Source: Thermoproteota archaeon (lineage in GTDB: Archaea; Thermoproteota; Methanomethylicia; Methanomethylicales; Methanomethylicaceae). From it: a DNA stretch of 64,000 nucleotides. A model generated the notes under the pieces. That model saw only the letters and a list, made by a program, of their open reading frames with translations. It searched no databases and had not been told where the DNA came from. Of this stretch, positions 1 to 64,000 are shown one piece after another. Numbering within the stretch: the first letter of the stretch is position 1; each line of letters begins with the position of its first letter. The position numbers and the translations under genes are program-made. The stretch is from positions 5,572 to 69,571 of the forward strand of contig VGLU01000004.1 of the NCBI GenBank assembly GCA_016882195.1. The letters run 5' to 3'.

Positions 1-464
1 CGATTGAAAATAGGGAAGCGATCGTTATCGAAGATATTAAAGGAATACGCAAGTTGTATCAGAAGGGCAACGGTCAGGGTCGCAGATATAGGAGTATGAT
101 GAATTCTTGGTCATTCGGAGAAGTTCAGAGACAGATAGAGTACAAAGCAAATTGGTCAGGCATCCCAATTATTCGCCTAACAAAAGGCGAGACGATGGGC
201 ACCTCAACCATCTGTCCAATATGTGGGGAGAGACTTCTGAATGGACGGAACAGGATGTTGTGGTGTATTTCATGTGGTATGAAAGCGGATCGAGATGTGG
301 TTGCGGTGATCAACCAGTCTCGAAGGGGACGGGTGAGGTTCGCACGTTCCCTGCCCACTGATAAAGGGGCGAAAGGCGGGGCAGTTGAAGCTGTGATGGG
401 GAACCCGACGACTACGGTAATCCTCGGAGTCGATGCCCTGAAGTTGAGTCATCAGAAGACTTGA
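1..464 (+). CDS. tnpB: IS200/IS605-family TnpB (OrfB) C-terminal part; 5' end lies off-window
   Basis: C-terminal zinc-finger/RuvC-III region (CPICGERLLNG...WCISCGMKADRDVVAVINQ). Near-identical at protein and DNA level to the C-terminus of the full TnpB at 42063..43283. Confidence 0.8.
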   Translation, partial: IENREAIVIEDIKGIRKLYQKGNGQGRRYRSMMNSWSFGEVQRQIEYKANWSGIPIIRLTKGETMGTSTICPICGERLLNGRNRMLWCISCGMKADRDVVAVINQSRRGRVRFARSLPTDKGAKGGAVEAVMGNPTTTVILGVDALKLSHQKT

Positions 465-473
465 CAGAACCCG
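1..473 (+). mobile_element. TnpB-only IS element copy A (partial; right end ~461-473 TTGACAGAACC)
   Basis: Shares a conserved ~90-nt right-end block (GGGAACCCGACGACTACGGTAATCCTCGGAG...CTTGACAGAACC) with the copies at 12846-12925 and 43197-43273. Similarity ends right after TTGACAGAACC. Confidence 0.6.
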
Positions 474-521
474 ACAAGTTTTTATAATAAGTCCTCTCGT
501 CATAAGAAATGGTGCAATGAT

Positions 522-746
522 ATGCCAAGCGAACCGATTAGACTGCTCAACAAGTCGCTACACAGCCAGATACTCGTGAAGCTGAAGGACGGGCATGAAT
601 ACGTAGGCAACCTAGCGAAGTACGACCTCACAATGAATCTGATTCTGACCGATGCTATCGAGGCCGTCGACGACGGTAACCCGGTTGCCAAATACGGCAA
701 GATATTGGTCAGGGGCAACAACATCCTTTACATAAAGACCGTATGA
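522..746 (+). CDS. Sm-like archaeal protein (LSm/SmAP)
   Basis: 74 aa with Sm1/Sm2 pattern: ILVKLKDGHEYVGNLAKYDLTMNLILTDAIE...KILVRGNNILYI. Confidence 0.8.
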   Translation: MPSEPIRLLNKSLHSQILVKLKDGHEYVGNLAKYDLTMNLILTDAIEAVDDGNPVAKYGKILVRGNNILYIKTV

Positions 747-890
747 TGCCTCTTCAGTGGGAGTTCAGCGCCATTAATGGAACTTTTCAGCAGATACGTT
801 GGGTTCGGATAGATTATTCGTGCTGACATCCTCCCACCTTTAAAAGGCGCGGGGTTCCCGATTCGTAGGCGCTCTTCATGGTGCCTCATC

Positions 891-1976
891 CTATCGGGTT
901 ACGGGCTGTACCAGAGCAGCCCCTGACGCAGAGATATGCCCTGCGCGCCGTTGCATTATGTTGTATGCTCCATTGTAGTCAGCGTTGTATTCGTGTCCGC
1001 AACTATTGCATTTGAAGAGGCCTCCGACCCGAAGGCCCCTCTCGCCACAGTTGTGGCAGGTCTGAGAGGTGTATGCTTCAGAAATCTTCAGGACCGGTAC
1101 GCCGAACCATTCAGCCTTGTACTTGATGAATTGATAAAGCCTGTAGAATGGAAAGCTATTGAGCTTTCTGTTGAAGGTTCTGCCGCTTCTGTTTGTTCTT
1201 ATTCCTTTCAGGTCTCCTATCACTATGGCTGAATTGTTCCTGTATGCCTCATTGACTATCCTCCTGCTTACTGTGTGGAGGATTGAGTCGGTTGCACGCC
1301 TCTCGCGGTTGGATATCTTCTTGATTGCTCCGTACGCCCCTTTCCTCTGCAACTCCTTTCTTAGCTTGTAGAAGTGTGAACGGACTTTCCTCAACTCTTT
1401 GCCGTAGAATTTCGGCCTGATATCATTTGAATTGATCGTAGTTGCTATGTTTCTTATCCCCATGTCTACGGCGAGTATTGACTGCGGTCTTCTTTCTTCG
1501 ATTTCCTTCTCTACAGTGACATACACATACCAGTCCGAGCCGCGCCTGATGAGCTTGGCCTCCCTTGTCCTCGCTCCTTCTGGAATCGGTGAGGAGGTGG
1601 CTATGGGAACATTGATTCCTCCCCTCTTGCCTGCTACGGGAATCCTCATCCAGTATGGAGTCAGCTTCGTTTCTTCCCTATGCAAATCATAAACATCGTT
1701 CCTGAGGATTATCGGGTACTCCTTGTCTGGATCAAGTCTACCACAGTTCTGCCTCCTCAATCTGTTGAGGAATCTATCGGCCTGTTGCTTTGTTGCGGAG
1801 CAGAGCTCTGCTGACTTATGCCCACGGAGGTAGCGTTGAAAACTCAGATACTCCTGTTCGAGGAGGAGCCTTTTTCCCTCTCTCAATTCAAGAATCTTTG
1901 CCTTTACTGTCTTCTTTGCTATCACAGGCGGCCTGTCCTCAATTGTATGAAGGATATTTAAGCGCATTTGTCCCAC
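891..1976 (-). CDS. tnpB: TnpB-like (IS200/IS605 OrfB) protein, second subfamily
   Basis: 361 aa with a C-terminal zinc finger CHNCGERG...CNSCGHEYNADYNGAYNI and a RuvC-like core. No tnpA nearby. Confidence 0.8.
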   Translation of the reverse strand: MGQMRLNILHTIEDRPPVIAKKTVKAKILELREGKRLLLEQEYLSFQRYLRGHKSAELCSATKQQADRFLNRLRRQNCGRLDPDKEYPIILRNDVYDLHREETKLTPYWMRIPVAGKRGGINVPIATSSPIPEGARTREAKLIRRGSDWYVYVTVEKEIEERRPQSILAVDMGIRNIATTINSNDIRPKFYGKELRKVRSHFYKLRKELQRKGAYGAIKKISNRERRATDSILHTVSRRIVNEAYRNNSAIVIGDLKGIRTNRSGRTFNRKLNSFPFYRLYQFIKYKAEWFGVPVLKISEAYTSQTCHNCGERGLRVGGLFKCNSCGHEYNADYNGAYNIMQRRAGHISASGAALVQPVTR

Positions 1977-2166
1977 CTCTGAGGAGCGTGGGATTTCTGC
2001 GCTTTCGTGGTAATAATTTTATTAGAAAATAATATTAAATAGTGATTATTGCTAATTGCGACGTACATCAAAGGGGATAATGTTATGGACCGCAGAAACA
2101 TCATTGTTGAACGCTTACAGCAACAGCCTGTTGAGACTCACAGCGTAGAGTTTGTGGCGAGGAAGG

Positions 2167-4125
2167 TTACCCTCTACTGAGGGTCTCTTTTAGCCTCTCC
2201 TTCTTGTACTCCTCTAAGAGGTCCCTTACCTTTCGGGTCTTAACCTCCGAGAAGTCTTTGAGTTCCTTTTTAGCTTCCTCTAGCGCCTGCTCTAAGGTAG
2301 CCTTTTCAACTGTCTGGACATCTCCATAGTTCTCTGAGCTGACCGAGGACAGCAGGACTACGGGTATGCCTATTTCTAAGAGTTGGGTTCTCTCATCCGG
2401 CGATATTTCTTCGACCACAAAGGCAGAGATGTCGGAGATCCTCAGAGCCTTTAACAGTTCATCAGATACCTTCCCTATTCGCTCCACTAATGCGATTTTT
2501 CTTTCGTGGAGGTTCACCAGATTGCGGAGAACTTCCGCGACGGTTCTGTAGCGTTTGAACAGGAGAGACCCGCCCGATGCGAGCGCCCCCATCTCAGAGC
2601 GCAGCTGAACGTTTTCGGACTTCGTACATTCCAATTGGCCTCTTAGCTGGCCGATCTCGTTCAGAAGGGACCTGATCCTCCGCTCAAGCTCGTAGACCTC
2701 CCCACTTGGGGGTCTCTTGGGGCGTTCGCCAAGTCTGATAAGACGGGCGGACGTCTCCAGATCCTCAATCCTCTCCTCCAGCGCCTTGATCTGCAGGAGT
2801 AGCTTGTCCCTCTCAGCCTGCATATCCTCAAATTTTGTTTCCAGCACCTTGATCTGCTCGCGTTCCGAGCCCGCCCTCCTTTTTGGAACAACCTCTTCGA
2901 TGACGGGGGTTCTCGAAAGGGCTATGGCATCCTTTATGCTCATCCCCCTCAGGACGTTGGCCTTTACCTCCTCGATCTGGACAGGGCGTTCCTCTGCTTG
3001 TGCGTGGGAAACGGCCTGCTCGAGTTTGTTCCGGTAGAAGGAGTAGGCCTTTGCTGCCGCTGCTAGGGCGTCCCTCTGGTGCGAGTCTTTGACTTTTATC
3101 CTCTGATTGCGGACAATCCTCTCTACGAGATCCGCCTTCTCGGATGTTTTGAGGGACTGCTCGGGTGAGAAGAGGATGGCGCTGTGGGAGGCGGAGAGTT
3201 TGACCAGTAATGACGGTGGAGGGTTAACGTCCGTTGCGAAGACAAGCGCGCGACCGAGCGTGGCCAGAAGACGTGTTATCTGCCCCCTGGTAATTCCGCG
3301 CCCACTGGACACGTGAAGGATCCTCCCACTGAGATCGATCACGGCGAGACCGCATACCATCCCGGGGTCTACGCCGGCTATCAGGTACCGCTTCGGTGGT
3401 GCCGCATTGGTTGAACCAAGAGGCACAAACTCAAAGGACTTCGTGAATGTGGGGGTGACCCTCACGTTTATGCTCGAGGTGCGGATCGGCCTCACTATGC
3501 CAAAGAGGAGGTTTCTTGGGGCATAGACGATGAAGGACGACCCCTCGATGCCGTGTGAGCCCTTCCTGAGGGCAAGGTCGTAGTCTACACCTCTTGAGTT
3601 GAGGGCAGACTCTATCGTCCTTGTCAGGTTCAGCACGGACCCTTGAATGCTCCGCCGGTACCTGCCCTCGCTCATCCCTCCGGAGCCGAATTTCCTCCGC
3701 CGGGAGATCGTGATGCGCGTCTCTGGGTCATAGATCTTGACGAGAAATCCGTGGCCCGCGACAGCCGCCCTGGCGCAGACCTCTGCAGTCCTCGAGGGGG
3801 AGAGCTTCTCGCCCCTTGTCATGCCCAACTGTTTGCTGATGACCGAGAGCTGCTTGAAGCCCTCCGAGGGGGAGCCTGTGACCTGGATCAGGTCCATACT
3901 GTAGAGGGGGGCGACGAACCTTCGGATCTCGCTCTCCGATCCTATCTCGTATATGTTATCAACCGCTATGGCGTCGACCCTGCAGGAGCGGGCCATCTCC
4001 GAGACCCCCTCCATCGATAGGACGTCCTTTCTTATGAGGATCCCAGATTCGTTGATAACCACAGCGGAAAAACCGTTATAGGAGGGGAGTTTGTCCATCC
4101 CCAAGACGGTTTTATAGTTGCTCAT
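2167..4125 (-). CDS. DUF460-type protein: central RuvC/YqgF-like RNase-H-fold domain plus long C-terminal coiled-coil
   Basis: 652 aa. Carries the motif LIAGVDPGMVCGLAVIDLSGRIL (resolvase-like G-[IV]-D-P-G) and a C-terminal heptad-rich region (LETKFEDMQAERDKLLLQIKALEERIEDLE). Confidence 0.55.
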   Translation of the reverse strand: MSNYKTVLGMDKLPSYNGFSAVVINESGILIRKDVLSMEGVSEMARSCRVDAIAVDNIYEIGSESEIRRFVAPLYSMDLIQVTGSPSEGFKQLSVISKQLGMTRGEKLSPSRTAEVCARAAVAGHGFLVKIYDPETRITISRRRKFGSGGMSEGRYRRSIQGSVLNLTRTIESALNSRGVDYDLALRKGSHGIEGSSFIVYAPRNLLFGIVRPIRTSSINVRVTPTFTKSFEFVPLGSTNAAPPKRYLIAGVDPGMVCGLAVIDLSGRILHVSSGRGITRGQITRLLATLGRALVFATDVNPPPSLLVKLSASHSAILFSPEQSLKTSEKADLVERIVRNQRIKVKDSHQRDALAAAAKAYSFYRNKLEQAVSHAQAEERPVQIEEVKANVLRGMSIKDAIALSRTPVIEEVVPKRRAGSEREQIKVLETKFEDMQAERDKLLLQIKALEERIEDLETSARLIRLGERPKRPPSGEVYELERRIRSLLNEIGQLRGQLECTKSENVQLRSEMGALASGGSLLFKRYRTVAEVLRNLVNLHERKIALVERIGKVSDELLKALRISDISAFVVEEISPDERTQLLEIGIPVVLLSSVSSENYGDVQTVEKATLEQALEEAKKELKDFSEVKTRKVRDLLEEYKKERLKETLSRG

Positions 4126-4297
4126 GGTTTTATCAGCGTCAACTAAGGGTTTATGAAATGCAAATGCAATTCATATAGAAATAATAACTAATGCATTAAT
4201 AAGATTAGCTTTTTCTGCAGTTTAAAAGATAGAAATGTGTAACCAATTTATAGACGAAAGGTTTAATAGTATATTGATTGGTAATTTGGTGGCATAA

Positions 4298-4621
4298 GTG
4301 GTTAAAAGGTGGTATATAATGAATAGCGAGTCTGCTGGGGTTGTAGAGGGAGTCCTGACAATAAAGGGCGAGAGTGTAGCAAATGTTGCGATGGCGCTGT
4401 CCTCGCCAACGAGAATACAAATCCTCAACTTCATAAAGGAGAAGGAAGTTGACATGCAGGAGGTGGCCGAGCTGATAAAGCAGAGCAAGGCCAATGCGAG
4501 CGCGCAGATGAGGATCCTCGAGGACGCTGGCTTGGTAAAGACCTCCTATAAGCCTGGAGTCAGAGGGGTCAAGAAGGTCTGCAGCACCAACGTGAAGGAA
4601 ATAAGGCTGTTATTGGTGTGA
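4298..4621 (+). CDS. ArsR/SmtB-family winged-helix transcriptional regulator
   Basis: HTH region SSPTRIQILNFIKEKEVDMQEVAELIKQSKANASAQMRILEDAGLV. Start may be the second Met at 4319. Confidence 0.6.
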   Translation: MVKRWYIMNSESAGVVEGVLTIKGESVANVAMALSSPTRIQILNFIKEKEVDMQEVAELIKQSKANASAQMRILEDAGLVKTSYKPGVRGVKKVCSTNVKEIRLLLV

Positions 4622-4909
4622 ACTACCACCCTTTTCAAAGGGTGGCTTCCAGCATTGGATAAGGCTTTTCGCCGCTATCTGCATCTGCTGGTTCGGGGGG
4701 TTCACTTTTATGTCTCCCCCAAACTCCTCTGACTTTGGCTTTGACTTTCGTTTAGCCTCTTGTCCAAGGAGTCTTTTTGCTATGTTTATGGAGGCGTTGA
4801 GGTCTCTGCTGTAGACCATTCCACAGACCGAACATCGGTAGACCTCTCCCTCGATCCTCTTAACACCTCCGCATCGGTGGCAGGTCTTTGATGTGTCTTT
4901 GGCCTTCAC
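4610..4909 (-). pseudogene. TnpB C-terminal zinc-finger fragment (no RuvC core)
   Basis: 99-aa ORF TCHRCGG...YRCSVCGMVYSRDLNASINIAKR. It abuts the pyrG stop and overlaps the arsR-like 3' end on the opposite strand. Confidence 0.5.
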
Positions 4910-4914
4910 GTAGG

Positions 4915-6519
4915 CTACGTTACCAGCTTTGCGGCGGCCTCAACAAAACCCAGGTATGGCGGCGAGGGGCGCCCTGGTCTCGATTTGAACTCTGGGTGGG
5001 CCTGGGTCCCAAGGAAGAAGGGATGCCCCGGATGCTCCATGAACTCCACCCTCTTCTTGTCTGGTGACCAGCCGCTTAGGACGAGGCCACTCTGTTCAAG
5101 GGCCTTCCAGTACTCCGGATTGACCTCGTACCTGTGGCGGTGCCTCTCGTAGATCTCGGTAGCCCCGTAGAGCTTGTAAGCCAGTGTGCCCTTCTCGAGA
5201 ATTATTTTGTATGCACCAAGGCGCATGGTTCCGCCCATCACACCGATGGTCTTCTGCTCCGGTAGAAAGTCGATCACTGGATACTTCGTCCCAGGACTCA
5301 CCTCCGTGGTGTCCGCTCCAGCATAGCCCAGTACGTTGCGGGCGAACTCCACTATGGCGAGCTGGAACCCGTAGCATATCCCCAGGAAGGGCTTTTTGTT
5401 CTCGCGGGCATAGTTTATTGCCATTATCTTCCCCTCTGTGCCTCTGGCACCGAAGCCGGGTAGGACCATTATGCCTTGGTACTGATCGAGGGTGCAAACC
5501 GCAGAGGTGTCCTCCTCAAATTTCGTTGTCTCTATCCATTCTATGGAGGCCTGCACGCCGACCTTGGCTGCAGAGTGGTGCAGGGCCTCGGTTATGCTCA
5601 CGTAGGAGTCTGCGAGTTTCGTGTATTTCCCGCACATCCCTATCCTCACGACCTTCGAGGCCTTCATGAAGGACTTGGCGATGGAGACCCATGGGTCCCA
5701 CTCCGGCTTGCCGTCCTTTAGGCAGAGCCTCTTCACTATGTAGTTACCCATGCCCTGTTTGTCCAGTTCCAATGGCACCTGGTATATGCTCTCAGCGTCG
5801 TATGACGTGAAGACCGCATCGAGGGGCACGCTACCAAAGAGTGAGATCTTCTTCTTGACGGCCTCTTCCATCGGATCTCTGCACCTTGCCACGAGTATGT
5901 CAGGTTGTAAGCCTATCCTCCGTAACTCTTGGACGCTGTGCTGGAAGGGCTTGCTCTTCTGCTCCTTGGTCACGTCAAGGATCGGGACCAAGGCTATGTG
6001 GACGAAGAGGGTGTTCTCGAAGCCCTCCTCTAAACGCATCTGCCTAACAGCCTCGAAGAAGGGCTGGCTTTCGATGTCTCCAACCGTGCCGCCGATCTCC
6101 ACGAGAAGGACGTCGGTGCCCGCCATCTTCGCTGCAGACTTTATTCGGCTCTTTATCTCATCGGTGATGTGCGGTATGATCTGGACGCACCTGCCGAGGT
6201 ACTCGCCCTTCCGCTCCTTCGCAATTACAGAGGCGTAGACCTGACCGGTGGTGATGTTGTTGAACTTCGGGATGCTTATGTCCAAGAACCTCTCATAATG
6301 ACCAAGATCCAGGTCGGTCTCTCCCCCGTCGTCGGTGACAAAGACCTCGCCGTGCATGTATGGGTTCATCGTCCCCGCGTCCACGTTGACGTATGGATCT
6401 ATCTTAACTACAGACAGGGTGTACCCTCTTGCCTGCAGCATCTTTCCTATGGAGGAGGTCAAGATCCCCTTCCCGACGCTGCTCAGAACCCCGCCCGTCA
6501 CGAAGACGAACTTGGCCAT
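4915..6519 (-). CDS. pyrG: CTP synthase
   Basis: MAKFVFVTGGVLSSVGKGI...DPYVNVDAGTM plus a C-terminal GATase (GICYGFQ). The ORF extends to 6618, but the conserved N-terminus begins at MAKF (ATG at 6517-6519). Confidence 0.95.
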   Translation of the reverse strand: MAKFVFVTGGVLSSVGKGILTSSIGKMLQARGYTLSVVKIDPYVNVDAGTMNPYMHGEVFVTDDGGETDLDLGHYERFLDISIPKFNNITTGQVYASVIAKERKGEYLGRCVQIIPHITDEIKSRIKSAAKMAGTDVLLVEIGGTVGDIESQPFFEAVRQMRLEEGFENTLFVHIALVPILDVTKEQKSKPFQHSVQELRRIGLQPDILVARCRDPMEEAVKKKISLFGSVPLDAVFTSYDAESIYQVPLELDKQGMGNYIVKRLCLKDGKPEWDPWVSIAKSFMKASKVVRIGMCGKYTKLADSYVSITEALHHSAAKVGVQASIEWIETTKFEEDTSAVCTLDQYQGIMVLPGFGARGTEGKIMAINYARENKKPFLGICYGFQLAIVEFARNVLGYAGADTTEVSPGTKYPVIDFLPEQKTIGVMGGTMRLGAYKIILEKGTLAYKLYGATEIYERHRHRYEVNPEYWKALEQSGLVLSGWSPDKKRVEFMEHPGHPFFLGTQAHPEFKSRPGRPSPPYLGFVEAAAKLVT

Positions 6520-6619
6520 ATCTAACACCAGTCTGGTTTGGTAGATTATCAGTTCCTTTAGGATAAAAAGGTATCCGAGCGCATTTCTGAGGGTTAGGAG
6601 AGGAGCGGGCCGCGCCAAG

Positions 6620-7303
6620 TCACTTATTTGCGACCTTGAACTTCCTTATTGTCCACGTGCCCGCGTTGTGGTGCCAGGATGTCTCTGCCTCGAGTATTCG
6701 TATCTTCTTCTTGAAGAGCGGGGAGTCGCAGACAAAGGTTTCATACTCCCCACCCTCGCCCGAGGCGTTGATGCCGTACCTCCCCTTGAGTCTGAGGAGC
6801 GAACTCACGCGGTCTTCGTCGAGCCGGCTTCCCAGCCAGTCTCTGCCTAGGCCCTCCGCCGACACGGAGGTGAAGTATACCTCGAAGCCCAGATCCAGAA
6901 GCTCTCCCAGGAGGACTCCCTCGGGAGCCCCCCATAGGGGTGATAACTCCTCAAGGTCTAACCTTTTGCAGATCTGACCGACCCTCTCCCTCTGGTACCT
7001 GCTGGCGATTGCGCCGGTGCCTATCCCTTCTATATTCCATTTATCCTTCAGGCGGGATAGGATGGAACAAAGTTCCTGTACCTCGACCTCCTTCTCTCCA
7101 GACACCATCGCGCGTTCCCACGGTATACCCATACAGCCTGCCTGGACGTTGGTGAGACCCACGTTCGGTATGTGAAACATCCACGAGTCGGGTCTATTGA
7201 CTATCACGGATACGAGGGCTACGACGGCGTGTCCGGCCCTATGAATTCGGAGCGTGGCCAGATTGCTGTCTTTTCCTCCTGAGTAAAGGATGGCAACCCT
7301 CAT
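6620..7303 (-). CDS. PP-loop ATPase of the diphthine-ammonia ligase (Dph6/MJ0570) family
   Basis: N-terminal MRVAILYSGGKDS PP-loop and an EGGEYETFV motif. Confidence 0.7.
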   Translation of the reverse strand: MRVAILYSGGKDSNLATLRIHRAGHAVVALVSVIVNRPDSWMFHIPNVGLTNVQAGCMGIPWERAMVSGEKEVEVQELCSILSRLKDKWNIEGIGTGAIASRYQRERVGQICKRLDLEELSPLWGAPEGVLLGELLDLGFEVYFTSVSAEGLGRDWLGSRLDEDRVSSLLRLKGRYGINASGEGGEYETFVCDSPLFKKKIRILEAETSWHHNAGTWTIRKFKVANK

Positions 7304-7313
7304 CTCTGTCGCC

Positions 7314-8009
7314 TCAGAAGGCCAGCAGGACGGCGAGAAGTCCTGTCAGAAAGATCCCGTCAAAGGTACCTGCGCCGCCTATGCTCATATTGGCTGCGCC
7401 TAGCGACTTTATGGAATTTATGTGGAGGAGGTCTGCACCCACCAACGTGCCGACGGTGCCTCCCACATAGGCGACGACGGGGGCATAGCCGCCGCCGATT
7501 ATGACCGCAACTATGGCGGAGATCAGGGGGGGTATGAACATCGGAGTTATTATGCCGAGACCCTGCACCGGCTTTGCCAGGAAGAAGATGATCACCGCAA
7601 TTATCGGTACGGCCACCGCCGACGGAACCACGGCGGGGCTGTTCCTCAGCAAGAGGTACGCCGACAAGGCGATGGGCATTATCGCGCCCCCCAGATTTAT
7701 TGAGATCAGGGCCTCAGACGGCCTGGATGCTGCCGATGGTACGGGATAGGGTATTCCGAGATAGTAGACGTATCTCACCGACACGACGGGCCTCTCCACC
7801 GTGGTTCTCCATATGGGGAGGTTAATGGTGCTGCCGACGAGGCTCACCAGAAGGAAGGAGAGGAAGCTGAACCAACCGAGGCCGAACTGGTGCAGGGTTC
7901 GGCCTACAAGACCTAAGAAGAGAAATGGGGCAAGGAAGATCACAATTATGAAGAAGATCATTAGCACCAGTCCGATGACTGGAAGGGAGAGCATCCTCGA
8001 ACTCATCAA
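7314..8009 (-). CDS. polytopic integral membrane protein (possibly DUF1614-like)
   Basis: 231 aa with multiple hydrophobic helices and Gly-rich membrane segments. Family assignment is tentative. Confidence 0.45.
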   Translation of the reverse strand: MMSSRMLSLPVIGLVLMIFFIIVIFLAPFLFLGLVGRTLHQFGLGWFSFLSFLLVSLVGSTINLPIWRTTVERPVVSVRYVYYLGIPYPVPSAASRPSEALISINLGGAIMPIALSAYLLLRNSPAVVPSAVAVPIIAVIIFFLAKPVQGLGIITPMFIPPLISAIVAVIIGGGYAPVVAYVGGTVGTLVGADLLHINSIKSLGAANMSIGGAGTFDGIFLTGLLAVLLAF

Positions 8010-8219
8010 AACGACCTTAATGGATTATCAAGGCAAAAAGGATATAACTTTTTGGATGTCGTTATTACGGTGTGATAGTTATGGAGAGGGTGCTCGTTAC
8101 ACGCACTCCAGCTGAGGGAAAGCGCCTTGTCGGCAAGGCAGTAGCCATGATGGAGCCGGTCACCGCAGAGGTGGAGGACTGCAAGAGGTGCAAGATGAGA
8201 TGCTGGAAGGGGTTGGAAG

Positions 8220-8975
8220 GTGCTGCTTGAAGTAGAGGACTTGCACGTCAGCGTGGAGAGGAAGGAGCTGCTTAAGGGAGTCGACCTGAAGGTGGATAGG
8301 GGGGAGGTCTTTGCGGTGATGGGCCACAACGCCTCTGGTAAGACCACCCTCGCGCTCACCTTGGCGGGCTTCCCCCAGTACACGGTCACGAGGGGCAAGA
8401 TCACCTTCGACGGCAAGGATATCACGAACAAGACGATAGACGAGAGGGCGAGGGCAGGCATGGCCCTCGCTTTCCAGTCCCCGCCGGCGATCCGGGGCAT
8501 AAGGCTCGGCGATATCATCTCCCTGGCCGGTGGGGTGAACCCATGGACGCCCAGACCTGGGGACGACATGGACCTGCCAAAGAAGATGCTGGAGAGGGTC
8601 AACCTAGAGCACTCACTCTATACAAACAGGGAGCTCAATGTGGGCTTCTCAGGCGGCGAGAGGAAGAGATCCGAGCTTGCCCAGATATTTGCTATGAGAC
8701 CGAGGTTGATGATACTGGACGAGCCCGACAGCGGGGTGGACATAGACTCCTTGAAGGTGGTGGGGAACAGCCTGCGGGAGTACATCTCCAGCTACGACTG
8801 CACCGTGATAATAATAACCCACCACAGGCACATACTGCAGTACCTGAAGCCCACGAGGGTGCATATAATGTCCAACGGGAGGATCATGATAACCGGGGGG
8901 TACGACGAGCTGATGCCCAAGATCGAGGCGATGGGGTACGAGCAGCTCATAAAGGAGGCGGTTGCGAATGGATGA
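8220..8975 (+). CDS. sufC: Fe-S cluster assembly ATPase SufC
   Basis: Walker A GHNASGKTT, ABC signature FSGGERKR, Walker B LMILDEPDSGVD. Confidence 0.9.
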   Translation: MLLEVEDLHVSVERKELLKGVDLKVDRGEVFAVMGHNASGKTTLALTLAGFPQYTVTRGKITFDGKDITNKTIDERARAGMALAFQSPPAIRGIRLGDIISLAGGVNPWTPRPGDDMDLPKKMLERVNLEHSLYTNRELNVGFSGGERKRSELAQIFAMRPRLMILDEPDSGVDIDSLKVVGNSLREYISSYDCTVIIITHHRHILQYLKPTRVHIMSNGRIMITGGYDELMPKIEAMGYEQLIKEAVANG

Positions 8976-10203
8976 TGCCTGGAGAGAGAGGTTCAGGATG
9001 CGAGCCCTCCAAGCTGTGACGAAGAGGGCACCCTATGGGAACGACATTGACTTGAGCGAGTTCATACAGACGGGCAGGATCGCCACAACCATCCCCGAGG
9101 ATGTGAAGAGGAAGAGTCTGGAGGTGGGCGTGGACGTGGGTGAGGTCAAGAGCGGAACCTACTTCCAGCTGGATCACTCCGTTCTCCTCAGCCGGCTGGC
9201 ATCGAGGATAAAGGGGCTGGAGCTCATGCCCGCAGACCTCGCCCTCGGCAAGTATGAGTGGCTGAGGGGGTACTACTGGAAGGCGCTCTCCGTGGAGCAG
9301 GACAAGTACACGGCCATGGCGGAGCTGAGGCAGACGAAGGGCTACTTCATAAGGTCGGCAGCGAACGAGAGGATAGAACGCCCGGTGCAGGCGTGCCTCT
9401 TCATCGATACTGAGGGGGTCCTGCAGGCACCACACAACATAATCATTGCGGAGGAGGGCTCAGAGCTGAACATAATAACTGGGTGCACTGTCGGTAATAG
9501 GACAAAGAGGGCAGCACACTTGGGGATAAGCGAGTTCTACGTCAAGAAGAATGCCACCGTCATATTCACCATGATCCACAGCTGGGGGGAGGAGACCTAC
9601 ATAAGACCGAGGACGGCTGCCATCGTCGAGGAGGGCGGGACCTTCATATCGAACTACATCCTGATCAAGCCAGTCAGGGATATTCAGAGCTACCCCACGG
9701 CCTACCTGACGGGCAGGAAGGCCAAGGCAAAGTTCAATACAATTATTTACGCAAGCAAGGACTCCATAATAGACTTGGGCAACAGGATAATACTCATGGA
9801 GGAGGAAACCTCTGGGGAGTCCATCTTCAAGGTCGTGGCCACCGGGACGGCGAAGGTCTACAACAGGGGGCAGATGATAGGCCAGAGCAAGAATACCAAG
9901 GGGCACCTCGAGTGCAGGGGGCTGATGCTCTGCCCCACTGCCTCCATAACCGCCATACCAGAGCTCATAGCCGAGCACTCGGACACCGAGCTCTCTCACG
10001 AGGCAGCGATAGGTAAGCTGCAGGAGGAGCAACTCAACTACCTGATGTCGAGGGGCATACAGCCCGACCAAGCGATAGGCATACTGGTCAAAGGGTTCTT
10101 GGATCCGGGGTTGCCCGGTCTGCCGGAGAGTCTGCAGGCGGATATCAGGAGCAGGCTCTCCCTGTTGGACAGGAGCGGTGGCGGTAAGAAGGAGCCGTGT
10201 TAA
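8968..10203 (+). CDS. sufB: Fe-S cluster assembly protein of the SufB/SufD family
   Basis: ~410 aa directly downstream of and overlapping sufC (ATG at 8968 inside the sufC stop region). Matches the SufBD beta-helix family pattern. Confidence 0.8.
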   Translation: MDDAWRERFRMRALQAVTKRAPYGNDIDLSEFIQTGRIATTIPEDVKRKSLEVGVDVGEVKSGTYFQLDHSVLLSRLASRIKGLELMPADLALGKYEWLRGYYWKALSVEQDKYTAMAELRQTKGYFIRSAANERIERPVQACLFIDTEGVLQAPHNIIIAEEGSELNIITGCTVGNRTKRAAHLGISEFYVKKNATVIFTMIHSWGEETYIRPRTAAIVEEGGTFISNYILIKPVRDIQSYPTAYLTGRKAKAKFNTIIYASKDSIIDLGNRIILMEEETSGESIFKVVATGTAKVYNRGQMIGQSKNTKGHLECRGLMLCPTASITAIPELIAEHSDTELSHEAAIGKLQEEQLNYLMSRGIQPDQAIGILVKGFLDPGLPGLPESLQADIRSRLSLLDRSGGGKKEPC

Positions 10204-10244
10204 CACCCAAAGTGAAATCCAGCAGGGCGAGGCAAAATAGCGCC

Positions 10245-11210
10245 CTATGAGAGGAGTACGTCGCCCGAGTATACCTTCTTCCTGCCCTCCTTTGTCTCCA
10301 CTATGAGTGAGCCATCGTCATCAATATCCACTGCCCGACCGCTAATGGAGGCTCCAAACGACTGGACAGTTACAGCCCGCCCTATGGTGCAGGACATCAA
10401 CCTCCAGGCATTGAGCACCCTTTGGAACCCTCCCTTTGCGGCCGAGAGGTACAGGCGCTCAGAGTCCTCAAGGATTCGGCAGAGGAGGTCTGCCCTGTCC
10501 ACCCGGCGGTTCAGAGCATCGTATACGGAGGTCGAGGAGGAACGGATATCGTCCGGCAGATCGCGGGAGGAGAAGTTGACGTTCAGCCCGATGCCGACCA
10601 ACACGTACTCGACCCTGTCCGGCTCTCCAGAGGTCTCCAGCAGGATGCCGCAGATCTTCTTGCCGTTCACTAGGACGTCGTTGGGCCATTTCAGGCAGGG
10701 CCTCAGGCCGTAGGATTCTAAGGCCCTCGCCACGGAGACGCCGAACAGTAGCGTGAGTTTGTACAGTTCCCCCATCGGGGCTGAGGGCCTCAGCAGAAGT
10801 GTGAACCATAGTCCGCCCTTGGGTGAGGACCACGCCCGGCTCATCCTTCCCTTTCCTGCCGTCTGCTCCAACGCCACTATGATCGTCCCTTCAAGGGCAC
10901 CCGCATCAGCCAATTTACGCCCGTAGTTTTGGGTGGAGTCCACGCTCTCCAAGGTGGTGACCTCCCTCCCGAATGTGGTGGATTTTGCCTTCATCCTTAT
11001 CTCCAAAGGAAGCAGACCGTCTAACCTAGGCAGTAATCGGTAGCCCTTTCCCCGAACGGATTCTATCGAGTAGCCGTCACTCCTTAAACCCCTGATGCGT
11101 TTGAAGACAGCGGTTCTTGATACTCCTACTTTGCGGGCGATCTTTTCACCTGAGACGAAGGTCCCTCTTGTCAGGAGATCGTCTATGATTTTGGAGGGCA
11201 AAACTATCAC
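10245..11210 (-). CDS. birA: bifunctional biotin-protein ligase/repressor BirA
   Basis: N-terminal HTH followed by a BPL domain (GKGRMSRAWSSPKGGLWFTLLLRP). Confidence 0.85.
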   Translation of the reverse strand: MIVLPSKIIDDLLTRGTFVSGEKIARKVGVSRTAVFKRIRGLRSDGYSIESVRGKGYRLLPRLDGLLPLEIRMKAKSTTFGREVTTLESVDSTQNYGRKLADAGALEGTIIVALEQTAGKGRMSRAWSSPKGGLWFTLLLRPSAPMGELYKLTLLFGVSVARALESYGLRPCLKWPNDVLVNGKKICGILLETSGEPDRVEYVLVGIGLNVNFSSRDLPDDIRSSSTSVYDALNRRVDRADLLCRILEDSERLYLSAAKGGFQRVLNAWRLMSCTIGRAVTVQSFGASISGRAVDIDDDGSLIVETKEGRKKVYSGDVLLS

Positions 11211-11265
11211 AAAAACATGAGGCGGGCCGTGGGATTAAGCTTGTGCTCCCACGACCAAGACCACT

Positions 11266-12471
11266 TCAGGTTATGCCTTCTCTCTTCAACTCGTCACACT
11301 GGTCCTTTGTGTAGCCCAAGAGGCTTGTTAGGATCTCCTCGTTGTTCTGTCCCAGTAGAGGCGCGGGCGTGAAGGTCTTTATCGGAGTCTCCGAGAACTT
11401 TATCGGACATCCTGCCACCCTTACCTTGCCGTACTGTGGCTGGTCTAGTTCCACGATCATCTCTCTTGCTTTGACGTGCTCGTCCTCAACAGCCTCCCCC
11501 ACGTTGTACACCGGGGCGGACGGGACATCATTTGCGAGGAGGAGCTTTGCGATCTCCCACCTCGTCTTGTCCCTCGTGTACTCCTCTATCAGGGTCTTCA
11601 GCGTAGCCTCGTTCTTTAGCCTGAGGTCGTTGGTGGCGAACCTTGGATCGTTTGTCCACTCAGACTTCCCTATGGCAGGGCAGAAGCGCCTCCAGATCCC
11701 TTCGTTGCCAACGGCTATTACAACGTATCCGTCCTTTGCCTTGAATATGTCGAACGGCGTTATTGAGGGGTGCTTTGCGCCTATCCGGGTCGGAACCTTG
11801 TGCTCCAGGGTGTACCGTATAACCGCGTTCTCGAGGACGGCAAGCATGGAATCCACCTGGGCGACATCTACCTTCTGACCCTTTCCGGTTGCATCGCGGT
11901 ACCTAAGCGCCGCGAGTATCCCAATGGTGAGAAACAGTCCTGATATGATGTCCCCTATGGAGGATCCTGCCCTCACCGGCGGCTTGTCAGGCCAGCCGTT
12001 CAAGTCCATAAAGCCGCCCATGGCCTGACCTATGATGTCGTAGCTGGGCCACTGGCTGTAGGGACCGTAATGACCGAAACCAGAGCCGCAGGCGTATATC
12101 AGCCTCGGGTTGACCTTTCTTAGTTCCTCGTAGCCTATCCCCCACTCGTCCATCGTGCCCGGCTTGAAGTTCTCTAATAGAACGTCGCTCTTCTTCGCCA
12201 GTTCTTTGAGGATCTCTTTGGCTTTGGGGCTCTTCAGGTTGAGCGTGAGGTCCTTGTGGTTTCTGTGCAGGCTAACGAAGTATCCGCTCTTATCCGGTCC
12301 TTGGACATTGGGGAAGAAGGGCCCCCATTCTCTGCTCATGTCGCCAAAATTTGGCCTCTCGACCTTGATAACCTCTGCACCCAAGTCTGCTAGGACCATG
12401 CCGCAATATGGTCCGAAGAGGGCGCCAGTTAGGCTTAATACGCGAATACCTTCAAGTGGTCTCTTCAACAT
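11266..12471 (-). CDS. family III CoA-transferase (CaiB/BaiF)
   Basis: IRVLSLTGALFGPYCGMVLADLGAEVIKVERP N-terminus and ~400 aa length. Confidence 0.8.
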   Translation of the reverse strand: MLKRPLEGIRVLSLTGALFGPYCGMVLADLGAEVIKVERPNFGDMSREWGPFFPNVQGPDKSGYFVSLHRNHKDLTLNLKSPKAKEILKELAKKSDVLLENFKPGTMDEWGIGYEELRKVNPRLIYACGSGFGHYGPYSQWPSYDIIGQAMGGFMDLNGWPDKPPVRAGSSIGDIISGLFLTIGILAALRYRDATGKGQKVDVAQVDSMLAVLENAVIRYTLEHKVPTRIGAKHPSITPFDIFKAKDGYVVIAVGNEGIWRRFCPAIGKSEWTNDPRFATNDLRLKNEATLKTLIEEYTRDKTRWEIAKLLLANDVPSAPVYNVGEAVEDEHVKAREMIVELDQPQYGKVRVAGCPIKFSETPIKTFTPAPLLGQNNEEILTSLLGYTKDQCDELKREGIT

Positions 12472-12530
12472 AATTCTCTCCTATGATAAAGCCGAATGAT
12501 TCGCCATATAAATAAAAATTACGGAAAATT

Positions 12531-12925
12531 GTTCTGTAAAGACTTCGTCGGATTTAAATACCTAATCTAATTGCGGGGGCGAGGCGAAAGGAGGCTACAG
12601 GGCTGATCCTAGGCTCATTTCAATTAATTGACTGCAGCGAAACGAGGAATCGCATCAACTGTACGCCCGATATGTGGGGAGAGACTCCTGAATGGGCAAG
12701 GTTGCCGTATGAGGCGTTCATACGGAATGGAGGCAGACGGGGACGCGGTTGCCATGATGAAACAGCCCTGAGGGGGCGGTTGAGGTTCGACCGTTCCCTG
12801 CCTTTAAACGATAAGGCGAAAGGCTGGGCAGTTGAAGCGGTGAGGGGGAACCCGACGACTACGGTAATCCTCGGAGCTGATGCCCCGAAGTCGACTGTTC
12901 GCCAAACGGAGAGTTGACAGAACCC
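12531..12925 (+). mobile_element. MITE-like internally deleted derivative of the TnpB IS (left end + tnpB 3' end + right end, no nuclease ORF)
   Basis: Left-end motif TGTAAAG..TCGTCGGATTTAAATAC matches 42008-42036 upstream of the full copy. Positions 12660-12925 match the tnpB zinc-finger region and right end of 43007-43273. The only ORF is an 81-aa frame-degraded remnant. Confidence 0.55.
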
Positions 12926-13012
12926 GGAAAATGCTGTTTAACGGCTCATGGCGCTCTGGATGAGCGGGATTAGGGAAGGCTGCCAAAAAATTAGATGAAA
13001 AAAGAAAGGAGG

Positions 13013-14596
13013 TTATACAGGGATGTTTCCGTGCCTCTTGGGAGCTCTGGGCTGGAGGTCTCTCTTTGACACAAAACTTTCCAGAGCCTTGATGAGCATT
13101 GGTCTTGTCTCTTTGGGCGAGATCACGGAGTCCACATAGCCCATCTGCGAGGCGATGTATGGATTCGCGAACTTGTTCCTGTAGTCTGCCACGAGTTTGT
13201 TTGTGATCTCCTTTACCTCTTCTGGGGTCTTCGCCTTCATGAGCTCGTTCCTGTGGATTATCTCGACCGCGCCCTCAGGGCCCATCACCGCTATCTCGGC
13301 CGTTGGCCACGCAAAGACTACGTCAGCGCCTAGGTGCCTGCTACACATCGCGATGTAGCCACCTCCGTACGCCTTCCTCATGATCACGGTTAGCTTTGGC
13401 ACGGAGGCCTCGGAGTAGGCATAGATTACCTTGGCACCGTGTCTGATCACACCGCCGTGCTCCTGCTTCGTACCCGGGAGGTAGCCCGGAACGTCCACAA
13501 ATGTTACGAGCGGAAGGTTGAAGGCGTCACACGTCCTCACGAACCTGGCTATCTTGTCGGACGAGTCGATATCAAGGCATCCGGCGTAGACCATGGGCTG
13601 GTTTGCGATCACGCCCACGGATCTACCGTTGAGCCTAGCTAATCCTACGACTGCGTTGGGGGCGAACTGGGCCTGGGCCTCGTAGAACGAGCCCTTGTCA
13701 AATATGTGGTTTATAACGTCGTGCACATCGTAGGGCTTCTTAGGATCTACTGGAACGACCTCGTTCAGCTCCTCCTCCATCCTGTCCGGAGGATCCGCGC
13801 TCTCCATTATGGGTGCGTCGTCCATGTTGTTGGATGGCAGGTAGCTCATCAGGTTCCTGATCTGCTTTAGGCACTCCTCATCGCTGTCGACTGCAAAGTG
13901 GGCAACGCCGCTGAGTTTCGCGTGAGCGTCCGCGCCACCCAGAGCCTCGAAGGTCACGTCCTCACCAATGGCGGCCTTGACCACCTTCGGACCGGTGATG
14001 AACATATAGCTTGTCTTTCTTACCATGAAGATGAAGTCCGCGAGGGCTGGGGAGTAGACGGCACCACCGGCGCAGGGACCCATTATGGCAATGATCTGAG
14101 GGATGACGGCCGATGCCATTACATTCCTGTAGAAGATCTCGCCGTACCCAGCCAAGGAATGTATACCCTCCTGGATCCTCGCACCGCCCGAGTCGTTCAG
14201 ACCGATGCACGGGGCTCCAGCCTTCATTGCCATGTCCTGGATCTTTGCGATCTTCTTGGCATGCATCTCGCTGAGAGAGCCACCGACGAAGGTGAAGTCC
14301 TGCGAGTAGACAAAGACAGGCCTGCCATTGATGGTGCCGTACCCTGTCACCACCGCGTCGCCGAGGACGCGCTTCTTGTCCATATCGAAGTCGTGGCACC
14401 TGTGCACGACGAGCTGATCTACCTCCGCAAAGCTACCGGGGTCGAGGAGCTTCTCCAGACGCTCCCTTGCCGTGAGCTTTCCACCCTTGTGTTGCTTCTC
14501 GATGGCCTCGGCTCCTCCACCGAGTCTTGCCTTCTCCTTGAGATCGTTCAGTTCCTTAAATTTATCAGAGAGGGGAGGGGGTGACATATCTAACAC
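13013..14596 (-). CDS. pccB: acyl-CoA carboxylase carboxyltransferase subunit (propionyl-/acetyl-CoA carboxylase beta, PccB/AccD-like)
   Basis: 527 aa with LARLNGRSVGVIANQP and ...GGARIQEG...SQDFTFVGGSL motifs. Confidence 0.85.
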   Translation of the reverse strand: MLDMSPPPLSDKFKELNDLKEKARLGGGAEAIEKQHKGGKLTARERLEKLLDPGSFAEVDQLVVHRCHDFDMDKKRVLGDAVVTGYGTINGRPVFVYSQDFTFVGGSLSEMHAKKIAKIQDMAMKAGAPCIGLNDSGGARIQEGIHSLAGYGEIFYRNVMASAVIPQIIAIMGPCAGGAVYSPALADFIFMVRKTSYMFITGPKVVKAAIGEDVTFEALGGADAHAKLSGVAHFAVDSDEECLKQIRNLMSYLPSNNMDDAPIMESADPPDRMEEELNEVVPVDPKKPYDVHDVINHIFDKGSFYEAQAQFAPNAVVGLARLNGRSVGVIANQPMVYAGCLDIDSSDKIARFVRTCDAFNLPLVTFVDVPGYLPGTKQEHGGVIRHGAKVIYAYSEASVPKLTVIMRKAYGGGYIAMCSRHLGADVVFAWPTAEIAVMGPEGAVEIIHRNELMKAKTPEEVKEITNKLVADYRNKFANPYIASQMGYVDSVISPKETRPMLIKALESFVSKRDLQPRAPKRHGNIPV

Positions 14597-14617
14597 TCCT
14601 TTGTTTATCTCACCATA

Positions 14618-15091
14618 TTACTCTATCACTATCAGCGGATCTCCTACGTTCACGAACTTGCCTGGCTGTACCATGATCTCCTTCACCTTTCCAGCCCTGT
14701 TGGACTTTATGGGGTTCTCCATCTTCATCGTCTCAAGGGCCATCACGACGTCTCCGGCCTTAACGGCGTCTCCGGCCTTTACCTTGATGGTCATGACTGT
14801 GCCAGGCATCGCTGCCTTGATGGCACCGCCGACTGCCGCTGCCGCTCCTGGTACTCCGGTTACTGTACCGCCGACTGCCGCTGCCGCTTTTGGACCTCCT
14901 GCTACCGTAGTGCCTGAAGAGGTGACCGCCGTCTGAGGTGAGGGCAATAGCATATCAGCGACGCTTATCCTGAAGGTCTCGTCGTTGACCTTGACGTCAT
15001 AGAGACCGTACGCCCTCTCGCTGATGTCTATGCTGTAGTGGGCGTTCCCGATGCTGAGTTTGAATTTGTTTGTTCTTGACACTGCCCGCAC
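14618..15091 (-). CDS. accB: biotin carboxyl carrier protein
   Basis: C-terminal biotinyl domain GDVVMALETMKMENPIKS. Confidence 0.8.
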   Translation of the reverse strand: MRAVSRTNKFKLSIGNAHYSIDISERAYGLYDVKVNDETFRISVADMLLPSPQTAVTSSGTTVAGGPKAAAAVGGTVTGVPGAAAAVGGAIKAAMPGTVMTIKVKAGDAVKAGDVVMALETMKMENPIKSNRAGKVKEIMVQPGKFVNVGDPLIVIE

Positions 15092-15094
15092 TCT

Positions 15095-16678
15095 CTATCT
15101 TGCATTTTTCACCCTGTCAGAGATGACCCAACCGCTGCTGACCAGCTGCCTCTGGGGTTTGCTCTGTATGTAGGAGGCGATTGCAGCAGCGATGGCCACG
15201 GTCTTCTTGTCGGCCACCGCACCACCGGTCTGTGCACCCTCTTCAGTCCTCGGCTGTATCTTGCTCAAGACGTTCACCTTGCTCTTTCTCCAGACCTCAT
15301 CCTCCTCGTACTGGACCTTCACCCTCTCCAGTATGTTTCTGTCCTGTATGAACTCCGTGTGGATGTTGCCCTTGATGAACTCCTCGTCGTTCATCACGAC
15401 CTTGTGGAATGGTATGACCGTCTGTATGCCCTCGATCACGAACTCGCTTAGTGCGCGCCTCATCCTCGCAATGCATTCATCACGGTTGTTGCCCCACGTG
15501 AGCAGCTTGACTGCCAGTGAGTCGTAGAATGGAGGTATGGTATAGCCGGCGTATATGCCGCTATCTACCCTCACACCTATTCCGCCAGGCTCTATGTAAT
15601 TAGTTATCAGCCCGATTGAGGGCACGAAGTCGTTCAGCGGATCCTCCGCATTGATGCGGCACTCCATTGCGTGCCCTGTTACCCTGATCTCCTCCTGCTT
15701 GAGGGAGAGCGCCTCGCCCGAGGCGATCTTGTACTGCTCCTTCACGATATCAATGCCCGTCACCATCTCCGTTACAGGGTGCTCGACCTGGAGCCGGCTG
15801 TTGACCTCGAGGAAGTAGAAGGCGCGGTCCTTGTCGGAGTAGAGGAACTCGCACGTCCCTGCATTCTCGTAGCCTGCCACCTTGGCGACCTTCACGGCCG
15901 TCTCGCCCATTCTTCTTCTCAGGTCTGGGTCCACGTACATTACGGGGGATGGCGCCTCCTCGATGAGCTTCTGGTGCCTCCTCTGGATGGAGCACTCCCT
16001 TTCTCCGAGGTAGATCACGTTGCCCTTCTTGTCCGCGAGTATCTGGATCTCGATGTGCCTCGGCCTCTCCAAGTACTTCTCGATGTAGACCTCTGGCCTC
16101 GAGAACGCGGATGCCGCAAGCCTCTGCGCCTTCTTGATGGCCTCTAGAAGCTCGTCCTTTGACCTGCAGACCTGCATCCCTATGCCCCCACCGCCGCCCG
16201 TCGGCTTGACCATAACGGGATAACCGGTCTCCTCCGCCACCTGGAGAGCGTCCTTGTCGTCCTGAATCGCGTCAAGCGCGCCTGGAACGATGGGTATGCC
16301 CGCCTTCTTCATTGATCGCCTCGCGCCCAATTTATCGCCCAAGAGCTCCTGCGCGGTGGCCTTGGGGCCGATGAACTCTAAGCCCGCCTCGCCGCACAAC
16401 CTCACGAACTTCGCGTTCTGCGCCAAGAACCCGTAGCCTGGGTGAATGCCCTCTGCGCCAGTCTTTTTGGCCACCTCAATTATCTTTTCCATCCTGAGGT
16501 AACTCTGTGCCGCCGGCCCTGGACCGATTAGGTGAGCCTCATCTGCATAGTATACAAATTTGGCGTTGGCGTCTGCCTCGGAGTAAATGGCAACGGTCTT
16601 TATACCCATCTCATTGGCCGCCCTTATGGTGCGAAGTGCGATCTCGCCCCTGTTGGCAACGAGTATCTTCTTCAGCAA
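15095..16678 (-). CDS. accC: biotin carboxylase with ~70-aa C-terminal extension
   Basis: MLKKILVANRGEIALRTIRAANEMGI...HPGYGFLAQNAKF ATP-grasp signature. Confidence 0.9.
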   Translation of the reverse strand: MLKKILVANRGEIALRTIRAANEMGIKTVAIYSEADANAKFVYYADEAHLIGPGPAAQSYLRMEKIIEVAKKTGAEGIHPGYGFLAQNAKFVRLCGEAGLEFIGPKATAQELLGDKLGARRSMKKAGIPIVPGALDAIQDDKDALQVAEETGYPVMVKPTGGGGGIGMQVCRSKDELLEAIKKAQRLAASAFSRPEVYIEKYLERPRHIEIQILADKKGNVIYLGERECSIQRRHQKLIEEAPSPVMYVDPDLRRRMGETAVKVAKVAGYENAGTCEFLYSDKDRAFYFLEVNSRLQVEHPVTEMVTGIDIVKEQYKIASGEALSLKQEEIRVTGHAMECRINAEDPLNDFVPSIGLITNYIEPGGIGVRVDSGIYAGYTIPPFYDSLAVKLLTWGNNRDECIARMRRALSEFVIEGIQTVIPFHKVVMNDEEFIKGNIHTEFIQDRNILERVKVQYEEDEVWRKSKVNVLSKIQPRTEEGAQTGGAVADKKTVAIAAAIASYIQSKPQRQLVSSGWVISDRVKNAR

Positions 16679-16722
16679 TGATGGTCTCCTCTTAATCCAA
16701 GTTGCGTTAAAATGATTCGCGA

Positions 16723-16732
16723 AATATATAAC
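16723..16732 (-). promoter_or_regulatory. candidate TATA box for the acc operon
   Basis: AAATATATAA about 45-55 nt upstream of the accC start. Confidence 0.3.
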
Positions 16733-16905
16733 TTTTATCCAACGGAGGCTTCTCTTTAAGATTGAGGCGTCAGTCCGCCCATCAGTCTCTCACAGCGCGA
16801 GCTCAAGAGACCATCGTTACTTCATCCGCCACCTTATAGAAGGCATAGGTGGTTAAAAAACCCGCTGAGAAGCAGCATCACTACAGATTATGTTAACGAG
16901 AAATA

Positions 16906-17604
16906 TCAGAGTTCGAGTGCATTTACCAGCTCATTTATGCCCTCGCCTTTTTTTGCGCTTGTCACCACGACCTTCATCTTAGGATTCGCGTCGAGGGCGT
17001 CCTTCACAAGCTGGTTTGTGTCTACATCCATGTAGCCTGCCATGTCCTTCTTGTTGATTACGCCCACCTGGGCGGCCCTGAATATATCCTGCTTCTTCTT
17101 GATCATGTACTCGCCCTCCGTGACGCTCACGACGACGACCCGCTTGTGCGCGCCCAGCGGGAACTCTGCGGGGCAGATCAGGTTCCCTACGTTCTCGATA
17201 AGTATCAGGTTGACCCCTTCCCGCAGCAACTTCTTGGAGGCCTTCCTGACGAGCGGGGCGTCAAGGTGGCACTCCCTGCCGGTGTTTATCTGCAGGGAGG
17301 GCACGCCGTGCCGGGACACCCGCTCCGCATCGATGGCCGTGGTGGTGTCACCAGCAATCACGCCCACCTTATACCTCCCCTTCAGCACCTCGACGAGCCT
17401 TTCGATGATTGAGGTCTTTCCGGACCCTATGGAACCCATGAAGTCTACGACCTTGACACCGTAGCGGTCAAAGGTCCTCCTGTTTAGGTCCGCCATCCTC
17501 TCGTTTGCCTTTATAAAGTCCTCCTCGAGCTCGATGTCCAGTACCTCGTCCTCGTCTGCCTTAATGATCATGGGCTTCGGCAAAATTGACACCAAAGTGA
17601 ACAC
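16906..17604 (-). CDS. hypB: HypB/UreG-family metallochaperone GTPase (HypB-like)
   Basis: P-loop GSIGSGKTS, ECHLDA, ENVGNLICPA motifs. Confidence 0.75.
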   Translation of the reverse strand: MFTLVSILPKPMIIKADEDEVLDIELEEDFIKANERMADLNRRTFDRYGVKVVDFMGSIGSGKTSIIERLVEVLKGRYKVGVIAGDTTTAIDAERVSRHGVPSLQINTGRECHLDAPLVRKASKKLLREGVNLILIENVGNLICPAEFPLGAHKRVVVVSVTEGEYMIKKKQDIFRAAQVGVINKKDMAGYMDVDTNQLVKDALDANPKMKVVVTSAKKGEGINELVNALEL

Positions 17605-17661
17605 CGCAAACAGGTTTATAATACCTGCGGTTTGATTCCGTCTTGGGAAAGGCGATTGGAA

Positions 17662-17916
17662 TCAGAGAGAAGCCCGACCTCTGTGGTGCAACAGCAGGCC
17701 CATTATCGTTAGTATGGCCATTATAACAACCAAGATCACTATTAGCGAAGACGGCTCGCCCCAGCCTATGAATACTGGAATTGGTCCTATGAAGATTACA
17801 ACGCCGCTCGCGCCTGTTGTTTCCGGCAAAGTGATGGCCCCCTGGAATAGTCCGGCTAGCACGAAAAGGATGCCCGCCGCGATAAGGATCAAGGACAGTT
17901 TGTCCACATGAACCAT
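17662..17916 (-). CDS. small membrane protein, paralog pair member 1
   Basis: 84 aa with two TM helices. Shares a GPIP(V/I)xIG motif with the adjacent gene. Confidence 0.45.
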   Translation of the reverse strand: MVHVDKLSLILIAAGILFVLAGLFQGAITLPETTGASGVVIFIGPIPVFIGWGEPSSLIVILVVIMAILTIMGLLLHHRGRASL

Positions 17917-17917
17917 T

Positions 17918-18130
17918 TCAGATCACAACCACGATCAGGAAGATCATGACCCCGATTAGAAGTAGCAGCTTTATGATCTTTGTACTGGTGCCTATTGCAA
18001 TGGGGATCGGGCCTATCATGATGAGGGCCCCGCCCTCCACCCTCCCCTTGCTCTTGAGCGCGAGCAGCATCAGACCTACGATGATAAGATATATCCCAAA
18101 AAAAATGAGGGCGAAAGGGTCGTATCCCAT
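17918..18130 (-). CDS. small membrane protein, paralog pair member 2
   Basis: 70 aa; motif IMIGPIPIAIG matches VIFIGPIPVFIG in its neighbour. Confidence 0.45.
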   Translation of the reverse strand: MGYDPFALIFFGIYLIIVGLMLLALKSKGRVEGGALIMIGPIPIAIGTSTKIIKLLLLIGVMIFLIVVVI

Positions 18131-18180
18131 ATGATCTGAGTGTCGATACGGCTGTATTAATTTTTTGCCAACGGTTCGTC

Positions 18181-18633
18181 TCAGATCTTTATGCCGACGT
18201 TCTCCTTTACTTCCTTGAGGACTATGGCGGTCTCTGTGCTGGAGACGCCCTCGACGGCACCTATAAGGTCTATTACCTTGGCGAGGGACTCCTTGTCGGC
18301 GATGTCCACCCTAAGGATCAGGTAGTATGGGCCGGTTACGTCGTAGGCCTCGGTGACCTCGCTCAGGTTTCTGACCACGTTGAGTACGTCAGAATACTTT
18401 CTGGGATCAGCCCTCACCAGTATGAATGCGGAGAGGCTCTTCCCGACCTTAGATGGGGAGATTATCGCCCTGAATGACTTTATGATGCCAACTTGCTGGA
18501 GGCGCCTCACCCTCAGGAATATGGTCGCCTCGCTTACGCCGGCCTCCTTTGCGATCTTTGAGAACGGGGCTCTCGCGTTCACCTGCAGGTTTTTGATGAT
18601 GAGCCTGTCCAGATCGTCAAACTCGGCTGACAT
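18181..18633 (-). CDS. Lrp/AsnC-family transcriptional regulator
   Basis: HTH LDRLIIKNLQVNARAPFSKIAKEAGVSEATIFLRVRRL plus a RAM domain. Confidence 0.8.
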   Translation of the reverse strand: MSAEFDDLDRLIIKNLQVNARAPFSKIAKEAGVSEATIFLRVRRLQQVGIIKSFRAIISPSKVGKSLSAFILVRADPRKYSDVLNVVRNLSEVTEAYDVTGPYYLILRVDIADKESLAKVIDLIGAVEGVSSTETAIVLKEVKENVGIKI

Positions 18634-18723
18634 TTTTGTCCCCCTAATATTATTTTTATGCGCCATAGACTATAATTAAACGTTTCCGTAATTTCATCGG
18701 CAATAAATAAAAAAGATTTAAGA

Positions 18724-19503
18724 TCAAGACGGCTTCTTCTTTAGCCTCTTGCCTTTTCCCATGAGGTGCATTACCAGGCACTCCTCGACGGGGATGAATG
18801 CCTCGCCTATGACATGGCCCTCACCATAGCGGACCGGGGCGTTCCTCACGACCGCGACGGGGATGGACTCGGAGGTCTCCCCCATTACGAGGTGGGCGGC
18901 TGAGGCCAGGTTGTCGGCCACGGCCAGGCGTTTGATCTTCATTGGGCGACCGAAGAGGTCCTTCCTTCCCCTGAGGTCCTCCACCGGACTGAGGCCGGCC
19001 ACCCCCAAGGCCACGGAGCTGTTGCCCATCCTGAGGGGCAGGGTTCTGCTGTCTATGATCAGTATGCCGACATCCAGCCCAGCATCCCTGAAGCGCCCTC
19101 TAAACTCCTCGGCAGACCTCTGCGGGTCCTCGGGCCATAGGGCGGCAAAGCCCAGCGGCGCGTTGGACTGGTCGACGCCGCCGTTGGCGATCAGGACGCC
19201 CTTCTTAATTGTTGTTAGGGCATACTCGACCCCCCCAAGGATCTCGTCTGACTCCTTCAGGACTACCTCTGCAAAGGCAGGGTCGAGGTGGTATTTTTTT
19301 GATATCCTGAGTGCTTTCTTCGACGGCTTAACCTTGGAGAGGTCAACGAGGCGGCCTTGGGAGGTGCCCACGACCTTGGCAGAGTATACGACGATGTCGC
19401 CATTTTGGATAGGGTTGCCCGAACTTTTGGATCTTTCAATGGTCAGGGCCACTAGGTCGACGCCGGGGCGGATCAGCGGCATCTTTATGCCATATATATG
19501 CAA
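18724..19503 (-). CDS. cofE: coenzyme F420-0:L-glutamate ligase (CofE family)
   Basis: GRKDLFGRPM...VADNLASAAHLVMGETSESIPVAVVRN motifs. Start possibly at Met8. Confidence 0.7.
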   Translation of the reverse strand: MHIYGIKMPLIRPGVDLVALTIERSKSSGNPIQNGDIVVYSAKVVGTSQGRLVDLSKVKPSKKALRISKKYHLDPAFAEVVLKESDEILGGVEYALTTIKKGVLIANGGVDQSNAPLGFAALWPEDPQRSAEEFRGRFRDAGLDVGILIIDSRTLPLRMGNSSVALGVAGLSPVEDLRGRKDLFGRPMKIKRLAVADNLASAAHLVMGETSESIPVAVVRNAPVRYGEGHVIGEAFIPVEECLVMHLMGKGKRLKKKPS

Positions 19504-19638
19504 TTGGACCCCTCCATCGTCTCTTATCGCGCTTGAATCACTTCAGGCCTCTGATTTATGAACATGAAGAGGGATATAGAGTTTCCTCTGGGTTAAACCT
19601 TATTATAGTGAGATGTCCCTCTCTCTTTTGGTGAGAGT

Positions 19639-20691
19639 ATGGGAGCCACGGTTCTCGTTGGCGGCTTCTTCGGAGACGAGGGGAAAGGCGAGGCGCATTA
19701 GCGTTCGCCCCCCATAGGAAAGATAGCCGCCTATTTGAGCCGTAATGACAACTACAAATTAGCGGTAAGAACAGGCTCGATCAACGCGGGCCACACCCTT
19801 GTATACGGGGGAAGGGAGATAAAACTGCGGATCGTTCCTTGCGCCTTCGTTAATAAGAGCACCAGGCTTCTCGTCGGTGCGGGCGCGCTTTACAGCATCG
19901 AGACCTTCATGAAGGAGGTGGAGCTCACCGGAACGAGGGGCAGGATAGGCGTGGACGTGAACAGCGGGATCATACTGCCGGAGCACATGGCGAGGGAGAG
20001 GAAGGACGAGTTCCTGATGAAGGAGGTGGGATCCACCGGCTCCGGCGTCGGGTCAGCCATGGTGGACAGGGTATCGCGCCTGCTAAAAATGGCCAAGGAC
20101 TTTGAGGAGCTCAAGCCCTTCATCACGGACGTCTCTGGGGAGGTTCAGGATTGCATGAAGGATGGTGGAGGCGTGCTCATAGAGGGGACGCAGGGACTGT
20201 ACCTCTCGCTCTACCACGGGGGGTACCCGTTTGTGACAAGCAGGGACGTCTCTGCCTCCGGCGTATGCAGCGAGGTGGGTGTTGGGCCGAAGGATGTCGA
20301 TAATGTGATCGTGGTGTTTAAGTCGTACGTGACGCGGGTCGGAGGCGGACCGCTCGAGAGAGAGCTCCCTGAGGAGGAGGTTGCGAGGAGGGGCTGGGTG
20401 GAGATAGCCTCGGTCACGGGCAGGAAGAGGAGGGCCGCGCCCTTCAACTACGAGCTGGCCGGGAGGGCCGTCAAGATAAACTCGGCGACGCAGATAGCCC
20501 TGACAAAGCTGGACACGGTCTTCCCAGAGTGCAAAGGGATGACCAGATACGATGGGCTCTCTGACAGGGCCAAGGGATTCGTCAAAGAGGTCGAGAAGAA
20601 CTTGGGCGTCCCGGTCACCATAATCGGAACAGGGCCTGGTACTCTGGACGTGGTTGACAGAAGGCCAGTTGTGACATCCTCCCCAGCCTGA
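19639..20691 (+). CDS. purA: adenylosuccinate synthetase (short archaeal form), interrupted by an in-frame TAG at 19699-19701
   Basis: ATG 19639 gives MGATVLVGGFFGDEGKGEAH-TAG-RSPPIGKIAAYLS...SINAGHT in one frame. Downstream motifs are intact (GSTGSGVG, TQG, VTGRKRR). The track ORF 19735..20691 lacks the P-loop. Confidence 0.7.
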
Positions 20692-20764
20692 AGTCCGGGG
20701 CTTCCCGCCAAAATAGTTAAAGTAGTTTAAATAGTTCTTAGTTTTTATTTCCTTTTCTTTTTCG

Positions 20765-21157
20765 CTAACTTGCCGAGGGTTTATCCCACGGCACCTTCTT
20801 CTCCCTTCTCAGCCAGATTATTAGGTGCCCAAGTAGGGCGTCCGCGGCTAAGAGGTCTTTTACGGCATCTTCGGCTCTCCCAGAAGAGAGAAGATCCTTG
20901 CACTTCAAGAGGTGATCGGTTATCTGCTGTATGTCCTTCTCCATCTCTGGCTTGCCGCGAACCCTCTGCGGACGGCACTCTGTCCTATAGTTGAGGCAGA
21001 GGAGGGCGAGGGCGTACTGCACCTCAAGTCTGCAACGCAGAACCTTCTTGTACACCTCACTATTGTTTGTGCCAAATGAGAGGAGGACGGAGATCTTCTC
21101 CGCCAAGTCTACTGCCCCGTCTATTGAGGCGATGATCTTTCTGTCAGGGTAGCTCAT
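20765..21157 (-). CDS. hypothetical helical protein
   Basis: 130-aa ORF with no recognisable motif. Confidence 0.35.
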   Translation of the reverse strand: MSYPDRKIIASIDGAVDLAEKISVLLSFGTNNSEVYKKVLRCRLEVQYALALLCLNYRTECRPQRVRGKPEMEKDIQQITDHLLKCKDLLSSGRAEDAVKDLLAADALLGHLIIWLRREKKVPWDKPSAS

Positions 21158-21190
21158 GGTGTCTTCCCTCCTCCCTCCGTACAGGCAGGA

Positions 21191-22987
21191 TTACAGCACG
21201 GTCACGGACTTTGCGAGGTTCCTTGGCTTATCCGGATCCAGCCCTCTGAAATTTGCGACATGGTAGGCAAAGACCTGCAAGGGGACCGTGCATAGCATCG
21301 GGTAGAGCAGATCAGGCGCCTCCGGGACCTCGAAGAACTCGTTGGAGACTTCCTTCAGCTCCTCGTCCCCCTCGGTGATTATGGAGAATATCTCTGCGCC
21401 TCTGGCCTTCATCTCCATGATGTTTCCGATCACCCTTCCTCGTGTAGCGTCCCTCGGGGCGATGAAGACGCAGAGGAAGTCCCGCTCCACCAGCGAGATG
21501 GGACCGTGTTTGGACTCCCCCGCCGGGTATCCCTCGGCGTGGATGTAGCTTATCTCCTTCAGTTTTAGGGCACCTTCCATGGCAGTTGCCACGTTTATCC
21601 CGCGGGCCAAGAAGAATGCGTTGCGCCTCGTGGAGTATTTCAGCGCCAATTCCTTGACCTTCTCGCACCTGCCTAGGGTCTCTTCGATCAACCGTGGTAA
21701 TCTGTTCATCTGTTGGCTCATCGATCTGTAATCCCCTTCGGAGATCCTTCCCTTCTTGAGCCCGACGCGCAGCGTGAGGAGGTCCAGTGCGGTGAGCTGA
21801 GTCAGGAAGGTCTTCGTCGCAGCCACGCCTATCTCAGGCCCGCTCTGCGTGCAGATGTAGGCGTTGGAGAGTACCGTGATGGACGAGCCCAAGGTGTTCG
21901 TTATCCCGAGTATCTTCGCCCCCTTGCCTTTTGCGTACTTGACGGCACTCAGGGTATCGGCGGTCTCCCCCGACTGCGAGACCGCCACCACCGTGCTCCC
22001 TTGGAGGTCAGAGACAGCCTCGTTGAACTCGGAGGAGAGTACCGGCCTCACGTCGATCCCGAGGAGCCTGGACATCATGTAGGAGGTTGAGAGGCAGGCG
22101 TGGTAGGAGGTTCCCGACCCGCTGAGGTAGATTTTATCGTTCAGCAGGTCTGCGGCACGGTCCAGGAAGGTCTCTGGCACCTTCAGCGTGTCCCTGATGG
22201 CAACGGGCTGGTCGTAGATCTCCTTTATCATGAAGTGTGGATACCCGCTCTTCTCCGCCATCTTCAGATCCCATGTCACGTTGGAGAATTGGGGTTCGAC
22301 TGCGCCACCGCCTATCTCCTCAAGATTAACCCTCCCTCTCTCAAGGGTCGCGATCGTATCATCCTGCATGATCAAGACCCTTTTTGTGAACGGCAGTAGC
22401 GCGGGGATGTCAGATGCGCAGTATGCGCCCTTGGGGCCTACGCCGATCACCAGGGGGCTCTCCCTTCGAACACAGATCATCTTGTTGGGCTCGGAGGTGC
22501 CTATGATGATGCATGCCATTGAGCCCTTTATGCTCTTAGTTGCCTGGACCACGGCCTCTTTTAGGGGAAGGCCCGCCTTCATGCCCTCCTCTATCATGTG
22601 AGGGATTACCTCTGTATCGGTGTTTGAGGTGAAGTGGTGCCCCTTCCTTGCGAGCTCCTCTCTAAGCTGGAGAAAGTTCTCTAAAACTCCATTGTGTACG
22701 ACTGCTATGGTTTTTGTACAGTCTAGATGAGGGTGGGCGTTCTCCTTGCAAGGAGCACCATGTGTCGCCCACCTCGTGTGGCCTACCCCAACTTCCCCAT
22801 AAAGTCGAGTCTCATCTAGACCACCTATAAATTGATCAATCCTTCCTTTATCCTTTTCTAAGGCAATTTTGTTATTGTTTATCACAGCGACCCCTACGGA
22901 GTCATATCCCCTGTACTCAAGTCGCTTCAGACCATCAAGTATCACCTGTGGGGCTCCATCGCAGAGGCACCCGAATATTCCGCACAC
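21191..22987 (-). CDS. glmS: glutamine-fructose-6-phosphate aminotransferase
   Basis: N-terminal CGIFG nucleophile (probable GTG start just before Cys) and two SIS domains. Confidence 0.9.
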   Translation of the reverse strand: MCGIFGCLCDGAPQVILDGLKRLEYRGYDSVGVAVINNNKIALEKDKGRIDQFIGGLDETRLYGEVGVGHTRWATHGAPCKENAHPHLDCTKTIAVVHNGVLENFLQLREELARKGHHFTSNTDTEVIPHMIEEGMKAGLPLKEAVVQATKSIKGSMACIIIGTSEPNKMICVRRESPLVIGVGPKGAYCASDIPALLPFTKRVLIMQDDTIATLERGRVNLEEIGGGAVEPQFSNVTWDLKMAEKSGYPHFMIKEIYDQPVAIRDTLKVPETFLDRAADLLNDKIYLSGSGTSYHACLSTSYMMSRLLGIDVRPVLSSEFNEAVSDLQGSTVVAVSQSGETADTLSAVKYAKGKGAKILGITNTLGSSITVLSNAYICTQSGPEIGVAATKTFLTQLTALDLLTLRVGLKKGRISEGDYRSMSQQMNRLPRLIEETLGRCEKVKELALKYSTRRNAFFLARGINVATAMEGALKLKEISYIHAEGYPAGESKHGPISLVERDFLCVFIAPRDATRGRVIGNIMEMKARGAEIFSIITEGDEELKEVSNEFFEVPEAPDLLYPMLCTVPLQVFAYHVANFRGLDPDKPRNLAKSVTVL

Positions 22988-23032
22988 GAAGGACACCAAA
23001 CAGAATTGATATCGCCAGTATAATTAAAAAAG

Positions 23033-24982
23033 TTATCTGGGAGCGCCTTCCAGGCGCCTCCGGATCTCCTCCTTGAGCAACTCATGGAGTACCTTGCCGC
23101 CGACCTTCCCCCTGAAGGTCTTCATCAGATCGCCCATCAGCGGGCTTAGGGCGCGCTCGCCGTCCCGCCTTATCCTCTCCATGTTCCTGCCCACCAGCTC
23201 GGCGACGGCGGCCTTTAGCGCAGCGGTGTCCACCGCACCGAGCGAGAGAGCCCTCGTGGCCTCCTCAATGCTCCTTCCCCTGTTGGACGCGAGCCACCGG
23301 AAGATCTCGGCCACGGCCTCCTTTGCAACCTCCCCCTTGTGCACCCTTATCAGGACATCCCTGATCTGCCCCTCCTCCAGCGACTCCACGTCTATCCCCT
23401 CCCGCTTCAGCATCTTTAGGGTGTACTCGAAGGTCGCTGCGACGAAGGAGGGTGCCAGCCCATCAGATTTAACGAGCCTCTCAAAGGTTATTGCGTAGGG
23501 CGAGTCGACTATTAACGCGGCGAGGTCCTTGCTCAGCCCGTACTCCTTTATGTACCGCTCCGTTCTCTTCTCCAGAAGCTCCGGGAGATCCCTCCTTATT
23601 TTGTCGAGCAGGTCTGCACCAACGACTATGGAGGGGACGTCGGTCTCGGGGTACATCCTGGCCGAGCCTGGCATCGGCCTCATGAAGTGGGTCGTGCCAT
23701 CTGGATTGAAGGCCCTCACCTCGCCGGGGACGCCCTTCAAAGCCTCCGATGCCCTCATGACAACGGCATTCAGAGCGACCGAGCCGACCGCTGCCTCGGC
23801 GGCGACGAAGACCACGGCGTCGTTCTCGGTGGCACTGACCTTCTTCCTCAACCCCCTAAGATCCTCCTCCGTGATGCCGTAGGCGGGCAGCTCGTCTGTG
23901 TGGAATATGCCGCCGACCCCACCGAAGACCTTTGCGTGGTCTGAGAGCTCCATGCCGAACCTCCTACCCGGCTGCAACTCCGTCTTGAGGAGACCACCGT
24001 AGCCTGGCAGGAGGACGGCCTGCACCCTTCCGCCGGACTCCAGGGCCTTTTTTATAACCTTGCCGTTCGAGGATGAGAATACGTCGGTTACGTCCACGAC
24101 CTTGGGCCTTGGGGCGGTTACGCCCCTCCTCTTCAGCTCCTCCCTCAGCAGGAGTAGGTTCCTCTGCCTGGTGACCTCGTACTCCACCACGGTTGAGATG
24201 AGGCCCAGCTCTTGGACGCCCTTCACCTCGATCCTCGTTCCTCCCTCTATGGAGATGTTCAGATCCTGCCGTATGGTTCCCAGCCCCCGCTTCATCCTCC
24301 CGGTTGCCTTCAGGATCCTGCCGAGTTGGAGGGCGACGCGCTCGGCCTGCTCCCCGCTGTGGATGTCCGGTCCTGTTGCGATCTCCACGAGGGGAATCCC
24401 GAGGCGGTCAAGCCGGTAGGTCATCATTTCGGGGGTATCGGAGATCTTCCTCGCGGCATCCTCCTCGAGGCAGAGGGACTGCATGGTGATCCTCTCCTCG
24501 CCGTCCATGAGCCAGCCGTCAAACGCGATCTTGGCGGTCCGCTGAAACCCGGTGGTGTTGGAGCCATCTATGACGATCTTCCTCATCACATGTATCTCGT
24601 CAACGGGGGTCATGTTCAGGAGCGCCGCCACCGTTAATGATATGGAGACCGCGTCCCTGTTCAGGTCGTGGGGCGGCTCCTCGTCGAGCTCCACGAGGCA
24701 GACTGTATCGTTATAGCCCTGGTAGCAGAAGGTCCTCCTCCTCTCTGACTCGAAGAGCGCCGCCCTGTCGAGATCCCCGAGCTCGCTGTATGTCGGCTTC
24801 AGCCTCCTCAGGATCGAGAAGTGCGGATCCTCCTCCCTGAGAACGGTCGGGCAGCCGCAGAAGAGCTTCTTGGGGGTGTCGAGCTGCTGGTGAATCTCTA
24901 TACCCACTTTGATGTGATGGTTGACACTCTCCACGGCTAAAGCCGGGAGATTCCTGCCTCTAAAGGCTTCATGACCATTCAT
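23033..24982 (-). CDS. gatE: Glu-tRNA(Gln) amidotransferase subunit E
   Basis: GIEIHQQL...LFCGCP GatB-like core plus archaeal insertion. True start probably ~24934; the ORF N-terminus overlaps the TnpB stop. Confidence 0.85.
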   Translation of the reverse strand: MNGHEAFRGRNLPALAVESVNHHIKVGIEIHQQLDTPKKLFCGCPTVLREEDPHFSILRRLKPTYSELGDLDRAALFESERRRTFCYQGYNDTVCLVELDEEPPHDLNRDAVSISLTVAALLNMTPVDEIHVMRKIVIDGSNTTGFQRTAKIAFDGWLMDGEERITMQSLCLEEDAARKISDTPEMMTYRLDRLGIPLVEIATGPDIHSGEQAERVALQLGRILKATGRMKRGLGTIRQDLNISIEGGTRIEVKGVQELGLISTVVEYEVTRQRNLLLLREELKRRGVTAPRPKVVDVTDVFSSSNGKVIKKALESGGRVQAVLLPGYGGLLKTELQPGRRFGMELSDHAKVFGGVGGIFHTDELPAYGITEEDLRGLRKKVSATENDAVVFVAAEAAVGSVALNAVVMRASEALKGVPGEVRAFNPDGTTHFMRPMPGSARMYPETDVPSIVVGADLLDKIRRDLPELLEKRTERYIKEYGLSKDLAALIVDSPYAITFERLVKSDGLAPSFVAATFEYTLKMLKREGIDVESLEEGQIRDVLIRVHKGEVAKEAVAEIFRWLASNRGRSIEEATRALSLGAVDTAALKAAVAELVGRNMERIRRDGERALSPLMGDLMKTFRGKVGGKVLHELLKEEIRRRLEGAPR

Positions 24983-26231
24983 GGTAGTTCCACCTCAAGG
25001 GCAGGGGCTGTGCCATCAGCCCGCTACCGCTGGTCTTCCCTTCATATGAGTCTGTGCTAAGGACTGGGGGAGACCTTTTCACGGCTACGTTCAATATGTT
25101 TACAGCACCGTTGACGTCGGCGTTGATGCTTTTATGCTTCTCACGGCAGATCATCAGTCCCCTTTCTATCCTGCCGTTGTGCTGTTTTCCGCACAGGCAG
25201 CATGTCCTCGACGTATCCCTCTCAGAGACTTTCTTAACGATTATGCCGTACTCTTCTCCAAGTTCAAGGATACGCTTGACGATTTTGTCGTAGGCCCAGA
25301 AGAGATGTAGCTTCTGATTTCCTCTTTTGCCGTGGTTTGCCTCTTCTCTGATTCCGTTGAGGTCCCCGATGTAAAGTTCACTCACGTTCCCCTGTTCCAA
25401 ATGCGAAAAGATGCTCCTTAACATGGCGTTTATTGCGTGCTTCAGCCTTCTCTGTCTTCTCCTAAACTGAAGCCGAATACGTTTGGATGCGTGTCTTTTT
25501 CGTGGGAGTTTTGACTGCTTATCCGCTATCTCCTTTGTATGGTAAATCCAGTCTGAGAGAACTGCTCTGCCAGAGTAGATTATTGGTCTCTCGCCCTCTA
25601 TATAGAGGGTTGCAAGGTTGCATATGCCCAGATCCAAGGATGCCTTTTTGGCATCGGTTTGACTCCGACTCGGAGGCTGCCAATCAACCTCGACTGGGAT
25701 ATGGGCATACCACCTCCTGTTGATCTCATCTTTTATGACTTCTAATCGACCCCACTTACCCACCCACAGCTCTCCGCATTGATAGGGAATCCTGTTTCTG
25801 GAGATTGAGATTTCTTTTTCGTTCATTCTCCAGCCGTCGTTTCTAACGTAGAACGCCTTCGCCTCTCTTTTTCCGTTTCGCTTCCAATATTTTGGTGGAC
25901 GTATCTTGCGAATATGTGGTGGTAACTTTCCCTTTTTCTTGAGTCTGAGAAGGGCATGGAAGCTCTGCCAAGCCTCATTAAGTTTTGAAAGCAGAGCCTG
26001 TGCCTTACAGGTTCCAAGTTTCTTGAAGGGTTCAGTATGTTTAAGTTCTCTGCATTGAAGAGCGTAAGAAGGCATTTTCATATGTTCGTAGAAGGCTTTT
26101 CTACGCTCATAGTTTGCAATGTTCCATAAGATGGCTGACTGTTCAGCGTATTCACTAAGTGATTGTGTATCGGTGGGTTTGAGGAGAACCGTTGAGGTCC
26201 TTAGCACGTTTAATATGTTCTCAGAGCCCAT
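24969..26231 (-). CDS. tnpB: TnpB-like protein inserted between gatD and gatE
   Basis: 420 aa, RuvC-like core plus zinc finger RTCCLCGKQHNG...ICREKHKSINADVNGAVNI. Confidence 0.8.
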   Translation of the reverse strand: MGSENILNVLRTSTVLLKPTDTQSLSEYAEQSAILWNIANYERRKAFYEHMKMPSYALQCRELKHTEPFKKLGTCKAQALLSKLNEAWQSFHALLRLKKKGKLPPHIRKIRPPKYWKRNGKREAKAFYVRNDGWRMNEKEISISRNRIPYQCGELWVGKWGRLEVIKDEINRRWYAHIPVEVDWQPPSRSQTDAKKASLDLGICNLATLYIEGERPIIYSGRAVLSDWIYHTKEIADKQSKLPRKRHASKRIRLQFRRRQRRLKHAINAMLRSIFSHLEQGNVSELYIGDLNGIREEANHGKRGNQKLHLFWAYDKIVKRILELGEEYGIIVKKVSERDTSRTCCLCGKQHNGRIERGLMICREKHKSINADVNGAVNILNVAVKRSPPVLSTDSYEGKTSGSGLMAQPLPLRWNYHEWS

Positions 26232-26299
26232 ATTTAAGCCTCGCCAACTCCGCGATTAAAATCGGGAGCTTGCGCTCGGAGTATTTTCTGTCAAATGTA

Positions 26300-27616
26300 T
26301 CAGCCCCTTTCCACATCAATGAAATCACTGCGTTCCGACAGCTCTCCCGCGATGTTCTTCAGGAAGAGCTCGCGGATCTTCTCGGGCTCGTCGGTCTGAC
26401 CCAAGACCCACATTAGCTTCACGAGGGCGGTCTCCGGGAGCATGTCTCCCGCGGGGATGACGCCCATGTTGAGAAGCTCCCTGCCGGTGCTGTAGACGTT
26501 CATGTTCACCCGCCCGTACAGGCACTGGGAGGCCATGACCACGGTCAGGCCGCTCTGAATCGCCCTTCTTATCGAGGGGAAGAGGCTCTCTGGCAGGTGC
26601 CCGAGACCGGTTCCCTCGAGGACTATGCCGCGGAAGCCCCTGTGGATTACGGGGTCGAAAATGTCTGGGGGCACCCCCGGGAAGGACTTGATTAGCACCA
26701 CGTCCTCCTCGAAGTTTGCCTTGAGCTCGAGCTCGCCACCGCCCCTCCTCCTGTACCCGCCGTAGGTCTCTATCTTGCCGTCCTGAACCCTGGCGAGGGG
26801 GAGGGCGTTTACAGAGGCGAAGGCGTCCCGCCGGCTCGTGTGCAACTTTCTTACTCTTGTGCCCCGGTGAACTACGAGGCTCGAGTCAGAGCTGCCCCCG
26901 TGCATTAGCACGCCGACCTCGGCGAAGGGGGCCCTCGCGGCTGCAAAGACGGCGCCCTTCAGGTTCAGATAGGCGTCCGAGGAGGGTCTGTCCGATGAGC
27001 GCTGGGAGCCGACCAGAATAACCGGTACAGGAAGGTTACTTAGGGCGAAGCTCAGCGCCGCGGCCGTGTACCCCATGGTGTCGGTGCCGTGCGTTATCAC
27101 GACGCCCTTGGCACCGTCCTTTATGTGGTTGGACACGGACCTCGCCATGGATCCCCAGTTCTCTGGAACGATGTTCTCGCTGAGGACGCTCAGAAGGATC
27201 TCGGTCCTGATGTCCGCCAGATCGCCCAGCTCAGGCACGGACTGGTAGAGGTCCCTCGCGGAGAGGGCCGGGCTCACCGCACCGGTCCTGTAGTCCACCT
27301 TGCTCGCGATGGTCCCGCCGGTGCTTATAATGGAGACCTTCGGCAGGCTGGGGTTGGACTTTGCCTCGAAGGGGGGCGGGCTTATTTTTGACTCCTCGGA
27401 GGGGAGCTTCTGGACGACTAATCCCTCTATGGAGAGGCCGATGTTGTAGCCGTCGTCGAGCTTCAGTATGAGGTGCTGGTCGTCGTCCAGCTCTGACCTC
27501 GGCATCAGGATTCCGGAGAAGGAGATCCTCTCGTTTTTGGCGAGAACCCTGTCGCCCACTTCTAGGCCGTGTTTCTTTATGAGCTCCAGAACCTTGCCTT
27601 TGTAACCAGAGACCAT
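26300..27616 (-). CDS. gatD: Glu-tRNA(Gln) amidotransferase subunit D (asparaginase-like)
   Basis: TGGTIAS, HGTDTM asparaginase motifs; 438 aa. Confidence 0.9.
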   Translation of the reverse strand: MVSGYKGKVLELIKKHGLEVGDRVLAKNERISFSGILMPRSELDDDQHLILKLDDGYNIGLSIEGLVVQKLPSEESKISPPPFEAKSNPSLPKVSIISTGGTIASKVDYRTGAVSPALSARDLYQSVPELGDLADIRTEILLSVLSENIVPENWGSMARSVSNHIKDGAKGVVITHGTDTMGYTAAALSFALSNLPVPVILVGSQRSSDRPSSDAYLNLKGAVFAAARAPFAEVGVLMHGGSSDSSLVVHRGTRVRKLHTSRRDAFASVNALPLARVQDGKIETYGGYRRRGGGELELKANFEEDVVLIKSFPGVPPDIFDPVIHRGFRGIVLEGTGLGHLPESLFPSIRRAIQSGLTVVMASQCLYGRVNMNVYSTGRELLNMGVIPAGDMLPETALVKLMWVLGQTDEPEKIRELFLKNIAGELSERSDFIDVERG

Positions 27617-27824
27617 AGTTCAGCACCCCACCCCATGTACCAAATCGGCGCCACGTCTTTATTTAATAGTGCTCTTGGAAATACTTAACACTAATGATGA
27701 CGGCCGACGGCTTTTGGGCTCAGAGCCCCTTATACGCCTGCGGAATGTTATGTTAAACCCGAAGATAAATAAGTTTAATAAGTCAAATATTCATCTAACA
27801 GTTGATTTTGATGGAGGACTAAAA

Positions 27825-28112
27825 TTGCCGAAGAAGAGGAAGAGCCGTGGAAGGAGCAAGGGTGACAAGGGCAAGTCCGGCAGGGTTCAGTGCGACGGTT
27901 GCGGAGCCTGGGTGCCAAGGGACAAGGCCATCAAGGTGACGAAGCCGGTCTCCATACTGGAGCCCCAGCTGGCCAGGGAGCTACAAAAGCAGGGAGCGCT
28001 GATCTACAGGAGGGTCGTGATGAAGTACTACTGCGTCTCGTGCGCGATCTTCCAGAGGGTCGTCAAGGTCAGGGCCAAGGACGAGAGAAAGTTCGGCGGA
28101 CCTCTCAGGTAG
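27825..28112 (+). CDS. rps26e: ribosomal protein eS26
   Basis: PKKRKSRGRSKG...VQCDGCGAWVPRDKAIKV...YCVSCAIF. Probable TTG start. Confidence 0.8.
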   Translation: MPKKRKSRGRSKGDKGKSGRVQCDGCGAWVPRDKAIKVTKPVSILEPQLARELQKQGALIYRRVVMKYYCVSCAIFQRVVKVRAKDERKFGGPLR

Positions 28113-28127
28113 AGAGGTTTCCTAATT

Positions 28128-28700
28128 TTGTTCAGGGCTTTTATACTCAAGGCCTCCGAGGGGCGGACAGCCCCTGACTTCTCTTTGAGGTCCTTGGCAG
28201 GTCCCGGGAGGATGGACCTGATAGCAAGGTGCATAGTCGCATCCTTTTACACGCTGGAGGGTCCAAGGAGGGACACGGCGCTCACCGTTGTTTTGGAGGG
28301 ACCGCCGGACCCACCAGTTTCACTTACCTTTGACGGAGAGAGGATGCGGCGTGCGCCAGTAGGTGAGGTTGGGGCGGCGGAGATAGTATTCGACGTGCTC
28401 TCCGGTAAAAAAGTGGAGGGCGTCAGGAAGGAGCGGAAGGGGTTCGAGAGGGTCGCCTCCGAGTATAGGGAGAGGGGTTTCTCGTTGTACTACCTCCACG
28501 AGGAGGGGGAGGACTCTTCCAAGGTGAGGTTCGAGGGGAGTTCTGCGTTCATATTGGGGGATCAGAAGGGGCTCGACGCGGGGAGCGAGCGCTTCCTCGA
28601 TGAGGTCAGGACGAAAAGAGTGAGCCTGGGTCCCCACTCCTATCTGGCGAGCCACTGCATAGCAATCATTAATAACGAACTTGACAGATTAGAGAGGTAG
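28128..28700 (+). CDS. trmY: SPOUT-class tRNA methyltransferase of the TrmY (DUF358) family
   Basis: ILGDQKGLD...VSLGPHSYLASHCIAIINNELD. Confidence 0.6.
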   Translation: MFRAFILKASEGRTAPDFSLRSLAGPGRMDLIARCIVASFYTLEGPRRDTALTVVLEGPPDPPVSLTFDGERMRRAPVGEVGAAEIVFDVLSGKKVEGVRKERKGFERVASEYRERGFSLYYLHEEGEDSSKVRFEGSSAFILGDQKGLDAGSERFLDEVRTKRVSLGPHSYLASHCIAIINNELDRLER

Positions 28701-28749
28701 TTACTGTTACCATAAACTGGAATGAAATACATCAGGGGGCACATCTCGG

Positions 28750-29091
28750 TTGGCGCTGCGGAGGCTCGAGCAAAAGCTCACCAAGGAGAACCTCTGGATC
28801 TACATCCTCCACCTGCTGAGGGAGAGCCCGCTCTACGCCTACGAGATAAGGGACAAGATAAGGGCTGCCTTCGGCTTCGAGCCGGCCACGATAACCGTCT
28901 ACGTCGTCCTCTACAAGATGGAGGGGGAGGGGCTCGTTACAAGCGCTGCCGAGAGGCGGGCTCCGAGCAACATCATTAGGAAGTACTACAGGCTGACGGA
29001 GACCGGGCTCCAAACGCTTGAGGACGGCAAGAAGATACTGAGGAGGACACTCGACCTTCTTGAGGTCAGCGGGGGCTCAGCGACCTCATGA
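28750..29091 (+). CDS. PadR-family transcriptional regulator
   Basis: LYAYEIRDKI...VYVVLYKMEGEGLV winged helix. Confidence 0.6.
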   Translation: MALRRLEQKLTKENLWIYILHLLRESPLYAYEIRDKIRAAFGFEPATITVYVVLYKMEGEGLVTSAAERRAPSNIIRKYYRLTETGLQTLEDGKKILRRTLDLLEVSGGSATS

Positions 29092-29632
29092 GGTGCCAGA
29101 GACGCTGGGCGACGGTAATGTGCGTCAAGATTGCCAGAAGAATAATTCCAGCCCAGGTGTAGCCCACGATGGCGGAAATTGCGAGTATGACCATCCGCTC
29201 CGCCCTCTCCATGAGCCCAACGGAGGACATATTGACGCCCTCCACCTCCCCCCGGGCCCGGATGTAGCTGACCATCACCGAGCCGATCATGGCTATTATC
29301 CCCCATAAGGGGTCGCAGAGCCCGGCGAGAAGAATCGCCCCGATAACTATCAGGTCGGAGTACCTGTCGAGGATAGAGTCGAGGATGCCTCCCAACTTTG
29401 TGACCTTGCCAGTAATTCTGGCTACGGCACCGTCGATGATGTCGAAAAAGCCGGCGAGAAGGAGAAGGATGCCGCCCCAGAGAGGGTAGGAAAGGTAGAA
29501 AACGTAGGCGGAGAGTACCGAGACCACAAGGCCGATGACGGTTATCTGGTTCGGGGAGAGGCCCAGTGCGGCGAGGGACGATGCCACTGGCTTCAGCGCG
29601 GAGGCCACGGCTGACCTGATCCTGTTCAGCAA
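29066..29632 (-). CDS. CDP-alcohol phosphatidyltransferase family membrane enzyme
   Basis: D-x2-DG-x2-AR...G-x3-D-x3-D signature (FFDIIDGAVARITGK...ILDSILDRYSD). Confidence 0.75.
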   Translation of the reverse strand: MLNRIRSAVASALKPVASSLAALGLSPNQITVIGLVVSVLSAYVFYLSYPLWGGILLLLAGFFDIIDGAVARITGKVTKLGGILDSILDRYSDLIVIGAILLAGLCDPLWGIIAMIGSVMVSYIRARGEVEGVNMSSVGLMERAERMVILAISAIVGYTWAGIILLAILTHITVAQRLWHLMRSLSPR

Positions 29633-29653
29633 GCAACATCAATCCTAGGGAAG

Positions 29654-30901
29654 TTGTTTGGATTACCTTTAAGATTAACTTTGCTGAGTATTATCTCTCT
29701 GGAGGGCTACACGATTTCGGCCTCTGATTCGGCGAATTCATTCGACTTCGACCCCGCTGCCTTCGTGGAGGAGAAGGTGGCGGAGATAAGGAGCGTTGTT
29801 AGAAGGGACAGGGTAGCCATAGCCACCTCCGGCGGGGTGGACAGCACAGCCTGCGCAGCGCTGGCACACAGGGCCCTCGGGAAGGGATTGGTATGCTTCT
29901 TCATGGACACCGGCTTCATGAGGGAGGGCGAGGTGGAGGAGGTCAGGGATCTTCTGTCCTCACTGGGGCTACCCCTGAAGATCCTGCCGGCGAAGGACAG
30001 GTTCATGAAGGCGCTGGAGGGGAGGACAGACGCAGAGTCCAAGCGCCTGGTATTTCGGGAGACCTTCTACACGGTTCTTGGGGAGGCGGCCAGGAAGGAG
30101 GGGTGCGACGTGCTCCTACAGGGGACGATAGCCCCGGACTGGATAGAGAGCTCTGGCGGGATAAAGACCCAGCACAATGTTCTGGAGCAGCTGGGCGTGG
30201 ACACCGTGGAGAGGTTCGGTTTCAGGTTGCTGGAGCCGCTCCTCGACCTTTACAAGGACCAGGTGAGGGCGCTGGCACGGTATCTGGGGGCGAGGGTGGA
30301 TGCCTCCGAGAGGCAGCCGTTCCCTGGACCTGGACTGCTGGTGAGGTGCATAGGTCCTGTATCGGAGGAGAAGGTGGAGGTCCTAAGGAAGGCTACGAAA
30401 GCGGTAGAGAAGCACCTCGGAGCACTCCGACCGGCTCCGAAGCAGTACCTGGCGGCGGTGATCGAGGACGAGAGATCCCCGAGCAGGGGTGGGGTGGAGG
30501 TGGCTGCGTCAAGGATGCTGCTCGGGGCGAGGGTGGAGTATCTCAGATGGCTCGCCACGGGGGTGAAGGGGGACAATAGAGCCTACGGCAAGATTGCGAT
30601 CGTGACGGGGAGGGAGACGGAGCCCGTGGATCTATTCGGTCTGCCAGAGAGGGTGGTGCACCAAGACGGGGAGGTCGTCAGGGTTGTTTACAGGATAAGT
30701 GGCGGCAACGGGAGCAAGAAGGGCAAGTATATTGTCATAGTAAGGGCGGTGGAGACGAGGGACTTCATGACCGCCAAGCCATCAGCGATCCCGCTGAGGG
30801 TTTTGAAGAGGATGGCCGACAGGGTGATGGAGGACGACAGGGTCTCGGTCGTCTGCTACGACCTCACCTCGAAGCCGCCTGCAACTGTGGAGTTTGAGTA
30901 A
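29654..30901 (+). CDS. guaA: GMP synthase subunit B (ATP pyrophosphatase) with enlarged C-terminal region
   Basis: PP-loop ATSGGVDST...LLQGTIAPDWIESSGGIKTQHN...SKPPATVEFE. N-terminus uncertain: no ATG near the conserved FDPAAF. Confidence 0.8.
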   Translation: MFGLPLRLTLLSIISLEGYTISASDSANSFDFDPAAFVEEKVAEIRSVVRRDRVAIATSGGVDSTACAALAHRALGKGLVCFFMDTGFMREGEVEEVRDLLSSLGLPLKILPAKDRFMKALEGRTDAESKRLVFRETFYTVLGEAARKEGCDVLLQGTIAPDWIESSGGIKTQHNVLEQLGVDTVERFGFRLLEPLLDLYKDQVRALARYLGARVDASERQPFPGPGLLVRCIGPVSEEKVEVLRKATKAVEKHLGALRPAPKQYLAAVIEDERSPSRGGVEVAASRMLLGARVEYLRWLATGVKGDNRAYGKIAIVTGRETEPVDLFGLPERVVHQDGEVVRVVYRISGGNGSKKGKYIVIVRAVETRDFMTAKPSAIPLRVLKRMADRVMEDDRVSVVCYDLTSKPPATVEFE

Positions 30902-31472
30902 GATGTACATACCGGTTGTATTCATGGGCGGGCAGTACAACCACCTTATCGTCAGGGCGCTGAAGGAGCTTGGCGTATCCAGCAGACTTGTGATGCCAAA
31001 TACGACGCTGGAGACGCTGAAGGGAGTGGACGGGCTTGTGATGGGCGGCGGACCCCACAGTGTCTACGACGGGATGGATAAGTTCGGGTGTGTGCCGGAG
31101 ATAATCAAGAAGGCGGGGTTTCCGGTGCTGGGGATATGCCTCTCCCACCAGCTGATCGGCAAGATCCTTGGCGGGGAGGTGGTGAAGGGAAGGAATCCCG
31201 AGTACGGCAAGACCACGGTGGAGGTAATAGAGCCCGATGACATACTTCAAGGGGTAGGTCGTGAGTTCGTGGCGTGGGCCTCCCACAACGACGAGGTGAG
31301 GAAGGACGGCGGGAGGTTCGTCGTGCTGGCGAGGAGCGAGTACTGCGAGGTGGAGGCGCTGAAGGACGAGAGAAGGTCCGTATATGGGGTGCAGTTCCAT
31401 GTTGAGGTGGCGGACACGCCGAAGGGTATGATCATATTAAGGAACTTTATCGGCGTGTGCAAGAGAGGATAG
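30894..31472 (+). CDS. GMP synthase subunit A (class I glutamine amidotransferase)
   Basis: GICLSHQLIG catalytic Cys; HVE at the C-terminus. Confidence 0.85.
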   Translation: MSKMYIPVVFMGGQYNHLIVRALKELGVSSRLVMPNTTLETLKGVDGLVMGGGPHSVYDGMDKFGCVPEIIKKAGFPVLGICLSHQLIGKILGGEVVKGRNPEYGKTTVEVIEPDDILQGVGREFVAWASHNDEVRKDGGRFVVLARSEYCEVEALKDERRSVYGVQFHVEVADTPKGMIILRNFIGVCKRG

Positions 31473-31653
31473 CGTTAACATAAGTTATGGTGCAAAGCCC
31501 TAGAGGTTATTGAACTTTTTTTAGCGATGCGCCCTTCCGGCGACTAATTTGTTTTCCCTTATCTATTGTGGAGAACCAGCCCTGGGTCCTCGGTTATCTA
31601 CATGGAGGGCTAGATTTTTAAGTGAGGGTATTTTGATAGTCATGTGGGTAAAA

Positions 31654-31905
31654 ATGGCAACATTGGTAAAAATAGATGATAGAGGGAGAGTAACCTTACC
31701 AAAGGATTTGTGTATGAGAAGTGGTAGGGCGGCCGTAATCTCTGCAGGGACCTTTCTCGTGTTTATACCAATTTCGAGCAAACCTGCTGAGGCAGCGAGG
31801 GGCTGGTTAAAATCCAAGAGGGAGAGGGTTGAACTTAAGAAGATTGCGGAGAGGAAGGCTCGTGAAGATGCGGTCTCAAGGGCTAAGAGGAGAGAACAGG
31901 CTTGA
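31654..31905 (+). CDS. AbrB/SpoVT-type antitoxin (VapB-like)
   Basis: MATLVKIDDRGRVTLPKDL swapped-hairpin motif. Its stop overlaps the start of the PIN gene (ATGA). Confidence 0.6.
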   Translation: MATLVKIDDRGRVTLPKDLCMRSGRAAVISAGTFLVFIPISSKPAEAARGWLKSKRERVELKKIAERKAREDAVSRAKRREQA

Positions 31906-32327
31906 TGATAGAGAGCGATGTCCTCTACGCCTATGTAAAGGAGAATGACTGGCTCAAAGAGGCGTCTGAAAGGCTCGTCAGCAAAATAGAGAAGGGTGAT
32001 TTTGGAGAAGTTTATGCGAGCAGGGAAGTTCTGCATGAGCTGTACTATGTGTCACTTGACGAGGAAGTAAGGATAGACGACTACGTATACCGTGTGGCAA
32101 ACCTTACCTCGGTTAAGAACCTAGTCTTTCTAGAAACCAGCTACGAGATAGACCTTCTCGCGATCTCGCTGATGAAGCAGTACAGGCTGACCTCGATATT
32201 TGATGCGTATTACGCGGCAACGTGCTTGAACCAAGTGCGCGACCGCAAGATAGTTACAACGGACACCGTTTACGACAGAATTCCCGGGATAAGTAGGATA
32301 GATCCAAGAGATCTTAAACTTAAATAA
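31902..32327 (+). CDS. PIN-domain toxin (VapC-like)
   Basis: 141 aa with conserved acidic residues (ESDVLYAY...TTD). Confidence 0.7.
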   Translation: MMIESDVLYAYVKENDWLKEASERLVSKIEKGDFGEVYASREVLHELYYVSLDEEVRIDDYVYRVANLTSVKNLVFLETSYEIDLLAISLMKQYRLTSIFDAYYAATCLNQVRDRKIVTTDTVYDRIPGISRIDPRDLKLK

Positions 32328-32363
32328 CAGATCAAGTCGTCCGCCGTAAAAAATGGGGCGGCT

Positions 32364-32840
32364 TTAGAGGCACTCCTTCGGGTGGCTGTACTTCAGCCCC
32401 CCCACCTGTGCATATTCTTTATCATAGCTTACCAGCCTCAGGTTTTCGACTATGCCCACTGCAGCGTGGAGGCTGTCGAAGTATGTCAGCCCCCTGTGTT
32501 TTGACCTAAGTTCGTATGCCTTACCGTGGTATGCCGGTTTTGGGGTGGGGAGGCCTATATCGTAGTATTCGAGGAGATTGCCTAGAGACGCATAGAAGAG
32601 TCCAGCCTCGGTAAACATGATCTCCTTGGCGCGAATTAGGAGGTCCAGCTCCGTGAGGGAGTATGGGGAAAGGCACAGCCTTACGCCAGCATTCTCAAAA
32701 AGCCCTTTGGCCTCGCCGTGGTGTCTATCGCCTGGCGAGATGAGGGCGAGGAGGAGGTCGGTCTCTATGAGGAGGCGTCTTTCATTGTTTGCTGAGTTCC
32801 CTTTGAGCAACTCTACGGAGCCTCCTGATCTCCACCTCAA
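32364..32840 (-). CDS. PIN-domain toxin (VapC-like), second module
   Basis: LIETDLLLAL...LHAAVGIVENLRLVSYD. Start uncertain. Confidence 0.6.
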   Translation of the reverse strand: MRWRSGGSVELLKGNSANNERRLLIETDLLLALISPGDRHHGEAKGLFENAGVRLCLSPYSLTELDLLIRAKEIMFTEAGLFYASLGNLLEYYDIGLPTPKPAYHGKAYELRSKHRGLTYFDSLHAAVGIVENLRLVSYDKEYAQVGGLKYSHPKECL

Positions 32841-33036
32841 CGTCCTTTGTGCCCTTTACCACAACCTTTCCCAAAGATTCCAGTGGGTCCGCTACCGGAG
32901 TCAGGACGATGCTGCCGCGCTCAACCCTCACGGTCATGACCTTCTTAACCCCCGCCGCCCTCCGGATCTTCGACGGTATGACTAGCCTCCCCTTCTCGTC
33001 GACCCTCACCGCTGTTTCGCCCAATAGTACCACCAT
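32782..33036 (-). CDS. AbrB/SpoVT-type antitoxin, second module
   Basis: VRVDEKGRLVIPSKIRR. Overlaps the downstream PIN gene. Confidence 0.6.
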   Translation of the reverse strand: MVVLLGETAVRVDEKGRLVIPSKIRRAAGVKKVMTVRVERGSIVLTPVADPLESLGKVVVKGTKDVEVEIRRLRRVAQRELSKQ

Positions 33037-33128
33037 GTTAAATATCCCACGTCCCATCTAATAAGAATTCCCACTAAAATGAGCTTAACGATGCAATGTG
33101 GTGATGCAAGCTGGTTTTTAATGGTGTG

Positions 33129-33200
33129 CGAGCAATACTGAGATTGGTAAAATGGATGAAAGAGAAAGTAACCTTGCCAAAGGATTTAGCACGAAAGATG
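33129..33200 (+). pseudogene. frameshifted remnant of a vapB 5' end
   Basis: ATTGGTAAAATGGATGAAAGAGAAAGTAACCTTGCCAAAGGATTT is ~85% identical to 31660-31706 but is out of frame. Confidence 0.4.
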
Positions 33201-33314
33201 ATGGGCGGATTGCTAGACGATGCGGAATGATTGTTCAAGCGATACAATCAATTATAAATAGATGGCGTTCTTTCGTGATAAATAAAATAAAAAAAGAAAA
33301 AAAGGAACGGATTC

Positions 33315-33761
33315 TTAGGGCATCGTGAACTGCGGGGATGGCGCGGATCCGCCACCTGCAGTAGTTACTAGGAGATAATATGTTGCGCCTTGAACTCCAG
33401 TTAAAGTACATGTAATTTTTTCGCTATTTCCTGCACTTATTGTAGTGTTTCCGGTTAATGTGGTCGTTGCGTCGACGGTGGCGCCGCTACTCACTAGCAC
33501 AAGGCTTGCAGATGCAACAGTTACATTCTGGGCTCCAGTGTTAGTTACTATGAATGATGCAACACTGTGGTTTGTGGCGTTCGTTATCACTCCTGTCACT
33601 GTTATTGTATCCGAGATCCCTCCTGGGGTTATCGCTGCGCCTCCTATGAAGCCCATGACGAAGCTGTAGGTCACGACTGCGGCTGCGACGGCTATGACGA
33701 TGAGCAGCAACGTGGCGATGATCGGCGAGATACCCTTCTTACTTCTACTGATTGTTTTCAT
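33315..33761 (-). CDS. archaeal type IV pilin-like protein (class III signal peptide)
   Basis: KKGISPIIATLLLIVIAVAAAV N-terminus followed by a Thr/Ser/Gly-rich beta domain. Confidence 0.7.
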   Translation of the reverse strand: MKTISRSKKGISPIIATLLLIVIAVAAAVVTYSFVMGFIGGAAITPGGISDTITVTGVITNATNHSVASFIVTNTGAQNVTVASASLVLVSSGATVDATTTLTGNTTISAGNSEKITCTLTGVQGATYYLLVTTAGGGSAPSPQFTMP

Positions 33762-33810
33762 GAGTGTCTATTTGTTAAACACTTAAATGATATAATTAAA
33801 GATCCAACAA

Positions 33811-34359
33811 TTGGTTTTAAGGATAACAATTAATATTCGCCAATGGATACACCATCATCAGGTGGGTTTTTTGAGGGGGGGCTATGCCTTGATTCTGCGG
33901 GTTGGCAGACCGGTCACCATCGCGGCCGGCAGGCGGACGTTCAGCATAGATCCGGGGGTCTACGTCTATTCAGGCTCGGCCCTGGGACTGGGCGGAGTCG
34001 AGGCGAGGGTCAGGAGGCATATGTGGTACTACAAGCGAAGAGGCGGCAACAGGGATCGCGTAATTGAAGGGACGGAGTTTCACTGGCACATAGATCGCCT
34101 CCTACCTTTGGCAGACTCCTTCATTATAGTCCACGCCGAGTCAAAGTTCAGAACCGAATGTCTTCTCGCTACCATCCTTAAGGAGGGGGGGATGCGAGTT
34201 GTTAGGGGCTTCGGGAGCACGGACTGCAGATCCGGCTGCGGTGGGCACCTCCTTTACGTGCCGGGCGGCGATGCAGAGGAGGCTGTAATGGTAGTGATGG
34301 AAGGCTTTAATTCGTTGGGGATCAAGCCATCGCGCCCATTAGAAACAGAACGATCCTGA
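33811..34359 (+). CDS. DUF123-like (GIY-YIG/Uri-superfamily-like) protein
   Basis: GVYVYSGSA...RVRRHMW...FHWHIDRL motifs recalled from DUF123. Start uncertain. Confidence 0.4.
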   Translation: MVLRITINIRQWIHHHQVGFLRGGYALILRVGRPVTIAAGRRTFSIDPGVYVYSGSALGLGGVEARVRRHMWYYKRRGGNRDRVIEGTEFHWHIDRLLPLADSFIIVHAESKFRTECLLATILKEGGMRVVRGFGSTDCRSGCGGHLLYVPGGDAEEAVMVVMEGFNSLGIKPSRPLETERS

Positions 34360-35071
34360 AGATAATGTCTCCTGCAACAAAATAGAGGAGAAAACCAAAT
34401 AGGAAGAATACAATCAGGGGTAGGGCTGGCGTTGCCCAAACGTATTTGCTGTCCTTGCCGAAGACCTTGGGCTCCTCCTCGCTGGCAACCCTGGAAAAAA
34501 GCCTAATGTAATGAGACCCGTCCGCAGCCAACTTCTCCAACAGGTTGAAGTGGACCTTGTTGGCGGTCTCCAGTTTTACCTTTGCGCCCAAGAAGAAGAT
34601 GGCAGCCTTCTGGACGGTCGTTGCGTTAAGGTCTTTAAAGAGGTCTTTATTTTTCATCCACCACAGCGAGTTCCAGATCGCACATGCGGGAATCAATAGC
34701 AGAGAGAGGACCAAGGCGTTCCCGAAGATCGTAAAGGGGTAAGGCCACGAGGTGACAGCTTGGTAGGAGGGCGGGAGGGGGAGGGTCACAGCTATGGCTA
34801 TTAGAGCCTTTGCATCGGCTCCGCCGTAGAGTCCGGCGTAGTAAATGCCCAGCGCCAGTACCGCCGTGATCCCCACGCTTAGAATTAACAGCGCCAAGGG
34901 ATAGCCCGGCGTTGTGAGGATCTCCGATGCCGTCAACACAGCCCCCGTTACGATCGCGATGTACCACACCTTGTCATCAATCTCCCTCGTCTTGAGGTCC
35001 TGGTATGAGGCGAAGGAGAGGGCGGCTAGGATGAGGATTATCTTGAGCAGGGGGATCAAATACTGCACCAC
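34322..35071 (-). CDS. prepilin/preflagellin peptidase (A24 family, PibD/FlaK-like)
   Basis: Polytopic membrane protein with catalytic Asp motifs SYQDLKTREIDD and GLYGGADAK. Confidence 0.75.
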   Translation of the reverse strand: MVQYLIPLLKIILILAALSFASYQDLKTREIDDKVWYIAIVTGAVLTASEILTTPGYPLALLILSVGITAVLALGIYYAGLYGGADAKALIAIAVTLPLPPSYQAVTSWPYPFTIFGNALVLSLLLIPACAIWNSLWWMKNKDLFKDLNATTVQKAAIFFLGAKVKLETANKVHFNLLEKLAADGSHYIRLFSRVASEEEPKVFGKDSKYVWATPALPLIVFFLFGFLLYFVAGDIIFRIVLFLMGAMA

Positions 35072-35429
35072 TAATGGGTGGGTTATAAGAAGGTATAAAA
35101 TTTTTGTTATTGGGACGCTCTAATTGAAGCCGCTTGGCGATTCACCATAGCAAAGCGAGAAAACGGGGCAATCGCTAAATTTATTTCAGTCGGAGACCAG
35201 AAGTATGCGGGGCGATGACTGAGAATTCGGGTCCAGATGTGAAGATGATGAGCCGGGCTAGTCGAGCCCTCCTTTTTTGTTTTGCAATGCACCGAAAATA
35301 ATAATTTGCTGATGAGCGATCTTTATATGGGCAATGATCGGGGGACAAAGCGCGGATATCGTGAAGACGCCGCTACAGCTGTGAGCCCTTTGGTCTTAAT
35401 TGCGATGATGTGAAATAGGATAAAGCAGG

Positions 35430-35891
35430 TTATTTTATCTCCTCGACGTTCTCGTCCTCTTCTTCCTCAGGCGGCGCAGCCTTGGTGGACTCGACGGCAA
35501 GCTCAACGATGGCCTCCTCTGCCTTCTGGTCTATGGCTGGGGCTACGACGAAGACCTCCTTGTCCACGTAGTTGTCATCCCGGTATTCGTTGTCGAAGGA
35601 GATAATATAAACGGGCACATGGAACACAACGCTCCCGTTGGTAGTCCTCGAGAGATCGTATTTGGAGTAGAGATCGTACTGCTCCTTTGATATCGGCAGC
35701 TTTACGCTGACAGGGTACTGAGGATCCCTTATCACGGTGAAGTCGGCCTTGTCGACGGTCCAGAGCGATAGGGCCTCTACGACCTGCTTCTTCACGAGCT
35801 CCTTTATTTCCCCTGTCTGTTTCGTCTTTGAGACTAGTGTGCCTTCTTTCGCCCTTATTATGAATGCCCCTGTGGAAGACAACGCCTGCAC
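35430..35891 (-). CDS. hypothetical protein with acidic C-terminal tail
   Basis: 153 aa ending PPEEEEDENVEEIK. Confidence 0.4.
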   Translation of the reverse strand: MQALSSTGAFIIRAKEGTLVSKTKQTGEIKELVKKQVVEALSLWTVDKADFTVIRDPQYPVSVKLPISKEQYDLYSKYDLSRTTNGSVVFHVPVYIISFDNEYRDDNYVDKEVFVVAPAIDQKAEEAIVELAVESTKAAPPEEEEDENVEEIK

Positions 35892-35892
35892 C

Positions 35893-36210
35893 TCATTGCC
35901 TCGATATTGCCTCTGCGAGCTTTTTTATCCCCTGTTCGATATCGGGCATGCCTTTATCATTGTCCGGAAGCCTGGTCATCACGTGCTTCACGGCTCCGCC
36001 CTCGAGTTTCAGAAAGATCTGGGGGATGTCCACCCCGCCGAATTCATCCTTCTCTCCGAAGCTTATCAGAAGGTCGTAGTCCTCCTTCTTGATCTCAACT
36101 GGGATGTTTGTGCTCTTAGACACGGACTCGCAGACCTTGAGGGCGTACTGGCTGCCCCTCTCCCAGTCGGCTGTGACCACGATTATCCCTTCGACAGTCA
36201 TATGTGACAC
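35893..36210 (-). CDS. hypothetical small protein
   Basis: 105 aa, co-directional with and immediately downstream of thrS. Confidence 0.4.
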   Translation of the reverse strand: MSHMTVEGIIVVTADWERGSQYALKVCESVSKSTNIPVEIKKEDYDLLISFGEKDEFGGVDIPQIFLKLEGGAVKHVMTRLPDNDKGMPDIEQGIKKLAEAISRQ

Positions 36211-36263
36211 CTTACGATTTCTCGGTAATGCCCCATTAAATACTCATCGGTTATCATTAGGTA

Positions 36264-38138
36264 TCATCCGAAGCGCGGCTTCATTGAAAGTAACAGCGGC
36301 AGATACGAGGGGATGCAAGGCCTTCCACCTAGGCTCCTCTTCAAGAGAGAGCAGAGTCCGTCGACGGTGGTGTTCACCGGCTCCCCGCCGCGTACTCTGA
36401 CTGGAAGCTTTCCTGAAGAGATCTCCCTCTCGCCCACCACGACGATGTACGGTATCCACTCCACCTCGGCGTCCCTTATCTTCTTGGAGACGGACTCCTC
36501 CCTGTTGTCGACATCCACCCTCAGGCCCTGGGCGGCCACCTTGGATGCGATCTCCAGCGCGAAGTTGAGGTGGGTGCTCTTGACGGGCAGAAGCCTGACC
36601 TGTATCGGGCTAAGCCAGACCGGCAGCCTCGGGGGCTTCCCCTTCATCTGGTCCTTGACTGCCTGCTCAAGTATGGACCCCATCCACCTCTCGATCGATC
36701 CGAGCGAGCTGTGGAGGATTATGCAACCCTTCTTCTGACCGTTCTCGTCGGTGTAGAAGATCCCGTATCGGGCGGCGTCCTCTATATCGAGTTGAACCGT
36801 TACCAGCTGGGTGTTCCCGCCGGCGGCGTCTATGGCCTGGTACTCGTGCTTCAGGACCCAGTAGTGCTTCATCTCCGGCATCGCCTCTATGAGGGCGGGC
36901 TTGTTTACGACCTTCAGTAGCGAGACGAACCATTCCTTGTTCTTCTCGTAGAAGTCCTTCAGCACCCTGAAGGCCACCGCGTAGTCTATCTCCATGGACT
37001 CCGTGAGCTTGGTGTACCTCTTGAAGAGCTCCATGTACTCGGACATGCCCTGCTCCAAGTTTATGCAGAAGCAGTGGAGGTCGGGCATGGTGAAGCTCCT
37101 GAGGCGCTTGAGGCCAACGCACTCGCCGCTCTGCTCGAGCCTGAAGGAGGGCGAGAGCTCGTACACCCTTAGGGGGAGCTGCCTGTAGCTCATGGTTACG
37201 CCCTTCATCATCCTGAAGAGACCGAAGTCACCTGCGAACCTCAGCGTGAACTCCTTGTTGTCCACCTTCAGCCTGTAGTCCTTCTCGCGGAACTTGGAGA
37301 CCTGCTCGGCTATGTCCGGCTCGTCCAGTTTGTAGAGGTACGGCGTCTCTATCTTGAAGGCGCGCAGGTCCTTCACCGCTATCTCGTAGGCGAACTCCTC
37401 GAGGCTGTCCTTTATTATGATCCCCTTGGGGTAGAACCTGAAGTGCCCGACATCGGAGGCTGGCTCGTAGTCCACCAGCTCCAGTTTCTTCATTATCTTG
37501 ATGTGACCGGGGGCCTCCCTCTCGCCCTTGATGCCGGCCTCGTTCTTGATGAGCTGGAGGAGGGGAGGGTCTATCTTCAGGTTGGAGAAGGTCTTCGGAT
37601 TAGAGAGGTCGATCGGAATCTCCTCACCTTTGGGTGTGAGGACGAGGAATTTACTCGGCGCGACTGCCTCCTCTGCCTTGGCTACTGCCTCGGCTTTAAG
37701 CTCCTCCTTAGCCATCTCCAGCGTAACGGTCCTGGAGAGCTCGCCCAGCGGGTGGCCCTTGCACTTCACGTTGAAGGATTTGTACCAGCCGAAGGGCGAT
37801 CTGATGACCTCCAGCGATCCCTTGAGAGCCTTCTCTAAGAGGAACAGCGTCTTGAGGGCGCCGAGTGGCGATGCGAGGTCGGCGGAGAGGTGTGCGTAGG
37901 GGTATAGCAGCACCCTCTCGGCCTTAACCATGTTAGCCTGATCGAGGATTACCTTTGCGGCATACTCTGCGATCTCGGGAGGGGAGGACTCGTCGTCACT
38001 CTCCACGGAGCAGAAGGTGACGAGGCACTCCTCGACCCTGTGGGTCTTCCCTACGTCCTCGATCTTTTCTGGCTCCTTGACCGCGGGTTCCAGGGCAGTA
38101 TACTCCATATAATCAGCATGGATCATCAGGAGGCGCAT
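36264..38138 (-). CDS. thrS: threonyl-tRNA synthetase, archaeal type with N-terminal editing domain
   Basis: MRLLMIHADYMEY N-terminal editing domain, class II core, anticodon-binding C-terminus. ORF extends to 38147. Confidence 0.9.
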   Translation of the reverse strand: MRLLMIHADYMEYTALEPAVKEPEKIEDVGKTHRVEECLVTFCSVESDDESSPPEIAEYAAKVILDQANMVKAERVLLYPYAHLSADLASPLGALKTLFLLEKALKGSLEVIRSPFGWYKSFNVKCKGHPLGELSRTVTLEMAKEELKAEAVAKAEEAVAPSKFLVLTPKGEEIPIDLSNPKTFSNLKIDPPLLQLIKNEAGIKGEREAPGHIKIMKKLELVDYEPASDVGHFRFYPKGIIIKDSLEEFAYEIAVKDLRAFKIETPYLYKLDEPDIAEQVSKFREKDYRLKVDNKEFTLRFAGDFGLFRMMKGVTMSYRQLPLRVYELSPSFRLEQSGECVGLKRLRSFTMPDLHCFCINLEQGMSEYMELFKRYTKLTESMEIDYAVAFRVLKDFYEKNKEWFVSLLKVVNKPALIEAMPEMKHYWVLKHEYQAIDAAGGNTQLVTVQLDIEDAARYGIFYTDENGQKKGCIILHSSLGSIERWMGSILEQAVKDQMKGKPPRLPVWLSPIQVRLLPVKSTHLNFALEIASKVAAQGLRVDVDNREESVSKKIRDAEVEWIPYIVVVGEREISSGKLPVRVRGGEPVNTTVDGLCSLLKRSLGGRPCIPSYLPLLLSMKPRFG

Positions 38139-38182
38139 AGATTCCACCGCTTATTGATGCGATAACTTGTTAGAGAAACGCT

Positions 38183-38190
38183 ATATAAAT
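38183..38190 (-). promoter_or_regulatory. candidate TATA box for thrS
   Basis: TTTATATA on the minus strand, ~45 nt upstream of the thrS start. Confidence 0.35.
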
Positions 38191-38443
38191 GGATATGCCG
38201 AGGCGACTTTTGAGGGGGTCGTCGTAACTTCCTTCTCGTTTTTGGGTGCGTTCGATAAGTTTTTAAGGTTTAACTCTTAGTCATCTCGGGGATAGAAGAT
38301 GGAGGGCTGCAAGAAGTATAACAACACGAGGGCAGATATGCTCAGGATGAGGCAGGAGTTGAGGGTAGAGTACAGGGAGGCCCTCCAGCAGATAAGGTTC
38401 TTCGGACTCCTCAGGCACAATAAGGCGGGAATGGCCAGCTAGA

Positions 38444-41400
38444 CTACTGGGAGAAGAATTCCAGTCTCTTTATCCCCACGATCTCATCGAATTCTATGCC
38501 GAGAGCCTCGAGGACCTGCCCGAAGGTGGACTCTATGTGTCCCACGTATTTGTCCACATCGATCTCGTCTATCCTTGCCAGCTGGACCGGCTTAACGCCC
38601 AGGCCGCCCTGAACCTTTACGAAGGAGATTATGTCGCCGGGCTTGACCTCCTTGCCCTTATCCTCCAGCTGTTTTGCCGCCTTCACGTGCTGGGGCGTCG
38701 TCTTATGGTAGCCGGTGAGCGGCCTCGAGAGCATCACCTTGAAGGTCAGCTCGTCCAGGGAGAAGCGCCTGTTCTTAAGCCTTGTGTAGCAGTTCTGCAC
38801 GATCCCCTTTATCCTCGCCTTGGCCCTCGCGAAGTCCTGCGGGGTCTTTACCTCCTTCAGGACCTGGGTCATCTCCCCGAATGCGGACTGGATGAAGACG
38901 GGGGTGTTCCGCTTCTTCCCCATCAGCCCTTTTATGTCCACCACGCCGTTGTCCATGACGCCGAGGTAGTTCTTCTTCCTTCCGGAGAAGGTAACGAAGG
39001 TGTACCTCTTGTCCACCTCGAGGTCGATGCCGAAGCTTGATTCCGCCCAGCTGAGGAGCGCTCCTATCTGCTCCTTGGTGGGCTGGTACAAAAACAAACT
39101 ATCGGTGTCGGCATATATCACCTTGACTCCGGATTCTGTGGCCTTTTTGATGGTCTCAGTTATTATGTGCCTGCCTATGGCGGTGGTGCTGTCGGCCATC
39201 GAGAGGCAGTAGAGCGGGAATATCTCCGCACCGAAGACTCCGTAAGACTGCCCACAAGGGATTAATCTGCCATTGCGGCCAGCAAAGACAGTGTGGTTCT
39301 TTTTTGTAGTTATACAGTAAACTTGTCCATTGTATGGCATCTTAGTTTTTTTCCAATGATCTGTGTGTTGATTTATGTTTCTCCAAGTTATTCTAAATAG
39401 CTTAGCACCCTCATCATAGAATCGCCTTGATGAAGAAGCAGATGATGTCTTAAGCTTCGGGACGACGAAGTCTATCGCGTTGTATATCGCCTCTGCTGTA
39501 ACAAACCTGACTCCCCCGTTTTTATGGTCTGCGACAATGAATCTATGTTCTGGAGTGACGATCAGATCAGTAGATCTTCCGTTCTTGAAATGTAATAGAT
39601 CACCATTATAGTCGAATACCTGTGTCTCCACAACCTCGTCCACTTCTGGTTCGAGGGTAGCCGGATTTACGTTGATTACTTTGTCACCAATGTTGATATC
39701 CTTTACATTCTTTACACCATTGGTTGTGAGTATATCGGTGTCGCCTGTGAAACAAGCATTGAGGAAGACCTTAAGGGCCTGTTGCACGACCTTGTACCAG
39801 TCCCTCTCCTCCTGGGTGAGGGCGGGATCCTTGGACTTTGCCTTGAACCACTTCACCCTGACATCCTTCAGCAAGCCTATGATCAAGGCCATCAGCCCCA
39901 GCCGCTTTGTGCAGACCCAGTGTTTTGTGTCCGGGACCACGTTGGTCCGGCAGGACTCGTGGACGCACCTTACGGTCTCGTAGCTGAGGTTCCACTTTGC
40001 GATTATGCTGGGGTACAGGCTTGCAAAGTCCAGGACGACCACATCGAAGTAGACGTTGGACTCGGGCTTTATGACTATGGCGCCGTGGTACTTCTTCCCC
40101 TTGATCACCGCTGTTGTGGAGGCCTCTCCCTTCATGGCTTCTATGTCGCTCTCGCGGGGTATCAGACAGTTTCTTGCTCTGTGCTCAAAGAAGAATAGGC
40201 CCCTTATCCAGCGGGATATCCCTTGGCGCGTTACGTCCTCCATGGAGAGACGGGAGATCCTCATTATCATGGTGATGAGGTTCATTACCATGTTTGAGTT
40301 CTCGGTGGTAAGGCGCAACGCTATGAGGGAGTCCCTGAAGCAGTAGGACGCCAGGTCAAGGTAGCTGAGCTCGGAGACGGTCTTCTCTATCTGGATCTTC
40401 TTGATATTGAGGAGGGAGCTTGCCACGGCGTCGAGGGCGACCTCCCTGTATGAGTTTCCGAAGGCGTAGATCTGTATGGCGTGGTTGTGCATGAACTTGT
40501 AGAGGTCTATGTGTACCCCTGTGGGGAGGAGGGCGATCTCCCTTCCCATTATTATGGGGACCTCCTCCTTCTTCATGCCCAGGACCTGCGCGCGCCGCCA
40601 GAGGTAGTGGAGGTCGAAGTTGTCGCCGTTGAAGGTGATCACGATCGGGTAGTCCAGGAAGTACTTGAAGAGGAGCTTTATGAGGGACAACTCCTCCTCG
40701 AAGTACTCCAGCTGAACATCTTCCGGGAGTTCTGGGGGCCTGATGCCCTCCTCCACACCCATCCTCTTGAGGAGGAGGACCTTCCTCAGGCCGTCCGATC
40801 CAGCGAGGGATGCGCATATCACTTGGTTCCTGGCCACGCTCGGGTCAGGGATCCTGTCCAGCGCCTCCGTGGCCACCTCGATATCCACTGCAACGCGGCG
40901 GTAGTCGGGCACAGGGCTGATGAAGAGCGGGAACCAATCTGTGAGGGCGCTGAGGAGCTCGGGGGGTGACCTCTGGAATCTCTCCCTTATCGGCTCGAGA
41001 GGGACGGAGGGATCCTCCTTGACGAGGTTGCCGTCCTTTATTCGGTAGGAGTATCCCGGGATGAGCCCACGGTCGTAGATGTAGCAGTCGTGGTACCGGA
41101 TGTTGTCCTCCCAGGAATTCTGCAGAAGGTCCCTTATGTTGCGCCCACGGCCTCCTATGGAGAGGGGATCCCTGGCAACGACCTTTGTCATCCCTATCCT
41201 CTTGTCGTGGAGGGGGTCGTACTTCTCCACCTCTACTGTAGATTTTCTGTCGAAGCCGGGGTGGGATGCGATCTGCCTGTCCGAGAGGACCTCCTTGAGA
41301 GGAGTGTCGGTGAGGCAGTAGGGGAGGTGTCCTGTGTTGTCGTACCAGAAGACGGTTTTGCCCTTCTCGAGATCGTAGAGTTTCAGCAGCGCCTTGGCCC

Positions 41401-41704
41401 TGGAGCCGCTGTACGTGACGGAGAGCAGGGAGAGGGGACCCGCATTCTTTGGGGTCTCGGCCTCGAAGATGGTCCTCTCGACGACCTCCTCCTGCTCGGG
41501 TCCCTCGGCATACTCTTCTGGCCCCAGTTCCTCCGGCTCTGCCTCCACTTCATCGTAGGGCTCTTCTTCGGGATACTGCCCCTCCCTCTGGGAGGTTTCC
41601 TCGGCTTTCTCTGCCTTGACAGGTTCCCTCCGGGGGCTCTCGGGGGGCTCGGATGGTTTCGAGTCTCCCTTCTTGCCGGGCATGAACCTATCAAGACTTA
41701 CCAT
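38444..41704 (-). CDS. polB: family-B DNA polymerase containing a mini-intein in motif B and an acidic N-terminal extension
   Basis: Exo I VAVDIEVATE, motif A LDFASLYPSII, motif C IYADTDS. Motif B is split as KVFLNA|intein|SYGVFG. Confidence 0.9.
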   Translation of the reverse strand: MVSLDRFMPGKKGDSKPSEPPESPRREPVKAEKAEETSQREGQYPEEEPYDEVEAEPEELGPEEYAEGPEQEEVVERTIFEAETPKNAGPLSLLSVTYSGSRAKALLKLYDLEKGKTVFWYDNTGHLPYCLTDTPLKEVLSDRQIASHPGFDRKSTVEVEKYDPLHDKRIGMTKVVARDPLSIGGRGRNIRDLLQNSWEDNIRYHDCYIYDRGLIPGYSYRIKDGNLVKEDPSVPLEPIRERFQRSPPELLSALTDWFPLFISPVPDYRRVAVDIEVATEALDRIPDPSVARNQVICASLAGSDGLRKVLLLKRMGVEEGIRPPELPEDVQLEYFEEELSLIKLLFKYFLDYPIVITFNGDNFDLHYLWRRAQVLGMKKEEVPIIMGREIALLPTGVHIDLYKFMHNHAIQIYAFGNSYREVALDAVASSLLNIKKIQIEKTVSELSYLDLASYCFRDSLIALRLTTENSNMVMNLITMIMRISRLSMEDVTRQGISRWIRGLFFFEHRARNCLIPRESDIEAMKGEASTTAVIKGKKYHGAIVIKPESNVYFDVVVLDFASLYPSIIAKWNLSYETVRCVHESCRTNVVPDTKHWVCTKRLGLMALIIGLLKDVRVKWFKAKSKDPALTQEERDWYKVVQQALKVFLNACFTGDTDILTTNGVKNVKDINIGDKVINVNPATLEPEVDEVVETQVFDYNGDLLHFKNGRSTDLIVTPEHRFIVADHKNGGVRFVTAEAIYNAIDFVVPKLKTSSASSSRRFYDEGAKLFRITWRNINQHTDHWKKTKMPYNGQVYCITTKKNHTVFAGRNGRLIPCGQSYGVFGAEIFPLYCLSMADSTTAIGRHIITETIKKATESGVKVIYADTDSLFLYQPTKEQIGALLSWAESSFGIDLEVDKRYTFVTFSGRKKNYLGVMDNGVVDIKGLMGKKRNTPVFIQSAFGEMTQVLKEVKTPQDFARAKARIKGIVQNCYTRLKNRRFSLDELTFKVMLSRPLTGYHKTTPQHVKAAKQLEDKGKEVKPGDIISFVKVQGGLGVKPVQLARIDEIDVDKYVGHIESTFGQVLEALGIEFDEIVGIKRLEFFSQ
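39248..39754 (-). other. 169-aa mini-intein (no homing-endonuclease domain)
   Basis: Begins CFTGDTDIL (block A), has TPEHRF (block B) and VYCITTKKNHTVFAGRNG (block F). Ends ...LIPCGQ followed by Ser. Removing it restores K-x3-N-A-S-Y-G. Confidence 0.7.
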
Positions 41705-41755
41705 TACACTCGCCTCAGTTTCTTGTGACCATGAGGGCCATCTGTGGTGGCATTC

Positions 41756-41971
41756 TCAGCCCGAGAACCGCCACCTCTCCAGCCGCTCCTCCCCTGATCG
41801 GGCCTTCTTCAGCCTCTTGTAGTGCTCCTCGCACAGGTAGAGCCGGCCGGACTCGTTAACATCCATTCCGGCATCCTTCATGAGACGGGCATATGACGGG
41901 GAGAGTGATCTTACGGCGGCTTTATCGCAGCCCTTGACCGAACAGGCCTCACCCTTCTTTACACGACCCAC
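41756..41971 (-). CDS. small Cys/His-containing (zinc-ribbon-like) protein
   Basis: 71 aa with CSVKGC...LCEEHYKRLKK; co-directional upstream of polB. Confidence 0.4.
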   Translation of the reverse strand: MGRVKKGEACSVKGCDKAAVRSLSPSYARLMKDAGMDVNESGRLYLCEEHYKRLKKARSGEERLERWRFSG

Positions 41972-42004
41972 TTTAGTCCCTCGCTGTTTATATTATTTAT
42001 CAGA

Positions 42005-43273
42005 TTTTGTAAACTTTTCGTTGGATTTAAATACATGACCAATTGTTGGGAAACCATAATTTGTGATAGCTATAAAGAGTGTAAGGCAACGTTACATTCC
42101 ATCATGTATAATACTATGCTTAATGGAGCAATTCAGACTCATGATCAATGAGTGTATAGAAATAGGTATGACGAGTAACATTTCTTCGCTGAAAGCGCTC
42201 TCTATGAGGGCATATCATAAACTTGAGCCTTATAATGTGCCATCTTACTACAAGCTTTGTGCCATTTCAAGAGCGGCAGTGATTCTTACGTCAAGAAGGA
42301 AGTCGCTACGAAGGGGCATGCCGACTAAGAGCCCTTACGTCATGCGGCGGCATCTTACCTCATGCTATGGATTCAAATTCATCGGTAATGCTATAAGAAT
42401 ACCGGTGGGGCATAGAGAGTTCTTTGAAATTGAGTTAAACAAACACACTCAAGAGATTCTCTCCGACCCTGCCTTGAGGGTGCGTTCCTTTACACTAACG
42501 AACACCCATTTGAGCATCTGCTACTCGAAGGATGTTCAGGAACTGGAATGTGCAGATATCGCTGGCTTGGACAGAAATCTGAGAAACATCACCTATGGCA
42601 ACGATCAGCATGTAGTAAAATACAACCTATCAGAAGCAGTTAAGATAGCCAGGCGGACGAGCAAGATCATTGCTTCCTTCAAAAGGAAGGACATGCGGAT
42701 AAGGAAGAGGATAGCGTCGAAGTATGGACGGAGACAAAGGAACAGGGTCAACCAACTGCTTCATAATACAACCAAAGACATTGTTGAAAGGGCGTTTGCG
42801 AAAAGGGAGGCGATAGTTCTTGAGGATATTAGAGGCATTAGGAAATTGTATCGAAAGGGAAACGGACAAAGTCACAGATACAGAGGCATAATGAACGCTT
42901 GGTCATTCTGCGAGGTGCAGAGACAGATAGAGTACAAGGCGAAATGGAAAGGCATCCCAGTAATGCGCCTATCCAAAGAGGAAACTATGGGCACCTCCAC
43001 CCTCTGCCCGATATGTGGGGAGAGACTCCTGAATGGGCAATATATTAGCCGCCAGTTGTGGTGTCCTTCATGTGGAATGAAAGCAGACCGGGACATAGTT
43101 GCTGTATTAAATCAATCGCATAGGGGACGGGTGAGGTTCGCCCGTTCCCTGCCATGTGATGATAAGGCGAAAGGCGGGGCAGCTGAAGCTATGAGGGGGA
43201 ACCCTCTACGGATGGAGGTAATCCTCAGAGTCGATGCCCCGAAGTCGAGTCATGATAAAGACTTGACAGAACC
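42005..43273 (+). mobile_element. complete TnpB-only IS200/IS605-family element copy C
   Basis: Left-end motif TGTAAAC..TCGTTGGATTTAAATAC (shared with 12535-12563), tnpB, right end ending CTTGACAGAACC. Lies 38 nt upstream of a tRNA gene. Confidence 0.65.
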
Positions 43274-43283
43274 TAAGCTTTAA
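42063..43283 (+). CDS. tnpB: TnpB (IS200/IS605 OrfB)
   Basis: 406 aa with RuvC-like core and zinc finger CPICGERLLNGQ...WCPSCGMKADRDIVAVLNQ. Confidence 0.85.
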   Translation: MIAIKSVRQRYIPSCIILCLMEQFRLMINECIEIGMTSNISSLKALSMRAYHKLEPYNVPSYYKLCAISRAAVILTSRRKSLRRGMPTKSPYVMRRHLTSCYGFKFIGNAIRIPVGHREFFEIELNKHTQEILSDPALRVRSFTLTNTHLSICYSKDVQELECADIAGLDRNLRNITYGNDQHVVKYNLSEAVKIARRTSKIIASFKRKDMRIRKRIASKYGRRQRNRVNQLLHNTTKDIVERAFAKREAIVLEDIRGIRKLYRKGNGQSHRYRGIMNAWSFCEVQRQIEYKAKWKGIPVMRLSKEETMGTSTLCPICGERLLNGQYISRQLWCPSCGMKADRDIVAVLNQSHRGRVRFARSLPCDDKAKGGAAEAMRGNPLRMEVILRVDAPKSSHDKDLTEPKL

Positions 43284-43311
43284 ATTAACCTTTATGAGGA
43301 AATAGACGAGG

Positions 43312-43424
43312 GGGCCCGTCGTCTAGTCAGGATTAGGACGCAGATCTCGCAGACGTGACGGTTTTGCGAGGGCGTAAGCCTGCGGAGCCTGAAGTCCTGG
43401 GTTCAAATCCCAGCGGGCCCGCCA
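43312..43424 (+). tRNA. intron-containing tRNA (~34-nt intron in the anticodon arm); probable tRNA-Arg, anticodon ambiguous (GCG or CGC)
   Basis: Acceptor GGGCCCG/CGGGCCC, discriminator G, encoded CCA. D-arm has A14, GG, A20. T-loop GGGUUCAAAUCCC. Two possible 7-nt loops, CUCGCAG and CUGCGGA, flank the extra 34 nt. Acceptor and D-arm closely resemble the tRNA-Arg(CCG) at 45970-46061. Confidence 0.65.
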
Positions 43425-43435
43425 ACCTTCTGGCG

Positions 43436-43908
43436 TTTGGGTGGGAGAAGCTTGGATATCGCGGTGCTGAAGGATCCTGGAAGACATACTCAGACAGGGA
43501 TTTCGTGCTGAGGGGGATCGACCTCACGGTTGGGGAGCTGGACTTTATCATTATCAAAGGTAGGTCTGGCGCAGGGAAGACAACGCTGCTTAGGATCATG
43601 GGGCTACTAGAAAAGCCGAGCAGGGGCAGCGTCGTTCTATTCGGCAGGTAGGCGGGCAGTCTGAACGATACGCAGGCGTCGAGTATACGGCGGGATGGTA
43701 TAGGGTTCATCTTCCAAGATCTTAACCTCATCCCCCACCTGACAGTGCTCGAGAATATTGAGATCCCAATGTACCTGAAGGGGGTGCCGGCCGGCGAGAG
43801 GAGGATCAGCGGGTTGGAGCTACTTGAGAGGTTCGGCCTTAAAGATCTCGCCGAGCGCTACCCATCCGAGCTTAGTCAGGAGGAGAAGCAACGGGTCGCA
43901 GCATGAAT
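43436..43908 (+). pseudogene. degraded ABC-transporter ATP-binding gene (frameshifted, truncated before Walker B)
   Basis: Across two frames: ...WKTYSDRDFVLRGIDLTVGELDFIIIKGRSGAGKTTLLRIMGLLEKP...stop, then ...IGFIFQDLNLIPHLTVLENIEIP...PSELSQEEKQRVAA-stop. The N-terminal LDIAVLKD piece is in a third frame. Confidence 0.5.
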
Positions 43909-44015
43909 AATAATGAAGGCAGTAAGAAGGCGTAAAATCGCAAAACTTTCATCGCCCGTACGTATGCTTAAGTTTTTAAGATAAATTGCTATGAGAGAGT
44001 GCTGGAGGCTTAAAT

Positions 44016-45962
44016 TTGGACGGTAACCCCTTCGGGGCTTTCAGAGAGGAGTGCCTATCCATACTAAGAGACGCGTTAGGTGAGGAAGGGGTTGCCATAA
44101 CTGAAGGGGAGATCAAACTCACAGTGCCGCCCGACCCCTCCCATGGTAACCTCAGCTTTTCCACGCATACCACGGCGAGGAGGGCAGGGGTGGAACCGAG
44201 GGCCCTAGCTGACAGGATCGTTGAAAGGGCCAAGGACGCCCAGAAGAGGCTCGTTGCGAAGGTGGAGGGGGCCGGGGGCGGGTACGTCAACTTCTTCATC
44301 AACGAGACTGAATTTGCTGAGCTGACGCTGAACTCAATAACCAGCATGGGCAAGGACTACGGATCCTCCAAGGGGAACGGAGAGAAGGTGATCGTGGAGC
44401 ACACGAGTGTCAATCCGATTCACCCCATCCATATAGGGGGTGCTAGAAACGCCGTGATCGGGGACTGCCTGTCTAGGATACTGAAGGCGGCGGGGAACGA
44501 TGTGAGGAGGCACTTCTATATTGATGACGTGGGGCTCCAAGTGGCGCAGGCCAGTTACGGGTTCGGTAAGATCGGCGGGGTGGCAAGGGAAGGCAAGAGC
44601 GACCACCTAATAGGGTTCATCTACGCAACCACAAGCTGTGCCATGAACATAAAGGCGCTGCGGGCTGAGATAGAGAGGCTCAAATCCAAGGGAAAGGACG
44701 AGGATGCAAGACAGAAGATCATGGAGCTGGACGACTGGGTAGGGGCGGCCTCGGATCTGAGGGCAAAGAACGAGAAGATGTTTGACGCAATATCTGGATC
44801 AATCATGTCCACGGAGGACCCAGAGGCAGAGGTTGCCGGACTGCTCAGGAGGTACGAGGAGAGGCACAAGGAGGCTGTCAGGCTCATTAGGGGGCTCTCC
44901 GAACTCGCGCTGGCAGGGTTCAAGGAGACTTTGAGAAGGGTGGACATTGAGTTCGACAGCTGGGACTGGGAGAGCGAGCTGGCCTCATGGAGTGGAGAGG
45001 CAGATAAGGTCGTTGAGAGGCTCTCGAGGACGGACTTCGTAAAGGTGGAGGAGGGCACGGTCATCCTTGACGCCGAGCTCACGGCCAAGAGGTTCAACCT
45101 CAAGGAGAGGTACGGCATAAAGACAGAGGTACCGCCGCTGACGCTGAAGAGGTCCGACGGGACGACGCTCTACACCACAAGGGATATCGCCTACACCCTT
45201 TGGAAGTTCGAGAGGGCGGACCGGGTGATCAACGTCATATCCATCGAGCAGAGGCTCCCCCAACTGCAGTTGAAGCTGGCGCTCTACGCCCTCGGCGAGG
45301 GTGAGATGGCGGAGAGGCTTACGCACTTCAGCTACGAATTGGTCCACCTGCCGGGATACAAGATGTCCGGTAGGAGGGGGAGGTACGTGACATTCGACGA
45401 CGTCATTGACGAGGCCGTGGAGAGGGCTTACAGGGAGGTCTCTGTGAGGTCGCCCCACCTCAGCGAGGAGGAGAGGAAGGGGATCTCGGAGCTGGTGGGC
45501 GTGGGATCCGTGAGGTACGCACTGATAGCGGTGGCGTCCAACAAGCCGATAACGTTCACGTGGGAGAGGGTGCTGAACTTTGAGCAGAACAGCGCCCCCT
45601 TCATCCAGTACTCTCACGCTAGGGCGAGCAACATCCTCCTGAAGGCGGAGGGCGGTTGGAGGGAGGGAGGTACACCGGACTATGGCTCGCTCAACACGAA
45701 GTACGAGCACGACTTGATAGTACGGCTCGGCTCCTTCCCGGAGACCGTGGAGGAGGCGGCGAGAACCCTGAGGCCCGAGATGATAGCGGAGTACACCAAT
45801 GATATGGTGTCCAAGTTCAACCTCTTCTATGACAACGTGCCAGTACTCAAGACGAAGGAGGGGGGCGCGAGGAGGGCGAGGCTCAGGCTTGTTGAGGCGA
45901 CAAAGACGGTCCTCGCCAATGCACTCTGGCTCATTGGGATAGAGGCCCCGGCAAGGATGTAG
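44016..45962 (+). CDS. argS: arginyl-tRNA synthetase
   Basis: Class I HIGH-like HPIHIGGARNAVIGD; 648 aa. Confidence 0.9.
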   Translation: MDGNPFGAFREECLSILRDALGEEGVAITEGEIKLTVPPDPSHGNLSFSTHTTARRAGVEPRALADRIVERAKDAQKRLVAKVEGAGGGYVNFFINETEFAELTLNSITSMGKDYGSSKGNGEKVIVEHTSVNPIHPIHIGGARNAVIGDCLSRILKAAGNDVRRHFYIDDVGLQVAQASYGFGKIGGVAREGKSDHLIGFIYATTSCAMNIKALRAEIERLKSKGKDEDARQKIMELDDWVGAASDLRAKNEKMFDAISGSIMSTEDPEAEVAGLLRRYEERHKEAVRLIRGLSELALAGFKETLRRVDIEFDSWDWESELASWSGEADKVVERLSRTDFVKVEEGTVILDAELTAKRFNLKERYGIKTEVPPLTLKRSDGTTLYTTRDIAYTLWKFERADRVINVISIEQRLPQLQLKLALYALGEGEMAERLTHFSYELVHLPGYKMSGRRGRYVTFDDVIDEAVERAYREVSVRSPHLSEEERKGISELVGVGSVRYALIAVASNKPITFTWERVLNFEQNSAPFIQYSHARASNILLKAEGGWREGGTPDYGSLNTKYEHDLIVRLGSFPETVEEAARTLRPEMIAEYTNDMVSKFNLFYDNVPVLKTKEGGARRARLRLVEATKTVLANALWLIGIEAPARM

Positions 45963-45969
45963 ACTTTTA

Positions 45970-46061
45970 TGGCGGGCCCGGAGGGATTCGAACCCTCGAC
46001 CATCGACTATCTCCGAGATCACCGGAGGCCGACGCCCTGATCCAGACTAGGCCACGGGCCC
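45970..46061 (-). tRNA. tRNA-Arg(CCG) with a 13-nt intron at canonical position 37/38
   Basis: Acceptor GGGCCCG, U8, D-arm GCCU/GGGC with A20, anticodon stem UCGGC/GUCGA, loop CU-CCG-G[intron UGAUCUCGGAGAU]A, T-arm GAGGGUUCGAAUCCCUC, discriminator G, encoded CCA. A 3-nt bulge AUA contains the 3' splice site next to a CUCC/GGAG helix. Confidence 0.8.
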
Positions 46062-46088
46062 CTCACTAATATTATCTCATAATGGGTT

Positions 46089-46331
46089 CTAAAGACTAAC
46101 GGAGGAGTATAGGAATAACACCACGATGAGTACGCCTAGGAATATCATGTAGTAGAGGAGCACCTTCTGAAACTTCTTTGAGCGCTCCACCTTTGAGGTC
46201 GCCTTCTGATACTCCGGCTTGCACTTTAGGCAGTACGACCTGCCCTTGACCTCTAGCATTCTTCCGCAGTAAAGGCAGTGCCTGTGCGGGTGGATGTGGG
46301 GCTTTTTCTTAAGTTGTTCGGTCTCGGACAA
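46089..46331 (-). CDS. small zinc-ribbon protein with C-terminal TM helix
   Basis: CLYCG...CLKCK plus a hydrophobic C-terminus; 15 nt downstream of htpX on the same strand. Confidence 0.45.
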   Translation of the reverse strand: MSETEQLKKKPHIHPHRHCLYCGRMLEVKGRSYCLKCKPEYQKATSKVERSKKFQKVLLYYMIFLGVLIVVLFLYSSVSL

Positions 46332-46346
46332 CGGCAGTCCTCCGGC

Positions 46347-47246
46347 TCACCGCATGCTGCCGATACTCACAGCTATTGCCTTTAGCCGCTCTATCCGCTT
46401 CCAGGTTGAAGGGTGTGTGGAGAACATCTCGAGGATGGCATCTCCCCTGAATGGGTTGACTATCCAAAGTGGGCTCGTAGAGGGGTTGACGTTGAGGGGC
46501 TTGCCACTCCGTACTGAGCGCTCGATCTTCTCAAGGGCGCTCGCCAAGGAGAGGGGCTTTCTGCTTAGCATTGCACCCTCCCTGTCGGCCTCGTACTCCC
46601 TCCCCCTCGATATCGCTGTCTGGACCAGAAATGCGGCAAGCGGGGCCAGAAAGCTGAGTATCAGCGCCAGTGCACCGGCGTTCCTGTCCCTGCCACTTGA
46701 ACCGCCCATAAAAATGCTGAACCTCCCCATGAGGGCCAAGTAGCTTATCGCCCCAGCTATGGTGGCAACCACCGATGCGATCAGGACATCCCTATGCTTT
46801 ACGTGAGACACCTCGTGGCTGAGAACCGCCTCAAGCTCGTTTTCATTGACGGTGCTCATAAGGCCGGTTGTAACCGCCACTACGGAGTTGTTTGGCCCCC
46901 TGCCTGTGGCGAAGGCGTTCGGTACGGGGGTCTTGATCACGGCAACCTTGGGCTTTGGAAGGCCGGCGCTCGCGGCGATGGTGGAGACGATCCTGTGCAG
47001 CGCAGGCTGCTCGGTCTCGCTCACCACCTTCGCGTGCGACATGGATAGCACGATCTTGTCGCTGTAGAGGTAGGAGATCAGGTTGAGCAACGCGGCGATG
47101 ATTAACGCGCCCAATGCGATCAGCTCTGGTGCACCAAAGAGGAAGCCGATGACGTATCCAAGGACTACGAAGATGGCCGTCAGTATGGTCATCATCAGTG
47201 CCAGTCGCAGCATTTTCCCCATCTCAAAGACGAGATAGCCATGCAA
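46347..47246 (-). CDS. htpX: HtpX-like M48 zinc metalloprotease
   Basis: Four TM helices and HEVSHVKHRD (HExxH). Confidence 0.85.
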   Translation of the reverse strand: MHGYLVFEMGKMLRLALMMTILTAIFVVLGYVIGFLFGAPELIALGALIIAALLNLISYLYSDKIVLSMSHAKVVSETEQPALHRIVSTIAASAGLPKPKVAVIKTPVPNAFATGRGPNNSVVAVTTGLMSTVNENELEAVLSHEVSHVKHRDVLIASVVATIAGAISYLALMGRFSIFMGGSSGRDRNAGALALILSFLAPLAAFLVQTAISRGREYEADREGAMLSRKPLSLASALEKIERSVRSGKPLNVNPSTSPLWIVNPFRGDAILEMFSTHPSTWKRIERLKAIAVSIGSMR

Positions 47247-47274
47247 AGCTTATAAAAATATCTACTCTGCCGGA

Positions 47275-49086
47275 CTAGTCCTCTCCCGTGGCGGCCTCGG
47301 TGTAGTAGTACTCGTTTATCTCCTTCTGGTACCTGTCGAGCCAAGAGTCCCTCTTGTTGACCCTCGGCCTGCCGGTGTCGGAGTCCCTCCTGAAGGTTAT
47401 GCCCACCCCCTTGAGGAACTGGTTCATACCCTTTCTGAGACCCACTGGCGGGTTAGCCGCGCCCGACCTTCCTGGTTCCCCGGAGAAGACCATTACGCTG
47501 TCTGCGAGGAGGTCATTGGCGACGATGTCGTGCTCCACGACAAAGGCGGCCGAGCCCCGCTTCTCTGCAACCCTTCGGATCGATCTTGAGACGGCGAGCC
47601 TGTGTTCGACGTCGAGGTGTGCGGTCGGCTCGTCGAGGAGGTAAAGCCCTACGTCCCTGGAGAGGCAGACCGCGACCGCTGTCCTCTGCAGCTCCCCTCC
47701 GCTAAGGGAGCTAGTCTCTCGGTCGAGCAGGGGGGTTATGTCAAGGGGACCATAGATCTCCTCATTGAGCCAAGGATCGTTCAGCAGGGGGGGGTTTATG
47801 GAGGCAAGGATCTCCCGAAGGGTCTTGTCGGTGTTTGGAACCACATACTGGGGCTTGTAGCTGACCTTGATCCCGTTCTCATTTACGGAGCCCACCGTGG
47901 GTTCGATGATGCCCGCTATGACCTTGACGAAGGTTGTCTTCCCTGTGCCATTAGCCCCGACTATTCCCACGACCTCCCCCCTGTGGATATCTCCGGACTT
48001 TGCATCGAGCGTGAAGTCGCCCAGCACCTTCTTGAAATCGGCCCACCTCAAGAGGACGTCCTCTGACCTCCACTCGCTGGGCGCCGGGGAGAGGTGGAAC
48101 CTGATGGGGTAGGGTCTGAAGCGGACGTTTTCGTCGGGGATGTACCCGTTTATGTATATGTTGATACCCACGCGAACCCCGTGGGGCTTGGAGACGATGC
48201 CGTAGACACCGGCCTTGCCGTAGAAGAGGCACACCTGATTGGATATATAGTCAAGGACGGCCAGATCGTGCTCTGCCACCAGGACGTACTTGGATGCCTT
48301 CGCCAGTTGCTGCACCAGAGCGGCCATCCTCATCCTCTGGTAGACGTCGAGGTAGCTGGAGGGCTCATCAAAGATGTAGACATCGGCATCCCTTAGGGCA
48401 ACGGCAGCGATGGCCATCCTCTGCAGCTCCCCTCCGCTAAGGGAGTGGATGTCCTTCTTCCAGATTGTCTTCAGTGATAGCGTGGAGGCGACCTCGTCGA
48501 GGACCCCCCTCTCATCGATCTTGGAGAGGATCTCGCCGGCAGTTCCCGTAATCCTCTTTGGCGCCTCGTCTATGTACTGGGGCTTGGTGACCACTCGGAG
48601 CCTCTTCTCCGAGAGCTTCTTGAAGTATTCGTGGAGCTCAGAGCCCCTGAAGAAGCGCAGGAGGGACTTCCAGTCGGGCGGAGCGTCATAGAGCCCGAGG
48701 TTCGGCTTGATCTCCCCGCCGAGTATCTTGAGGGAGGTGGACTTCCCAGCCCCGTTCGGCCCGAGCAGACCCACCACCATGCCCTCCCTCGGGACGGGGA
48801 GGCGGTAGAGCTTGAAGGTGTTGGGCCCGTATCGGTGTACGGAGAGCTCCTCGAGCTCATCCGGCAGGTTTACGACCTTGAGGGCACCGTAGGGGCACTT
48901 CTTGACGCATATGCCACACCCCGTGCAGAGGTTCTCCGCCACCAACGGACGATCCATCGATGTGTCGTATTTTATGGCCTCGGCGCCCGTTCTCACGATG
49001 GGACAGAAACGTATGCACTCCCTGCCACAGTTGCCAGGTTTACAGAAGTCCGTATCTAGTACTACTACTCGCACCAACACGATCAC
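47275..49086 (-). CDS. ABCE1 (RNase L inhibitor / ribosome recycling factor)
   Basis: N-terminal Fe-S region (CKPGNCGRECIRFCP, CTGCGICVKKCP) followed by twin ABC ATPase domains. Confidence 0.9.
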   Translation of the reverse strand: MIVLVRVVVLDTDFCKPGNCGRECIRFCPIVRTGAEAIKYDTSMDRPLVAENLCTGCGICVKKCPYGALKVVNLPDELEELSVHRYGPNTFKLYRLPVPREGMVVGLLGPNGAGKSTSLKILGGEIKPNLGLYDAPPDWKSLLRFFRGSELHEYFKKLSEKRLRVVTKPQYIDEAPKRITGTAGEILSKIDERGVLDEVASTLSLKTIWKKDIHSLSGGELQRMAIAAVALRDADVYIFDEPSSYLDVYQRMRMAALVQQLAKASKYVLVAEHDLAVLDYISNQVCLFYGKAGVYGIVSKPHGVRVGINIYINGYIPDENVRFRPYPIRFHLSPAPSEWRSEDVLLRWADFKKVLGDFTLDAKSGDIHRGEVVGIVGANGTGKTTFVKVIAGIIEPTVGSVNENGIKVSYKPQYVVPNTDKTLREILASINPPLLNDPWLNEEIYGPLDITPLLDRETSSLSGGELQRTAVAVCLSRDVGLYLLDEPTAHLDVEHRLAVSRSIRRVAEKRGSAAFVVEHDIVANDLLADSVMVFSGEPGRSGAANPPVGLRKGMNQFLKGVGITFRRDSDTGRPRVNKRDSWLDRYQKEINEYYYTEAATGED

Positions 49087-49101
49087 CCGACGGCAGATGT
49101 C

Positions 49102-49410
49102 CTACTCGAATTCGGTCTCTTCGGAGGGACCCTCTTCCTCTTCACCTTCCTCTTGGAAGTTCTCCAGAAAGACCTCGTAGTAATCTGCCATGAGCTCGCG
49201 TTCCTCTTCCTTTCTCTTCTTCCCCTTCGCCAAGGGCTCTTCGACGACCAGCGTCTTCCTACGCTTTTTTTCGTCAACTGTTTGCACGATCTTATAGCCC
49301 TTTGATTCGCTGGCGGGCTTGTCAAAACCACATGATCTGCAGATGAGATGAATTTTATCAGTCTTCTTCGAGGGTATCAGAAGTTTACCACATTTGGGAC
49401 AGAATTCCAA
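49102..49410 (-). CDS. TFS/RpoM N-terminal zinc-ribbon paralog with Lys-rich and acidic tail (lacks C-terminal TFIIS-type ribbon)
   Basis: MEFCPKCGKLLIP...LICRSCGF (TTG start gives the canonical N-terminus), then KKRRK...EEGEEEEGPSEETEFE. No second Cys4 ribbon. Confidence 0.55.
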   Translation of the reverse strand: MEFCPKCGKLLIPSKKTDKIHLICRSCGFDKPASESKGYKIVQTVDEKKRRKTLVVEEPLAKGKKRKEEERELMADYYEVFLENFQEEGEEEEGPSEETEFE

Positions 49411-49450
49411 ACAACGCCCCCCAATAGATAAAGATGAGTAGGCTCACCAT

Positions 49451-49557
49451 TCCTCCTCTTCCTCGAATTCCTCCTCTTCCTCTGGCCACTCCTCCTCTTC
49501 CTCTGGCCACTCCTCCTCTTCCTCTGTCCAGTCCTCCTCAAAATCCTCCTCTTGTCC
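49451..49557. repeat. tandem ~21-nt repeats (TCCTCCTCTTCCTCTGGCCAC x2 plus degenerate flanking copies)
   Basis: Direct repeats in the 237-nt spacer between the TFS-like gene and yrdC. In the minus frame of the TFS-like gene they encode EEEEEWP repeats; in another frame QRKRRSG repeats. Confidence 0.6.
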
Positions 49558-49647
49558 ATGATAAAGCACTTTAAAGATCCCCCAGAGACGCAATCGGATT
49601 TGGGGAGCGTTGGGATATTTAAGTCTACCGATTGTATCATATAATGG

Positions 49648-50325
49648 ATGCCGGTGAACTGGATGAGGGTGAGGGTAAGTCCTAACGATCATGAGTGGAT
49701 ACGCGAGATCGCCGAGGTCGTGAGGGCAGGTGGGGTTATAGTCTATCCCACGGACACGGTTTATGGTATAGGCGGCGACCCGTTCAATGTGGCAACGGTG
49801 AGGAGGGTGCTTGAGATAAAGAGGAGGGGGGAGAGGCAGATGCCAGTCCTTGTCTCCGGAGAGGATAAGGCGAGGTTGGTGGTGGAGGTTGACGCCACGG
49901 CCCTCTCGCTTATGGAGACTTTCTGGCCCGGGGCTCTGACGATCGTGCTCAAGAAGAGGACCGAGGTACCGAGCGAACTTACTCTTGGCGGGGGGAAGCT
50001 CGGGGTCAGGATGCCCAACCACGAACTGGCCCTAAGGATCATTGAGGCGTGCGGGGGGGTGCTGATAGGAACCAGCGCGAATATCTCAGGCAACCCGCCA
50101 GCAAGGAGCGTGGAAGAGCTGGATAGCAGGGTGGAGGGGAGCGCGGATGTAGTGGTCGACGGAGGAGAGGCGACGTTAGGGGTCGCCTCGACCGTTGTTG
50201 AGGTTGGCCCCCCAGAGGAGGATAGACCGGCAAAGGTGATCGCGCCCAATGTCAGGGTTCTTAGGGAGGGGGCCATCGGCGCTGATGTTATTAGAGCTAA
50301 GCTGTTAGAGAGGCATGGAGGGTGA
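49648..50325 (+). CDS. L-threonylcarbamoyladenylate synthase (YrdC/Sua5 family, short form)
   Basis: VIVYPTDTVYGIGGDP...LLIGTSANISG motifs. Confidence 0.8.
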   Translation: MPVNWMRVRVSPNDHEWIREIAEVVRAGGVIVYPTDTVYGIGGDPFNVATVRRVLEIKRRGERQMPVLVSGEDKARLVVEVDATALSLMETFWPGALTIVLKKRTEVPSELTLGGGKLGVRMPNHELALRIIEACGGVLIGTSANISGNPPARSVEELDSRVEGSADVVVDGGEATLGVASTVVEVGPPEEDRPAKVIAPNVRVLREGAIGADVIRAKLLERHGG

Positions 50326-50864
50326 GGCGGGTGCAAGGCTTTAACCTGATAGTGACCACGCAGAGGGGCAATGAGAAAAACTGCGTCAAGGAGGTCTTGA
50401 TGCTGGTAGATGAGGTCGGCGGTCCAGAGACGAGGCTAAAGAGGACGAGGTTCCCCGGGTTGCTCGCTGGTACCGTGAAGGGAGATCCGGTGGATCTTCT
50501 GAGGAGGATAAGACCGCTGATCGAGGAGGACCCGTGGGATTTGAGGTTCGCACAGAAGCTGGTTCCCGTACAGAAGAACATTGCGGCGGACATAATGAGT
50601 CTAAAGGGGGCTGTGGGAGGGCTTGCACCCATGATACCGGCCGGTGCCAGCTTCAAGATAGTGGTGAACAAGAGGGGGTCGGATCTTAGGACTGGTGAGA
50701 TAATCAGAGAGGCGGCATCAACGATCGAGAGGAGGGTGGACTTGGAAACTCCGGACAAGATCGTACAGATAGAGATCATCGACGATGTTGCCGGGATCTC
50801 ACTGATCGCAGGCGACGACATAATATCGGTGACAAAACTGCAGGAGAGGGCCATGGAGGGCTAG
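50322..50864 (+). CDS. THUMP-domain protein (Tan1-like)
   Basis: NLIVTTQRGNEKNCVKEV N-terminus; 4-nt overlap with yrdC. Confidence 0.5.
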   Translation: MRRVQGFNLIVTTQRGNEKNCVKEVLMLVDEVGGPETRLKRTRFPGLLAGTVKGDPVDLLRRIRPLIEEDPWDLRFAQKLVPVQKNIAADIMSLKGAVGGLAPMIPAGASFKIVVNKRGSDLRTGEIIREAASTIERRVDLETPDKIVQIEIIDDVAGISLIAGDDIISVTKLQERAMEG

Positions 50865-50911
50865 CAACAGCTACAAGAAAATGTATATAAAAATATGTTT
50901 TTGATAATATA

Positions 50912-52229
50912 GTGGAGCTATACTCAGAAAGAGATGACGCCATTCAAATGAGCCATCCCTGGAGGACAAGGGGGGAGAAGAGGACAATAGCCGTAGAGTA
51001 CCAGCCGAGCGAGGAGATCCTGAGTTATCTCACTGACATGAGGGATGCGCTGAGGATGGCCCTCGTATACGCATATGTCATGGCAAGGGAGGACGACAGC
51101 AGGCTCCCAGGCCCTATAGCATTGAGGAGGAGGTTCAGGGAATGGTTCTACCCCCGATATGGCTATGCCAGGCACCACATCAGCCCCCTATGCAGAAATG
51201 CGGTGGCTTTGCTCAGGTCCTACAAGAAGAAGCATAAGAGGCTTGAGATACCTGAAGTTAAGAGGCTCGCAATGAGGATAGATGCAGAACTATTAAAGAG
51301 AGAGCAGGGAAATGATGGTTCAGTATCCGTCAGGATAACACTTCAACCATTCAAGTATGAACATATCACGTTTACCCCGAGGCACAAGAGGTGGGAGGAG
51401 TACAATAAAGGAAGGGCATCCGAGCTTCTGATCACAGATAGGAGGCTATACATAACCTTCGTTACCAACGGTGGGAAGAAGGAAACCCCTTGGTAGCAGG
51501 TTCGTTGCCTCAGACCTCAACTTCAACACAATAGACTCGACCGTGGCATCAAAGGAAGGTGAAACAGTCAAGCTCCGGCAGGCGAGGACAGAGCCTATTG
51601 GCAGAATCGCAAGGATACAGAACGACTTCTCAAGAAGGAGAAGAAGGATACAATTACATATAAAGAACCCGAAGAAGAGAGCGAAGAAGCTCAAAGAGAC
51701 GAGGGGGAGGCAGAGGAACAGGATAAGGGACGCTCTCCAAAAGCTCTCAGCTGAACAGGTGAGAGAGAATCCTGGCGCATCATTCGTCTTCGAGAGGCTG
51801 ACCAGGATAAGGGAGAACGATAATGCAAAGAGCAAGAAGCTTCGAACATACTTGAACAGATGGCCATACCGGATGTACCAGTCAATGGTGGAGTACAAGT
51901 CCACCTTTAGGACCGTATACGTGAGCCCAGGAGGGACCTCATCGAGGTGTCCCGTATGTGGTGGTAAGGTAAGGCACCCAGCCTGGGCTGTGAGCAGGTG
52001 CGAGAAATGCGGCGCAGACTACGGCAGGGACAGGCTTTCCTCGCTGGAGATACTCCTCCGTGGTATGCGCCTGTGCGGCCAACCGTTTGCCGTGAGTGCG
52101 GATGCCTCCTGGCGGCTTATGAGGGATGAGTACCTGTACGCTCCTGCCGTGCCTGACGGCTGGAGGGCAGGATGGACCGAGGCTGCCAACGCTCCGAATG
52201 GGAATGTATATGAAAATATACATTCCTAG
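50912..52229 (+). pseudogene. tnpB: TnpB-like gene (third subfamily) split by a frameshift near 51470-51500
   Basis: N-terminal half 50912-51496 and C-terminal half 51471-52229 (RuvC-like core plus SRCPVCGG...CEKCGADYGRDRLSSLEIL zinc finger) lie in different frames. Confidence 0.6.
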
Positions 52230-52235
52230 AAACGG

Positions 52236-52802
52236 CTAGCGGTAGAGGTCTGATAGAGCCACCCTCTCCAGTATCAATGACTTCAGCGCCTCCAGTTTTG
52301 AGGCTGAGAGCTGCTCGGACACGGCTAGTTCGTTCTTGGTTATGCCGTACTTATGGATAAGGACCTGGAACTTGTCCTCTGTGAGCCCCACCAAGCGCTC
52401 ATCCTCCGACCCGTACCGCATGAACATTTTACCTACGGTATTAAGCCCTGCCCGAGAGTTGGAGAGGACTATTACGACCCACCCCCGAGAGCCCTCTGTG
52501 ACCCCGGCGCTACCTATGGCTTCCTTGATCTGTCGCCTTCCGGATGCGTAGAGCATAACCTCCGTAGCCGGGGAGTGAGCAAGGCCTCTCCTTGCGTTCC
52601 ATGCTTTAACGGAGAGAAGGGCGGCCGTGAGAAGGTGTTCGTACCCTGCCACGGACTCAGCCCCAAATATCTGGACGCTTACTTCAGGATCGGATGAGAC
52701 TGATTTGAGGACTTCCTGGACGGAGCAGGACTGGTTTGGTCTTATCCCCATCACCAAGAGGTAGCGAAATCTGGAGGCACCTCCTAGATTGAATATCTGC
52801 AT
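52236..52802 (-). CDS. Cgi121-like KEOPS subunit (tentative)
   Basis: MQIFNLGG N-terminus and ASGRRQIKEAIGSAG motif recalled from Cgi121. Confidence 0.45.
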   Translation of the reverse strand: MQIFNLGGASRFRYLLVMGIRPNQSCSVQEVLKSVSSDPEVSVQIFGAESVAGYEHLLTAALLSVKAWNARRGLAHSPATEVMLYASGRRQIKEAIGSAGVTEGSRGWVVIVLSNSRAGLNTVGKMFMRYGSEDERLVGLTEDKFQVLIHKYGITKNELAVSEQLSASKLEALKSLILERVALSDLYR

Positions 52803-53392
52803 TAAGGTGACACCTGCGAGTTCTTAGAGGTCAGATACCTGTCGATGAGCACCAAGGAGATGCCTGTGGACGCAAGCCTTTCCCTTAGCTCGTGGGGATC
52901 CTTTGTCTCCTCGCTCCAGATCTTTATTAGGTGCTCAAGGGTCTCCCTCACCTCCCACGGGTACATCACCCAGTTGTCCGTCATATTGACGTAGTAGTCG
53001 GGCACCACCCTTGACCAAGGTTTAAGGTGGATCGTGGCGACCTTGGTTACCCGTGCGCCCTGATCCTCTATGTGCCGCCTGGCAAGGAGGAGGCTCTCGC
53101 CCGTGTCAGCAACGTCATCTGCAATGAGGACGAGCTTGCCCTTTGGAGACTCGGAGAGGGGCTGTGTTATCTTGGGGGCCCTCTCCTTGTCATTCACGCC
53201 CTTGTAGAACTCTATCTTGACTGACGCCAGATCCTTCACGTCCAGCAGATCTGAGAGGATTCGAGCCACCACCCAACCGCCGCGTGCGATGCCCACTATC
53301 ATCTCGGGGTAAAAGCCGCTCTCAGAGACCTTGTTGGCGAGGGCGAGCAGGGAGGATTGGATGTCGTCCCAAGTGACTGCTAATATCTTCAT
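52802..53392 (-). CDS. type I phosphoribosyltransferase (purine PRTase-like)
   Basis: PRPP-binding motif LVLIADDVADTGESL; MIVGIARGGWVVAR. Confidence 0.7.
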   Translation of the reverse strand: MKILAVTWDDIQSSLLALANKVSESGFYPEMIVGIARGGWVVARILSDLLDVKDLASVKIEFYKGVNDKERAPKITQPLSESPKGKLVLIADDVADTGESLLLARRHIEDQGARVTKVATIHLKPWSRVVPDYYVNMTDNWVMYPWEVRETLEHLIKIWSEETKDPHELRERLASTGISLVLIDRYLTSKNSQVSP

Positions 53393-53403
53393 AGCCCCAA
53401 CCC

Positions 53404-53655
53404 CTATCCGCCGTGAACTGATGGGAGAAACGTTACCTCGTCCCCGTTCTTCAGCTTAGCATCTGTTCCGCCCAAGAGGGAGGCGTCCACGTTGTTGATG
53501 AAGACCAAGATATCGGGCCTGATGTCTCCTTCCATAAAGAATCTGCCCTTTAGCAAGTTGCCCTCCACTCTCCGTAGATGCTTTAGAAGATCGCTAAGGG
53601 ATCCCCCGGTTATGCTGAAGGTCCTCTCCGGCTCCTCGGCAAGGCCTTTGAGCAC
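53404..53655 (-). CDS. MoaD/ThiS/SAMP-type ubiquitin-like sulfur carrier
   Basis: 83 aa ending ...TFLPSVHGG with a C-terminal Gly-Gly. Confidence 0.6.
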   Translation of the reverse strand: MLKGLAEEPERTFSITGGSLSDLLKHLRRVEGNLLKGRFFMEGDIRPDILVFINNVDASLLGGTDAKLKNGDEVTFLPSVHGG

Positions 53656-53672
53656 TGCAAGGTACCTGACCT

Positions 53673-54530
53673 TTATGGTGATCGCAGTCGTTGGAATCCC
53701 CCACCAAAGCTTCTTGGTTCAAAGATATAAACTTCCTCTTCGTATCTTCTGCCATCAATAATGGCGCCGCCGGAGAGCTTCTTGAAGTCGCCACCCGCGA
53801 GCAGCTCTCTAAGGCTGGAGTCCGCGCTGGAGGCACCCTTTCTGAGCCACTCAAGAGGGATATCGAGGCCCATGGGGCGGGAGGGAATTATATGCCGCGT
53901 AGACTTCTTGGGGAAGAGCCTCCCTGTTATCGCGGCACGGATCGCCTCCTCCTTAGTTATGGGAGGGGGAGCCAAAATGGCACCTATCTCTCCAGAATCC
54001 AGCCTCTCCATGGCGTCGCGCTCCGTGTCATAGCTCAATTTATGCCCTCTTCCACTCAACCCATACTCAAAGAAGGAGAGAAATCGATAGGCGTCAAATA
54101 TGTTGAATTTGGAGTCGAAGACGTAGGAGCGATCTCTGAAGACGATCGAGAACTGTGCTCTCCTGGCTTCCACCGCGGCCAAGCCTTCTTCCTTTGGCAC
54201 CACCCTTGCCTGCATAAAGGGGGATGTATCAAAGTCGGGCTTCTTGTCCACGCAACGGTACCAACAGCCGATCTTGACATTGTCGGACCGGTAATCGTAG
54301 AGCGCCACAGGGACGGAGGGGCATCCCAAGCGCATGAGCGCCCAGTACCTGTGGGTTCCGTCCAGTATCATGAAGTTATCTGTTTCCACCAGTAGCGGGT
54401 CATGAACCACCCCCTCTACGCGTATCGAGTTGGTGATACCAAGAAGGATTTGAGGATCGTACTCCTCGTGAGGATGGATCAACTCTATGGGTAAAACCTC
54501 TATCCTCGGGGGGTTGGACGATGATGGCAT
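53673..54530 (-). CDS. ParB/Srx-like N-terminal domain protein
   Basis: ELIHPHEE...FMILDGTHRYWALMRLG (ParB-nuclease-like) with a ~150-aa C-terminal region of unknown function. Confidence 0.45.
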   Translation of the reverse strand: MPSSSNPPRIEVLPIELIHPHEEYDPQILLGITNSIRVEGVVHDPLLVETDNFMILDGTHRYWALMRLGCPSVPVALYDYRSDNVKIGCWYRCVDKKPDFDTSPFMQARVVPKEEGLAAVEARRAQFSIVFRDRSYVFDSKFNIFDAYRFLSFFEYGLSGRGHKLSYDTERDAMERLDSGEIGAILAPPPITKEEAIRAAITGRLFPKKSTRHIIPSRPMGLDIPLEWLRKGASSADSSLRELLAGGDFKKLSGGAIIDGRRYEEEVYIFEPRSFGGGFQRLRSP

Positions 54531-54751
54531 TACCCGTTCCTCACAGATCTTGGTCAGTGGAGGTGCTTGTTCTTCATCGTTGCCTCAGTGCAGGTCAACC
54601 ACTTCATTCCAGTACTCCCTTTGATGAATGCAATATAAAAAATTATTATTTCATTCGTGGAACCGGCCATCGATCCCGGATGGGAAACCATGCCAGATTG
54701 GAAATAAGATGCACAGAAATAAAAGGGGCTGGAAGATGAAAGAGGTGCCCA

Positions 54752-55162
54752 CTATTCCTTGGGAGCGTCCTCTGAGCCGGCATCCTCTGATTCTGTTTCC
54801 TCGTCAACGGCAGGCTCGGCTTCAGCCGCATCCTCAGGCGCTTCTTGAGGGGCGGACTCCTCCTTAGGAGCCTCCTTGGTCACATCGGTGGCTGTTGCCT
54901 CAGTAGTAAGGGGCTTTTCAGCCACCTCCTGCGAGGCCATCTCCGCCTCCTCGGCCGCCAATGCCTCCTCCCTCCTCTTCTGGGATACGAGGAGTCGTGT
55001 AATGTAACCCGCTACCCTGTTGTTTAGGCGCTTACTCCGGATATCGGAATATTGATAGACGAGCTTCTTATTTGCAGCAAAGTCGGTGGTGAATACGGTA
55101 CCATACTTACTCACCAGTTCAGCGGATATGCCCTTTACCTTGCCGATGCGCACTTTACCCAA
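54752..55162 (-). CDS. rps17e: ribosomal protein eS17 with long acidic C-terminal extension
   Basis: GKVRIGKVKG...TDFAANKKLV...KRLNNRVAGYITRLL, then ~70 aa Glu/Ala/Asp-rich tail. Probable TTG start; ORF extends to 55240. Confidence 0.75.
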   Translation of the reverse strand: MGKVRIGKVKGISAELVSKYGTVFTTDFAANKKLVYQYSDIRSKRLNNRVAGYITRLLVSQKRREEALAAEEAEMASQEVAEKPLTTEATATDVTKEAPKEESAPQEAPEDAAEAEPAVDEETESEDAGSEDAPKE

Positions 55163-55271
55163 GACGGCCACCACAATCAACCACCCGATACAAACACGAT
55201 AATTTAAGACTTTTGATTTGACGGGAGGGCAGGATTTCAAGGGCGTGGCAAGGTAAAGATTTTATACTGAC

Positions 55272-55529
55272 TTGGACAATTCTTCAACGGCGGATGCTAT
55301 GACGGATATTGCCATCTCACCAATTGATAGGATAATGAGGAAGGCAGGAGCCGAGAGGGTCAGTGAGGAGGGGGCGGAGGCGCTCAGAGAGGTCATTGAG
55401 TCGCTGGCTTTGGATATATCCAGAGAGTCCATAGCCTTGGCAAAACACGCCGGAAGGAAGACCGTTAATGCGGAGGACGTTAAGATGGCAAGCCGGAAGC
55501 TCATTGCACTCACAAAGCTGGGCGTCTGA
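55272..55529 (+). CDS. archaeal histone (HMf-like fold) with short N- and C-terminal extensions
   Basis: [59 protein letters not shown]. Start may be Met10 at 55299. Confidence 0.75.
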
Positions 55530-55636
55530 TCTGCGGACCCCAACCGTTACGCGACTGCCTAGACGTCTCCTTCATACAGAAACGAATATATAGAAGTGTA
55601 AAGGCTTTCTTTTTGACATTTATTGTGGTGAATCCT

Positions 55637-57283
<1,647 letters not shown>

Positions 57284-57287
57284 ACCT

Positions 57288-57312
57288 GCTTCTTCCCCTT
57301 TCTTTCTTTATC
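57288..57312 (+). terminator. pyrimidine/T-rich tract immediately after the thermosome stop
   Basis: CTTCTTCCCCTTTCTTTCTTTATC. Confidence 0.3.
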
Positions 57313-57465
57313 TCAATTCTCCTTTCAGCTAATCTCATGCCTACATCATGGATGCTAAACCTCTCCACACATTCGTGGAGGGAAACAGGTAATGTTTAAA
57401 CTGGCGTCCTTCATAATAAAAGTGTAAGAACACACGAGGGGTTTTGTATTACAAACAGGAATGCT

Positions 57466-58029
57466 GTGGTAATAACAGGAACGCCAGGTGTTGGGAAGAC
57501 CGCAGTGGCGAAGAGGCTCGCAGAGAAGATGGGCGTCAGGTTGATTGAGCTCAATCTTCTCGCAAGAGAGGCGGGGGGTGTAGAGGGCAAGGACCCCCAG
57601 AGAGGGACGGATATAATAAAGCCAAGGGTCGTCCGAAGCGCGCTGAGAAGGATCCTGAAAGAGAGTGGCGAGATGGTCATTGTCGAGGGGCACTATGGTG
57701 AGTTGGTGCCCCCAGAGTTTGTGAAGGTCGCGATTGTGCTGAGGACCAACCCGTTATCACTGACAGAACGGTTGAAGGGAAGGGGGTATCCGGAGGCAAA
57801 GGTCAAAGAGAACGTGGAGGCGGAGCTTCTGGACTACTGCCTCATAAAGGCAGTGGAGGCATATGGGGAGGGAAGGGTTGTAGAGGTTGACACCACCGAA
57901 TTGGACACAGAGGGGGCGGTAAAAGAGGGCGAGGGCATAATACGCGGTGAGGGCGGGTTACCTGCTGGCAGCATAAATTGGATCGCTAGGCTTGAGAGGG
58001 AAGGGACGATAAAAGATCTGATCCGGTAG
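57466..58029 (+). CDS. Fap7/adenylate-kinase-6-like NTPase
   Basis: P-loop ITGTPGVGKT with GTG start; HYGELVP...VLRTNP. Confidence 0.7.
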   Translation: MVITGTPGVGKTAVAKRLAEKMGVRLIELNLLAREAGGVEGKDPQRGTDIIKPRVVRSALRRILKESGEMVIVEGHYGELVPPEFVKVAIVLRTNPLSLTERLKGRGYPEAKVKENVEAELLDYCLIKAVEAYGEGRVVEVDTTELDTEGAVKEGEGIIRGEGGLPAGSINWIARLEREGTIKDLIR

Positions 58030-59821
58030 ATCTGGACGTAGCAAATAGCGGGTCAGGCGTGACTTTTACGAAAATGTTAGAGGTTTTGTAGGGGAGGTTC
58101 ACGACGGCCTCTCCTAGGGAGAGGGAGGTAATAGCCCTGCACTGCTCCTCACTCAATGACGTTGAACCGCCCAAGACCTTGAGATCCTCGCCTGAGCGTA
58201 TGGCGTGGATTATCCTGACGGAGGTATTCTTGAGGACGTCCTGGGATATGGAGGACGGGAATTGGGATACGATGATCACGCCTTCTCCGAACTTCCTAAG
58301 TTCGCCGAGGATCCTCTCGCCGATGGATCTAGGCATCTCGGGTCTTCTCGGGGGCAGAATGTTCTGCGCCTCCTCGATCAGGAGGACGTGGCTCAGAGAG
58401 GGCTGTTCTTTCCTGGCGATGACATGGTCGTAGACCGCCTTGAGCAGCAGGTTGGAGAATATTGAGCGGCTGTTGACGTCTTTAAGGTGGCCGAGGTCGA
58501 TGGAGACCAGTCCTCTGAAGAGCTCCTCCCTGTAGAAGGAATCGGTGCCATTTACCGCCATCCCGCATGTGCCCTCCGTGAATAGCTTTAGCCTGCGCAT
58601 GAGGGCCATCCGAGTCTCATGATCCCAGCTTGACCTTATCGGAAGCAACCCGAGTTCATTTATCAGGTCTGAGAGGGTCGGTGTCACCTTGGATCTGTAA
58701 CAGGCCTTTATTGCCTCCCTGAACATATAAGACTGGGGGGCGGTGAACTGGAAGATCTGCGAGAAGATGTCTGTTACAAATTCGACCTGAAAGCCGATGT
58801 CCCTCCCAGAGCATCCCGAGAGCGGATTTATGGTTATGCCGTGCTCAGTAGAGCCAGGGCAGAAGACCTTCCCTCCGGCCTCGGTTATTATTCTTGAGTG
58901 TTCTCCGTGCCAGTCCAAGATAAGAGTGGATATGCCTGTTGAGAAGAGTCTAAGCGCGAGGGTTATTGCGGTGGTGGACTTGCCTCCCCCCGTCGCTCCG
59001 AATATTGAGGTATGCCTCTGCAGATCCCTCAGGTGGAGGGCCAAAGGGGCGATCTTTTTGTCGCCCGAATAGACCCAGCCGAGGAACGGTCCGTCCCCAC
59101 TCACGGCATCGGTCTCAGGCGGATCGAACGCCGCAGAAGGGTCAGGTGAAGTGGGCGGAGGGGGGGGCGGGAGGATAGGGGCAGGGGTTGGTTTTAGTCT
59201 CTCAGAAAGGGGGATTAAATTGGACAGGGCGAAGGGCAGAGGGCTGCTGAGGAGGAGGGAGATCTCCTCTTTGCTCATCCTCTTTGTCTGTGCGTTCGGA
59301 AGCGCCACGCTGCATATCCCCTCAAGCTGTTTGGAGTACATCTCAGAGCTCTTCTGCAGCTCTTCATCGTCCTTGCCTGATGCCCATACGATTATGAAGG
59401 AGCGGTTCGTCGAACTGCTGACGGGCCCCCCTACAATTGATCTATTCGGGCAGGAGAACGAGATGTATGCCACATGCGCCCCAAAGGAGTTAAGGGCTTC
59501 CGAGAACCTAGAGAGCCGCTCATAGTTCAATTCGTTGTCAAACCGGCTGGCCCTTTCATCAGAGGCAGGTGTTGTGCTCAACGCTATGGCTGAAGCAGAA
59601 TATTTTCTGCCAGAAAAATCATATATGGGATAGGGTCCTCGGAATTTTATCAGACCAGCAAGTTTCGGACGGATTATCCCTTCTCTTTGAAGTATCTTGT
59701 ACAGGAGGGGGACGCCTAAGAGGATACATGCAAAAGCTATCAGTATTAGTTTATTCTCCACGTATTCGTTCAGGAAGAGGGTCAGTAGAACGACAAATAG
59801 AAGAAAGGGGGCCAAGTTCAT
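57986..59821 (-). CDS. membrane-anchored FtsK/HerA-superfamily ATPase (DUF87/VirB4/CedB-like)
   Basis: Two N-terminal TM helices, Pro-rich linker PPPPPPTSPDPS, P-loop FGATGGGKSTT, LILDWHGEH, LLIEEAQN (Walker B-like). Confidence 0.65.
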   Translation of the reverse strand: MNLAPFLLFVVLLTLFLNEYVENKLILIAFACILLGVPLLYKILQREGIIRPKLAGLIKFRGPYPIYDFSGRKYSASAIALSTTPASDERASRFDNELNYERLSRFSEALNSFGAHVAYISFSCPNRSIVGGPVSSSTNRSFIIVWASGKDDEELQKSSEMYSKQLEGICSVALPNAQTKRMSKEEISLLLSSPLPFALSNLIPLSERLKPTPAPILPPPPPPTSPDPSAAFDPPETDAVSGDGPFLGWVYSGDKKIAPLALHLRDLQRHTSIFGATGGGKSTTAITLALRLFSTGISTLILDWHGEHSRIITEAGGKVFCPGSTEHGITINPLSGCSGRDIGFQVEFVTDIFSQIFQFTAPQSYMFREAIKACYRSKVTPTLSDLINELGLLPIRSSWDHETRMALMRRLKLFTEGTCGMAVNGTDSFYREELFRGLVSIDLGHLKDVNSRSIFSNLLLKAVYDHVIARKEQPSLSHVLLIEEAQNILPPRRPEMPRSIGERILGELRKFGEGVIIVSQFPSSISQDVLKNTSVRIIHAIRSGEDLKVLGGSTSLSEEQCRAITSLSLGEAVVNLPYKTSNIFVKVTPDPLFATSRSTGSDLLSSLPSQA

Positions 59822-59848
59822 CTAAAAACCTCCAAGGACCTGGCATCT

Positions 59849-60064
59849 TCAGCCTATCCTGAAGTACTGAAGTATCTTATCGATGGACTGTTGAAGTTGG
59901 CTTAGGAACGTGTCGCCGTTGAAGATGGAGAGATCAAATGTCTTCTGAACCCCCGATAACAGACCAATAATGATGGATAGTACCACGGTCAGTGTGACAA
60001 TGGAGAGACCCAATAAGAGACCCTCCTCGACTAGCGGCGAACCGCGAGACCTCTTTGGTTTCAT
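59849..60064 (-). CDS. Flp-like prepilin
   Basis: 71 aa: basic leader MKPKRSRG, cleavage-site-like G|SPLVEE with Glu at +5, then a ~25-residue hydrophobic helix. Confidence 0.45.
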   Translation of the reverse strand: MKPKRSRGSPLVEEGLLLGLSIVTLTVVLSIIIGLLSGVQKTFDLSIFNGDTFLSQLQQSIDKILQYFRIG

Positions 60065-60091
60065 TTTTACCCACCCATCAACGTCTGATAT

Positions 60092-60919
60092 TTAAACTCG
60101 CCATTTAATTACCAAGACAAGGAGCAGATCCGTGCAGAGGAATACGACCAAGGAGATAATCGCCAATTTTCTGCCATCAACCGAGGGGGTTATCTTTGAA
60201 AAGAGGAAAGCGGACAAGACCGAGGTTGAGAGCAGAGCTAGGAAGACATTTGGGTCGAATCTAAGGACGTCAGAGATGCCCCCCTGTAACGCGTACCCTC
60301 CGGCTTTTGAGAGCGAGGCTAGTAAAGGAGATGTAAATGCGATAACGGCCAGAGAGGCAGAGCTTATCACCGTTAGGATCTTGAACCTTAGAGAAAGGAC
60401 GCTCATCTTAACCGATAACTCTGTCCTCAATTGCCTCTTTTCTTGGCGATAGCCGACGTAGCTTTTCATCCTGTTGGAGGTCTCTTCAACGCTGAAGGAG
60501 ATAAGATCGGACACCGCCCGAAATAGGAGGGCGTCGCTTTCGGATGGCATCCTCGCTGTTCGTAGCGCTTGGGTCAGGGGGCATCCGTCTCTGATCCTGT
60601 TCACCACCCACAATAGGGCTGGGATCTTTGACTGGGTCGCCTCGTAGGTCTTCAAGAAGGCCTCTTCGGGAGAGAGGACTTTCAGGTTCTTTGCAAACAT
60701 CAGAAGGAACGAGTCCGGAACCTCTTGAGGCTCCGATAGGCTGACCTTCCCGACATTCAATGCAAAATTTAGCAGGAGAAGGTACGGAACTGAGACTGAG
60801 ACGACGAAGACGTAGCTGTAGAACTGCTGTAGCGAAAACGCCAAGGCTACCGATAGTAGCAGGGCCAAGGGATGCGGCGGGATCGCTAGATGATTGGCGC
60901 GACCAGATCTTTGAACCAT
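60092..60919 (-). CDS. polytopic membrane protein, GspF/TadB/TadC-like (half of a FlaJ-like platform)
   Basis: N-terminal TM helices, a central soluble helical segment, C-terminal TM pair. Overlaps the upstream gene by 34 nt. Confidence 0.5.
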   Translation of the reverse strand: MVQRSGRANHLAIPPHPLALLLSVALAFSLQQFYSYVFVVSVSVPYLLLLNFALNVGKVSLSEPQEVPDSFLLMFAKNLKVLSPEEAFLKTYEATQSKIPALLWVVNRIRDGCPLTQALRTARMPSESDALLFRAVSDLISFSVEETSNRMKSYVGYRQEKRQLRTELSVKMSVLSLRFKILTVISSASLAVIAFTSPLLASLSKAGGYALQGGISDVLRFDPNVFLALLSTSVLSAFLFSKITPSVDGRKLAIISLVVFLCTDLLLVLVIKWRV

Positions 60920-61659
60920 ACATACACAACCAAAAATTCGAGGACCTGCAGAATTACTAAAAGGAAGACCAGTGGAGAGGCGCCCAGTCCCAATATCAGA
61001 CCCATTATGGCAGCTACAACGGGAAGTAGGGTGGAGAAGACGATGATAAATGCCATCGTATCTTCAACCTTGGATAGGCTCTTTGCGGCTTCGGACTTCC
61101 AGCAGGAGAGTAGCAGGGCGGTGTCGGAGATGGATCCGTGTGCCACGGACCTCACCCACTCGTAGTATTGCTCGCTCTCACAGAAGGCTGCAAGGAGGGC
61201 CTTCTTCGGCTCGATACCGTTTCTCATCAAAAACAGCGTCTTCCTGAACCGATCAGAGACCTTAAACTTGCCATCACTAGCAACGTATGAGGCAGCCATT
61301 TTAATGGAGCCGGTAAGGCAGCACACGGTTGCAAAGATGTCGAGAGAGTAGAGGACATCTCTTAATTCAATTATTGCGGATCTCCTCTTCGTCATCTTTG
61401 GGTACAATAAAAGAGTTACTATGATAAAGGGTGGGAAGAGGAAGATGGTAAGGGAAACCTGCGGAGGCATGGTGAAGAACGTGGACGACACGAACGCAAA
61501 GACTGACGACAGCACCGCAAGGTTTAACGCCCCCCTAATGATCTCAGGGCCTTTGGCGCCCCTCCCTCTTATACCGCCATAGCCGAGAGAGGTTGCTAAG
61601 GCGACGACTATGCGTTCGGGGACGAGGTGTAAACGGGATAGCACCCTATAGAGATCCAT
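60886..61659 (-). CDS. polytopic membrane protein, GspF/TadB/TadC-like (second half)
   Basis: Same TM/cytoplasmic/TM architecture (SAIIELRDVLYSLDIFATVCCLTGSI in the central segment). Confidence 0.5.
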   Translation of the reverse strand: MDLYRVLSRLHLVPERIVVALATSLGYGGIRGRGAKGPEIIRGALNLAVLSSVFAFVSSTFFTMPPQVSLTIFLFPPFIIVTLLLYPKMTKRRSAIIELRDVLYSLDIFATVCCLTGSIKMAASYVASDGKFKVSDRFRKTLFLMRNGIEPKKALLAAFCESEQYYEWVRSVAHGSISDTALLLSCWKSEAAKSLSKVEDTMAFIIVFSTLLPVVAAIMGLILGLGASPLVFLLVILQVLEFLVVYVWFKDLVAPII

Positions 61660-61682
61660 GTTTTATCACCAAAATGAGACAT

Positions 61683-63467
61683 TCAGATCTGTCCGTATTT
61701 GGAGGACAAGTTGTTTTCAGATTTCATCACCTCAGCACAATTCTCAAATTGCCCATCATGTAAGAGAGAGACCGTTGCACCACCAACAGGCCTAAGGGCT
61801 TTTTTACTCTCGTCCCATAGAAACACATCGAGGATTCGGGGCATTTCAGACCGTTCCTGATCCTTTACAGCCTCAGATATTCTATAGACTCGCCTGAAGA
61901 TGCGACCTTCGTAGGAGAACTTGCGCATCTGCAAGAGTACGTCCAGGTCGTTCAAGGATTGGACGGGTATTTTGTGCTGATACGTCCACCTCCTCAACAG
62001 CGACTCTCCGGAGTCGGCATGGATCGTGTGGATGCATTTTAGTCCGGCCGCTAGAATCTGAAAGAGGGACTCGCTGTCTTCTCTAGAGAGAACCTCACCA
62101 AAGAACACATAATCTGGAGACTTGTGGAGCAGGCTGTTGAGAACAGAGACCCTCTTCTCTTGATCTGCCTTAGAGGCGCTGCTTGCCAAGAGGCGGATCT
62201 GATGCTTACCATAGGAGTGCTGGGAGACGTTCTCAGCCACATCAGACTCCACCGATATCTTGCGCCAGATCCTCGGTGTTAGCAGATCCAACGCCACCGC
62301 CAGCGTGGTCTTCCCAGAACCGCTCTCCCCGTAGATGGTGAAGTTCTTCCTTTTCTCGATCTGAGCCATACAGTAGGTGGCGGCGTCCGCACTCATTGTT
62401 TCATTAGAGATCAACATCTTCAGATCCATCGGCTTAGCGAAGAACTTCCTTACCGCCATTGACGTTCCCTCCATGGAGATTGGGGGCATGTCTGCGGAGA
62501 TCCGGACGTAGAATTCCTTTGTCTTGAGCGAGGCCCTCAACGAGGGTGTGAAGTAATCCATGAACTTGCCAGACACCGTCCTTGCAAAGGTGAGCAGATG
62601 GTGCATTGCCCTCTTGCTAACTAAGAGAGAGGAGTCGCATCTCCCGTAGTTCCTGTGATCTAGATAGGCAAAGGAGGACTCCCTATCCACAAAGAACTCG
62701 CTTATGTCGTCATCGACCAAGAGGGGATAGAGATCTGAGAGACCAACTGAGGAGTAGGCGATGAATGGCAGGAGACGGTCTTCGATTCCGCCGAGGCGTC
62801 TTGCCAAAGCCTTTCTCTCTTCCATAATGTCAGGGAGGTCTATCGAGATCGGCTTCTGCAGGTTCTGCCATTCGTAAGATCTTATCTTCCTTATGAGGTC
62901 ATAGATCATAATCCTTTCATCCAGACTCAGACGATCCAGCACAGGAACGTACATTGTAGAGTCGTGATCGTGAAGGAGATGAATGGAGAAGGGTTCGATA
63001 TAATACGAAACTGGACCCAAATCTGAGAATTTCTTGGGCAGGATCTGCGGGCGCATGGCATTCATCAGCCTGCTAATGTCCCCTTCCCCATCCAGTTTCA
63101 GCGACCTCCTGAAGGATGAGATCCTTTTACAGAGATCGCACGAGATGCACCGGATCCTCTGGACATCCACATCTTTTTTGGCAACGCAGCTCAGGATGGA
63201 CGGCAATGTCATGTTGAGAGACACGAGAATCTTGGAGGCGTACTTACATCTTAGAGAACTCTCTGAGACAGACCCGCAGAGTGCCATCACCCTATTGACA
63301 ATGTTCGCTAACGCATCAGCCTGATCGTACTGAAAGAGATAAGTCATCTTTCCGGTGAAAATTACCGAACTTCCTACCGGAGGCGGATCAGAGAGCATCA
63401 TTCCTAGGGTATCAAGGGACAGAAGCGGAAGATGGGTGCTGTAGAACTTAACGGGGCGGATGTTCAA
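61683..63467 (-). CDS. secretion/type-IV-filament ATPase of the FlaI/TadA/VirB11/GspE superfamily with long divergent N-terminal domain
   Basis: Walker A GESGSGKTT, Asp box SPDYVFFGEV, His box HTIHADS. The N-terminal ~390 aa contains RCISCDLCKR. TTG start in the track. Confidence 0.8.
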   Translation of the reverse strand: MNIRPVKFYSTHLPLLSLDTLGMMLSDPPPVGSSVIFTGKMTYLFQYDQADALANIVNRVMALCGSVSESSLRCKYASKILVSLNMTLPSILSCVAKKDVDVQRIRCISCDLCKRISSFRRSLKLDGEGDISRLMNAMRPQILPKKFSDLGPVSYYIEPFSIHLLHDHDSTMYVPVLDRLSLDERIMIYDLIRKIRSYEWQNLQKPISIDLPDIMEERKALARRLGGIEDRLLPFIAYSSVGLSDLYPLLVDDDISEFFVDRESSFAYLDHRNYGRCDSSLLVSKRAMHHLLTFARTVSGKFMDYFTPSLRASLKTKEFYVRISADMPPISMEGTSMAVRKFFAKPMDLKMLISNETMSADAATYCMAQIEKRKNFTIYGESGSGKTTLAVALDLLTPRIWRKISVESDVAENVSQHSYGKHQIRLLASSASKADQEKRVSVLNSLLHKSPDYVFFGEVLSREDSESLFQILAAGLKCIHTIHADSGESLLRRWTYQHKIPVQSLNDLDVLLQMRKFSYEGRIFRRVYRISEAVKDQERSEMPRILDVFLWDESKKALRPVGGATVSLLHDGQFENCAEVMKSENNLSSKYGQI

Positions 63468-64000
63468 GGTCGTCTACCCTCTTTGATATGACAGATACGG
63501 CATACTCCAGTATAGAGATCTGATCTTCGAGCGTTTCGAGCCGCTCCTGGATGTGGCTCAGGCTGTATAATGCAAACTCTACTCGCCGTTCCATTCCACG
63601 TGACAGCAACCTCTTGCACCAAAAGAAGAAAAAGGCTTAAATGTCAAGGGGTTTAAAAACCCAGCAGATCTTCGGGGCGCTGTGCCTTCAAGAGTTGTAG
63701 TGTACAAGACGATACTGATCCTCTGGTTTTTAGTGGCGGCTCCGGTCGGATATGCGAGTATCTCAAAGGCGAGGGAACTTCTAAATAAGCTCAGTACGAC
63801 GTGGGAGCTGGAGGGGTCGATGGAAAAGATTGCGGTCATGGGAGGGGGGATGGCAGACAACAGTTGGGCATCATTAAACTGGGGGGAATTTAACAGGTGG
63901 GCAGCAAAGATGTGGGAGGGCAGACTGAGCTAATCCTATTGGTGCCATTACTGTTGGCAATACTGCTCCTCAACCTGACGGTAATGCGGTACCTTGAGGA

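What the first reader, a model, noticed from the sequence alone, without database searches (positions are those of the whole stretch)
42005..43290. TnpB-only IS family with three copies sharing a conserved right end (candidate omega-RNA module)
Copies at 1-473 (partial), 12531-12925 and 42005-43273 share an almost identical ~260-nt block spanning the tnpB zinc-finger codons and a right end terminating in CTTGACAGAACC. Downstream flanks differ completely: CGACAAG, CGGAAAA, TAAGCTT. In IS200/IS605 TnpB systems the guide RNA is transcribed from the tnpB 3' end and right end and reads into flanking DNA. Strong right-end conservation despite divergent coding N-termini fits a structured-RNA constraint. 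No tnpA occurs in the window, so the elements are non-autonomous or domesticated.
Basis: partly seen in the sequence, partly recalled or inferred. Interest (0 to 1): 0.6.

Follow-up and report, generated by a model that had tools for sequence, protein, structure and literature searches.

The report
TnpB guide-RNA transposon with inverted ends
The window holds three copies of a small archaeal mobile element carrying an RNA-guided nuclease (TnpB) and its structured guide RNA, but this family has inverted-repeat ends and duplicates 8 bases of its target, so it probably moves differently from textbook TnpB elements.

Summary
The three copies are real: a full element (42003-43273), one cut by the window edge (1-471), and a 395-bp internally deleted derivative (12530-12924). 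The 406-aa protein is a TnpB with an intact RuvC triad, zinc finger and Cas12f/TnpB fold, and it is under purifying selection.

The last ~150 nt of each copy encode a structured RNA. It has three covarying helices plus a candidate pseudoknot and ends exactly at the right-end tip. Synonymous change drops about threefold there. The omega-RNA reading is strongly supported by sequence. No transcript data exist.

The IS200/IS605 filing fails. Across 160 related archaeal loci the family has ~22-25-bp terminal inverted repeats (GGTTCTGTtAAcT...) and 8-bp target-site duplications: 27 perfect and 8 with 7/8 matches among 77 elements, against ~0.1% in controls. Copy B shows one (CGGAAAAT). Both features match the IS6/IS26 family.

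A strictly one-sided 5'-(T/A)-T-(G/A) motif sits just before the left duplication. It is a candidate TAM, which would make the guide the duplicated 8 bp plus the right flank. No transposase of any kind was found in the window or in any flank.

Verdict: a new variant of a known kind, moderately to highly interesting.

The parts
42003..43273 (+). Copy C: full-length element (1271 bp), tnpB only
   Evidence: Left end aligns with those of copies B and A (D20, 23, 29). Right tip ...CTTGACAGAACC is shared by all copies and by relatives. Length fits the 1233-1336 bp of duplication-bearing relatives. No target duplication at this copy, and the left tip is degenerate (GATTTTGT against the consensus GGTTCTGT).
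42003..42027 (+). Left-end inverted repeat of copy C (degenerate), followed by a TATA-like box TTTAAATA at 42026-42033
   Evidence: Family consensus: left end GGtTCTGTtAAcTtaTCgtcgGaT, reverse complement of right end GGTTCTGTtAAcTctTCGt. Identity within an element stays high to about position 22-25. The promoter role of the TATA-like box is inference.
42063..43283 (+). tnpB ORF, 406 aa (GTG start; stop TAA lies 10 nt beyond the element tip)
   Evidence: Pfam Cas12f1-like_TNB 7e-15. NCBIfam TIGR01766 is above its cut-off; guided_TnpB scores 95 bits against a cut-off of 100. ISDra2 TnpB structures hit at E 2.7e-9. D170/E254/D344 and C315/C318/C337 are invariant and C334 nearly invariant in 32 relatives. 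AlphaFold pLDDT is 80 and Foldseek top hits are Cas12f/TnpB/Fanzor2. dN/dS is 0.15-0.23.
43122..43273 (+). Omega-RNA scaffold of copy C. Hairpin H1 43122-43150, with loop GGTTC at 43135-43139. Long-range helix H2, CGGGGCA 43175-43181 with TGCCCCG 43235-43241. Terminal hairpin H3, GTCGAG 43244-43249 with CTTGAC 43262-43267. Tail AGAACC 43268-43273. Candidate pseudoknot GGUUC with GAACC (43269-43273).
   Evidence: MFE z-score -4.96. RNAalifold gives 21 pairs, 19 with compensatory changes. 92.3% of cells are paired against 64.3% shuffled and 30-41% slid. Independent loci give 89.0% against 78.8%. Five helices on 85 sequences give 90.7% against 69.0%. Pseudoknot: 96.8-98% paired with a few compensatory changes. 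Covariance-model hit of 123.1 bits. Synonymous differences are 0.25 here against 0.65-0.74 upstream. Coordinates.
43274..43289 (+). Predicted guide of copy C (TAAGCTTTAAATTAAC), read from flanking DNA. It overlaps the TATA-like box upstream of tRNA-Ala.
   Evidence: Inference from omega-RNA anatomy in ISDra2-type TnpB. Homology among copies stops exactly at 43273. No second match within 4 mismatches in the window. tRNA-Ala(CGC) with an intron lies at 43312-43424.
12530..12924 (+). Copy B: 395-bp internally deleted derivative (MITE-like) with both ends and no intact tnpB
   Evidence: Left end 12530-12561 resembles that of copy C (D20). Only 47- and 81-aa ORF fragments remain. Omega-RNA scaffold 12771-12924 scores 121.9 bits, with a compensatory G-C to U-A change in H1.
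12519..12529 (+). TTA (candidate TAM, 12519-12521) followed by the left copy of the target-site duplication CGGAAAAT (12522-12529)
   Evidence: Sequence read. It fits the family rule: T at -2 in 34/35 and a purine at -1 in 35/35 duplication-bearing insertions.
12925..12932 (+). Right copy of the target-site duplication CGGAAAAT, which is also the first 8 nt of the predicted guide of copy B
   Evidence: 8/8 identity with 12522-12529.
1..471 (+). Copy A: the 3' 471 nt of a full element cut by the window start. Omega-RNA scaffold 324-471, predicted guide 472-487 CGACAAGTTTTTATAA.
   Evidence: Translation matches the C-terminus of P0003 / MBM5805013.1. The full copy was recovered as L082. Covariance-model hit of 119.7 bits. 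The stop codon TGA at 462-464 lies inside the terminal hairpin, in a different frame outcome from copy C.

Best explanation
These are three copies of a non-autonomous TnpB/omega-RNA (OMEGA) transposon from a large archaeal family found in Verstraetearchaeota, Bathyarchaeia and Nitrososphaerota.

Shown: the element holds one gene, a catalytically intact TnpB under purifying selection. Its 3' ~150 nt, overlapping the disordered C-terminal tail of the protein and ending at the right-end tip, encode a conserved structured RNA with three covarying helices and a likely loop-tail pseudoknot. The element ends are ~22-25-bp imperfect inverted repeats starting GGTTCTGT. Insertions are flanked by 8-bp target-site duplications. 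A one-sided 5'-(T/A)-T-(G/A) motif precedes the left duplication.

Inferred: the RNA is the omega-RNA scaffold, made from the tnpB transcript, and its guide is the 16-20 nt beyond the tip, that is the duplicated 8 bp plus the right flank.

Inferred: the elements are moved in trans by a separately encoded transposase of the inverted-repeat, staggered-cut (DDE) kind. An IS6/IS26-like enzyme is the best guess because tip sequence and duplication length both match.

Inferred: TTR is the TAM. An empty site (TTR + 8 bp + flank) would then be cut by TnpB and repaired from an occupied copy (homing). The occupied site would be protected on the left because only 8 nt match, and on the right because ...ACC replaces the TAM.

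In this window copy B looks like a once-mobile miniature. Copies A and C are older insertions whose left tips have decayed and whose duplications are lost, while the right end, RNA and ORF are kept.
For: TnpB identity. Selection on the protein: dN/dS 0.15-0.23.

RNA: z-score -4.96. 92.3% of cells paired against 64.3% shuffled and 30-41% slid, with 215 double-change cells. Replicated on 84 hits from 80 independent metagenome loci and on 85 genome hits down to 36% protein identity. G-U pairs are common in H1 and H3, so the sense strand is the one that folds. Synonymous differences fall to 0.25 in codons 353-400 against 0.65-0.74 upstream, with flat non-synonymous differences. Copies A and C end in different reading frames over the same conserved nucleotides. 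Residues 362-406 are predicted disordered. Copy B keeps the RNA without the gene.

Ends: inverted repeats seen. Duplications: 27 perfect 8/8 and 8 with 7/8 among 77 distinct elements, against 0.03% and 0.07% for mismatched flank pairs. Of elements with 13-14/14 repeat matches, 16 of 20 carry a duplication. Near-identical copies in one Nitrosopumilus chromosome have different duplications (L031, L036, L037).

TAM candidate: T at -2 in 34/35 and G/A at -1 in 35/35, with no mirror motif on the right side.

IS6 features from the literature: 8-bp repeats, 15-20-bp inverted repeats, GG tip, cTGTt (PMC7986276); GG and G7 nearly universal (PMC6807381).

No transposase gene in the window or recurring in the flanks of 160 loci. 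All elements are 1.23-1.34 kb.
Against: No transposase with matching ends was found, so the DDE/IS6 step rests on end anatomy alone. The match to IS6 covers only the first ~9-12 nt and the duplication length, and the IS6 'caaa' motif is absent.

The window's two long copies have no duplication and no TTR at the expected place.

No RNA data, no cleavage data and no empty sites were available. A TAM inferred from insertion sites could instead reflect the transposase's own target preference.

Left-end calling by a 14-nt match yields some false left ends, with about 0.2 chance hits per locus at 10/14. This lowers the apparent duplication rate but does not create duplications.

A few insertions are probably orthologous, for example L142/L143, so there are somewhat fewer than 35 independent events.

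Confidence: 0.7

Rival explanations
1. This is an ordinary IS200/IS605 (IS1341-group) TnpB-only element. It would be moved as single-stranded DNA by a Y1 TnpA encoded elsewhere and inserted directly 3' of a short target that serves as the TAM.
For: NCBI names these proteins 'IS200/IS605 family element transposase accessory protein TnpB'. The right end has a subterminal hairpin (H3). A short T-rich motif lies to the left of insertions.
Against: The family has terminal inverted repeats and 8-bp target duplications. IS200/IS605, ISC and TnpB-only elements are stated to lack both (PMC13565253; PMC4810608; PMC3627910). The target motif is separated from the left end by the duplicated 8 bp. No Y1 TnpA-like ORF was found in the window or in 160 flanks.
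Confidence: 0.07
2. Copies A and C are domesticated. The transposon function is dead, and the host keeps TnpB plus omega-RNA for another purpose, for example acting at the promoter immediately downstream.
For: The left tips of A, C and several close relatives are degenerate and their duplications are lost, while the right end, RNA and ORF are conserved. dN/dS is 0.15-0.23. The predicted guides cover TATA-like boxes of downstream genes: tRNA-Ala for C, LSM for A, EF-1alpha in L091.
Against: The guide matches its own flank by construction, and that site lacks the TTR motif. The RuvC triad is intact, unlike nuclease-dead TldR-type derivatives. Orthologous copies decay (L094 and L108 are truncated). 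In compact genomes, intergenic insertion inevitably lands in promoters. No second target for any guide exists in the window.
Confidence: 0.12
3. TnpB itself, with its RNA, takes part in transposition, for example in end recognition or target choice. The last ~14-25 nt of the omega-RNA scaffold are the right inverted repeat and are therefore complementary to the top strand of the left end. The TTR motif is near-obligatory.
For: No other gene lies in any of ~160 elements. The inverted repeat coincides with the 3' arm of hairpin H3 and the pseudoknot tail. The target motif is strict and one-sided (34/35), which is unusual for a merely helpful homing nuclease.
Against: There is no precedent for it. 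In tested IS605/IS607 elements TnpB is dispensable for transposition (PMC3627910). An 8-bp staggered duplication is the signature of DDE strand transfer. Known TnpB cuts are TAM-distal (own knowledge of ISDra2 TnpB).
Confidence: 0.06
4. The right-end conservation reflects only protein coding plus a transposase-binding repeat, and there is no functional RNA.
For: The region codes for the TnpB C-terminus, and its last ~25 nt are the inverted repeat.
Against: Compensatory changes span 150 nt, far beyond the repeat, and include a long-range helix about 60 nt apart. Synonymous sites are suppressed while non-synonymous sites are not. The encoded tail is disordered and its frame differs between copies. 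The gene-less copy B keeps every helix.
Confidence: 0.03

Closest known systems
ISDra2-type TnpB with omega/reRNA (IS200/IS605 OMEGA system; PDB 8exa, 8h1j)
   Same: Same protein family and fold, with the RuvC D-E-D triad and a C4 zinc finger. The structured RNA overlaps the 3' end of tnpB and ends at the right-end tip, with the guide expected from the flank. The candidate TAM is T-rich and lies 5' of the target.
   Different: The ends are inverted repeats, and insertion duplicates 8 bp. The candidate TAM is separated from the left end by that duplication, so the guide would start with the duplicated bases. No Y1 TnpA was found. Scores are far below the NCBIfam IS200_TnpB and IS607_TnpB cut-offs. 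No Rfam family matches the RNA.
IS6/IS26 family insertion sequences
   Same: 8-bp target duplications. Short terminal inverted repeats with a GG tip, G at position 7 and CTGTt (PMC7986276, PMC6807381). Some relatives read GGTTCTGTTGCG (L024). From memory, this equals the first 11 nt of the IS257/ISS1 repeat. Copies without duplications are common, as expected after replicative or recombinational events.
   Different: No IS6-type DDE transposase lies inside the element or was found nearby. The cargo is tnpB and the length is 1.27 kb rather than ~0.8 kb. The repeat extends to ~22-25 nt, lacks 'caaa', and its inner part co-varies with an RNA hairpin. The one-sided target motif is not a known IS6 trait.
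Fanzor (eukaryotic TnpB homologues) in non-autonomous TIR/TSD transposons
   Same: A TnpB-family nuclease is the only gene of a non-autonomous element with inverted repeats and target duplications (10.1101/2023.08.09.552727; PMC3627910).
   Different: The host is archaeal, the protein is TnpB-sized at 406 aa, the duplication is 8 bp and the tips are IS6-like.
Prokaryotic TnpB linked to DDE transposases (IS630, ISL2, IS1031; 'DDE' branches of Altae-Tran et al. 2023)
   Same: A precedent that OMEGA modules can ride in inverted-repeat DDE transposons with symmetrical ends (PMC10691335; PMC13565253).
   Different: Those associations were found through an adjacent DDE gene. Here no transposase gene accompanies tnpB in any of ~160 loci. 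The end type is IS6-like with an 8-bp duplication, which is not among those listed.

Membership tests
TnpB (OMEGA RNA-guided nuclease) | RuvC-like catalytic triad D-E-D | tested here: met
   D170, E254 and D344 are invariant in 32 relatives. They align with the ISDra2 TnpB catalytic motifs.
TnpB (OMEGA RNA-guided nuclease) | C4 zinc-finger / TNB domain and overall TnpB/Cas12f fold | tested here: met
   PF07282 7e-15. C315, C318 and C337 are invariant and C334 nearly invariant. The AlphaFold model has pLDDT 80. Foldseek hits Cas12f, TnpB and Fanzor2 at E 1e-16 to 1e-11. TIGR01766 is above its cut-off; guided_TnpB scores 95.2 bits against a cut-off of 100.
TnpB (OMEGA RNA-guided nuclease) | Structured omega-RNA encoded by the tnpB 3' end and right end, ending at the transposon boundary | tested here: met
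   Covariation. Synonymous-site suppression. The model matches end exactly at the tip in 3 window copies and ~170 relatives.
TnpB (OMEGA RNA-guided nuclease) | Transcript with a flank-derived guide; TAM-dependent RNA-guided DNA cleavage | not testable with these tools
   Needs RNA-seq and a cleavage or TAM-depletion assay. The candidate TAM 5'-(T/A)TR is inferred from 35 insertion sites.
IS200/IS605 (incl. IS1341 TnpB-only group) | No terminal inverted repeats | tested here: not met
   ~22-25-bp imperfect inverted repeats. Identity within an element is 0.7-1.0 over positions 1-22 (examples).
IS200/IS605 (incl. IS1341 TnpB-only group) | No target-site duplication; left end abuts a 4-5-nt target | tested here: not met
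   8-bp duplications in 35 of 77 elements, against ~0.1% in controls. The target motif lies 8 bp away from the left tip. Copy B has CGGAAAAT on both sides.
IS200/IS605 (incl. IS1341 TnpB-only group) | Mobilised by a Y1 (HUH) TnpA | tested here: inconclusive
Whole genomes could not be searched.
IS607 | Serine-recombinase TnpA; no inverted repeats, no duplication | tested here: not met
   Inverted repeats and duplications are present. No resolvase-type gene is annotated in the window. IS607_TnpB scores 39 bits against a cut-off of 350.
IS6/IS26 family | 8-bp target-site duplication | tested here: met
   The base after the right duplication is not G-enriched, so the length is 8 and not 9.
IS6/IS26 family | Short terminal inverted repeats with GG tip, G at position 7, cTGTt | tested here: met
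   Consensus GGtTCTGTtAAcT at both ends, compared with PMC7986276 and PMC6807381. The 'caaa' motif is absent.
IS6/IS26 family | Encodes an IS6-type DDE transposase (H-HTH + DDE) | tested here: not met
   The only gene is tnpB. There is no IS26-like ORF in the window or in 160 flanks. So it is not a member; at most it is a non-autonomous element using such an enzyme in trans, which is untested.
MITE (copy B only) | Both transposon ends, target duplication, no intact transposon gene | tested here: met
   12530-12924 has a left end, a right end and the duplication CGGAAAAT, with only 47- and 81-aa ORF remnants.
TldR-type nuclease-dead TnpB regulators | Inactivated RuvC site; stable non-mobile locus | tested here: not met
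   The catalytic triad is intact. Relatives are mobile, with different duplications in one genome.

The most novel reading that the evidence does not exclude
A large, deep archaeal clade of TnpB/omega-RNA modules lives in non-autonomous transposons with IS6-like inverted repeats and 8-bp target duplications. Its TAM (5'-TTR) abuts the duplicated bases, so the guide begins with the duplication. This would be the first prokaryotic TnpB-only family shown to have terminal inverted repeats and target duplications, a counterpart of the Fanzor lifestyle, and it contradicts the textbook statement that TnpB-only elements lack both. In the more radical version, the near-obligatory one-sided TTR motif and the identity of the inverted repeat with the omega-RNA 3' end mean that TnpB and its RNA help choose targets or recognise the ends.
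Probability: 0.45. Interest if true: 0.75.

Novelty: new variant of a known kind. Interest (0 to 1): 0.62.

Why it matters
How the very abundant TnpB-only elements of archaea move, and what TnpB gains them, is still open. The current model (scarless single-strand or serine-recombinase excision followed by TnpB-driven restoration) was built on IS605 and IS607.

A family with inverted repeats and target duplications, but a conserved omega-RNA and a one-sided TAM-like motif abutting the duplication, gives a directly testable case. It shows how an RNA-guided nuclease can serve a staggered-cut transposon: the guide is the duplication plus the flank, and the empty site is the only cleavable site.

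It also gives a prokaryotic parallel to Fanzor capture by DDE transposons.

On the practical side it supplies compact archaeal nucleases of ~400 aa, a defined ~150-nt scaffold and a short predicted TAM. The covariance model could also be used to annotate this RNA, which Rfam 15 does not match at either threshold.

Tried and rejected
- Empty-site search. I looked up exact copies of the neighbouring proteins (CoA-transferase, 71-aa protein) in other assemblies. All contigs were identical to the window or broke inside the repeat, so no unoccupied site was found.
Clustering of flank ORFs gave only housekeeping genes such as EF-1alpha and aIF2-gamma, plus antisense artefacts. Extra tip-like motifs in flanks were solo right-end remnants or chance.
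- A scan of viral contigs for the 18-nt repeat gave 7 single, unpaired hits, read as chance.
- A full-text search for GGTTCTGTT was uninformative. The supplement of Altae-Tran 2023 is not held.
- A fourth helix (GGGGA with UCCUC) is visible by eye but only 73% paired on the model alignment, so it is inconclusive.
- Rfam gave no family for the right end at gathering or permissive threshold.
- The idea that copies A and C exchanged flanks by inversion was checked by eye. Their four flanks share no 8-mer in either orientation.
Full report
**What is in the window.** Three regions share a right end (alignment; repeat families). A 29-nt pattern from that end occurs three times against none expected.

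- Copy C, 42003-43273, is complete. Its ORF (42063-43283, 406 aa) carries the Cas12f1-like TNB domain and hits ISDra2 TnpB structures at E 2.7e-9 over residues 92-385.
- Copy A, 1-471, is the 3' end of a second full copy cut by the window edge. Its C-terminus is identical to MBM5805013.1 from a Candidatus Verstraetearchaeota MAG. The whole copy was recovered as L082.
- Copy B, 12530-12924, keeps the left end (12532-12561 resembles 42005-42034, D20) and the right ~260 nt but has lost most of tnpB.

Along the A/C alignment, identity rises from 64-72% to 78-83% after about 42900.

Gene calls with Pfam hits covering 1266-64000 show no Y1, serine or DDE transposase. Positions 1-1265 hold only the end of copy A, an LSM gene and part of another tnpB.

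**The protein.** A search of 5.8 billion proteins returned 2126 relatives, named where named as TnpB from Verstraetearchaeota, Bathyarchaeia, Nitrososphaerales and Nitrosotalea.

- In 32 relatives with 53-68% identity to copy C, D170, E254, D344 (RuvC) and C315, C318, C337 are invariant and C334 nearly so.
- The AlphaFold model (pLDDT 80) matches Cas12f, TnpB and Fanzor2 structures at E 1e-16 to 1e-11. Residues 362-406 are disordered.
- dN/dS among subfamily members is 0.15-0.23.
- NCBIfam places it just under the general guided_TnpB cut-off and far under the narrow IS200 and IS607 TnpB models.

**The RNA.** The region 43060-43290 folds far better than shuffles (z -4.96). I fetched 80 genome loci and 80 metagenome loci.

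- On 41 right ends, RNAalifold predicts a hairpin, a long-range helix and a terminal hairpin, with 19 of 21 pairs showing compensatory changes.
- 92.3% of cells pair, against 64.3% in shuffles and 30-41% when partners are slid. There are 215 double-change cells.
- A covariance model from 28 sequences finds exactly three hits in the window, 84 in the 80 metagenome loci not used for training and 85 in the genome loci, down to 36% protein identity. All are on the tnpB strand and all end at the element tip.
- The independent set keeps the structure: 89.0% paired against 78.8%.
- Frequent G-U pairs show that the sense strand is the one that folds.
- The H1 loop GGUUC can pair with the terminal GAACC. 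This is 96.8-98% paired with a few compensatory changes, for example in L008 and L072. I treat it as a candidate pseudoknot.
- Synonymous differences fall from 0.65-0.74 to 0.25 in codons 353-400, while non-synonymous differences stay at 0.18-0.21.
- Copies A and C finish in different frames over the same nucleotides.
- Rfam has no matching family.

So the omega-RNA reading is well supported by sequence. The transcript itself was not observed.

**The ends are not IS605-like.** Upstream regions of relatives begin GGTTCTGT..., the reverse complement of the right tip ...ACAGAACC. Within an element the two ends match over ~22-25 nt.

The 8 nt before the left tip repeat after the right tip. Among 77 distinct elements with a called left end, 27 have 8/8 and 8 have 7/8 matches. 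Mismatched flank pairs give 0.03% and 0.07% (first seen). Elements with the best repeats (13-14/14) carry a duplication in 16 of 20 cases. Near-identical copies in one Nitrosopumilus chromosome have different duplications, which indicates recent movement. Copy B in the window has CGGAAAAT on both sides.

Reviews state that IS200/IS605, IS607, ISC and TnpB-only elements lack both features. By contrast, the IS6 family is defined by 8-bp repeats and short inverted repeats with a GG tip, G7 and cTGTt.

No IS6-like, Y1 or other transposase was found inside or beside any element. All duplication-bearing elements are 1233-1336 bp. I therefore call the ends IS6-like and do not file the element in that family.

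**A one-sided target motif.** In the 35 duplication-bearing insertions, the base at -2 from the left duplication is T in 34, and the base at -1 is G (23) or A (12), never a pyrimidine. Position -3 is T or A in 33. Nothing comparable follows the right duplication. Copy B reads TTA.

A one-sided motif next to the sequence that the guide would match is what a TAM looks like. This is an inference. It could also be the transposase's own preference, as in IS605, where target and TAM coincide.

**How it probably works.** tnpB is transcribed from a TATA-like box just inside the left end (42026-33, inferred). The 3' part of the transcript folds into the scaffold and continues into the flank as guide (inferred from ISDra2-type systems).

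An unidentified transposase acting on the inverted repeats inserts the element with an 8-bp staggered cut (inferred from anatomy). TnpB would then cut unoccupied TTR + 8 bp + flank sites, and repair from an occupied copy would spread or restore the element.

Occupied sites escape on both sides. The left junction offers the TAM but only 8 matching bases. The right junction offers the full match but ...ACC in place of the TAM.

**State of the window copies.** Copies A and C, and several close relatives, have degenerate left tips (GATTCT, GATTTTGT, GATCCTGT) and no duplication, but intact right ends and ORFs. That fits old insertions kept by selection on TnpB and its RNA, or rearrangement of the kind IS6-type elements cause. 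Domestication is a minor rival.

Their predicted guides overlap TATA-like boxes of downstream genes: tRNA-Ala for C, LSM for A. I read this as a consequence of intergenic insertion. No second target exists in the window.

**Novelty.** Associations of TnpB with DDE transposases (IS630, ISL2, IS1031) are described, and so are Fanzors in transposons with inverted repeats and duplications. I found no description of a prokaryotic TnpB-only family with inverted repeats and target duplications, nor of IS6-like ends on a tnpB element. The literature search covers open-access text only.

Noticed in passing
window 891-1976 (-): A second, unrelated tnpB (361 aa; OrfB_IS605 + TNB domains). Its RuvC-II motif reads AIVIGDLKG, with Gly where the catalytic Glu normally sits, so it may be a rearranged or inactive site.
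   Followed up: partly
window 24969-26231 (-): A third tnpB (420 aa) lies between gatD (26300-27616) and gatE (23033-24982). Its end overlaps the gatE start by 14 nt, which leaves no room for a separate right end.
   Followed up: no
window 50912-51496 and 51471-52229 (+): A TnpB-like gene split into two overlapping ORFs, an MJ0013-like N-terminal part and a TNB-domain part. The same split occurs in other assemblies.
   Followed up: partly
window 43312-43424 (+): tRNA-Ala(CGC) with a 34-nt intron, 38 nt downstream of the right tip of copy C. It was missed by default ARAGORN and by Rfam at gathering score, and found with the intron option. A TATA-like box TTTAAATT at 43279-86 lies inside the predicted guide.
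   Followed up: yes
window 43355-43651 and 43745-43906 (+): Two ORF fragments resembling an ABC-transporter ATPase (Walker A in the first). They look like a frameshifted pseudogene, and the first overlaps the tRNA gene.
   Followed up: no
window 38444-41704 (-): A family-B DNA polymerase of 1086 aa with an intein inserted in the polymerase domain.
   Followed up: no
L103 159-309; L107 1763-1923; L110 1773-1923; L115 1764-1923; L133 30-183; L036 853-1041: Extra full-length matches to the omega-RNA model without an adjacent tnpB. They may be further miniature derivatives like copy B, or cut neighbours.
   Followed up: no
L037 2840-2890: Two solo right-end tips (...CGACAGAACC and ...GTTACAGAACC) in tandem, just upstream of the left end of a full element. 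This suggests repeated insertion or decay at one spot.
   Followed up: no
L091 3704-3790; L046; L038; L068: Elements of this family repeatedly sit next to translation genes such as EF-1alpha and aIF2-gamma, with the right tip 10-15 nt from a TATA-like box.
   Followed up: partly

Follow-up and report, generated by a model that had tools for sequence, protein, structure and literature searches.

Upstream of argS, within a 64,000 nt stretch of DNA (here referred to as the window), positions 43312-43424 of the forward strand raise the question of which tRNA is encoded, where its extra nucleotides are removed and whether the gene is functional at all. A sequence-only reading had described canonical acceptor, D and T arms and an anticodon arm enlarged by 34 nt, all of which are present, and two candidate anticodon loops, CUCGCAG and CUGCGGA, which are both found in the sequence. 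From these it preferred a tRNA-Arg(GCG) whose intron precedes the anticodon on the 5' side. Our analysis bears out this choice by a single hBHBh' motif, a perfect spliced product, orthologues and covarying helices. We therefore regard 43312-43424 with high confidence as a functional tRNA-Arg(GCG) gene with a 34 nt archaeal bulge-helix-bulge (BHB) intron between positions 29 and 30. The gene is composed as follows.

43312-43424, + strand: tRNA-Arg(GCG) with a 34 nt intron; a whole tRNA whose anticodon arm is longer by 34 nt.
43312-43343, + strand: exon 1, tRNA positions 1-29 (in-silico splicing followed by ARAGORN; covariance model match).
43344-43377, + strand: BHB intron, 34 nt, position 29/30, AUCUCGCAGACGUGACGGUUUUGCGAGGGCGUAA (only strict hBHBh' in the precursor; local MFE; orthologues).
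43378-43424, + strand: exon 2, tRNA positions 30-76 (in-silico splicing followed by ARAGORN; covariance model).
43382-43384, + strand: anticodon GCG, positions 34-36 (ARAGORN on the spliced product; the Rfam tRNA model and our own covariance model agree).

The gene was missed by default ARAGORN and by Rfam at the gathering threshold. Rfam in E-value mode gave a partial tRNA match of 20.3 bits, covering the 3' half of 43312-43424 only, and the intron mode of ARAGORN (-i) called a tRNA-Ala(CGC) with a 34 nt intron. The location of the intron inside the anticodon stem explains why simple tRNA finders overlook the gene or take it for Ala. A covariance model built solely from 17 intronless tRNA-Arg(GCG) orthologues matched 43312-43424 from end to end (75.1 bits, E ~1e-16) and put the anticodon loop on CUGCGGA.

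Excision of 43344-43377 resulted in a 79-mer in which every stem was perfectly paired and which ARAGORN called as tRNA-Arg(GCG). Exon 1 contributes the 5' strand of the acceptor stem, the D arm and the start of the anticodon stem (C27, A28, G29). Exon 2 carries the remaining anticodon arm, the variable loop, the T arm, the 3' strand of the acceptor stem, G73 and a CCA encoded at 43422-43424. After splicing at 29/30, the anticodon stem is CAGGC/GCCUG and the loop is CUGCGGA (C32, U33, GCG, G37, A38), with U33, C35 and a purine at position 37 present; the predicted junction reads GACGCAG joined to GCCUGCGGA. The acceptor stem has 7 bp (GGGCCCG/CGGGCCC) followed by the discriminator G73, and the T arm is CUGGG-UUCAAAU-CCCAG. 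The D arm is composed of GUCU/GGAC and the D loop AGUCAGGAUUA, with A20 directly after G18G19. A20 in the D loop is an identity element of ArgRS. The product reads the codons CGC and CGU and would be charged with arginine by ArgRS.

The strict criterion for an hBHBh' motif was two 3 nt bulges on opposite strands with a 4 bp helix between them, flanked by helices h and h', each no shorter than 2 bp. The sequence-only reading had staked the gene in advance on such a motif being present for one of its two loops, and a strict BHB does exist for GCG. Only one motif in the precursor had both flanking helices, and it excises 43344-43377. Its parts are listed below, with the arrow marking the splice site.

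43334-43382, + strand: hBHBh' splice motif (strict BHB scan, local MFE, covariation).
43334-43337 and 43379-43382, + strand: outer helix h, UAGG/CCUG, 4 bp.
43338-43341 and 43372-43375, + strand: central helix H, ACGC/GCGU, 4 bp.
A43342, G43343 and A43344, + strand: bulge 1, AG↓A, 3 nt.
A43376, A43377 and G43378, + strand: bulge 2, AA↓G, 3 nt.
43345-43353 and 43363-43371, + strand: inner helix h', UCUCGCAGA/UUUGCGAGG, 9 bp.
43354-43362, + strand: intron loop, part of the hBHBh' motif.

The unconstrained local MFE structure of 43328-43391 was the same BHB. For the whole precursor the MFE fold (-49.0 kcal/mol) was neither the cloverleaf nor the BHB, and the BHB-enforced fold reached -46.9 kcal/mol. 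An equally good BHB was found in none of 3000 shuffles of the intron and in one of 3000 shuffles of the whole sequence, so that the feature is far beyond chance. The sequence-only reading had also drawn a helix CGCA/UGCG between anticodon and intron. This pairing has to be given up, as CGCA lies within h' and the two helices conflict; moreover, it is missing from many orthologous introns.

According to this structure, the central helix would arise from the end of exon 1 (the 3' strand of the D stem, G26 and C27) and the intron's 3' end, and the outer helix from U20b-G23 of the exon and C31-G34. Folded back on itself, the intron would make up the inner helix, exposing both bulges. Cuts by the tRNA splicing endonuclease (EndA) are then expected directly behind G43343 and A43377, and an RtcB-type ligase would join the exons, whereby the anticodon stem and loop are restored. 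Cleavage and ligation of this precursor are thus predictions from its fold. The formation of the BHB needs an open D stem. A Pfam scan of 26 of the 61 window ORFs revealed no gene for EndA, although EndA need not lie in the window.

In related genomes a tRNA-Arg(GCG) likewise precedes argS in the same orientation. The Bathyarchaeia copies are usually intronless, and the spliced product of 43312-43424 was identical to the intronless Bathyarchaeia tRNA-Arg(GCG) at 72 of 79 positions (91%). Insertions in the D arm were seen in three Bathyarchaeia orthologues (L056, L076, L078).

The Methanomethylicia set comprised nine full-length genome loci, one further locus that ends within the intron (L008) and 21 metagenome contigs, representing 20 distinct orthologue sequences. 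The ArgRS proteins of these orthologues shared 46-82% identity. By the similarity of its ArgRS, the organism of the window falls among Methanomethylicia, and the exact ArgRS is contained in Logan run SRR7008372. Every recovered Methanomethylicia copy carried an intron at 29/30, ranging in length from 15 to 62 nt, with the short introns of L018 and L020 having 15-16 nt. The identical 34 nt intron was present in the metagenome contigs L083, L091 and L104. The helix H and the bulges were common to the Methanomethylicia orthologues and the exons were nearly invariant. In an alignment of 18 distinct junctions, 94.8% of the helix cells were paired compared to 27-55% in slid controls, and all six scored h' pairs had changed on both sides. 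The scan of metagenomes with the exon pattern had returned 35 matches, 14 of which were chance matches in coding DNA and served as negative controls; the BHB was absent from all 14.

These compensatory changes, which keep the helices intact, indicate purifying selection on splicing. In the class Methanomethylicia, the intron at 29/30 seems to be an old feature passed on by vertical inheritance, probably without a function beyond the need for its removal.

The immediate surroundings of the gene are composed as follows.

42001-43274, + strand: TnpB-only IS200/IS605-type element, 1274 bp, boundaries ±1 nt (Pfam, NCBIfam, empty sites).
43275-43311, + strand: tRNA upstream region from the IS end to tRNA +1, 37 nt (junction comparison; kept in IS-less relatives).
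43440-43905, + strand: remnant of an ABC-transporter ATPase pseudogene (Pfam ABC_tran on the first part; translation).
44016-45962, + strand: argS, arginyl-tRNA synthetase, 648 aa (Pfam Arg_tRNA_synt_N, tRNA-synt_1d and DALR_1; orthologues with 46-82% identity).
45970-46061, - strand: tRNA-Arg(CCG) (Rfam tRNA 52.5 bits; BHB; spliced product called as Arg(CCG)); exon 1 46061-46022, intron 46021-46009, exon 2 46008-45970, anticodon 46025-46023.

The TnpB ORF (42063-43283) extends 9 nt beyond the right end of the IS. It matched the Cas12f1-like TNB domain of Pfam (PF07282, 55 bits) and TIGR01766 of NCBIfam (58 bits), both above the cutoff, and scored 95.2 bits with NF040570 (guided_TnpB), just under the cutoff of 100. 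The 3' end of the IS is common to the copies at 1-471 and 12665-12894 of the window, with a conserved 3' block of ~170 nt in all three copies. Empty sites were found in five contigs (L083, L089, L091, L101 and L104) and read ATATTTAT followed directly by AAGCTTTAAA; the occupied site showed no target duplication, and the insertion lies 3' of a short motif. An IS end close upstream of the tRNA had been noticed from the sequence and is placed here at 43274, although the gap amounts to 37 nt (43275-43311) rather than 38 nt.

A TATA-like element, TTTAAATT, is located at 43279-43286 (-33 to -26 of the tRNA) and may serve as a promoter element of the tRNA. The insertion of the IS replaced the sequence immediately upstream of this element and could affect the strength of the promoter. 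The putative tRNA promoter region also contains a candidate homing target of TnpB, TTTAT followed by AAGCTTTAAATTAACC. A more far-reaching explanation has two separate parts: an ancient, class-wide intron at 29/30 in Methanomethylicia kept by active selection instead of being carried along neutrally, either as a maturation checkpoint or as a shield against integrating elements, and RNA-guided homing of TnpB to the tRNA promoter region. A checkpoint is conceivable since splicing requires refolding of the D arm, and, if true, homing would link the persistence of the IS to an essential tRNA gene. We consider this explanation unlikely.

The neighborhood also bears on the possibility that 43312-43424 is a pseudo-tRNA, i.e. 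a tRNA-Arg(GCG) that lost its function through a 34 nt insertion and may be in decay like the ABC pseudogene, with the IS as a further disturbance. The gene is indeed located between the IS and the remnant, which carries an in-frame TAG at 43649-43651 and a truncated C terminus in front of argS, and it escaped the standard finders as well as Rfam at its gathering threshold. L089 lacks the remnant, and L104 has part of it. However, the geometry of the insertion matches the needs of the splicing endonuclease exactly, and a flawless tRNA remains once the insertion is removed. The same site is filled in every Methanomethylicia orthologue despite the divergence of their ArgRS, with helix-preserving compensatory changes and nearly invariant exons, and the TATA-like element upstream is retained. 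An inactivated gene is thus very improbable.

Still less probable is the tRNA-Ala(CGC) of the ARAGORN intron mode, with the 34 nt intron at or beside the canonical site in the anticodon loop. A 7 nt loop, CUCGCAA/G, can be drawn after CAGAU, but the BHB scan contained no motif for such a splice, since CUCG at 32-35 cannot pair with the CUGC needed upstream of the 3' site, and the anticodon stem would have an A30:C40 mismatch. G3:U70 is the alanine determinant. G3:C70 and G73, both pointed out in the sequence-only reading, are present instead. The call was rejected for the missing BHB, the stem mismatch and the missing G3:U70. In addition, the product spliced for Ala(CGC) was identical to the syntenic orthologues at 66 of 79 positions versus 72 of 79 for the Arg product, and the CGC pseudo-loop is missing from orthologous introns, e.g. 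in L006, L018, L087 and L110. The annotation of non-canonical introns as canonical ones is a documented software error (PMC8450103).

A D-loop insertion of ~35 nt (about 43335-43369), in which the intron 3' end GGGCGUAAGC would provide the D-stem 3' strand and the anticodon-stem 5' strand of a mature tRNA reading GGAUU-GGGCGUAAGCCUGCGGA, can practically be dismissed: the Infernal alignment of the same covariance model does place a 35 nt insertion there (posterior ~0.7 over the ambiguous stretch), but only because the intron 3' end GGGCGUAA resembles the exon 1 end GGACGCAG, and we rejected this placement on BHB and stem-pairing evidence, as the scan found no BHB with flanking helices for it, the anticodon stem and its surroundings would gain an A29:C41 mismatch along with two additional G:U pairs by such a splice, and the short introns of L018 and L020 make it impossible.

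The tRNA-Arg(GCG) with its intron at 29/30 can be compared to the tRNA-Arg(CCG) at the other end of argS, orthologues of which adjoin argS in L002 and others. As had been described from the sequence, this gene lies on the minus strand, carries a 13 nt intron at the canonical position 37/38 and matches the upstream tRNA in acceptor stem and discriminator. Its BHB consists of H CUCC/GGAG and the bulges GG↓U and AU↓A. Default ARAGORN assigned the anticodon tcg to 45970-46061, which was rejected as BHB-guided splicing gives CCG. Both introns share the BHB geometry with predicted cleavage after the second bulge nucleotide and presumably the EndA and RtcB machinery. Unlike the canonical intron, the one at 29/30 lies 8 nt further 5', inside a stem, and its central helix is formed by nucleotides of the D stem and positions 26 and 27 instead of anticodon-loop nucleotides. 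As a consequence, splicing requires the D arm to unfold.

In crenarchaeal tRNA genes, BHB introns at non-canonical positions were reportedly described by Marck and Grosjean in 2003 and by Sugahara and colleagues in 2008. According to a review (PMC4090602), position 29/30 is a known non-canonical site, which is occupied in tRNA-Ala(CGC/UGC) of Caldivirga maquilingensis. The intron at 43344-43377 resembles the crenarchaeal ones in the strict hBHBh' formed by exon-intron pairing, the position, the short length (34 nt), the restoration of the cloverleaf upon removal and a host within the TACK/Thermoproteota archaea; splicing by proteins, as in those introns, is predicted for it. In contrast to the crenarchaeal cases, the intron interrupts an Arg(GCG) isoacceptor and its host belongs to Methanomethylicia (Verstraetearchaeota). 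No relevant paper came up in a literature search on tRNA introns of Verstraetearchaeota or Methanosuratincola. The Methanosuratincola orthologues (L012-L014, L021) carry introns at both 29/30 and 37/38 like the multi-intron tRNAs of Thermoproteales, whereas 43312-43424 has the 29/30 intron only. Unlike the recently transposed intron family of Thermoproteales, the Methanomethylicia intron is fixed at one site throughout the class.

An intron of this kind is already well known, and the current knowledge of tRNA splicing is unchanged by its finding at 29/30. With 20 distinct introns at one fixed site and intronless outgroups, it provides a clean example of long-term vertical retention outside Thermoproteales. 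The main value of the finding lies in annotation. tRNA-Arg(GCG) is the only tRNA of the lineage that can read CGC and CGU by standard pairing, and it is not seen by default ARAGORN and Rfam. Together with the Ala(CGC) call, this means that automated annotations of Methanomethylicia MAGs may lack one Arg isoacceptor and list a false Ala gene.

The sequence upstream of argS carries a real feature, a tRNA-Arg(GCG) gene interrupted at site 29/30 in tRNA numbering. The surrounding features are:

42001-43274, TnpB-only IS of 1274 bp, delimited by means of five element-free metagenome contigs of relatives (L083, L089, L091, L101, L104)
43312-43424, plus strand, tRNA-Arg(GCG) with a 34-nt intron
43440-43905, ABC-transporter ATPase pseudogene remnant between tRNA-Arg(GCG) and argS
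44016-45962, ORF of the arginyl-tRNA synthetase, argS (domains Arg_tRNA_synt_N, tRNA-synt_1d and DALR_1)
45970-46061, minus strand, tRNA-Arg(CCG)
1-471 and 12665-12894, partial or diverged copies from the same IS family, covering its 3' part (~76-77% identity)

The upstream tRNA gene reads GGGCCCG-UC-GUCU-AGUCAGGAUUA-GGAC-G-CAG in its 5' half, followed by the 34-nt insert and GC-CUGCGGA-GCCUG-AAGUC-CUGGG-UUCAAAU-CCCAG-CGGGCCC-G-CCA. Acceptor stem, D arm, T arm, discriminator G73 and the encoded CCA are canonical; the 34 additional nt lie within the anticodon arm. This gene was missed by ARAGORN with default settings and by Rfam at its gathering thresholds; both found only tRNA-Arg(CCG). In intron mode ARAGORN called tRNA-Ala(CGC), giving it a 34-nt intron and an anticodon stem with an A:C mismatch. 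The sequence, the tRNA finders and the domain search bore out how the sequence-only reading had described this tRNA and argS.

Archaeal tRNA introns are cut at the bulge-helix-bulge (BHB) motif, a 4-bp central helix (H) between two 3-nt bulges, flanked by an outer (h) and an inner helix (h'). The geometry was calibrated beforehand on the downstream tRNA (H CUCC/GGAG, bulges GGU and AUA each cut after the second nucleotide, 13-nt intron at 37/38), whose spliced product is tRNA-Arg(CCG). An exhaustive scan of the upstream precursor then gave a single motif with both flanking helices. Here, H is formed by ACGC (43338-41) and GCGU (43372-75), h by UAGG/CCUG (4 bp) and h' by UCUCGCAGA/UUUGCGAGG (9 bp). 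The cuts fall after G43343 in bulge 1 (AGA) and after A43377 in bulge 2 (AAG), excising 43344-43377 between positions 29 and 30. When 43328-43391 was folded without constraints, the MFE structure was exactly this BHB. An equally good motif arose in none of 3000 shuffled introns and in 1 of 3000 shuffled precursors. Splicing at 29/30 yields an anticodon stem of five Watson-Crick pairs (CAGGC/GCCUG) and the loop C-U-GCG-G-A, and ARAGORN recognized the product as a flawless tRNA-Arg(GCG).

A covariance model derived exclusively from intronless tRNA-Arg(GCG) copies, 17 in number, matched 43312-43424 end to end (75.1 bits, E ~1e-16) with CUGCGGA as the anticodon loop. It assigned the insertion to the D loop, at a lower posterior probability, because the intron 3' end GGGCGUAA is similar to GGACGCAG, with which exon 1 ends; this placement is without BHB and leaves a stem mismatch, and was rejected on these grounds. 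Splicing at 37/38 to tRNA-Ala(CGC) is without BHB too, leaves A30:C40 unpaired and puts G3:C70 into a would-be 'alanine' tRNA. The tRNA-Arg(GCG) is intronless in most Bathyarchaeia, where it matches the 29/30-spliced product at 72/79 positions and the Ala splice form at 66/79. The sequence-only reading had favored tRNA-Arg(GCG) with an intron 5' of the anticodon, rightly so in view of the single full BHB and the flawless spliced cloverleaf; its CGCA/UGCG helix was the exception. The BHB search it had proposed for both splices gave a motif for Arg(GCG) and none for Ala(CGC). Our analysis shows that the gene has, in its sequence, what the endonuclease needs for splicing at 29/30, giving an orthodox tRNA-Arg(GCG).

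Judged by its ArgRS protein, the organism is placed among the Methanomethylicia (Verstraetearchaeota), with identities of 82% to one MAG, 62-69% to Methanosuratincola and Methanomethylicaceae and ~48-50% to Bathyarchaeia. An identical ArgRS was present in a Logan contig of run SRR7008372. In 31 of 80 argS genome loci, spanning Methanomethylicia and Bathyarchaeia, argS is preceded on its own strand by a tRNA-Arg(GCG), at a distance of 0.2-3.7 kb. The tRNA-Arg(CCG) is convergent with argS, 8 nt past its stop codon, an arrangement also found in locus L002. The linkage of argS with cognate tRNA genes is long-lived.

The 29/30 intron was present in every Methanomethylicia copy recovered, with the following lengths in the genome loci:

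L018, 16 nt; L020, 15 nt
L004, 27 nt
L006, 40 nt; L053, 54 nt
Methanosuratincola L012 (1023-1178), L013 (1019-1174), L014 (1719-1839) and L021 (2002-2156), 27-62 nt, two-intron genes

In addition, the four two-intron genes have a canonical intron of 15 nt at 37/38, and the first H pair of their 29/30 intron is A:G. ARAGORN was inconsistent on them, calling for example Leu(GAG) in L014. A further Methanosuratincola copy of this two-intron type (L008, 1-85) starts inside the first intron, so that the 3' part alone is visible. Among the Bathyarchaeia-type orthologues, introns at the canonical 37/38 site, 28-32 nt long, occur in L030, L035 and L048. For insertions in the D-arm region of L056 (~1240-1370), L076 (1028-1142) and L078 (3392-3496) the strict BHB scan gave no solution.

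Additionally, an exon-pattern scan of metagenomes returned 35 contigs, namely 21 true orthologues and 14 chance matches in coding DNA. The latter served as negative controls and all 14 lacked a BHB; three of the orthologues (L083, L091, L104) had the identical 34-nt intron. When 18 distinct splice-junction regions were aligned, standard pairs filled 94.8% of the cells versus 27-55% with partners slid. Both sides changed in all six scored pairs of h'; H and h are nearly invariant since exon nucleotides take part. Two sub-lineages have A:C or A:G as the first H pair, a mildly relaxed motif. As the site is conserved while length and sequence vary freely, the 29/30 intron seems to be an old insertion, kept since precise loss is rare.

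H and h take up nucleotides 20b-27 and 31-34, which makes the D stem incompatible with the BHB. The precursor would therefore have to undergo splicing in an alternative fold and then refold, as is usual for non-canonical introns. Following established archaeal tRNA maturation, EndA would cut within both bulges, RtcB would ligate the exons, and RNase P and RNase Z would trim the ends. ArgRS would be expected to recognize A20, C35 and the rest, as established for this enzyme. The 34-nt intron is too short for a box C/D guide, and no sign of a further function was seen. Pfam scans of 26 of the 61 ORFs in the window gave no splicing endonuclease. The window also holds tRNA-modification genes at 28128-28700, 49648-50325 and 52236-52802 (PF04013 SAM-dependent RNA methyltransferase, Sua5/YrdC and KEOPS subunit Cgi121).

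The IS inserted between ATATTTAT and AAGCTTTAAATTAACC, 3' of TTTAT and without target duplication, and its TnpB ORF extends 9 nt beyond the IS end, to 43283. Measured on the empty-site contigs, the IS ends 37 nt from the tRNA +1, correcting an earlier count of 38 nt. The tRNA promoter is probably intact, since these 37 nt are conserved in IS-free relatives and still contain the TATA-like TTTAAATT (-33 to -26). The element and both diverged copies share the 3' terminus TTGACAGAACC, which ends a conserved block of ~170 nt, a candidate omega-RNA scaffold. Characterised TnpB systems take the omega RNA guide from the right flank. If this applied to the IS, the guide (AAGCTTTAAATTAACC) would coincide with the TATA-like part of the promoter of tRNA-Arg(GCG). 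On the other side of the tRNA, the ABC-ATPase remnant has a Walker A, an in-frame TAG (43649-51) and a C-terminal truncation within the signature motif; it is absent from L089, the closest IS-free relative, and partial in L104. Separately, a family-B DNA polymerase (38444-41704, minus strand, 1086 aa) gave weak intein and Hint-domain matches below Pfam cutoffs, located between its exonuclease and polymerase domains, and may contain an intein.

There is ample documentation of non-canonical BHB introns in Crenarchaeota and related archaea, with 29/30 explicitly among the known positions, for example in tRNA-Ala genes of Caldivirga (PMC4090602). The intron described here is the same in mechanism and kind of feature. 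Our literature search found no paper on non-canonical tRNA introns in Methanomethylicia. tRNAscan-SE 2.0 includes a non-canonical intron search by default, and its authors state that such introns are often mis-annotated as canonical (PMC8450103). The practical relevance of the 29/30 intron lies in tRNA annotation in Methanomethylicia.

Follow-up and report, generated by a model that had tools for sequence, protein, structure and literature searches.

A Glu/Trp-rich micro-protein gene precedes a TFS2-type gene and ABCE1 in Methanomethylicaceae

Gene order and expression signals

The window, that is the whole 64-kb stretch of Methanomethylicaceae DNA that was analysed, carries on its minus strand a co-directional string consisting of a TATA box, a leader with a Shine-Dalgarno sequence, a 41-codon micro-ORF, a 33-nt spacer, a gene of the TFS2 type and the gene for ABCE1 (RLI). 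Coordinates of these features and of the neighbouring genes are given in Table 1.

Table 1. Features at the TFS2-type locus, in order of position in the window.
Feature	Position	Strand	Details
M48 peptidase gene	46347-47246		downstream of ABCE1
ABCE1 (RLI) gene	47275..49086	-	Pfam Fer4_RLI and two ABC_tran domains
TFS2-type gene	49102..49410	-	102 aa, TTG start
Spacer	49411..49443	-	33 nt, micro-ORF stop to TFS2 start
Shine-Dalgarno-like sequence in spacer	49417-49422	-	GGGGGG
Terminator-like hairpin	49423..49448	-	GGTGAG-CCTA-CTCATC over Trp and stop codons, then T-rich tract TTTATCTATT
Glu/Trp micro-protein gene	49444..49569	-	41 codons, GTG start, TGA stop at 49444-49446
21-nt tandem repeat	49447..49539	-	4.6 copies, 88 % matches, Tandem Repeats Finder score 130
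Shine-Dalgarno-like sequence of micro-ORF	49579..49583	-	GGGGG, 9 nt upstream of micro-ORF start
TATA box, putative promoter	49615..49623	-	CTTAAATAT, of the micro-ORF/TFS2/ABCE1 unit
yrdC/Sua5-family gene	49648..50325	+	divergent neighbour, Pfam PF01300
THUMP-domain gene	50322-50864		after yrdC, Pfam PF02926

The stop codon of TFS2 and the start codon of ABCE1 are separated by 15 nt, so that co-transcription of the two genes is probable. In each of the 25 genome loci ABCE1 directly follows TFS2, and synteny with the yrdC and THUMP genes is kept in 24 of them, the remaining one (L025) having too little upstream DNA to judge. The TFS2-ABCE1 pairing was also found in L030, L035-L037, L040-L046, L048-L050, L052-L055 and L057-L059, including loci with unrelated upstream flanks. 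In several lineages that have TFS2 followed by ABCE1 and no micro-ORF, ABCE1 is equipped with a TATA-like sequence of its own. TFS2 without an adjoining ABCE1 occurs in Sulfolobales, in the Thermoprotei locus L026, in Heimdallarchaeia and in L047, where the micro-ORF and TFS2 are present and ABCE1 is absent downstream. Elsewhere TFS2 is located between the genes for S7 and EF-1alpha (L039), or adjoins those for S19e, L39e and L31e (L038). The locus is present in Methanosuratincola petrocarbonis LWZ-6 (L020) and M. verstraetei LCB70 (L016), cultured or enriched strains with complete genomes; a search of the literature returned no expression data for Methanosuratincola.

Every one of the 27 loci has the motif TTAAATA, the 3′ end of which precedes the start of the micro-ORF by 40-48 nt (46 in the window); for this conserved TATA box we infer a promoter function. 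The box is quasi-palindromic, and on the other strand the yrdC ATG is 24 nt away from it. All 27 loci likewise have a Shine-Dalgarno-like purine motif (GGAGG in 19, GGGGG in 4) at a distance of 7-11 nt before the micro-ORF. A previous interpretation of the window made from its letters only (hereafter the sequence-only reading) had placed the 21-nt repeats in the promoter region shared with yrdC; they lie instead downstream of both the TATA box and the Shine-Dalgarno sequence, inside the micro-ORF. The spacer between micro-ORF and TFS2 measures 26-37 nt in close orthologs, 9 nt in L035 and 4 nt in L036, and in L047 the two reading frames overlap by 7 nt (ATGGTAG), the micro-ORF thus stopping within the beginning of TFS2. 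Of 25 close orthologs, 23 begin TFS2 with TTG or GTG. Tight spacing, the stop/start overlap in L047 and these weak start codons together suggest translational coupling of micro-ORF and TFS2, by which the stoichiometry of both products would be fixed.

The terminator-like hairpin at the end of the micro-ORF was returned by a mechanical scan and is a weak candidate, chance alone being expected to give about 0.9 sites of this kind in the region. The orthologs show pairing between their final acidic codons and a pyrimidine tract immediately past the stop codon; it exceeds background at p<0.05 in 13 of 27 loci, and the corresponding pairing in the window has p 0.14. On these figures the idea of a conserved hairpin across the stop codon was set aside as a weak side observation.

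The micro-protein and the TFS2-type protein

The micro-ORF encodes the product MLYHGQEEDFEEDWTEEEEEWPEEEEEWPEEEEEFEEEEEW. Some four tandem 21-nt repeats had been noted from the letters, in agreement with the 4.6 copies found by Tandem Repeats Finder, and they are coding repeats for the EEEEEWP heptads of this micro-protein. An orthologous micro-ORF is present in 25 of 25 genome loci, with an aligned start that is ATG in orthologs and possibly TTG in Methanosuratincola. Pairwise differences at codon positions 1, 2 and 3 amount to 0.094, 0.086 and 0.559, respectively, and the differing codon pairs comprise 3393 synonymous pairs, 2739 Asp/Glu exchanges and 1530 others. TGG (Trp) codons never vary, and Pro is encoded by all four of its synonymous codons. 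Trp-Pro units number from one to three across orthologs, and both unit number and length change by whole codons, with a strongly conserved peptide; variation of the repeats without coding conservation, which the sequence-only reading had named as evidence against itself, is thus not what is seen. Non-coding purine-rich or Shine-Dalgarno-like repeat RNA was ruled out by the variation at codon position 3 and by the persistence of the ORF in an AT-rich genome.

Both an acidic and an RKRR-encoding frame can be read through the repeats, as had been pointed out, but the latter is not conserved. Use of the basic frame or a frameshift fusion with it, at which the database protein P0010 and the GGGGGG before the TTG start both hint, was ruled out by the codon-position pattern. 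P0010 (locus L012) carries a basic N-terminal extension that is a gene-calling artefact, the wrong frame having been run into TFS2 where the basic frame and the TFS2 frame are continuous by chance; in P0216-P0219 the micro-protein is annotated with a wrong, over-long N-terminus. A single in-frame TGA does precede the TFS2-type gene, at 49444-49446 and not at 49441-49443 as first given. The frame that repeats and TFS2 share, which had been pointed out, is a coincidence here: among the 26 sequences made up of the window and its 25 orthologous loci, the micro-ORF is in frame 0 relative to TFS2 in 9, in frame 1 in 5 and in frame 2 in 12, and its stop codon is TAA in 14, TGA in 9 and TAG in 3. With both stop codon and relative frame varying, programmed read-through and selenocysteine recoding were ruled out.

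The micro-protein contains about 26 acidic residues out of 41 and no Lys or Arg. It is nearly all Asp/Glu from residue 7 on, with aromatic residues every 6-7 positions, and ends in a Trp that is invariant in every micro-ORF found. With this composition it is in all likelihood a polyanion that is intrinsically disordered. The absence of Lys and Arg makes trypsin-based proteomics blind to it, and annotators miss it or call a wrong N-terminus. Four micro-proteins were compared with Pfam and found no match at an E-value of 1 or less, and the region has no Rfam match. A profile search found 8 database relatives, all unnamed or "hypothetical" proteins, three of which come with an organism name, in each case a Methanomethylicia MAG; no fusion to a larger protein was seen in this search, which covered the 8000 candidates with the most words in common. 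Neither the searched literature nor the family libraries yielded a mention of the micro-protein.

Glu/Trp micro-ORFs ending in Trp-stop adjoin TFS2 in at least nine TFS2 lineages. They comprise those of Methanomethylicaceae and Methanosuratincola (L001-L025, L040-L044), that of L030 with the product MKYLMFEEEEWEEEFEEEEEWLEEEEWEEEEEWEEEEEEW, those of L035, L058 and L059, of the form MRPEEEWEEEW...EEEW, that of L036 from an AT-rich genome, and others in L046, L047 and L048. Four loci (L049, L051, L052 and L055) have the micro-ORF on the opposite strand, divergent from TFS2, which makes it an independent gene and not a cis-acting leader; inspection by eye, not a systematic scan, revealed Shine-Dalgarno-like sequences before it in L049, L052 and L055. 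The same scan detected a Glu/Trp ORF in none of 45 metagenome loci encoding a TFS with second ribbon and in none of 8 loci of another single-ribbon family; the metagenome loci had been found with a narrow TFS2 alignment as query. No micro-ORF was seen nearby in 17 TFS2-type loci, that of Sulfolobus acidocaldarius included, so that TFS2 does not strictly require the micro-protein as a partner, unless these genomes carry its gene at another site. Presence of the micro-ORF showed no co-variation with the basic linker of TFS2 visible by eye, linkers being alike with and without it.

The reading of the downstream gene as a 102-aa ORF with TTG start and a TFS-type N-ribbon was borne out: Pfam PF02150 (Zn_ribbon_RPB9) matches residues 1-35 at E 1.5e-9 and 38 bits, above its cut-off of 25.2, and the ribbon cysteines Cys4, Cys7, Cys24 and Cys27 are conserved in close homologs. 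As had also been stated, a C-terminal ribbon and an Asp-Glu (DE) loop are absent, since the protein has four Cys in total; the TIGR01384 model (TFS_arch) aligns over its positions 1-62 of 101 only, at 41.9 bits versus a cut-off of 64.75. The Cys4 zinc ribbon (aa 1-35) is followed by a Lys/Arg-rich linker (36-64), a helix (65-88) and an acidic tail ending in EFE, the Lys-rich stretch and acidic tail being those described before. Counted from the sequence, residues 1-67 carry approximately +19/-8 charges and residues 68-102 approximately +1/-19, the basic half being made up of the ribbon and the KRRK/KGKKRK linker. An AF2 model shows the ribbon strands and helix 65-88 (mean pLDDT ~81 for residues 71-80), with low confidence in linker and tail (mean pLDDT below ~57). 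The helix is amphipathic and conserved, its type being EEREL.ADYYEVFLE, and close homologs keep the motif EEERELMADYYEVFLENFQEE. The best Foldseek matches are the N-ribbons of Rpb9, C11 and A12 (rmsd ~1-2 Å over 31-41 residues), and in a sequence comparison with PDB chains Rpb9 N-ribbons rank first (E 3e-5).

All of 29 close homologs are about 100 aa long and without a second ribbon, with no full-length TFS of the kind that would have marked the gene as truncated, and a profile search added some 100 clusters of this single-ribbon architecture, 80-100 aa in length; close homologs and clusters together span 80-105 aa. Judged by these homologs, the gene is a genuine conserved N-ribbon-only TFS paralog and no truncation artefact. 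In hhalign, A1 and A4 matched with 99.6 % probability (E 1.3e-23, 88 columns), with sequence identity to the Sulfolobales proteins of only ~35 %; A4, the Sulfolobales set, consists of the 99-aa protein of S. acidocaldarius with Metallosphaera and Acidianus proteins. On this profile match the 102-aa protein is a member of the TFS2 family of Fouqueau et al. 2017, the S. acidocaldarius protein having been equated with TFS2 by its fit to the published description (PMC5715097) and not by accession.

Several other assignments were ruled out: a canonical TFS/TFIIS cleavage factor, for lack of the C-terminal ribbon with its acidic Asp-Glu hairpin; a TFS4-type inhibitor, for lack of the C-ribbon with Lys-tipped hairpin (NF047723, 24.2 bits versus a cut-off of 120); and Elf1 (NF011482, E 0.0056, 16.6 bits versus a cut-off of 109). 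The 64-kb window holds no canonical TFS, and cluster look-ups for the canonical TFS1 of Methanomethylicia returned Asgard proteins only. A role as RNA polymerase (RNAP)-binding regulator or inhibitor is plausible by ribbon homology; without the C-ribbon, a TFS1-like reach into the RNAP active site is impossible.

Possible roles of the micro-protein

The anatomy of the locus, meaning a separate coding micro-ORF, the membership of the 102-aa protein in TFS2 and the order of the genes, can be stated with high confidence. In the reading that we favour, the micro-protein would act in trans as a partner of TFS2. Most probably it would bind the strongly basic N-terminal half of TFS2, or else the basic surface to which TFS2 itself is directed, with charge supplied by the acidic runs and with the Trp and Phe side chains as anchors. 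As a nucleic-acid mimic or chaperone it would then set the amount of free TFS2 engaging its target, which by ribbon homology may be the lobe or jaw of RNA polymerase; a demonstration of RNAP binding by TFS2 was not found in the searched literature. This trans-acting mechanism is put forward tentatively, and we would not bet on it over the sum of its alternatives; the explanation as a whole, gene-string anatomy together with a trans-acting partner of TFS2, seems to us about evenly poised.

Alternatively, the micro-ORF could be a cis-acting leader peptide for the translation of TFS2 and ABCE1 that reports the capacity for ribosome splitting and recycling in an ABCE1 feedback loop, either because its Glu/Asp runs destabilise the translating ribosome or because ribosomes arriving at Trp-stop re-initiate at the weak TTG/GTG. 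N-terminal poly-acidic sequences do abort translation in bacteria and eukaryotes (PMC11162784, PMC11282234, PMC9718836, PMC12673854). The run of Asp/Glu from residue 7, the short or negative spacer, the prevalence of TTG/GTG starts in TFS2, the hairpin and T-rich tract that about half of the loci have at the stop codon, and the membership of ABCE1 in the same gene string would all suit such a leader. However, no action in cis on TFS2/ABCE1 translation is conceivable for the four opposite-strand micro-ORFs, L047 has no ABCE1 to be regulated downstream, and in several lineages TFS2 and ABCE1 do without a micro-ORF, ABCE1 having a TATA-like sequence of its own. Moreover, ribosome destabilisation needs neither an invariant terminal Trp nor recurring Trp positions, and intrinsic ribosome destabilisation is not known from archaea. 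We regard a leader function as unlikely.

It may also be that the micro-protein and TFS2 act together on the side of translation, with ABCE1 or the ribosome, for example as an adaptor or regulator of ABCE1. The constant position of TFS2 upstream of ABCE1 in the genome loci and in many distant lineages, its neighbours S7/EF-1alpha or S19e, L39e and L31e in two loci, and the invariant terminal Trp of the micro-protein all point in this direction. In eukaryotes, C-terminal Trp motifs direct Fe-S clients and the Rli1/ABCE1 adaptor Lto1 to the cluster-insertion machinery, and the acidic, Trp-terminated tail of the micro-protein may be likened to them. Against a link to Fe-S delivery, archaea to our knowledge have no eukaryotic Fe-S targeting complex. 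The only recognisable domain is, moreover, a ribbon of the Rpb9/TFS type, the known partners of which are RNA polymerases; genes for archaeal RNAP subunits also sit among ribosomal-protein genes, so that such a neighbourhood does not discriminate, and TFS2 is found without adjoining ABCE1 in Sulfolobales, L026, Heimdallarchaeia and L047. A role of this kind appears improbable, and a two-part module of TFS2 and micro-protein with ABCE1 or the ribosome as partner, or bridging to RNAP, is just as doubtful. If it did exist, an Rpb9-type ribbon protein that is apparently essential in Sulfolobus would have been put to a new use in the recycling of ribosomes, the maturation of ABCE1 or the coupling of transcription to translation, with the acidic, Trp-terminated chain as a docking or regulatory element.

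The view of the repeats as non-coding promoter repeats, as an N-terminal extension reached by TGA read-through or as the source of a frameshift from the RKRR frame, for which the shared frame with its single TGA in the window and the basic extension of P0010 might be cited, is highly improbable given the variable relative frame and stop codon, a codon-position pattern that fits the acidic frame only, the Shine-Dalgarno sequence and start codon of the micro-ORF itself, its opposite-strand counterparts and the lack of an Rfam match.

The TFS2 family has already been described (Fouqueau et al. 2017, PMC5715097); the Glu/Trp micro-protein gene and the linkage of TFS2 to ABCE1, of which the searched literature makes no mention, are new to that literature. 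As a conserved gene beside TFS2 in many lineages, the micro-protein gene is a candidate partner and a lead to associates of TFS2. The recurrent TFS2-ABCE1 linkage raises the question whether TFS2 acts in transcription, in translation or at their interface. This linkage and the ribosomal-protein gene neighbours elsewhere fit a role on the translation side equally well.

Relation to known systems

TFS2 (Sso0605, Saci_1587, SiRe_1402) is a TFS paralog without the C-terminal ribbon and with a Glu-rich helix, conserved across Crenarchaeota (PMC5715097). Its deletion was not obtained in S. islandicus (PMC6249222), and its protein level rises on heat shock in S. acidocaldarius (PMC10653856). The 102-aa protein resembles it in its N-terminal Cys4 ribbon, missing C-ribbon, Glu-rich, predicted-helical C-terminus and size of about 100 aa, and in homology over the full length, the ExEREEYYxE(V/I)xLE helix included. 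The genes differ in their surroundings: that of S. acidocaldarius follows a gene of the Lrp/AsnC family and has neither micro-ORF nor ABCE1 beside it. With TFS1/TFIIS, Rpb9, A12.2 and C11 the 102-aa protein shares a homologous N-terminal ribbon. It differs from TFS1/TFIIS in having no second ribbon and no active-site acidic hairpin, and thus would not stimulate transcript cleavage by their mechanism. TFS4, the RNAP inhibitor of Sulfolobales, is likewise a TFS paralog without cleavage activity (PMC5715097; PDB 7oqy chain Y). The 102-aa protein is similar to it in lacking the equipment for cleavage, and inhibition as by TFS4 is what the sequence-only reading had in view, but it also lacks the C-terminal ribbon that TFS4 has.

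Among leader peptides, MgtL exploits intrinsic ribosome destabilisation (PMC11282234, PMC11162784), and ribosome-bound twin-ABC ATPases counteract poly-acidic translation abortion (PMC11162784, PMC11282234, PMC9718836, PMC12673854). The micro-ORF is similar to leaders of the MgtL type in being short, acidic from its first codons and upstream of other genes; it differs in its greater length, in conserved Trp positions with an invariant terminal Trp, and in its opposite-strand location in four loci. Disordered polyanionic binders and acidic-aromatic motifs are known from prothymosin-alpha with histone H1, from DNA-mimic proteins, from eIF3j with its acidic Trp motif, and from eIF5 and eIF2B-epsilon, whose AA-boxes bind the K-boxes of eIF2-beta. 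Despite having no sequence homology to these, the micro-protein may be compared to them in its strong negative charge, its spaced aromatic anchors and the Lys/Arg-rich partner that would be expected for it.

The single-ribbon TFS2 protein

The TFS-like gene in the window is real and belongs to the known family TFS2. Its product matches Zn_ribbon_RPB9 (Pfam) over residues 1-35 (E 1.5e-9, above cut-off), and its alignment to the NCBIfam TFS model ends at model position 62 of 101, with a score under the cut-off. The protein has four cysteines, and both the second ribbon and the Asp-Glu loop are absent from it. The AF2 model comprises the ribbon and a helix at residues 65-88, with the Lys/Arg-rich linker and acidic tail at low confidence; structurally, the model lies closest to the N-ribbons of Rpb9, C11 and A12, and Rpb9 is the best match in a PDB sequence search. 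With charges of approximately +19/-8 in residues 1-67 and +1/-19 in residues 68-102, TFS2 is an electrostatic dipole.

The sequence-only reading had described an N-ribbon-only paralog. This was correct, and no truncation artefact is involved, but the family has already been described. All close database homologs (29/29) are of ~100 aa, those with a named organism coming from Methanomethylicia (Verstraetearchaeota) MAGs. A whole-library profile search gathered 135 proteins, among them named members of Sulfolobales, Ignisphaera, 'Thermoprotei' and Heimdallarchaeia; about 100 are 80-100 aa long and matched by the profile end to end. Profile-profile comparison of the window family with Sulfolobales TFS2-build proteins, a set containing a 99-aa S. 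acidocaldarius protein, gave a match (99.6 %, E 1.3e-23, 88 columns) that includes the C-terminal helix. TFS2 (sso0605) was described by Fouqueau et al. 2017 (PMC5715097); deletion of tfs2 was not achievable in S. islandicus (PMC6249222), and heat shock raised TFS2 protein level in S. acidocaldarius (PMC10653856).

A second single-ribbon family of 82-87 aa was noted at loci L073, L080, L082, L084, L085, L088, L094 and L100, with the pattern MEFCPKCG...KKKKKK..EREYE.EPPEYYEELYE. Its members share the N-ribbon and carry a run of Lys and a short tail rich in acidic residues and Tyr.

Coordinates of features in the window and in distant TFS2 loci (L-handles)
Feature	Sequence	Position	Strand	Remarks
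TFS2-type ORF	window	49410-49102	minus	102 aa, TTG start, product MEFCPKCGKLLIPSKKTDKIHLICRSCGFDKPASESKGYKIVQTVDEKKRRKTLVVEEPLAKGKKRKEEERELMADYYEVFLENFQEEGEEEEGPSEETEFE
micro-ORF	window	49569-49444	minus	acidic frame; GTG where closest relatives have ATG
ABCE1	window	47275-49086	minus	begins 15 nt past TFS2 stop
M48-family peptidase gene	window	46347-47246	minus	
TATA box ATATTTAAG/CTTAAATAT	window	49615-49623		quasi-palindromic
stop-codon hairpin	window	49423-49448		
two overlapping ORFs	window	50912-52229	plus	194 and 252 aa
CCGTCACCAnTCATCATC motif	L046, L048, L049, L052	2847, 2830, 2744, 2763	plus	
CCGTCACCAnTCATCATC motif, continued	L054, L055, L057	2830, 2875, 2821	plus	
5S rRNA gene	L054	2279-2397		
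archaeal SRP RNA gene	L057	434-719		

A Glu/Trp-rich gene made of 21-nt repeats

The 21-nt repeats upstream of TFS2 are a gene. Tandem Repeats Finder confirmed the repeat at 49447-49539 (4.6 copies, score 130); the in-frame TGA reported with it lies at 49444-49446, three bases off the place first given. Orthologous loci, 25 in all, were drawn from GTDB species genomes and inspected over the 300 nt preceding TFS2; every one (25/25) had an acidic-frame ORF ending in Trp-stop, 26-37 nt ahead of TFS2, with the consensus M-x3-5-EEDFEEDW(T/S)-(E/D)5-6-WP-(E/D)5-6-WP-(E/D)4-5-F-(E/D)4-W. Pairwise differences at codon positions 1, 2 and 3 are 0.094, 0.086 and 0.559; Trp codons are invariant, and all four synonyms are used for Pro. 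Trp-Pro units vary in number (one in M. petrocarbonis, three in L022) and in length, from 7 to 9 codons, all changes being of whole codons. A TTAAATA box 40-48 nt and a Shine-Dalgarno-like motif (mostly GGAGG) 7-11 nt upstream of the start are present in 27/27 loci.

Read-through into TFS2 is ruled out, since neither the stop codon (TAA 14, TGA 9, TAG 3) nor the frame relative to TFS2 (0 in 9, 1 in 5, 2 in 12) is constant among the window and its 25 orthologous loci. The RKRR frame, which is basic, shows no conservation. P0010, the only database protein to carry a basic extension, was called wrongly: at locus L012 the annotation joins the out-of-frame basic repeat reading to TFS2, giving a 152-aa protein. 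Public annotations of the locus disagree and mostly leave the micro-ORF uncalled; in P0216-P0219 it was called with over-long N-termini (66-86 aa) running through the promoter. No Pfam family matched the micro-protein, and its database relatives number only 8, unnamed or 'hypothetical', some with over-long N-termini.

Similar micro-ORFs occur in distant TFS2 lineages. Products include MKYLMFEEEEWEEEFEEEEEWLEEEEWEEEEEWEEEEEEW in L030, MRPEEEWEEEWEEEEEEWEEEWEEEWEEEW in L035, L058 and L059 (ending 9 nt before the TFS2 ATG) and MKLLFEEEEWEEELEEWEPEGEWSEEEWEEELEEEW in L036, an AT-rich genome (4 nt before). L046 and L048 carry the same kind of micro-ORF, and in L047 its TGG-TAG overlaps the TFS2 ATG. 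In L049, L051, L052 and L055 it runs divergently from TFS2 on the other strand (e.g. MLFYEEEWWEEEELELEEELEEEEEWWEEEEEW), preceded by a Shine-Dalgarno-like sequence, as read by eye, in L049, L052 and L055. All these micro-proteins have a few hydrophobic or basic residues after Met, Trp every 4-7 residues between Glu runs and an invariant C-terminal Trp, and are nearly free of Lys and Arg. The same scan found no micro-ORF at 45 metagenome loci encoding second-ribbon TFS, or near the second single-ribbon family (8 loci). It is also missing beside TFS2 in 17 TFS2-type loci, among them those of S. acidocaldarius and Heimdallarchaeia and the Thermoprotei locus L026. The micro-protein gene predates the window's family and extends beyond it, remains adjacent to TFS2 in either orientation, and is probably not a leader.

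Linkage to ABCE1 and surrounding elements

A single conserved promoter region is followed by the closely spaced, co-directional genes for micro-protein, TFS2 and ABCE1. TFS2 precedes ABCE1 in 25/25 genome loci and in L030, L035-L037, L040-L046, L048-L050, L052-L055 and L057-L059, several of the latter having an unrelated upstream flank. ABCE1 carries a separate TATA-like box in loci whose TFS2-ABCE1 gap measures 150-260 nt. Elsewhere, TFS2 sits between S7 and EF-1alpha genes (L039) or near S19e, L39e and L31e genes (L038). Downstream of ABCE1, here and in L030, L040 and L042, comes an M48-family peptidase gene with the same orientation, so the string may reach four genes. In two distant lineages, a 5S rRNA gene lies immediately upstream of TFS2 (L054) and an SRP RNA gene ~1.8 kb upstream (L057).

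Only 24 nt separate the window's quasi-palindromic TATA box from the yrdC ATG (49648) downstream of it, a distance that would leave yrdC mRNA leaderless. On the other strand, the micro-ORF begins 46 nt downstream of the box. This one box may therefore drive both divergent units. At the end of the micro-ORF, base pairing between the final acidic codons and a pyrimidine stretch just past the stop gives a hairpin of 5-10 bp, whose loop holds the Trp codon and the stop; a T-rich tract comes next. The hairpin recurs at equivalent sites in L004-L011, L015-L019 and L022-L025, and arm pairs such as GAAGAAGA:TCTTCTTC and GAAGAGGA:TCCTCTTC suggest co-variation; it exceeds the background control in only 13/27 loci, and the window version is weak. 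The TFS2-ABCE1 gap of seven distant loci contains the conserved motif CCGTCACCAnTCATCATC, reading on the opposite strand GATGATGA (a C box), then GTGGTGACGG. It resembles a C/D-box sRNA whose guide is conserved; Rfam gave sub-threshold sR28/sR30 matches only (L054 2798-2850, E ~0.01). The window, with only 15 nt between TFS2 and ABCE1, lacks the motif. Beside the THUMP gene, the second of two overlapping ORFs (252 aa) has a Cas12f1-like TNB (TnpB) domain (E 4e-8), and the pair looks like a TnpB/IS200-605-type element broken by a frameshift.

Possible roles of the micro-protein

From its composition (~26/41 residues acidic) we infer that the micro-protein is a disordered polyanion with Trp/Phe anchors. 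In the simplest model its ligand would be the basic half of TFS2, made up of ribbon and linker, or else the same basic surface to which TFS2 itself is directed; working as a chaperone or by mimicking nucleic acid, it would control how much TFS2 is available. Judging by homology, the RNAP lobe/jaw would be the docking site of the TFS2 ribbon, which has no way to reach the active site. The short spacers, the single overlap and the weak TTG/GTG starts point to translational coupling. It is tempting to consider a cis-acting leader peptide, working by intrinsic ribosome destabilisation or termination-reinitiation, given that ABCE1 is a ribosome splitter (PMC11162784, PMC11282234, PMC12673854), but the opposite-strand copies argue against this and make it improbable. 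That the whole module acts on the translation side is equally unlikely.

The initial observation of a truncated TFS paralog with promoter-region repeats is partly confirmed and its interpretation partly supported. In the literature and family libraries searchable here, neither the Glu/Trp micro-protein gene nor the TFS2-ABCE1 linkage was found described. TFS2 itself is already known, and both features open concrete experiments on this conserved and apparently essential factor.
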